Part shown: piece after piece, positions 1-5,738 of the stretch
Numbering within the stretch: the first letter of the stretch is position 1
How the letters are laid out: each line of letters begins with the position of its first letter
Source: a virus
Reading direction: 5' to 3' (one strand)
DNA: 5,738 bases
IMG/VR virus record: IMGVR_UViG_3300023545_000089
Coordinates: 1 to 5,738 of that record
Notes under the pieces: model-generated
What the model was told of the DNA's origin: nothing
The model's input: only the letters and a program-made list of their open reading frames with translations
Database searches by the model: none
Position numbers and translations under genes: made by a program

Positions 1-55
1 GCGGATGCTCAGCGGCAACTGGTTAAACTGTTCCCGCTTCTCGTTCATCATGTTC
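1..55. repeat. Terminal direct repeat: bases 1-55 are identical to 5684-5738. It is the overlap left when a circular 5683-nt genome was linearised, not a biological repeat.
   Basis: The first 55 nt (gcggatgctcagcggcaactggttaaactgttcccgcttctcgttcatcatgttc) recur exactly at the window end. A minus-strand ORF reads continuously across the junction. Confidence 0.95.
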
Positions 56-345
56 ATGTATTCGGTGTAGGTCTGCGGCAGCTTGCTTGTGTCGATGTAC
101 CAGCCCGGCTTTGCCAGCACACTTTCGTCGCCGGCAGCGTATCGGCTCAGAATTGCCATGACGTCGCATTCGTCTTTATAGCTCTGGATTTTTTCGTATG
201 TGTCCACTTCGCCGACCTTTTCCAGATACGGCTGCCCTCGGTCGTCGTATCGCTCCTTGTACTCCGGCTCAAACCGGTTGCCCGGGTTGTTCGGCAGCGC
301 CAGTGGTTTTTTGTCCTCGTAGGGTTTAAAGATTCTTACTCCCAT
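1..345 (-). CDS. N-terminal segment of the same 168-aa VP3-like protein (MGVRIFKPYEDKKPLALPNNPGNRFEPEYKERYDDRGQPYLEKVGEVDTYEKIQSYKDECDVMAILSRYAAGDESVLAKPGWYIDTSKLPQTYTEYMNMMNEKREQFNQLPLSIR...). The start is ATG at 345..343. Positions 1-55 duplicate 5684-5738.
   Basis: Hand translation of the minus strand in the frame of the 5522..5734 ORF. The in-frame stop lies upstream at 363..361, and this is the first ATG after it. An RBS AAGGAG sits 7 nt upstream (revcomp of 353-358). The start overlaps the 3' end of the 87-aa ORF by 20 nt in another frame. Confidence 0.6.
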   Translation of the reverse strand, partial: MGVRIFKPYEDKKPLALPNNPGNRFEPEYKERYDDRGQPYLEKVGEVDTYEKIQSYKDECDVMAILSRYAAGDESVLAKPGWYIDTSKLPQTYTEYMNMMNEKREQFNQLPLSIR

Positions 346-589
346 TGAGCTGCTCCTTTTTCATGAGTTCGATGTTGTACATGAGCATTGGCAGTGCCAG
401 CGGCTTGATCTGGCCGCTTTCGTTGTCGTACTTGCCCAGAAGATAGACTCGCTTATCCTCGCAGTCGGCTTTCTCCATCTCCTGTGCCATCCATTTGAAG
501 GTCCGATCGGCTACTTTTTTGTTGACCACGATCAGATTGCCGAAGATGCCAGACAGTTCGTCTTTTACTGCGTATACCTGAAATTCCAT
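326..589 (-). CDS. 87-aa hypothetical protein. It may be the VP5/C-like small non-structural protein of gokushoviruses, but that is not verified.
   Basis: Track ORF. ATG at 589..587 is preceded by AAGGAG with a 8-nt spacer (TAAAGGAGAATCATCATG), and this RBS overlaps the TAA stop of the upstream 39-aa ORF. It is tightly packed in an operon with neighbouring genes. Confidence 0.6.
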   Translation of the reverse strand: MEFQVYAVKDELSGIFGNLIVVNKKVADRTFKWMAQEMEKADCEDKRVYLLGKYDNESGQIKPLALPMLMYNIELMKKEQLNGSKNL

Positions 590-601
590 GATGATTCTCC
601 T

Positions 602-721
602 TTATAAACGGATGCCGCCGCGCGACGGCTTCGGATTGACGTTGATTTTTTTCGTCTTCTTTGCGGTATTGGTGAAGACTCTCTTATCCTTTTTCGGATT
701 GACCGGCATACGATGTGCCAT
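602..721 (-). CDS. 39-aa highly basic peptide MAHRMPVNPKKDKRVFTNTAKKTKKINVNPKPSRGGIRL. It is a candidate J-like/ORF8-like DNA-binding packaging protein.
   Basis: Absent from the ORF track because it is below the length cut-off. Found by hand: ATG 721..719 has a strong RBS AAGGAGG 7 nt upstream, which overlaps the TAA stop of the preceding 34-aa ORF. Its own stop TAA (604..602) is embedded in the RBS of the 87-aa ORF. It has 13 K/R in 39 aa, like the phiX174 J protein and the chlamydiaphage ORF8. Confidence 0.45.
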   Translation of the reverse strand: MAHRMPVNPKKDKRVFTNTAKKTKKINVNPKPSRGGIRL

Positions 722-722
722 A

Positions 723-827
723 TTACTCCTCCTTATCCAGACCCATGGCGTGGTAAATCTTGTCTAACATCGCAAGGATTTTCCTCAGTTGATTAAAAAT
801 CCCGCGGATGTCTTTCAAAGTAATCAT
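723..827 (-). CDS. 34-aa hypothetical peptide MITLKDIRGIFNQLRKILAMLDKIYHAMGLDKEE, predicted to be an amphipathic helix.
   Basis: Untracked. ATG 827..825 is preceded by AAAGGAGGTG with a 6-nt spacer. Its stop TAA (725..723) overlaps the RBS of the 39-aa ORF (GATAAGGAGGAGTAATATG). It is the first gene after the 828-990 intergenic region. Confidence 0.35.
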   Translation of the reverse strand: MITLKDIRGIFNQLRKILAMLDKIYHAMGLDKEE

Positions 828-939
828 GGCAACACCTCCTTTCTTTTCATATTTGTGTGCAAATAGAAGGTTTCTGACAGTGGAGGCAGAGCATTCCTCC
901 TTTACATTTCGCTGCCAGTCCCCTCATGTCAATTTTACC

Positions 940-987
940 AAAAAAAAAAAAAACGCAAGGTCAACTTTCGTCAATCTCACGTTTTTT
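940..987 (-). terminator. Candidate rho-independent terminator downstream of the 52-aa ORF, with a homopolymer of 14 A (plus strand) = U14 on the sense RNA.
   Basis: Sense RNA: AAAAAACGUGAG-[AUUGACGAAAGUUGAC]-CUUGCGUUUUUUUUUUUUUU. The 6-bp core stem has two G.U wobbles and is extendable by A6/U6, with a 16-nt loop and a U14 tail. On the plus strand the wobbles become C.A mismatches, so the structure is stable only in the transcript of the gene strand. Confidence 0.35.
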
Positions 988-990
988 GGT

Positions 991-1149
991 TTATCTTTCG
1001 TATTCTTTGAGTTTTTCACAGATTGCGTTTGTCCATTCGTCATCCATGTTGTACTCTTCTTTTATCTGCTCTCGGTCTTCGCTTCTCCATCCACCGTCGT
1101 ATAGTGCTGCTGCGCAGTTTTCAACTTCTTCTTCATAGTAGCTTTTCAT
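991..1149 (-). CDS. 52-aa very acidic hypothetical protein MKSYYEEEVENCAAALYDGGWRSEDREQIKEEYNMDDEWTNAICEKLKEYER, with 15 D/E against 7 K/R.
   Basis: Untracked. ATG 1149..1147 is preceded by AGGAGG with a 6-nt spacer and sits directly downstream of promoter P1. It is followed by the hairpin/U14 terminator. The plus-strand track ORFs 808..1104 and 926..1138 are antisense to it and lack an RBS. Confidence 0.45.
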   Translation of the reverse strand: MKSYYEEEVENCAAALYDGGWRSEDREQIKEEYNMDDEWTNAICEKLKEYER

Positions 1150-1190
1150 GGTGTGCCTCCTAGTTTGTGGTGTGCTCTTCTTACACCTTT

Positions 1191-1219
1191 ATTATACACC
1201 TAAAACATACATTTGTCAA
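1191..1219 (-). promoter_or_regulatory. Sigma70-like promoter P1: TTGACA (revcomp of 1214-1219), a 17-nt spacer, then TATAAT (revcomp of 1191-1196). It drives the 52-aa ORF.
   Basis: Both hexamers match consensus perfectly with the optimal 17-nt spacing. It is followed by a 5'UTR and RBS cassette that is nearly identical to the one downstream of P2. Confidence 0.5.
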
Positions 1220-1269
1220 GCAGAACTTTGCCTAGATGGCCGTCCGGTCGGCGCTGGTGCGCCGAATGA

Positions 1270-1307
1270 AAAGGACGGCGTAGCTTTCCGTGACTACGTC
1301 GTCCTTT
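1270..1307 (-). terminator. Candidate intrinsic terminator for the P2-RHH-VP4 transcript, 29 nt after the VP4 stop.
   Basis: Sense RNA: AAAGGACGACGUAG-UCACGGAAAG-CUACGCCGUCCUUU-UCAUUC. The stem is 14 bp with one internal mismatch, G+C rich, and is followed by a U-rich tail (UUUUCAUU). A G+C-rich patch with small hairpins (ggcgctggtgcgcc, 1250-1263) separates it from P1. Confidence 0.4.
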
Positions 1308-1335
1308 CCTTTATTGGCCGTCTCCCCCTGGCCAC

Positions 1336-2514
1336 TTATATTTCATCTCTTCTTAATTTGGAGAACTTTTCTTGATTTTTCGCGTCGATGTTGTTATAAT
1401 GTTCTTGCAGACTATAGCCGTGTTGTGCGAGCTGAGCGAATAGAGCGTCGTTGGCGATTTTCCGCCGCTTTCTCTTTATTTGTTTCAGTTCGTCCGACTC
1501 GGCTTTTATTATTAGAGCTTCGTAATCCTTTTCTGTTTCGGCGTTTAGTGGTTCGCTGTTGCTGTGTTCAAGATCAAAGAGCTTGTCGAAGTATGCTGGC
1601 GGTTTACATTTTTTTCCCTTACTCAGCTGGATACTGTCTTTTTGGTATATCTCATCTTTATGGTCTTCGTAGTATCTCCAGCCGATTGATGGTTTTGTGC
1701 TGATTCTGCTATCTTCTTCCTCGATACACATATCGAGGAATTTTTCTTTTGCTTCGCCATATGCTTTCTTGGAACAGTATGCTGCTGTATATGCCATGTC
1801 GTTCCATTCTGCTACTCCGATGATTACGAAGCCTTTTCCCCATATCTGGTTGAGCCATGCACAGGTGTAGTATACTCTGCCTTTCTGTTTTTTATATATC
1901 TTCAGTTCTTTCGGGTCTATGTATAAGCTGTATACGATCGCGTGATAATGCGGTCTGTGCGTTTTCGTGCCGTATTCTCCACCAGCGTAGTACATGAGTT
2001 TATTTTTCATGCCTACTTTTTCATCATAGACTTGGTACATTCTTTCGTGATACTCTGTCCACCTTCTCAGCCTTTTCCAGAATGCCGTTAAATCATCATA
2101 GTCTAGTGTCAGGTTCGTTGTATACTCTCCGCTTGGAGCTTTCAGCACTCCGTTTTTGTCGATGCCTTTTCCTCTTTCGATGTTGATTGGAACGTGCTCG
2201 TTGTCGTATGTCAACGTCAGGAACCATGCCTGATCGTGATACGGCAGTTCCATCTCCATTCTGTTTGCCCAGCTCTTCCGTCGGTCCAGTATGCACCCTT
2301 GGCAGTGCTTACAAGGTAAAATCACGATTTCGCCGGTTTTGATCTTTGCTTTGATTTCTCGCTCTCTTCTGCGCTGCGTTGCTATGTCGTCAGCTGGTTC
2401 ACTGTTTGGCTTGTTCGACATTCCGTATTTGATATAACGCTCTAGTGAGCTGAAAAAATCGTCTCCGTTTTTCTTCGCTCCGAAGATCCTAATGTTGGGT
2501 CTGCCACATGGCAT
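1336..2514 (-). CDS. Replication initiation protein VP4 (HUH rolling-circle endonuclease), 392 aa.
   Basis: Track ORF. It carries RCR motif I FLTLTYD, motif II HYHAIVY (HUH) and a tyrosine-bearing motif III region MAYTAAYCSKKAYGE. The N-terminal Cys cluster (PCKHCQGC) is typical of gokushovirus VP4. RBS GGGAGGTG lies 8 nt upstream of ATG 2514. About 100 extra C-terminal residues are K/E-rich and include KRKRRK. Confidence 0.9.
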   Translation of the reverse strand: MPCGRPNIRIFGAKKNGDDFFSSLERYIKYGMSNKPNSEPADDIATQRRREREIKAKIKTGEIVILPCKHCQGCILDRRKSWANRMEMELPYHDQAWFLTLTYDNEHVPINIERGKGIDKNGVLKAPSGEYTTNLTLDYDDLTAFWKRLRRWTEYHERMYQVYDEKVGMKNKLMYYAGGEYGTKTHRPHYHAIVYSLYIDPKELKIYKKQKGRVYYTCAWLNQIWGKGFVIIGVAEWNDMAYTAAYCSKKAYGEAKEKFLDMCIEEEDSRISTKPSIGWRYYEDHKDEIYQKDSIQLSKGKKCKPPAYFDKLFDLEHSNSEPLNAETEKDYEALIIKAESDELKQIKRKRRKIANDALFAQLAQHGYSLQEHYNNIDAKNQEKFSKLRRDEI

Positions 2515-2537
2515 GGATGTTTCACCTCCCGGGGTCG

Positions 2538-2580
2538 CACTGGGGGGAAATGTCCCTCTTGATTACATTTCCCCCCAGTG
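2538..2580. promoter_or_regulatory. Perfect 16-bp inverted repeat (cactggggggaaatgt / acatttccccccagtg) with an 11-nt loop (ccctcttgatt), 7 nt upstream of the VP4 SD. It is a candidate origin (dso-like) hairpin and/or operator and/or translational control element.
   Basis: Read directly: the arms 2538-2553 and 2565-2580 are exact reverse complements. It lies in the 148-nt spacer between the RHH ORF and VP4. This spacer also contains an AT-rich imperfect hairpin (acaaaaat 2583-2590 / atttttgt 2618-2625). Confidence 0.6.
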
Positions 2581-2662
2581 ACACAAAAATGCGTCTGACG
2601 GTTACTGTCGGGCCTGTATTTTTGTTGCATTCAGTTTGCACGGCGAAGCCGTCAAACGGCTC

Positions 2663-2854
2663 CTAGTTTATGTCTGTTCCGGTCGAGATTGCAATTCTTG
2701 CTTTCTTTCCGTAAGCGTTGATTGCGTCTCTGATACAGTCGGAGTCATTCATTTTGATTTTGTTTATTCTGTTGTAAGTCTGGATTGATTCCAGAGATTT
2801 AAGTTCTTGTTCGGTCAAGTTGATGTTGAAGCGTTTTGCGATTTGGCTCTTCAT
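2663..2854 (-). CDS. 63-aa ribbon-helix-helix (CopG/Arc/MetJ-like) DNA-binding protein candidate MKSQIAKRFNINLTEQELKSLESIQTYNRINKIKMNDSDCIRDAINAYGKKARIAISTGTDIN.
   Basis: Internal start of track ORF 2663..2992: ATG 2854..2852 has a perfect AGGAGG 6 nt upstream and promoter P2 just before it. The longer 109-aa version would overlap VP2 and lacks an RBS. KRFNINLTEQELKSLE matches the RHH beta-strand plus helix A pattern of CopG (KRLTITLSESVLENLE), and SDCIRDAINAY resembles helix B (SAMISVALENY). Confidence 0.55.
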   Translation of the reverse strand: MKSQIAKRFNINLTEQELKSLESIQTYNRINKIKMNDSDCIRDAINAYGKKARIAISTGTDIN

Positions 2855-2893
2855 GGTTAGCCTCCTAGCTAAGTGTGTGATTGGTACACTCAT

Positions 2894-2922
2894 AATATAC
2901 ACCTCTTTTCTCCACTTGTCAA
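2894..2922 (-). promoter_or_regulatory. Sigma70-like promoter P2: TTGACA (revcomp of 2917-2922), a 17-nt spacer, then TATATT (revcomp of 2894-2899). It drives the RHH ORF and probably VP4.
   Basis: The -35 hexamer begins 5 nt after the VP2 stop. The promoter, 5'UTR and RBS are a paralogous copy of the P1 cassette: ...aggtgTATAtT...gtgta...cacac..ctAGGAGGc..accATGaagagc. Both ORFs start with MKS. Confidence 0.5.
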
Positions 2923-2927
2923 CTACT

Positions 2928-3866
2928 TTATGGCAACATTGGAAGACCCGGTAGTAAGCCGAATTGGCCTTTTGCTGCAAGGCCTGCGTCAAGTCGCCCT
3001 TCGTTCTTAAACTCGTGGCCTTTGGTTTCTTGCTCCTGCTGCGTGGTGCTGTCTATCCGCTCGCCTAGCTGGCCCACGGTTTTTGCGCTGCTGCTTACGG
3101 TTTGCTGTTGCATCTGTTCGAGGTGCTCGGCTGTCCAGTAGTCAGAACTTTGTTTCGCGTTGTTGATGGCCGTCTGAAAGTTCTGCACGATCTGTGCGGT
3201 GTTGTTGCCGTAGTCATACATTGCCTGCATGGTCGCGTTTTTGGCTGCTGGTGCTGCCAGAGCCTGAGCGTGTGCGAAGGTCTGACCGCCACCGAGACTT
3301 CCATATCCTCCTGATGGCGTCTGCGCCCCATAGCCGTTATAGGCTGCTAAGATAGGATTCAATCCCGCTGCTTTAAGGTCTGCCACGCCTCTTTGATAGC
3401 TCGTGTTGGCCATTCGCTCTTGCCAGTCTCTTTGAGCTTTGGCCTCAGCTGAGTTATACCGCATTGCGCTTGTTTGGCTTGCTGCGCTCATTGCATTGGA
3501 TGCTAGAGCGTTTCCCATGTTGAGAAGATTGCCCATCATCCATGTACCGGTCTGCAAGTCGTTGGCTGTTTTTGCGTTCTCTGCGTTGAAGTTCGCTGCG
3601 ATTTGACCATTGTTGCCGGTCGGCGTTCCGAGTGCTGTTGCTAGCAGATTTCCCAGTGCGCTTGTGTTGCCGGTTTGGACGCTTCCACCTGCGCTTGTAG
3701 TGTCCTGTGCGGTGCTTCCCATGGTCGTCCCGCTCTGGATAGTCGAGTTCATACTACCCTGCGTTTTGGCGCTGCTGGTGCTTCCTTTAATTGCGCTGTA
3801 GAGTCCATACAGTGTGTTTGCCAGAGTTAGGCCGCCTTTGACAAGGCCCATTAGCCCGATTGCCAT
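2928..3866 (-). CDS. Minor capsid / DNA pilot protein VP2, 312 aa.
   Basis: Track ORF. It has a hydrophobic N-terminus, a long low-complexity G/A/S/T/N/Q region, and the conserved gokushovirus VP2 motif ...QERMANTSYQRGVADLKAAGLNPILAAY. RBS AAGGAGGTGG overlaps the VP1 stop TAA (3879-3881), and the ATG is at 3866. Confidence 0.8.
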   Translation of the reverse strand: MAIGLMGLVKGGLTLANTLYGLYSAIKGSTSSAKTQGSMNSTIQSGTTMGSTAQDTTSAGGSVQTGNTSALGNLLATALGTPTGNNGQIAANFNAENAKTANDLQTGTWMMGNLLNMGNALASNAMSAASQTSAMRYNSAEAKAQRDWQERMANTSYQRGVADLKAAGLNPILAAYNGYGAQTPSGGYGSLGGGQTFAHAQALAAPAAKNATMQAMYDYGNNTAQIVQNFQTAINNAKQSSDYWTAEHLEQMQQQTVSSSAKTVGQLGERIDSTTQQEQETKGHEFKNEGRLDAGLAAKGQFGLLPGLPMLP

Positions 3867-3878
3867 TGTTCCACCTCC

Positions 3879-5525
3879 TTAGATGGTATCAAGGCCCGGG
3901 ATGCTGTAGATAGGCATTGCCCTTGTCCATGTCTGGTCGAAGTAGAAGTTGCAGATGAATTGGCGGCTGTTTTCGCTCTGGACTGCGATCGTGCGGTCGA
4001 TGTTCTCTGTGCCCTCTTTAATCCAGTCGTTCGAGAGAGTCGGCAGTTTCGTGTATTTGTCGGCATAGTGCCAAGCATCCAGAGTCTGGGCGTAGGTGCT
4101 GCGCATTTCGCCTGTGATCATGTTTGTCCGGTATCGGTAGTCTGCCCAAGCTTCCTGATAGCCGAATACTTCTTCGTCCTGTTCGTTGCCCTGTGCGTAG
4201 ATTTCCTGATTAAGCACTGCTTGCTCACCGAGGTTTGCAAGCATCGGGTCATAGTAGGAAAAGCGCGTGCTGCGTGTCCACAGTCGAGAAAGCCCCTGCT
4301 GGTAGCTGTGATCAACTCGTACTGCTGCCAGACCGATGATAAAACCATGTTCCGTTGCGCTGTACGTTGCCATGTTCCGGCTCATCGTGGTCATGGAGAA
4401 TGCTGCAGTGTTGCCCTGCGGACTCGTCGAGTCCGTGCTGGATGTCTGAATGACCTGATTGATGTTGATAGGCAGTCTGTAGCCGCCGATGTATTCCGAC
4501 CGGTCAAGTCGTGCATCCGGACTCGTTACGCCCCAAGCACCCTGTAAGATTTCCTTGTACCGTGTGCCGGTGCGTGCATCTCTTTCCATGATGTGCTGCA
4601 CTGCGATAGCTTGTCGGAGTTCGTTTATGGTTGCTGCGGTTGCATTTGAGAGGTCTGCTCCTAAGTTTATTCCGCCTGTTGCGCCGCTGCTGGTGGTCGT
4701 CATTGCCAGCCCTTTGTCTCTATATGGGCCGTCTCCTATATCCCAGTAAGGCGCAAAGAATGGATTTTCTTCTATTCCTACTTCCGTGGCGATGGCTTTC
4801 ATCTTGTCGGTTTTTGTCGTGACGTCTCCAGTTGACGGATTGTAAAATCCGATTGGTACGCCTCCGGTCATCGGCAGCGTCACGGCCTCGCCTTTCTGAG
4901 GATTCGGCAGGCAGCTTGTGAAGTAGTCCTTGTACTTACATACTTTGAGCGGCAGGCCTCCGGCTTCGGCGTCGGTGAGTGCTGTTCCTGCGTTGCTTCC
5001 TGCGGTCGTGGCGTCCGTCTTGCTCATCGTGACAGGCTGCTGTAAATTTTCGTCTCGAAACCATTCGTTCCAGATTTTGGCATATGCCCGGAAAGGCAGG
5101 CTGTTTACCTGTAGGTTTTCTACTCCGGTCGGAATGCCGAAGTAGTCCGCCAGCGTGCCAACTTTCCAGCCGCCAGTTGGTGCGGTCGTTTTCGGAGTCG
5201 TGTACTCTACTTTTTCAGCCCAGAAGGTGCTGTCGTTCTGACCCATGAGGTTTTCGAAATGCTCCCATAGCAGCCGCGATGGTACGAAGAAGAAGTAAAA
5301 GTCACAGTAACAGTTATCCATGACAGGATACAGCGGAGTGCTCATGCGCATAAGTGCATTGAGATCGATCTTTGCCGTGTCTGCCGGTAGAACTTCGTCA
5401 CAGTAGATCGGAATCAGATCGCCTTCGTTCATGGTCGTCAGCAGGCTATAATCCCGTTTGAATCTTGCACGTGGCACATTTGCATGAGGCACTTGGCTGT
5501 AGTGCTGTTCGGCGTTTCGGTTCAT
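3879..5525 (-). CDS. Major capsid protein VP1 (F-like), 548 aa.
   Basis: Track ORF. Its size and N-terminal region (…RARFKRDYSLLTTMNEGDLIPIYCDEVLPADT…PVMDNCYCDFYFFFVPSRLLWEHFENLMG) are characteristic of gokushovirus VP1. Its start is coupled (ATGA) to the upstream 168-aa ORF. Confidence 0.9.
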   Translation of the reverse strand: MNRNAEQHYSQVPHANVPRARFKRDYSLLTTMNEGDLIPIYCDEVLPADTAKIDLNALMRMSTPLYPVMDNCYCDFYFFFVPSRLLWEHFENLMGQNDSTFWAEKVEYTTPKTTAPTGGWKVGTLADYFGIPTGVENLQVNSLPFRAYAKIWNEWFRDENLQQPVTMSKTDATTAGSNAGTALTDAEAGGLPLKVCKYKDYFTSCLPNPQKGEAVTLPMTGGVPIGFYNPSTGDVTTKTDKMKAIATEVGIEENPFFAPYWDIGDGPYRDKGLAMTTTSSGATGGINLGADLSNATAATINELRQAIAVQHIMERDARTGTRYKEILQGAWGVTSPDARLDRSEYIGGYRLPININQVIQTSSTDSTSPQGNTAAFSMTTMSRNMATYSATEHGFIIGLAAVRVDHSYQQGLSRLWTRSTRFSYYDPMLANLGEQAVLNQEIYAQGNEQDEEVFGYQEAWADYRYRTNMITGEMRSTYAQTLDAWHYADKYTKLPTLSNDWIKEGTENIDRTIAVQSENSRQFICNFYFDQTWTRAMPIYSIPGLDTI

Positions 5526-5738
5526 TCCTTATTTTCTCCTTTCTGTACAGTTTTTTCAGCTGTAGCATCGACCTTCTCTTGTGTCTTTTGTGTATTCTGC
5601 TGAATTTTGATGCCCATTTTGTCGAGCCACTCTTTTTCACCGGCTGTTGCCATCCAGTTTTCGAAGTTCATGCCGAATGCTTGGCGGATGCTCAGCGGCA
5701 ACTGGTTAAACTGTTCCCGCTTCTCGTTCATCATGTTC
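5522..5738 (-). CDS. C-terminal segment of a 168-aa VP3-like (internal scaffolding candidate) protein. The ORF runs off the window end and continues at 1..345 because the genome is circular. Its stop TGA (5522-5524) overlaps the VP1 ATG (5525-5523) as ATGA.
   Basis: Track ORF 5522..5734. The two ATGs at the window edge are internal Mets: in the same frame the ORF extends through the repeat to an upstream ATG at 345..343. The stop/start overlap with VP1 indicates translational coupling. The VP3 identity rests only on size and position. Confidence 0.6.
   Translation of the reverse strand, partial: NMMNEKREQFNQLPLSIRQAFGMNFENWMATAGEKEWLDKMGIKIQQNTQKTQEKVDATAEKTVQKGENKE

Follow-up and report, generated by a model that had tools for sequence, protein, structure and literature searches.

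A conserved element at the promoter of a putative RHH-Rep operon, a candidate operator in a clade of gut gokushoviruses

We identified a conserved inverted repeat over the predicted transcription start of P2, the promoter ahead of a putative ribbon-helix-helix (RHH) DNA-binding protein and the replication initiator VP4 (Rep) in gut gokushoviruses. The P2 repeat is a selected cis-element under strong purifying selection. With moderate confidence, we favour the reading that it is the operator of an RHH autorepressor acting on the RHH-Rep operon. A second, related promoter, P1, stands ahead of an exchangeable accessory ORF and may be under the same control.

The window, by which we mean the whole stretch of 5,738 nt analysed, was found to be a complete circular gokushovirus-type microvirus genome of 5683 nt, with bases 1-55 recurring at 5684-5738. 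Pfam and PHROG searches assigned it to the gokushoviruses, and the minus strand carries every gene of the window. The nearest GenBank records were pig and human gut microviruses, with ~81% identity in the structural genes only, and the host of this gut gokushovirus probably belongs to the Firmicutes. No family match was obtained for orf52 in Pfam or PHROG, and Rfam gave no match at E up to 1 anywhere in the window. The genes are arranged as follows.

5525-3879, minus strand: VP1 capsid protein (Pfam Phage_F, E 1.6e-165).
3866-2928, minus strand: VP2 pilot protein, stop codon at 2928-2930.
2663-2854, minus strand: orf63, putative RHH DNA-binding protein, with SD AGGAGG at 2866-2861.
1336-2514, minus strand: VP4, the initiator of rolling-circle replication, encoded second in the P2 operon (Pfam REP_ORF2-G2P, PF23343, E 1.2e-13; phrog_942, E 2.9e-85).
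991-1161, minus strand: SD AGGAGG (1161-1156) and orf52, an acidic 52-aa accessory ORF.
721-602, minus strand: basic 39-aa protein.
589-326, minus strand: ORF5/VP5.
345 through the junction to 5522, minus strand: VP3 scaffold protein of the Chlamydia-phage type.

Two promoter cassettes were read on the minus strand of this genome. P1 consists of TTGACA, a 17-nt spacer, TATAAT, AAA and the repeat GGTGT-AAGAAGAGC-ACACC, followed by 7 nt, AGGAGG, 6 nt and the ATG at 1149-1147 (ATG AAA AGC; protein MKS). P2 consists of TTGACA, a 17-nt spacer, TATATT, ATG and the repeat AGTGT-ACCAATCAC-ACACT, followed by 5 nt, AGGAGG, 6 nt and the ATG at 2854-2852 (ATG AAG AGC; protein MKS). The elements of the two promoters and the neighbouring signals are listed below.

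2917-2922, minus strand: P2 -35 hexamer TTGACA, starting 5 nt past the VP2 stop codon and conserved in 57 relatives.
2894-2903, minus strand: P2 upstream box GGTGTA (2903-2898), overlapping the -10 hexamer TATATT (2899-2894).
2872-2890, minus strand: P2 inverted repeat, candidate operator, AGTGTA-CC-AATC-AC-ACACT, with the predicted +1 at G2887.
1265-1312, minus strand: terminator-like hairpin and T run after VP4, ending the P2 unit (inverted repeat plus terminator call; equivalent in relatives).
1214-1219, minus strand: P1 -35 hexamer TTGACA.
1208-1212, minus strand: third direct box of P1, within its spacer and degenerate in the window (ATGTA; AGTGTAT in most relatives).
1191-1200, minus strand: P1 upstream box GGTGTA (1200-1195), overlapping the -10 hexamer TATAAT (1196-1191).
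1169-1187, minus strand: P1 inverted repeat GGTGTA-AGAAGAGC-ACACC, with the predicted +1 at G1184.
932-983, minus strand: terminator hairpin (983-952), T14 run (953-940) and extended -10 element TGGTAAAAT (940-932), the end of the P1 unit and candidate promoter P3.

P1 and P2 were the two best sigma-70-type matches genome-wide (12/12 and 11/12, respectively), and their hexamers, 17-nt spacers and SD and ATG placement are those of sigma-70/sigma-A promoters, as judged from sequence. The pattern GTGT-N9-ACAC occurred twice in the genome, at P1 and P2 only, against an expectation of 0.03, and none of 200 shuffles reached two occurrences. The two cassettes were identical at 56/79 positions (71%), compared with 32% in the 41 nt upstream and 31% in the 51 nt of coding sequence downstream. 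When the -35, -10, SD and ATG positions were removed, P1 and P2 still matched at 36/59 positions (binomial p ~8e-7 on a 30% background). A preliminary description of this DNA had reported the elements of both cassettes, and all of them were present on the minus strand when the coordinates were re-read. Its layout of the cassettes also held, except that the gap from repeat to SD, given there as about 8 nt, is 7 nt in P1 and 5 nt in P2. It had proposed to test whether the similarity is confined to the cassette and lost in the coding sequence, and the identities above show that it is. It had further placed the repeat exactly at the expected transcription start. If +1 is counted as the seventh base downstream of the -10 hexamer (G1184 in P1, G2887 in P2), this placement can be refined: the predicted +1 falls within the left arm and the repeat spans ~-3 to +16.

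To place P2 among its relatives, we collected 58 distinct related genomes from 4 GenBank records, an IMG/VR scan with the shared core AGGTGTATAWTAWRRGTGTA, an RHH-ORF peptide scan and a VP4 scan. The peptide scan, which is independent of the DNA motif, returned 37 loci, 33 of them already known through that motif. The 4 new loci had the same architecture with slightly different -10 hexamers, and all 37 carried the P2 element. Since the peptide scan mostly re-found the DNA-motif loci and the new ones shared their architecture, the ascertainment bias is small. P2 was present in 57/57 genomes: TTGACA is followed by a spacer of 16-18 nt whose last bases are RGGTG, then by TATAWT, ATG and R-GTGTA-NN-AAYC-NN-ACRC-Y. 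In the same genomes, entropy was zero at 24 of the 33 positions from the GGTG box through the end of the repeat, compared with 0.64-1.87 bits at third codon positions of the adjacent KRxNxNLT codons ~50 nt downstream. Free variation in P2 was found in the 5' part of the spacer and in the downstream leader, and GGTG abutting the -10 hexamer was invariant in all P2 copies and in nearly all P1 copies. In the four GenBank relatives, only P1 and P2 reached a promoter score of at least 10/12. The RHH proteins of these genomes are 29-65% and their VP4 proteins 47-64% identical to those of the window, so the 57 genomes are not near-clonal.

The constraint on P2 is not coding, because, if the short frame opening at the ATG after the -10 hexamer is read in codons, the variable dinucleotides of the element occupy positions 1 and 2, with position 3 invariant. 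A mini-ORF at this ATG (SD-like GAGGTG, in frame with orf63 in the window) was considered and rejected on the same invariance of position 3; in relatives, its frame stops after 9-13 codons.

Every genome with P2 carries an ORF of 53-79 aa directly after the promoter and ahead of VP4, represented by orf63 in the window. In an alignment of 23 family members, R8, N10, L13, T14, S38 and R42 were invariant, and K7, N12 and D39 were at least 90% conserved. The family shares an N-terminal K-R-x-N-x-N-L-T motif and a later S-D-I-I-R-D-A-I helix, with mosaic C-terminal tails. The N-terminal motif, K7-R8-[FIMVT]9-N10-[IV]11-N12-L13-T14, alternates polar and hydrophobic residues as in an RHH strand; in Arc, Mnt and CopG, the strand residues that read DNA alternate with hydrophobic ones in the way that R8, N10 and N12 do here. 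Pfam RHH_1 matched 10/23 family members (best E 6.4e-4), and hhalign against CopG gave a probability of 70% (E 4e-5) over the strand and both helices. Weak NCBIfam matches were obtained to aCcr1, ORF56, NikR and RelB, which we take to be RHH families, and the PDB profile search returned TTHA0139 (E 0.029) and ORF56 (E 0.78). One homologue is annotated by JGI as an Arc/MetJ-type RHH regulator. The window's orf63 alone gave no significant Pfam or PHROG match. The AlphaFold monomer showed helices at 15-30 and 37-58, with the strand modelled as a short helix, and structure searches with this model were uninformative, as expected of an obligate intertwined dimer. These lines are individually weak and mutually consistent, and they give weak-to-moderate support to the assignment of orf63 as an RHH protein. 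Profile searches found 412 homologues, almost all on contigs of ~5.6 kb, and none of the six GenBank phage records in which the ORF occurs annotates it. A 48-kb contig with a homologue was rejected as evidence of integration, since Illumina adapter sequence stands at its end and it is apparently a chimera.

We then compared the distribution of the promoter and the gene. P2 was linked in all relatives to the small RHH-featured ORF upstream of the Rep gene VP4, and the order P2, orf63, VP4 was the same throughout, with the RHH gene and the rolling-circle initiator behind a single promoter; no minus-strand promoter or terminator was called between orf63 and VP4. A P2 bearing the inverted repeat was found in 0/9 gokushoviruses lacking the RHH gene (L121-L125, L127-L130), and in 6/9 of them no site between VP2 and VP4 reached a promoter score of 10/12. 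The strong promoters of these RHH-less relatives have TGN extended -10 elements, and none has the GGTG or GTGTA boxes. In MG945373, the small ORF is present and P2 with its element is present too. Because the RHH-less relatives lack both promoter and boxes and MG945373 has all three components, P2, the element and the RHH gene behave as one module inserted ahead of VP4. This linkage of promoter and RHH gene is the main argument for an operator, and effectively a single clade stands behind it. Homologue and GenBank searches found no second RHH-bearing clade of microviruses, and comparison of RHH residues with operator positions gave no usable co-variation signal, the putative DNA-facing residues being invariant.

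The boxes could instead be promoter-intrinsic or host-factor elements, with P1 and P2 acting as strong constitutive promoters like those of phiX174 and no phage repressor involved, an explanation we consider unlikely. It accounts well for P1, where the boxes are conserved even without the distal arm, and both shared boxes touch regions contacted by RNA polymerase (-16 to -11 and -2 to +3). In addition, an Oscillospiraceae MAG contains a 20-mer identical to the P2 core, in surroundings that resemble a promoter and with no RHH gene close by. However, a search of 185,579 genomes for the P2 core pattern returned 8 stretches (5 independent), none in a microvirus, and the 5 independent matches are about what chance would give (~4, an estimate over ~600 Gb). 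RHH-less relatives from the same kinds of sample use the canonical TGN extended -10 without the boxes, and the GGTG lies one base nearer the -10 hexamer than the TG of an extended -10. Conservation of P2 from +6 to +15 (AATC, ACAC) also exceeds the sequence-specific contacts of the polymerase.

The symmetry of the P2 repeat was examined in 38 distinct variants, and the five repeat pairs were intact in 38/38. The outer pair was A-T in 16, G.T in 12 and G-C in 10, and the third pair was T-A in 36 and T.G in 2. The switch of the outer pair from A-T to G-C occurred more than once, since it is carried by two different inner sequences. A full 17-bp palindrome was rejected as a general feature, with the inner palindromic pairs holding in just 43% of cells. 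The P2 element is thus a 5+5 repeat around a conserved asymmetric AATC (2882-2879), which lies outside the repeat symmetry. This asymmetric centre and the poorly kept inner pairs count against the operator reading.

Such pairing could also reflect a hairpin, either a 5' stem-loop in the RNA that tunes mRNA stability or translation or a structure in the packaged ssDNA, and no duplex operator; we consider this improbable, and more so than the constitutive-promoter explanation. All cells (100%) were paired by RNA rules, with G.U in 12/38 outer and 2/38 third pairs and A.C never, and two further outer pairs were mostly kept (G.U or G-C in 38/38, U-A or U-G in 25/38). In three P1 lineages whose leaders are long, GGTGT is followed by (CA)n or ACACC, and comparable GGTGT...ACACC arrangements behind a -10 hexamer were seen in a gene of a Clostridia MAG and on the contig of an unrelated phage. 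However, the predicted start lies inside the left arm, so that P1 and P2 transcripts would be without most of the stem, and the predicted stability of ~-2 to -5 kcal/mol is no better than that of shuffled sequence (z -0.1 to -1.9). Conservation of the AATC "loop" and of the A that follows GTGT matches that of the stem, and the untranscribed GGTG box is conserved equally. Changes on both sides were seen in 1/5 pairs, compared with 13/15 in a real hairpin upstream of VP4. It remains an observation against an operator that the repeat mismatches are all G.T and never A.C, which also fits pairing in RNA or ssDNA. That the resemblance of P1 and P2 reflects shared consensus signals (-35, -10, SD, ATG) plus chance, with a functionless repeat, is very improbable: such signals make up 20/56 identical positions, and SD/ATG/MKS is not conserved at the P1 of relatives, but 36/59 non-consensus positions are identical (p ~8e-7), GTGT-N9-ACAC occurs twice against 0.03 expected, and the P2 element is constant over 57 genomes with diverged synonymous sites.

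Under the operator reading, we infer that orf63 adopts an RHH fold, binds DNA and acts as a repressor and that transcription starts where predicted, and we propose the following mechanism. Host RNA polymerase would transcribe from P1 and P2. The candidate operator of orf63 would be the 19-bp RGTGTA-NN-AATC-NN-ACAC-Y over the P2 start together with the GGTGTA box abutting the -10 hexamer. As the RHH protein accumulates, its dimers would fill the boxes bracketing -10 and +1 and exclude or stall RNA polymerase, giving negative feedback on the synthesis of RHH and Rep. P1 is a copy of this core, carries two to three GGTGTA boxes in direct orientation and stands ahead of an exchangeable accessory ORF, and in the lineage of the window it has gained the distal ACAC arm at the same 9-bp spacing.

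Circuits of this kind are known from rolling-circle plasmids and phage P22. In Arc, alternate beta-strand residues (Gln/Asn/Arg) read the operator boxes, and the R-x-N-x-N pattern of orf63 stands at the same place as these strand residues. Like Arc and Mnt of the P22 immI region, the proposed repressor would be a phage-encoded RHH protein acting on inverted 4-bp boxes that overlap promoters, whereas P22 is a temperate dsDNA phage and Arc controls antirepressor synthesis, not a replication initiator. The Arc boxes are TAGA, 5 bp apart (PMC2724298). Against an operator, the geometry at P2 departs from that of solved RHH operators, with 9 bp separating the 4-bp boxes (13 bp between centres), compared with 5 bp in Arc and CopG. 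In pMV158, copG and repB share a transcript, and CopG shuts down their promoter Pcr by occupying it; its 13-bp pseudo-symmetric operator, centred on the -35 box, has two inverted TGCA boxes at a distance of 5 bp, and ~50 bp are contacted (PMC2724298). The gokushovirus locus resembles CopG/Pcr/repB in having a small putative RHH gene (CopG is 45 aa) directly upstream of an HUH initiator gene behind one promoter; under the proposed reading, an operator overlapping that promoter would likewise exert negative feedback on Rep. It differs in its boxes, GTGT and ACAC, and in their placement across the start site at a spacing of 9 bp, with an extra direct box at -10; the 13-bp CopG geometry over the -35 was not found at P2. 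The replicon is a phage and not a plasmid, and no antisense RNA partner was identified in it. RelB, another RHH protein, reads hexads [A/T]TGT[A/C]A (PMC2812701). The hexad core resembles the phage GTGTA boxes, and at relO several subsites cover the promoter, but the relO hexads are contiguous (12-bp half-sites, no spacing allowed) whereas the phage boxes recur every 13 bp. RelB also needs the toxin RelE as co-repressor, and the phage has no toxin partner.

Transcription in phiX174 relies on host RNA polymerase, a few sigma-70 promoters (PA, PB, PD) and leaky terminators. To our knowledge, its expression is constitutive with no phage-encoded transcription factor, and the Microviridae are regarded as regulator-free; the gut clade would differ in adding a putative repressor and operator-bearing promoters. 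Searches of a literature library returned no paper linking Microviridae with RHH proteins and nothing relevant on microvirus or gokushovirus regulators, promoters or origin hairpins, and an RHH-operator circuit in Microviridae appears to be undescribed. We tentatively suggest that a gut gokushovirus lineage acquired a plasmid-style copy-control module and then duplicated its operator-promoter, wiring an accessory gene into the circuit. If true, gene regulation through a transcription factor would be described for the first time in Microviridae, and in Firmicutes hosts the circuit could permit replication to be throttled or a carrier state without lysis. A phage repressor feeding back on Rep would revise the regulator-free picture for an abundant gut clade, and the module would connect control of microvirus replication with the CopG-RepB logic of rolling-circle plasmids. 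P2, its element and orf63 form a compact, testable candidate set of promoter, operator and repressor.

P1 was more variable than P2. Its consensus in relatives is TTGACA-AGTGTAT-N5-AGGTG-TATAAT-AAA-GGTGTA, with three direct GTGTA boxes 13 bp apart, and the first 7 bases of its spacer are conserved and the next 5 variable. Some P1 spacers differ from a P2 spacer at 2/17 positions in comparisons between different genomes, including the P2 of the window, and sequence comparison thus shows P1 and P2 to be paralogous promoters. This near-identity upholds the "duplicated promoter" of the preliminary description. The SD, ATG and MKS start, which it had counted as part of the duplicated unit, do not belong to it, because orthologous P1 leaders are different and shorter, and their likeness reflects translation signals plus chance. 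P1 was present in about 33-37/58 relatives and absent or decayed in ~20/58. One relative (L012) has a 13-bp deletion between the two GGTGTA repeats that removes the -10, and another (L020) stands near the window yet is without P1. The left box GGTGTA was kept in almost all P1 copies, and the two direct GGTGTA boxes around the -10 hexamer are what P1 and P2 have in common in all relatives.

The distal arm of the P1 repeat had a different distribution. ACAC at N9 was found in 6/33 P1 copies, of two sequence types, and 26/33 had none; the arm is present in the window, L040, L053 and L067, and in L014 and L056 it lies inside a (CA)n run. In L061, P1 has GATGT, with one pair broken. Most P1 copies run from the +1 box straight into a short leader (GGTGTAGAAAGGATGG...ATG), and the leader type of the window, including CTAGGAGGC and a second CACACC, is limited to the window's own small group. 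The reading of the preliminary description, in which the inverted repeat serves both promoters as a shared operator, is therefore not supported as a conserved feature. Of the co-regulation of orf52 with the RHH-Rep operon that it proposed, the shared direct GGTGTA boxes remain, while the conserved shared repeat does not and P1 itself is optional. Through these two boxes, P1 may be co-repressed by the RHH protein, which is less certain than repression at P2. Such a regulon of orf52 with RHH-Rep would tie the accessory gene to the replication genes and not to the late genes. Two observations go against P1 as an RHH target, namely the missing distal arm in 26/33 copies and the tolerance of GATGTA variants in its boxes, which P2 never shows.

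The slot behind P1 is filled by different small ORFs in different relatives. It is likely that P2 serves RHH and VP4, that P1 serves the single exchangeable accessory ORF before the terminator, and that P3 serves the structural genes. At P3, the T run with an extended -10-like T[G/A]NTANAAT was found in 54/58 genomes, including those without P1. A hairpin stands ahead of most of the copies shown, and from clade to clade its stem carries compensatory changes.

The sequence upstream of the VP4 gene, which encodes the rolling-circle replication initiator, contained a perfect hairpin; this element is listed below with three further features of the window.

2538-2580, with 5′ flank to about 2590, minus strand: perfect 16-bp hairpin, CACTGGGGGGAAATGT-AATCAAGAGGG-ACATTTCCCCCCAGTG, between orf63 and the SD of VP4.
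932-983, minus strand: terminator hairpin (including G.U pairs), T14 run and extended -10 TGGTAAAAT, directly 3′ of orf52.
2891-2903, minus strand: within P2, GAGGTG-TATATT-ATG, a stretch that doubles as a good SD plus start codon.
1372-1400, plus strand: TTGATT-17-TATAAT with TG before the -10 (score 10/12), antisense to the 3′ end of VP4.

A counterpart of the hairpin between orf63 and VP4 was present in nearly all RHH-bearing relatives with a readable region; of the examined gokushoviruses lacking the RHH ORF, at least four also carried one. Compensatory changes were found at 13 of the 15 predicted pairs, while the loop CAAG and the 5′ flank TGTCA were invariant. No T run was found 3′ of the hairpin. 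We regard it as a candidate replication origin, complementary-strand origin or VP4 control element. The reverse complement of the loop, CCYTCTTGAT, resembles CTTGATA, the nick motif of phiX174 and pC194, but it lies on the non-coding strand.

Comparison with the retrieved loci L001-L004 revealed that the replication module formed by orf63 and VP4 (window 1336-2922) is mosaic. Between the window and its GenBank relatives, the structural genes shared ~81% DNA identity, whereas VP4 shared only ~47% protein identity. P2 and P1 stood out as conserved islands at the edges of this module, and the paralogous promoters may therefore double as recombination junctions. Natural decay variants of P1 were also observed. 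In L012 (IMGVR_UViG_3300045988_008084), a deletion of precisely the 13 bp separating the two direct GGTGTA boxes has removed the -10; in two further variants, L068 and L011, the P1 promoter persisted but the leader or the ORF downstream of it was gone.

In 54 of the 58 relatives, a T run was succeeded by an extended -10-like motif, with co-varying stems. This promoter-like region carries no GTGTA boxes and is likely a third promoter, serving the structural genes. Duplications of ~100 nt beginning at the T run appeared in many IMG/VR contigs and probably reflect slips in assembly.

GGTGTA boxes also occurred outside this family. Unrelated promoters in three Eubacteriales/Clostridia MAGs (L134, L137 and L138) and one unrelated phage contig (L045) shared a TATAAT-ATR-GGTGTA start region, with ACACC 10-13 nt downstream, as in GGTGT-N10-ACACC preceding a gene beginning MKALKLNKDNFDSAIRSEK. 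These occurrences are anecdotal but bear on the alternative that the inverted repeat at P1 and P2 acts as an RNA stem-loop rather than as a duplex operator.

In the window, the ATG at P2 is in frame with orf63, which accounts for the listing of a 109-aa ORF. In the relatives, this frame stops after 9-13 codons, often at the TAG within the orf63 SD. The pattern of variation speaks against a coding function.

The conserved small RHH-like ORF (window 2663-2854) was unannotated in all six GenBank phage records containing homologues (KX513873, MG945797, MG945186, MG945569, MT135351 and MG945373). A profile search yielded 412 homologues, almost all on contigs of microvirus-genome size. In one IMG/VR genome, L036 (IMGVR_UViG_3300045988_046501), two tandem copies of the RHH ORF formed one fused reading frame of 102 aa; this could reflect an artefact of assembly or a naturally occurring single-chain RHH protein.

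A 48-kb contig, L139 (ENA ERZ27281030 k141_41694), carried a full microvirus genome at its end, adjoining plasmid-like genes. However, the contig terminates in an Illumina adapter, AGATCGGAAGAGCACACGT, and the T-run region is missing from the other junction. The contig is probably a chimeric assembly rather than a prophage.

Antisense promoter-like sites occurred at the same VP4 position as the plus-strand site at 1372-1400 in six retrieved loci with divergent VP4 types (L016, L031, L036, L037, L065 and L010). The site may represent an antisense promoter, or it may arise as a by-product of codon conservation in VP4.

Follow-up and report, generated by a model that had tools for sequence, protein, structure and literature searches.

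Can a microvirus carry a transcriptional regulator of its own? In these textbook minimal phages, the strengths of promoters and terminators are generally taken as the sole determinants of gene expression, and a dedicated transcription factor is not known to us. The question is raised by a 5,738-nt stretch of viral DNA (IMG/VR record IMGVR_UViG_3300023545_000089, positions 1 to 5,738; hereafter the window), in which a promoter (P2), a gene for a 63-aa protein (orf63), a hairpin and the replication initiator gene VP4 follow one another. The original prediction read orf63 as a ribbon-helix-helix (RHH) repressor and likened the whole arrangement to the copG-repB operon of pMV158-family rolling-circle plasmids.

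Genome organization

A gokushovirus genome, circular and complete at 5683 nt, makes up the window together with an assembly overlap of 55 nt. Every gene lies on the minus strand, and the gene order is that of the clade, VP4-VP5-VP3-VP1-VP2. The features first described are all found where stated; their coordinates are collected in Table 1. VP4 had been taken for an HUH rolling-circle initiator, which agrees with its matches to Pfam PF23343 REP_ORF2-G2P (1.2e-13) and phrog_942 (2.9e-85) and with HYH and Y motifs that are invariant in the alignment. On these family matches it is a microvirus-type Rep and not a RepB-type Rep. The idea that the RHH gene has replaced VP3 in its slot does not hold, since VP3 is intact and encoded elsewhere in the genome.

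Table 1. Features of the window discussed in the text and their positions.
Feature	Position	Strand	Details
orf63	2663..2854	-	63-aa RHH protein, ATG to stop
orf63 Shine-Dalgarno	2866..2861	-	AGGAGG, 6 nt ahead of ATG; direct reading, kept in relatives
orf63 predicted elements			beta-strand, residues ~6-13 (KRFNINL); helix A, 15-30; helix B, 37-58
Promoter P2	-35, 2922..2917; -10, 2899..2894	-	TTGACA, 17-nt spacer, TATATT; 11/12 matches
P2 candidate operator	2903..2898; 2890..2885; 2877..2872	-	GGTGTA (overlaps -10)-N7-AGTGTA-N7-CACACT
orf63-VP4 spacer	2662..2515	-	148 nt
Small hairpin	2647..2661	-	GC-rich, directly after orf63 stop, U-tract absent
Origin-like hairpin	2538..2586		perfect 16-bp stem, 2538-2553 / 2565-2580; 11-nt loop, 2554-2564
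Hairpin loop	2554-2564	+	CCCTCTTGATT
Both loop strands			CCCTCTTGATTAC (window + strand), GTAATCAAGAGGG
Hairpin flank	2579-2586	+	TGACACAA, invariant
VP4	1336..2514	-	HUH rolling-circle replication initiator, 392 aa
VP4 Shine-Dalgarno	2523..2530	-	GGGAGGTG, 8 nt ahead of ATG; direct reading
Intrinsic terminator after VP4	1266..1304	-	stem GGACGaCGTAG / CTACGcCGTCC, then UUUUCAUUC
Promoter P1	1169..1219	-	TTGACA-17-TATAAT, 12/12
P1 array	1200..1195; 1187..1182; 1174..1169	-	GGTGTA-N7-GGTGTA-N7-CACACC
P1 unit	orf52, 1149..991	-	P1 heads orf52, then J-like ORF, VP5, VP3, VP1, VP2
VP3	345..1, across circular junction to 5522	-	168 aa, Chlamy_scaf

The RHH gene is the leading gene of a proposed two-gene unit, which runs from P2 through orf63, the origin-like hairpin and VP4 to the terminator. 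The spacer between the two genes has exactly the length predicted, and its predicted structure is matched by fold z-scores of -3.5 (RNA) and -4.3 (DNA). The small hairpin that directly follows the orf63 stop codon has counterparts, differing in sequence, at the same position in most relatives. No good coding-strand terminator was found between orf63 and VP4, while a strong one follows VP4 and has a 13-bp equivalent in KX513873. A terminator-like hairpin at 2593-2613 was rejected as orf63/VP4 terminator because it lies on the plus strand and its coding-strand stem contains several mismatches. An Rfam scan of the whole window gave no match at E<=1. The boundaries of the transcription units fit a P2-orf63-VP4-terminator model, and we infer from the sequence that orf63 and VP4 are co-transcribed from P2.

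The orf63 protein

The protein family comprises 39 representatives among 1.8 billion clusters, and a search of related genomes for a small reading frame between VP2 and VP4, as originally proposed, found the RHH gene conserved at that position. More than 45 genomes share its position, promoter and Shine-Dalgarno sequence, and in all relatives its neighbors are the origin-like hairpin and the gene of the HUH initiator. The RHH-encoding genomes form a monophyletic clade. With a dN/dS of 0.04-0.26, indicative of purifying selection, and a synonymous divergence of 0.2-0.7 among relatives in which promoter and repeat are near-invariant, orf63 is, judged by its pattern of substitution, a real gene under purifying selection.

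In the family alignment R8, N10 and T14 are invariant and N12, L13, R42, A44 and I45 near-invariant. Hereby R8 and N10, which never vary, and N12, which almost never does, occupy alternating positions on the predicted DNA-contacting strand. An N-terminal beta-strand with alternating hydrophobic and polar residues, followed by two helices, is the arrangement typical of the RHH superfamily, and orf63 shows it. In line with this, an AlphaFold2 model of orf63 computed from 43 sequences (pLDDT 92.6) consists of an extended N-terminus and two helices. The N-terminal strand, which in the obligate dimers of the superfamily pairs into a two-stranded antiparallel ribbon, is unpaired in this model, as expected of a lone chain. 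Pfam RHH_1 (PF01402) is matched at E<=1 by 17 of 43 family members, P0016 being the only one to exceed the curated threshold, with 22.4 bits against 20.5; the orf63 of the window itself gave no RHH match in Pfam at E<=1. Alignment of the family profile with a manually entered CopG sequence of pMV158 by hhalign gave a probability of 67% (E 5e-5) and spans the strand, helix A and helix B. Sequence and profile searches of the PDB with orf63 returned weak matches only (TTHA0139, E 0.05; meganuclease I-AabMI, 0.044). LAGLIDADG_1, the sole and sub-threshold Pfam match of the window protein (E 0.022), was discarded, as orf63 is too short, the motif is absent and the fold evidence points to RHH. Given the RHH_1 matches in relatives, the CopG alignment and the structural model, the predicted fold of orf63 is that of an RHH protein, in agreement with the signature first read from the 63 residues.

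The C-terminus varies within the family. In 10 of 44 representatives the protein ends exactly in (D/E)n-LPF, for example EEDLPF or DDDDDLPF, after very different linkers. We take this acidic tail to be the C-terminal tip motif of bacterial SSB. The orf63 of the window has no DLPF-type tail. A plain repressor would not need the SSB-like tail that about a quarter of the relatives carry, which is a counter-point to a purely repressive role.

Promoters and candidate operator

The promoter ascribed to the RHH gene lies directly upstream of it and is conserved in relatives. It is the second-best promoter-like site in the window, although its -35 and -10 hexamers, described as perfect, fall one position short of the consensus (Table 1). 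Most of the 51 distinct promoter sequences from relatives have TTGACA as their -35 hexamer, and all but four have TATAWT as their -10 hexamer. The operator-like repeat predicted at 2872-2890 (AGTGT-N9-ACACT) is likewise present and near-invariant upstream of the RHH gene in relatives. It corresponds to the last two hexamers of an array with a direct, direct, inverted arrangement and a 13-bp period, which covers the -10 hexamer and the start site of P2. Promoter and array stand directly upstream of the RHH gene, almost invariant, in every relative for which upstream sequence is available; MG945373 carries one extra ORF between array and gene, and in a single IMG/VR genome the repeat differs at one base. 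Such conservation exceeds what would be expected by chance. The operator pattern scan also matched an unrelated sequence that occurs in three large contigs.

The element is not confined to P2. GTGT-N9-ACAC occurs twice in the window compared to 0.03 expected occurrences, and each copy starts 5 nt past the -10 hexamer of one of the two top-scoring promoters, P2 and P1. The GTGT/ACAC cores of the hexamers are constant over the 51 sequences while the 7-nt spacers vary. Among the genomes examined, the array is found only in those that encode the RHH protein, and GTGTA hexamers are absent from the promoters of the RHH-less relatives examined.

Since the array is present on P2 and P1 and absent in RHH-less relatives, orf63 most likely acts on both transcription units. 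We hence favor, with slightly better than even confidence, a model in which the RHH protein represses the P2 unit and, in the window genome, also the P1 unit via the GTGTA array. The orf63 protein, probably as dimers, would bind the hexamers; occupancy of the array over the P2 -10 hexamer and start site would block RNA polymerase, and the protein would thereby keep down both its own production and that of VP4, in the way that CopG restrains RepB. Through the array on P1 it would limit the structural-gene unit of the window genome as well. Binding of the hexamers by orf63, and repression rather than activation as its consequence, are what we infer from these sequence patterns. As the RHH clade is monophyletic, shared ancestry could also account for the joint presence of RHH gene and hexamers, and the P1 of KX513873, with only the two direct hexamers, is a further counter-point. 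The proposed regulation of Rep dosage is supported in part: a conserved promoter and array do precede orf63 and VP4, but with the same array on P1 the control is probably genome-wide and not specific to Rep dosage.

A different function of the inverted repeat has to be weighed here, namely that of a 5'-terminal mRNA stem-loop stabilising both transcripts, with orf63 acting on some other target. At the outer pair of the repeat, 22 sequences carry A-T, 18 G-C, 10 G-T and none A-C, so that in RNA only A-U, G-C and G-U would occur; such a pattern is what RNA base pairing would give and is a counter-point to an operator. P1 and P2 of the window genome differ by a compensatory change at this same pair, and the repeat is predicted to fold as RNA at -4 to -7.1 kcal/mol, the hairpins starting no more than a few bases away from the expected +1. 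Yet the stem core GTGT/ACAC is constant over all 51 distinct sequences and the loop is variable, the reverse of what would be expected of a purely structural stem and unlike the stem of the hairpin upstream of VP4, which covaries freely. Moreover, the third hexamer, GGTGTA, lies upstream of the transcription start, again at a spacing of 7 nt, the P1 of KX513873 keeps two direct hexamers without the inverted arm, and the element is missing from the promoters of RHH-less relatives. Overall, we regard a stabilising RNA stem-loop as unlikely.

The origin-like hairpin

The perfect 16-bp hairpin predicted in the spacer is present, with both stem arms as listed in Table 1. Compensatory changes affect 13 of 19 stem pairs among relatives, and none of 500 shuffles reaches the observed score. 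In contrast to its assumed membership in the RHH module, the hairpin is found across the Gokushovirinae, RHH-less genomes included. By this distribution it is a gokushovirus-wide origin-like element separate from the RHH module, and not an operator. Its class is characterized by a long, near-perfect, covarying stem, a conserved CTTG(A/T)T loop and an intergenic location, most often upstream of VP4, and the hairpin of the window shares these traits. Members occur in Chp2, SpV4 and approximately 65 of 82 surveyed genomes; a pattern scan of IMG/VR additionally returned about 10 chance matches without a stem.

The loop of the window contains CTTGAT, the core of the phiX174 nick site (CAACTTG^ATA, annotated in phiX174 at 4305/4306), and also matches the loop of the Chp2 intergenic hairpin, TCTACTTGAT, which is common to many gokushoviruses. 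By analogy, the element looks like a replication origin, and the VP4 nick is predicted between G2561 and A2562 on the plus (non-coding) strand. Compared to phiX174, where the nick site lies inside gene A and without a hairpin, the motif in the window's clade stands opposite the gene strand. In the literature on Microviridae and gokushoviruses we found no paper defining a Gokushovirinae replication origin and nothing relevant on RHH/CopG proteins or on negative-sense members. Conserved hairpins upstream of Rep have been described in other microvirus clades (PMC9865509).

In the window and its whole 24-genome clade the CTTG motif is located on the non-coding strand, in 41 other genomes on the coding, presumably viral strand. 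Not only the hairpin with its flank but also the A/T skew of the entire genome is inverted in this clade with respect to every gene. As to which strand folds into the hairpin, the non-Watson-Crick stem pairs read on the coding strand (five A.C or C.A, one T.G) lean towards the non-coding one, but they are too few for a decision. The joint inversion of hairpin and skew raises the tentative possibility, which we rate well below even, that the hairpin is the VP4 nick-site origin and that this monophyletic gut clade packages the antisense strand. The strand antisense to the genes would then be nicked, displaced and packaged. The RHH cassette, having arisen inside the clade, could serve to switch off transcription running head-on to rolling-circle replication, and the SSB-like tail of the relatives would link the RHH protein to host replication factors.

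The neighborhood of RHH gene, hairpin and initiator, kept in all relatives, also suits a role of orf63 mainly as replication accessory or adaptor, which would bind double-stranded DNA near the hairpin and help VP4 or host replication proteins; in DLPF-tailed relatives it would attract, or titrate away, the host proteins whose normal docking site is SSB. The RHH proteins TraY, TraM and NikA assist HUH relaxases at oriT. The tails found in 10 of the 44 representatives and a GTGT core within the invariant hairpin flank TTGTGTCA are consistent with such a role. However, the window protein lacks the tail, and the same hairpin, flank and loop occur in RHH-less gokushoviruses, so that the origin does not need the RHH protein. 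The only conserved repeated hexamers are those on the promoters, 290-330 nt from the hairpin (approximately 1.35 kb in the case of P1). The relaxosome proteins differ in the same two respects: no conserved RHH-type repeats stand alongside the window hairpin, which by inference works in relatives without an RHH protein. Finally, the ending shared with the SSB tip (an acidic run followed by I/L-P-F) is joined in the orf63 relatives to a double-strand-binding RHH domain and not to an OB fold. A mainly accessory function thus appears quite unlikely to us.

Comparison with known systems

As P2 with its repeat, orf63 and VP4 follow each other without an intervening terminator, the layout resembles copG-repB: a small RHH gene immediately upstream of an HUH initiator, a single promoter overlapped by a repeat element, and an origin hairpin close by. 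The two systems differ in several respects. VP4 belongs to the PF23343/phrog_942 families, RepB to the Rep_2 family. The A-B loop of orf63 is 5 residues longer than that of CopG and its helix B is longer as well. The candidate operator of the window lies on the -10 hexamer and +1, whereas the pMV158 operator covers the -35 hexamer, and the array is repeated on a second promoter, P1. Furthermore, no antisense promoter (9/12 or better) was detected on the plus strand near 2440-2700, and hence no equivalent of the antisense RNA II of pMV158 in the window. Of the proposed copG-repB architecture, gene order, promoter with repeat and RHH fold are supported. A plasmid origin of the module is not supported, given that tblastn of orf63 against 72,556 plasmids gave no match and that VP4 is of the microvirus type.

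Also comparable are the small RHH repressors Arc and Mnt of phage P22 and omega of pSM19035, which act on short direct or inverted subsites overlapping promoters. The omega repressor controls several promoters via arrays of short repeats, and the direct-direct-inverted array of the window is of that kind.

A lifestyle reading has also been built on the repressor model. It casts orf63 in the role of a repressor of immunity or of the carrier state which, expressed from a resident replicative form, would shut down the two promoters of its own phage or of a related one that enters the cell, with persistent low-output infection or superinfection exclusion as the outcome. The array on both strong promoters of the window genome would suit this function, and cross-repression would be possible, given that relatives with only 45-55% protein identity share the same strand residues and have identical hexamer cores. 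Against it, neither an integrase nor a dif-like site was found, and peptide patterns as well as a 32-nt promoter/operator pattern detected no integrated copies in 185,579 GTDB species genomes. We consider an immunity function improbable, and the episomal or pseudolysogenic lifestyle suggested earlier receives no direct support. That orf63 is an RHH-type antitoxin of a type II toxin-antitoxin pair, or a decaying accessory ORF without a role in the phage cycle, has next to no probability, as the adjacent gene is VP4, no toxin-like ORF was found in the window, selection on orf63 is strongly purifying, and more than 45 genomes retain its position, promoter and Shine-Dalgarno sequence.

Conclusions

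With a conserved RHH protein and a candidate operator for it on each of the two promoters, a subgroup of gut gokushoviruses would possess a true regulatory capacity, which could mean control of Rep dosage, temporal control, immunity or persistence. The combination of an RHH protein with an HUH initiator known from rolling-circle plasmids would then recur by independent assembly. For the Gokushovirinae, the hairpin with the phiX174 nick-site core in its loop is a probable replication origin. Beyond this, its orientation raises a possible polarity switch of the packaged strand in one gut clade which, if true, would make the clade of the window the first negative-sense microviruses.

Gene order and transcription units

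The window begins and ends with the same 55 bases (1-55 and 5684-5738, exact) and is thus a circular genome, 5683 nt in length, extended by an assembly overlap; all recognisable genes are on the minus strand. Among GenBank records, gokushoviruses from the gut of pigs and humans come closest to it (MG945797, MG945569, KX513873 and MG945186), with nucleotide identities of approximately 81% across 44-63% of the genome. The original prediction had likened the region of orf63, the gene of a 63-aa ribbon-helix-helix (RHH) protein, and of the replication initiator VP4 to the copG-repB copy-control operon of pMV158-family plasmids. The features it listed were accurately placed, except that the orf63 promoter P2 falls short of the "perfect" -35/-10 match described. 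The VP2-VP4 interval had also been taken for the slot of VP3. VP3 is however present elsewhere, and since the annotated ones among the nearest records keep the same order as the window (VP4-VP5-VP3-VP1-VP2), VP3 has no slot between VP2 and VP4 in this lineage. A highly basic 39-aa ORF (MAHRMPVNPKKDKRVFTNTAKKTKK..., 602-721, minus strand), which matches phrog_10695 over its full length, looks like a J/ORF8-type DNA-packaging protein.

Features of the window, related elements in other genomes, and A/T skew
Feature	Position	Strand	Details
P2	2922..2894	-	TTGACA-17-TATATT; 11/12 positions matched
P2 array		-	GGTGTA (overlaps -10), AGTGTA, inverted CACACT
P2 inverted repeat	2890..2872	-	AGTGT-N9-ACACT
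orf63	2854..2663	-	63 codons; AGGAGG, 6 bases, ATG
orf63-VP4 spacer		-	148 nt
Hairpin	arms 2538-2553 and 2565-2580		perfect, 16 bp
Between hairpin and VP4 start		-	GGGAGGTG
VP4 (HUH initiator)	2514..1336	-	PF23343 1.2e-13; phrog_942 2.9e-85
P1	1219..1191	-	TTGACA-17-TATAAT; 12/12; array GGTGTA-N7-GGTGTA-N7-CACACC at P2's offsets; promoter with array 1219..1169
VP5	589..326	-	
VP3 scaffold	345..1, across junction to 5522	-	168 aa
VP1	5525..3879	-	Phage_F 1.6e-165
VP2	3866..2928	-	
Chp2 hairpin	L093 2904-2941		14 bp; loop TCTACTTGAT; between VP3 and ORF8
SpV4 hairpin	L095 512-544		loop TACTTGTTAT
Comparison hairpins	L075 2715-2751; L076 2741-2781		
LPF-tailed orf63 relatives	L001 5273-5485		P0005-7, P0020, P0022, P0025, P0027, P0030, P0042, P0043
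A/T skew, 24-genome clade			+0.14 to +0.73, every member
A/T skew, nearest sister lineages			-0.41 to -0.74
A/T skew, all coding-strand-motif genomes			median -0.34

On the coding strand the orf63-VP4 spacer contains no convincing terminator. The window's best terminator-like site (2593-2613; nine pairs, then CTGTATTTTT) is in this spacer, on the non-coding plus strand, on which no promoter partner for it was found. A strong terminator (stem and UUUU; 1304..1266) follows VP4, has an equivalent in KX513873, and is directly succeeded by P1, the second strong promoter. Because of this arrangement the genome reads as two units, P2-orf63-VP4 and P1-small ORFs-VP5-VP3-VP1-VP2, both headed by one and the same hexamer array.

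The orf63 family and its fold

Judged by its conservation, orf63 is a real gene. By tblastn, six GenBank microvirus records were found to contain a homologue in the same place that lacks annotation, and dozens of IMG/VR microvirus contigs carry one. A word-indexed protein search returned seven clusters, each on contigs of at most 5.8 kb, and an exhaustive profile search 39 representatives of 55-125 aa. Pairwise dN/dS values range from 0.04 to 0.26 (window versus closest relative, 0.013/0.214). The family alignment gives the pattern KR-h-N-h-N-L-T, helix, S-D-I-I-R-D-A-I (h, hydrophobic); no variation is seen at M1, R8, N10 and T14, and almost none at N12, L13, R42, A44 and I45.

The predicted RHH fold is borne out by the following evidence. 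Pfam RHH_1 is matched individually by 17 of 43 family members, one of which passes the curated threshold. The family profile aligns with pMV158 CopG (67% probability), the orf63 family having five extra residues between its two helices. A structure model from a shallow alignment was of poor quality and gave no matches. The model from 43 sequences, a predicted monomer, reaches a pLDDT of 92.6; its N-terminus is extended, and its helices span residues 15-30 and 37-58. A sub-threshold similarity of residues 3-46, a strand-helix segment, to LAGLIDADG_1 and the meganuclease I-AabMI (E 0.02-0.04) is attributed either to chance or to a local motif that they have in common. PHROGs holds no family for orf63 beyond weak matches to a generic repressor family, and, in agreement with the original prediction, no description of an RHH regulator in Microviridae was found in searchable papers and family libraries.

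A candidate operator shared by two promoters

The 60 nt 5' of the RHH gene are almost invariant across relatives whose RHH proteins are just 45-55% identical and whose orf63 synonymous divergence is 0.2-0.7. The repeat at P2 is better read as three hexamers, 7 nt apart. In the window GTGT-N9-ACAC occurs only at P1 and P2 (0.03 expected). Copies of the P1-type array precede differing small ORFs in several relative lineages, and P1 of KX513873 retains the two direct hexamers and lacks the inverted one. GTGTA hexamers are absent from the coding-strand promoter-like sites of the RHH-less relatives examined. Across relatives the hexamer cores are constant and the 7-nt spacers variable, which fits recognition of a candidate operator by a sequence-specific protein. 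The inverted repeat may, alone or additionally, act at the RNA level, given that its outermost pair is A-T (22), G-C (18) or G-T (10) and never A-C (0), and that a stem-loop of -4 to -7 kcal/mol is predicted at the extreme mRNA 5' end. Constant cores and variable spacers are however the reverse of the hairpin upstream of VP4, where the stem covaries and the loop is fixed.

Both orf63 and the 52-aa ORF that follows the P1 Shine-Dalgarno sequence (991-1149, minus strand) begin with MKS; since the arrays are also the same, one of the two promoter-leader cassettes may have arisen by duplication of the other. In some relatives an ORF family of approximately 60 aa (MKY..DNEIRE..APCTEQEF..) lies directly 3' of GTGTA-type promoters (L004 3769-3954; L079 ~5490-5672), and in MG945373 such an ORF stands between promoter and RHH gene.

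In our preferred mechanism the RHH protein would repress P2, thereby limiting its own synthesis and that of VP4, and in this genome would repress P1 as well. The CopG-RepB analogy thus holds for the probable mode of working and not for family membership or plasmid ancestry, because VP4 is a microvirus Rep and neither a plasmid homologue of orf63 nor an antisense-RNA promoter near orf63-VP4 was found. Nor would control be restricted to Rep dosage, as originally proposed, since P1 bears the same array.

A role of the orf63 protein as replication adaptor is retained as a rival explanation, because 10 of 44 family representatives end exactly in an acidic run and LPF (e.g. EEDLPF, EEDELPF, DDDDDLPF). 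These tails, found in different subgroups behind unrelated linkers, resemble the C-terminal tip by which bacterial SSB docks partner proteins, and suggest that at least some members interact with host replication or repair proteins. The window's own protein ends in ...ISTGTDIN and has no such tail.

The hairpin as a putative replication origin

The orf63-VP4 spacer folds better than 200 of 200 shuffles (z -3.5 as RNA, -4.3 as DNA). Its hairpin is retained in all relatives, with a fixed 5' flank (TTGTGTCA) and loop ((C)ATCAAGARGG) and a freely changing stem. In an alignment of 21 sequences 91% of cells are paired and 13 of 19 pairs changed on both sides; the observed score was reached by none of 500 shuffles. 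Conserved hairpins with compensatory changes just 5' of Rep have also been reported in a survey of other microvirus clades, with function unassigned (PMC9865509).

An IMG/VR pattern scan also located the hairpin in distant RHH-less gokushoviruses, on the strand opposite to that expected, which is explained by ACTTGAT or ACTTGTT in the Chp2 and SpV4 loops. In the phiX174 record the viral-strand origin is annotated at A4306, within CAACTTG^ATATT, and the window's loop (hairpin 2538-2586, loop 2554-2564, plus strand CCCTCTTGATT) shares the core CTTG(A/T)T of this nick site, as does the gokushovirus-wide hairpin class. L105, which belongs to the sister clade, has exactly the core sequence of the window's loop, CCTCTTGAT, as its coding-strand loop. 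Hence VP4 most probably nicks at this hairpin, which would make it the replication origin. Since RHH-less gokushoviruses and reference genomes carry this class, the hairpin is older than the RHH cassette, of which it had been considered a part, and independent of it.

Strand polarity

Among 82 distinct gokushovirus genomes, the CTTG(A/T) hairpin lies on the coding strand in 41 and on the non-coding strand in 24; one genome has both kinds, and in 16 none was found by the criteria used. The 24 form one clade in the VP1 tree, with the RHH-less chicken microvirus mg7_10, gokushovirus WZ-2015a, L103 and L109 at its base and the RHH-encoding genomes nested inside. A/T skew, (A-T)/(A+T) at coding-strand four-fold degenerate sites, is positive throughout this clade (window: T 0.13, A 0.37) and negative in its nearest sister lineages. 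The nick-site-like motif occupies the T-rich strand in nearly all genomes surveyed; exceptions are some coding-strand-motif genomes (up to +0.45) and phiMH2K (+0.29), hairpin-less by these criteria.

A single event seems to have flipped the hairpin and, gradually, the skew; being single, it has by itself no statistical weight. No report of antisense-strand packaging in gokushoviruses was found in searchable papers. In the simplest reading, the 24-genome clade may displace and package the strand antisense to its genes, and this link between hairpin and strand polarity is the most novel lead of the analysis.

Follow-up and report, generated by a model that had tools for sequence, protein, structure and literature searches.

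A phiX174-like candidate replication origin shared by gokushoviruses and inverted in a clade of gut phages

A perfect 16-bp hairpin located directly upstream of the replication gene VP4 in the gokushovirus genome analysed here is, in our judgement, quite probably the viral-strand origin of rolling-circle replication, i.e., the site that the VP4 protein would nick and bind, and by analogy with known origins it would act on the + strand of the sequence, which is the strand complementary to all genes. From sequence comparisons the element is best read as homologous across the Gokushovirinae and as built like the origin of phiX174. In a deep clade of gut gokushoviruses, to which this genome belongs, the element is inverted with respect to the genes, and we regard it as likely that the phages of this clade displace and encapsidate the strand complementary to their mRNAs, which would make them negative-sense microviruses. 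While the kind of element is known, its polarity appears to be new. In the literature searched, the original SpV4 and Chp2 genome papers lying outside the search, no described gokushovirus origin, VP4 nick site or negative-sense microvirus was found, nor any paper assigning a function to the conserved intergenic hairpin of gokushoviruses.

The window, by which we mean the whole stretch of 5,738 nucleotides that was analysed, holds all or nearly all of a gokushovirus (Microviridae) genome, the nearest GenBank records being pig and human faecal microviruses that are about 81% identical across 44–63% of the genome. Every gene is carried by the minus strand. The features of the window to which the text refers are the following:

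2538..2580, + strand (antisense to all genes): putative origin hairpin, a perfect 16-bp inverted repeat
2558..2563, + strand: CTTGAT core, with the candidate VP4 nick between G2561 and A2562, by analogy with CAACTTG^ATA of phiX174
2580..2590, + strand: GACAC box (G2580–C2584) and conserved A-rich flank, 18 nt past the predicted nick G; putative Rep "bind" element
2583..2625, + strand: second hairpin, with outer 8-bp AT-rich arms and an inner stem, from DNA folds
2634..2657: third hairpin (GTTTG-C-ACGGC GAA GCCGT CAAAC), 6 nt past the stop of the small ORF
2523..2530, – strand: Shine-Dalgarno sequence of VP4, GGGAGGTG; on the gene strand it follows the hairpin after 7 nt
1336..2514, – strand: VP4, rolling-circle Rep (HUH endonuclease; Pfam PF23343 REP_ORF2-G2P, E = 1.2e-13), predicted to act on the origin
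2663..2854, – strand: 63-aa ribbon-helix-helix (RHH)-like ORF, directly upstream of VP4 and in the same orientation
2894..2922, – strand: sigma-70-type promoter TTGACA-17-TATATT, with 11/12 consensus matches, suitably placed for transcription of the small ORF and VP4
3866-2928, – strand: VP2
5525-3879, – strand: VP1 (Pfam Phage_F, E = 1.6e-165)
5734-5522, – strand: VP3 C-terminus
589-326, – strand: VP5

The translation of VP4 shows the motifs FLTLTY, HYHAIV and YTAAYCSKK (two Tyr) and, judged by them, VP4 is an HUH Rep with phiX-like motifs, the two tyrosines included. Its ATG, at 2514, stands 8 nt beyond the Shine-Dalgarno sequence.

The arms of the hairpin, at 2538-2553 (CACTGGGGGGAAATGT) and 2565-2580 (ACATTTCCCCCCAGTG), enclose an 11-nt loop (2554-2564) that reads CCCTCTTGATT on the + strand. 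A first-pass annotation of this DNA had pointed out the exact 16-bp repeat and called it statistically unexpected, and both statements hold: by analytic calculation, 9.5e-6 perfect stems of 16 bp or more enclosing 3–20 nt are expected in the window, i.e., about 1e-5 by chance, and 200 first-order Markov simulations gave longest perfect stems of 6–12 bp. To call the hairpin G/C-rich, as was also done, is moderately true, with G or C at 9 of the 16 bases of each arm, while the distance of 7 nt given between the hairpin and the VP4 Shine-Dalgarno sequence is exact, the heptanucleotide CGACCCC separating the end of the hairpin from GGGAGGTG on the gene (–) strand. Folded as single-stranded DNA, both strands form the hairpin at about –18.6 kcal/mol with z near –5.6 (–18.6 and –18.7 kcal/mol, z = –5.8 and –5.5, for the two strands), and none of 200 DNA shuffles folded as well (0/200). 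No match to an Rfam 15 covariance model at E <= 1 was obtained anywhere in the window.

The same region was compared in 4 GenBank genomes and about 45 IMG/VR contigs, whose VP4 proteins are 47–97% identical. A hairpin is present at the same place in every relative compared; the stems differ (CACTGGGGGGAAATGT, CAGTGGGCCCCWATAAC, CACCTAGCCCCAATAAC, CAGTAAGCCCCTATAAC, CAACTGGCCCATATAC and others), while the loop and the flank are the same, the shared loop being RTCAAGARG on the gene strand and the shared 5' flank TTGTGTCA. A search with the flank pattern found the element in distant microvirus contigs too (L053, L134, L155 and L163), on the strand opposite, relative to the genes, to that of the window. 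For an unbiased survey, an alignment of VP1 was used to collect 80 whole gokushovirus genomes, which were all set with VP1 on the + strand. Nearly all of those outside the window clade have a gene-strand hairpin with the loop (T)CTACTTGAT or CCTCTTGAT, followed by TGACACC. By its loop and flank, the window hairpin is recognisable as the form taken in its clade by an element that about 60 other gokushoviruses also carry. Among these are Chp2, where it is located at 2904-2941 between VP3 and ORF8 with the loop TCTACTTGAT, and SpV4, which has a looser variant (512-544, loop ATTACTTGTTATA) in which GACGAC takes the place of GACAC and stands 20 nt past the G.

In every distinct element (78/78), 17 or 18 nt separate the G of CTTG from GACAC, with stems that measure anything from 9 to 20 bp. 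In an alignment of 45 elements, the C, a T and the G of CTTG are invariant and its second T is nearly so, the T, G, A and A of TGACAC are invariant, and the remaining positions of the two motifs are at least 90% conserved. The stem covaries among relatives: 14 of its 16 pairs have changed on both sides in the 45-sequence alignment, paired cells make up 82% of the stem (58% in shuffles), and the covariation score is 0.547, compared with 0.18 in shuffles, of which 0/500 reach it, and 0.11–0.17 in slid controls. The element is usually intergenic, upstream of VP4 and after VP3 or VP2, and it stands upstream of VP1 in L155, L192, L202, L214, L218, L242 and L252; since in some genomes it lies elsewhere than upstream of VP4, it is not tied to the VP4 ribosome-binding site. 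No recognisable element was seen in phiMH2K.

The annotated origin of phiX174 reads CAACTTG^ATATTAATAACACTATA-GACCAC, with the rep_origin annotated at the A directly after CAACTTG and 17 nt from the nick G to GACCAC. The hairpin element has the same CTTG^AT core and a GAC(A/C)C box 17–18 nt past the nick G, and the cognate Rep of phiX174 is likewise a superfamily-I HUH protein with two tyrosines. The two differ in that the 30-bp ori of phiX174 is placed inside gene A (the Rep gene), on the gene-sense strand and without a long hairpin, whereas the window has a 16-bp intergenic hairpin antisense to all genes. Chp2, SpV4 and about 55 metagenomic gokushoviruses share with the window the covarying stem, the (C/A)CTTG(A/T)T loop and the GACAC(C/A) flank at fixed spacing, in a position that is likewise usually intergenic and upstream of VP4; there, however, the hairpin is on the gene strand, and it is the whole element that is inverted in the window clade, the flank being TGACACAAA in this clade and TGACACCAA in other gokushoviruses. 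In origins of the pC194 / pUB110 type, a CTTGATA nick core stands beside an inverted repeat and is served by an HUH Rep of the same superfamily (pC194 carries TCTTGATAATA, which we take to be its nick site), but these are plasmids, with copy-number control and a separate sso, from which nothing is packaged. The CRESS-DNA viruses (circoviruses, geminiviruses) likewise have the nick site in the loop of a conserved hairpin, and their lineages vary in the orientation of genes relative to the origin, with ambisense and negative-sense arrangements among them; they differ in having another nonanucleotide, a superfamily II Rep with one Tyr, iterons and eukaryotic hosts. Nick sites in hairpin loops follow a general principle, and a nick site in a loop together with a bind box fits the general scheme of HUH initiators (PMC5714925).

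Because its geometry is homologous with that of phiX174, the element is assigned to origins, and the most fitting reading is that gokushoviruses have in it their equivalent of the double-strand origins of the phiX174 / pC194 type, with a nick site in the loop and a bind box. The suggestion in the first-pass annotation of an origin, or nick-site hairpin, is thus strongly supported by the conserved element, the covarying stem and the phiX174-like geometry. For the window we infer VP4 binding, the exact cut site, cruciform extrusion and the polarity of the packaged strand in the following scheme. On the supercoiled replicative form the inverted repeat would extrude, or the region would melt, exposing the loop CCCTCTTG^ATT. 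Placed by the GACAC box, which lies 18 nt further downstream, VP4 would cut after G2561 and stay on the 5' end, and the 3'-OH would prime leading-strand synthesis toward increasing window coordinates, head-on to transcription. After one round, VP4 would re-cut and seal the displaced + strand into a circle, which would then be packaged. With the element turned around with respect to the genes, it is the complement of the mRNAs that would be displaced and packaged.

The hairpin is stable in ssDNA, its loop is conserved and the changes in its stem are compensatory, features that would also suit an origin for the complementary (second) strand, i.e., a structure in the packaged ssDNA at which a host primase, primosome or RNA polymerase would start second-strand synthesis, after the models of the n' site of phiX174, the G4 origin and the sso of plasmids. 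Two further hairpins adjoin the element, and others have tentatively read the intergenic hairpins of small microviruses in this way (PMC9865509). The invariant parts, however, match the viral-strand origin of phiX174 and not a primosome or primase site, and a linear spacing that is fixed regardless of stem length suggests a protein that reads sequence, Rep for instance, so that we consider a complementary-strand origin unlikely; such an origin would still put the functional strand on the window +, and the inference on polarity would stand. The position 7 nt from the ribosome-binding site is also what an RNA element in the 5' UTR of the VP4 mRNA would show, either masking that site or acting in mRNA stability or processing. 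Any read-through transcript would contain the folded hairpin (about –38 kcal/mol), and in the window GGGAGG is open to pairing with the C6 run once the 5' arm is kept apart, a pairing that the first-pass annotation had proposed as an attenuator-like switch. Yet opening the 5' arm costs about 20 kcal/mol in the window and 18–28 kcal/mol in L001, L017 and L035, the three relatives in which the constraint took effect, and in L001 the alternative fold is without ribosome-binding-site pairing, complementarity to the Shine-Dalgarno sequence being absent in relatives such as this one. When RNA folds with the hairpin and with Shine-Dalgarno pairing are compared, the hairpin dominates: it is found in every minimum-energy and centroid fold, and the ribosome-binding site is largely unpaired in the minimum-energy folds. 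Other genomes place the same element upstream of VP1 or in other intergenic regions, others have it on the mRNA-sense strand with the complementary loop, and Rfam is without a match. Neither masking by the C6 arm nor a riboregulator, both put forward earlier, is borne out by these results, and a function in RNA is very improbable; the hairpin, which would be part of any read-through RHH-VP4 transcript, may have an incidental effect on that mRNA.

Inverted or tandem repeats are the binding sites of RHH proteins, and the succession of promoter, RHH-like gene, hairpin and Rep resembles the Pcr-copG-repB layout of pMV158 (hhalign gives the 63-aa ORF a probability of 69% against CopG). A palindromic dsDNA operator for the RHH-like protein, or for VP4 as an autorepressor, would in such a case control the transcription of VP4. 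Against an operator, about 60 genomes have the element without a detectable homologue of the RHH-like ORF, the hairpins of L007 and L008 are identical to that of the window while their RHH-like proteins are only 46% identical to the one encoded in the window, the hairpin is some 330 bp downstream of the promoter, and a freely covarying stem with an invariant loop is unlike the evolution of operators; we give it little credence. In pMV158, RNAII is encoded between copG and repB, and the hairpin lies in the corresponding spacer between the RHH-like gene and Rep, its + strand loop holding a YUNR-like CUUG / UUGA, which would suit the terminator or kissing loop of an antisense counter-transcript (pMV158 RNAII, ColE1 RNAI), or an intrinsic terminator. 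For these to be the case is hardly probable at all, given that no promoter-like site was found on the + strand in 2300-3000, that a U-run follows the stem on neither strand (ACACAAAAA on +, CGACCCC on –), and that genomes with the sense orientation would carry the same element in the mRNA itself.

The element, for which a viral-strand origin is the preferred reading, is located on the gene strand in the genomes outside the window clade (47 distinct copies in the VP1-based survey, plus 9 genomes with weaker stems) and antisense to the genes in 31 of the 31 distinct elements of the window clade. It is also antisense in L251 (VP1 59% identical), which comes from a bacterial MAG bin, and in L252 (VP1 48% identical), a prophage whose contig was assigned by binning to Oscillospiraceae. 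The inversion takes in the loop and the GACAC flank together, and no sense-strand copy of the element was found in the window. A candidate for a second, sense-strand origin in the clade, the CTTGAA...GGACAC found inside VP3 of some relatives, is without a hairpin and was rejected; it is absent from the window and from most clade members. In VP1 neighbour-joining trees, the window clade and L251 are monophyletic in 100% of bootstraps, with the sense-orientation gut viruses L179-L185, drawn from the same metagenome (3300045988), as the nearest neighbours of the window clade, and the monophyly of all antisense genomes receives 58% bootstrap support, so that one or two inversions both fit. Besides the window, the clade takes in isolates from pig and human faeces such as KX513873 and MG945797, dozens of IMG/VR genomes and probably the Oscillospiraceae MAG prophage, VP1 identity inside the deep clade dropping to about 48%. 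Across the genomes compared, the antisense position is recognisable as a real inversion specific to the window clade. The CTTGAT of the loop, whose resemblance to phiX174 had at first been thought possibly coincidental in view of its antisense position, corresponds to the invariant core of a gokushovirus-wide element with phiX174-like geometry.

It is reported that ssDNA phages are T-rich and prefer NNT codons, which has been ascribed to C-to-T deamination of the single strand (PMC3278643). On the gene strand of the window clade, the AT skew at four-fold sites is +0.46 to +0.62, with T at 11–13%, against –0.60 to –0.78 in the sense-orientation gut relatives, and the skew is negative in 42 of 44 sense genomes. 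Positive values are also found in L251 (+0.35 to +0.43) and in the phage genes of L252 (+0.22 to +0.42). Exceptions to the link between skew and orientation are L216 and L228, which carry the sense element and yet have A>T (+0.25); phiMH2K, without a recognisable element, is A-rich. Polarised singleton substitutions were counted on the gene strand among groups of close relatives, which were used instead of deeply diverged VP1 sets, where the test is uninformative (saturation, majority-rule bias). In the window's own subgroup, G>A exceeds C>T (60 vs 15) and C>A exceeds G>T (19 vs 3), and the three other subgroups of the clade give 132, 176 and 131 G>A vs 84, 85 and 58 C>T, with 71, 87 and 63 C>A vs 5, 17 and 7 G>T; by contrast, the sense gut group has 157 C>T vs 51 G>A. 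When only four-fold sites are considered, the counts in the clade are G>A 86 vs C>T 20 and C>A 52 vs G>T 8, whereas three sense groups show C>T 57 vs G>A 11 and G>T 30 vs C>A 9. Mismatches of the stem lean weakly towards G.T on the + strand (G.T 6 vs A.C 1 in the clade, 2:3 in sense genomes) and are confounded by mutation bias. The signature of single-strand damage (C>T, G>T) is always on the strand bearing CTTGAT...GACAC, and in the window clade as in the sense clades the T-richness, an independent signal, falls on that strand as well. One inversion in evolution, or two at most, underlies the link between skew and orientation. Transcription-linked asymmetry was considered as the cause of the flip and discarded: it would keep the same sign in both kinds of genome and thus cannot explain it.

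The surroundings of the element in the window hold further structures. An 8-bp inverted repeat at 2583-2590 / 2618-2625, described in the first-pass annotation as a second AT-rich hairpin, does exist, and on the + strand it extends to a hairpin of 18 pairs including G.T pairs, by way of which it folds better on this strand; its conservation, however, stops at the closest relatives of the window, to which it is confined. At the place of the third hairpin, relatives have a different GC-rich hairpin. The promoter TTGACA-17-TATATT is conserved in relatives. The 63-aa ORF is specific to the window clade, where 40 distinct alleles are found, and may tentatively be assigned to the RHH family from weak profile matches (RHH_1 / CcdA / NikR); a Foldseek search with a single-sequence AlphaFold2 model of this ORF (pLDDT 75) returned no significant match. 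In the Pcr-copG-repB region of pMV158, too, a strong promoter precedes a small RHH-like gene, which is separated from Rep by structured DNA; the window differs in being without sign of an antisense RNA, in the weakness of its RHH assignment and in the place of its putative origin, which is between the RHH-like gene and Rep, whereas the origin of pMV158 is upstream of the operon. The inversion of the putative origin coincides with the gain of the module of promoter and RHH-like gene adjoining it, and this module may be a regulatory adaptation.

Gokushoviruses are the most abundant ssDNA phages in many viromes, and with the loop CTTG^AT and the GACAC box they gain a concrete, testable candidate origin, which would be useful for annotation, as a biological start coordinate and for the building of replicons. 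The Microviridae are defined as a family of positive-sense ssDNA viruses; the present results suggest that strand polarity is not fixed in this family and that one gut clade packages the antisense strand, unlike any microvirus described so far, to our knowledge. If this is true, replication in the phages of the window clade would run head-on to transcription. The codon usage of the clade (NNA instead of NNT) and its mutation spectrum mirror those of its relatives, and the mirrored clade offers a natural experiment on single-strandedness versus transcription as causes of mutation. The finding also bears on the reading of strand-specific virome data, on host predictions from codon bias and on classifiers of ssDNA viruses.

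Upstream of the origin element and of the rolling-circle Rep gene VP4, every member of the window's clade carries a module in which a promoter and a conserved leader precede a 63-aa ORF with an AGGAGG ribosome-binding site; 40 distinct alleles of this ORF were found in the clade. In the window, the module and the hairpins lying 3' of the origin are arranged as follows:

2922-2894, minus strand: promoter TTGACA-17-TATATT, a near-consensus match
2663-2922, minus strand: whole module (promoter, leader, AGGAGG ribosome-binding site and 63-aa ORF), upstream of origin and VP4
minus strand: 63-aa ORF product, sequence MKSQIAKRFNINLT...SDCIRDAINAY
2583-2625, plus strand: hairpin 1, directly 3' of the origin
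2634-2657, plus strand: hairpin 2, 3' of the origin and beyond hairpin 1

The product resembles ribbon-helix-helix proteins only weakly: the RHH_1 profile is matched by 6 of 16 members (best E = 0.008), and comparison with CopG by hhalign gave 69%. The succession of promoter, 63-aa ORF and VP4 is laid out much like copG-repB of pMV158. The small-ORF alleles have been shuffled relative to the origin, as two relatives (L007 and L008) have an origin region identical to that of the window and yet a small ORF just 46% identical to its counterpart there.

The two hairpins may function as a single-strand origin or as a terminator. The first depends on G.T pairs on the plus strand, where the gene strand has A.C at the same positions, and a plus-strand T-run comes after it; in relatives, a different GC-rich hairpin (GCCGGG..CCCGGC) is found past the stop of the small ORF. 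Another candidate lies just past the VP4 stop:

1265-1312: 19-nt inverted repeat, 84% complementary

Given its position and a T-run on the gene strand, this repeat has the appearance of a terminator. Between the VP4 end and the VP5 start, a stretch of about 750 nt (590-1335) lacks a long ORF and includes an A11 run (943-953); in the GenBank relatives the VP4-VP5 gap is without annotation.

In a close relative (L005 / L011, IMGVR_UViG_3300045988_020022), the 3' arm of the origin hairpin has a C-run of C8 where C6 is usual, which makes the arms unequal and reflects either homopolymer length variation or a sequencing artefact. A 6.3-kb gokushovirus contig (L208) has two copies of the origin hairpin (289-323 and 4541-4571) about 4.25 kb apart. 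The contig could be partly duplicated, a concatemer, or a genome that genuinely has two origins. Assemblies seem prone to break at the palindrome: the ends of one linear contig (L180) fall inside the hairpin, and the terminal overlap of L237 takes in the origin (positions 164 and 4374). In a 7.2 kb gokushovirus contig (L134, IMGVR_UViG_3300032731_000082), the element is in sense orientation directly upstream of VP4, and VP1 is split by two transposase-like ORFs of 114 and 300 aa (IS3-like, judged by eye).

Three genomes are exceptions to the link between four-fold-site AT skew and element orientation. L216 and L228 have the element on the sense strand, yet A exceeds T (+0.25). In phiMH2K (L172) no recognisable CTTGAT...GACAC element was found on either strand, and its genes lie on a strand rich in A (four-fold AT skew +0.31, GC skew -0.55).

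An Oscillospiraceae MAG contig (L252, CAZYSS010000055.1) contains, at about 4600-9100, what looks like an integrated gokushovirus. Host-like genes border it, among them a radA-like gene and a tyrosine-recombinase-like ORF (3500-2454), and its own genes are placed as follows:

5688-7364: VP1
7377-7937: VP2-like gene
8169-9083: VP4

Its phage genes are A-rich, and the origin element, which lies some 350 nt upstream of VP1, is in antisense orientation. This MAG provides a hint as to the host of the wider antisense group.
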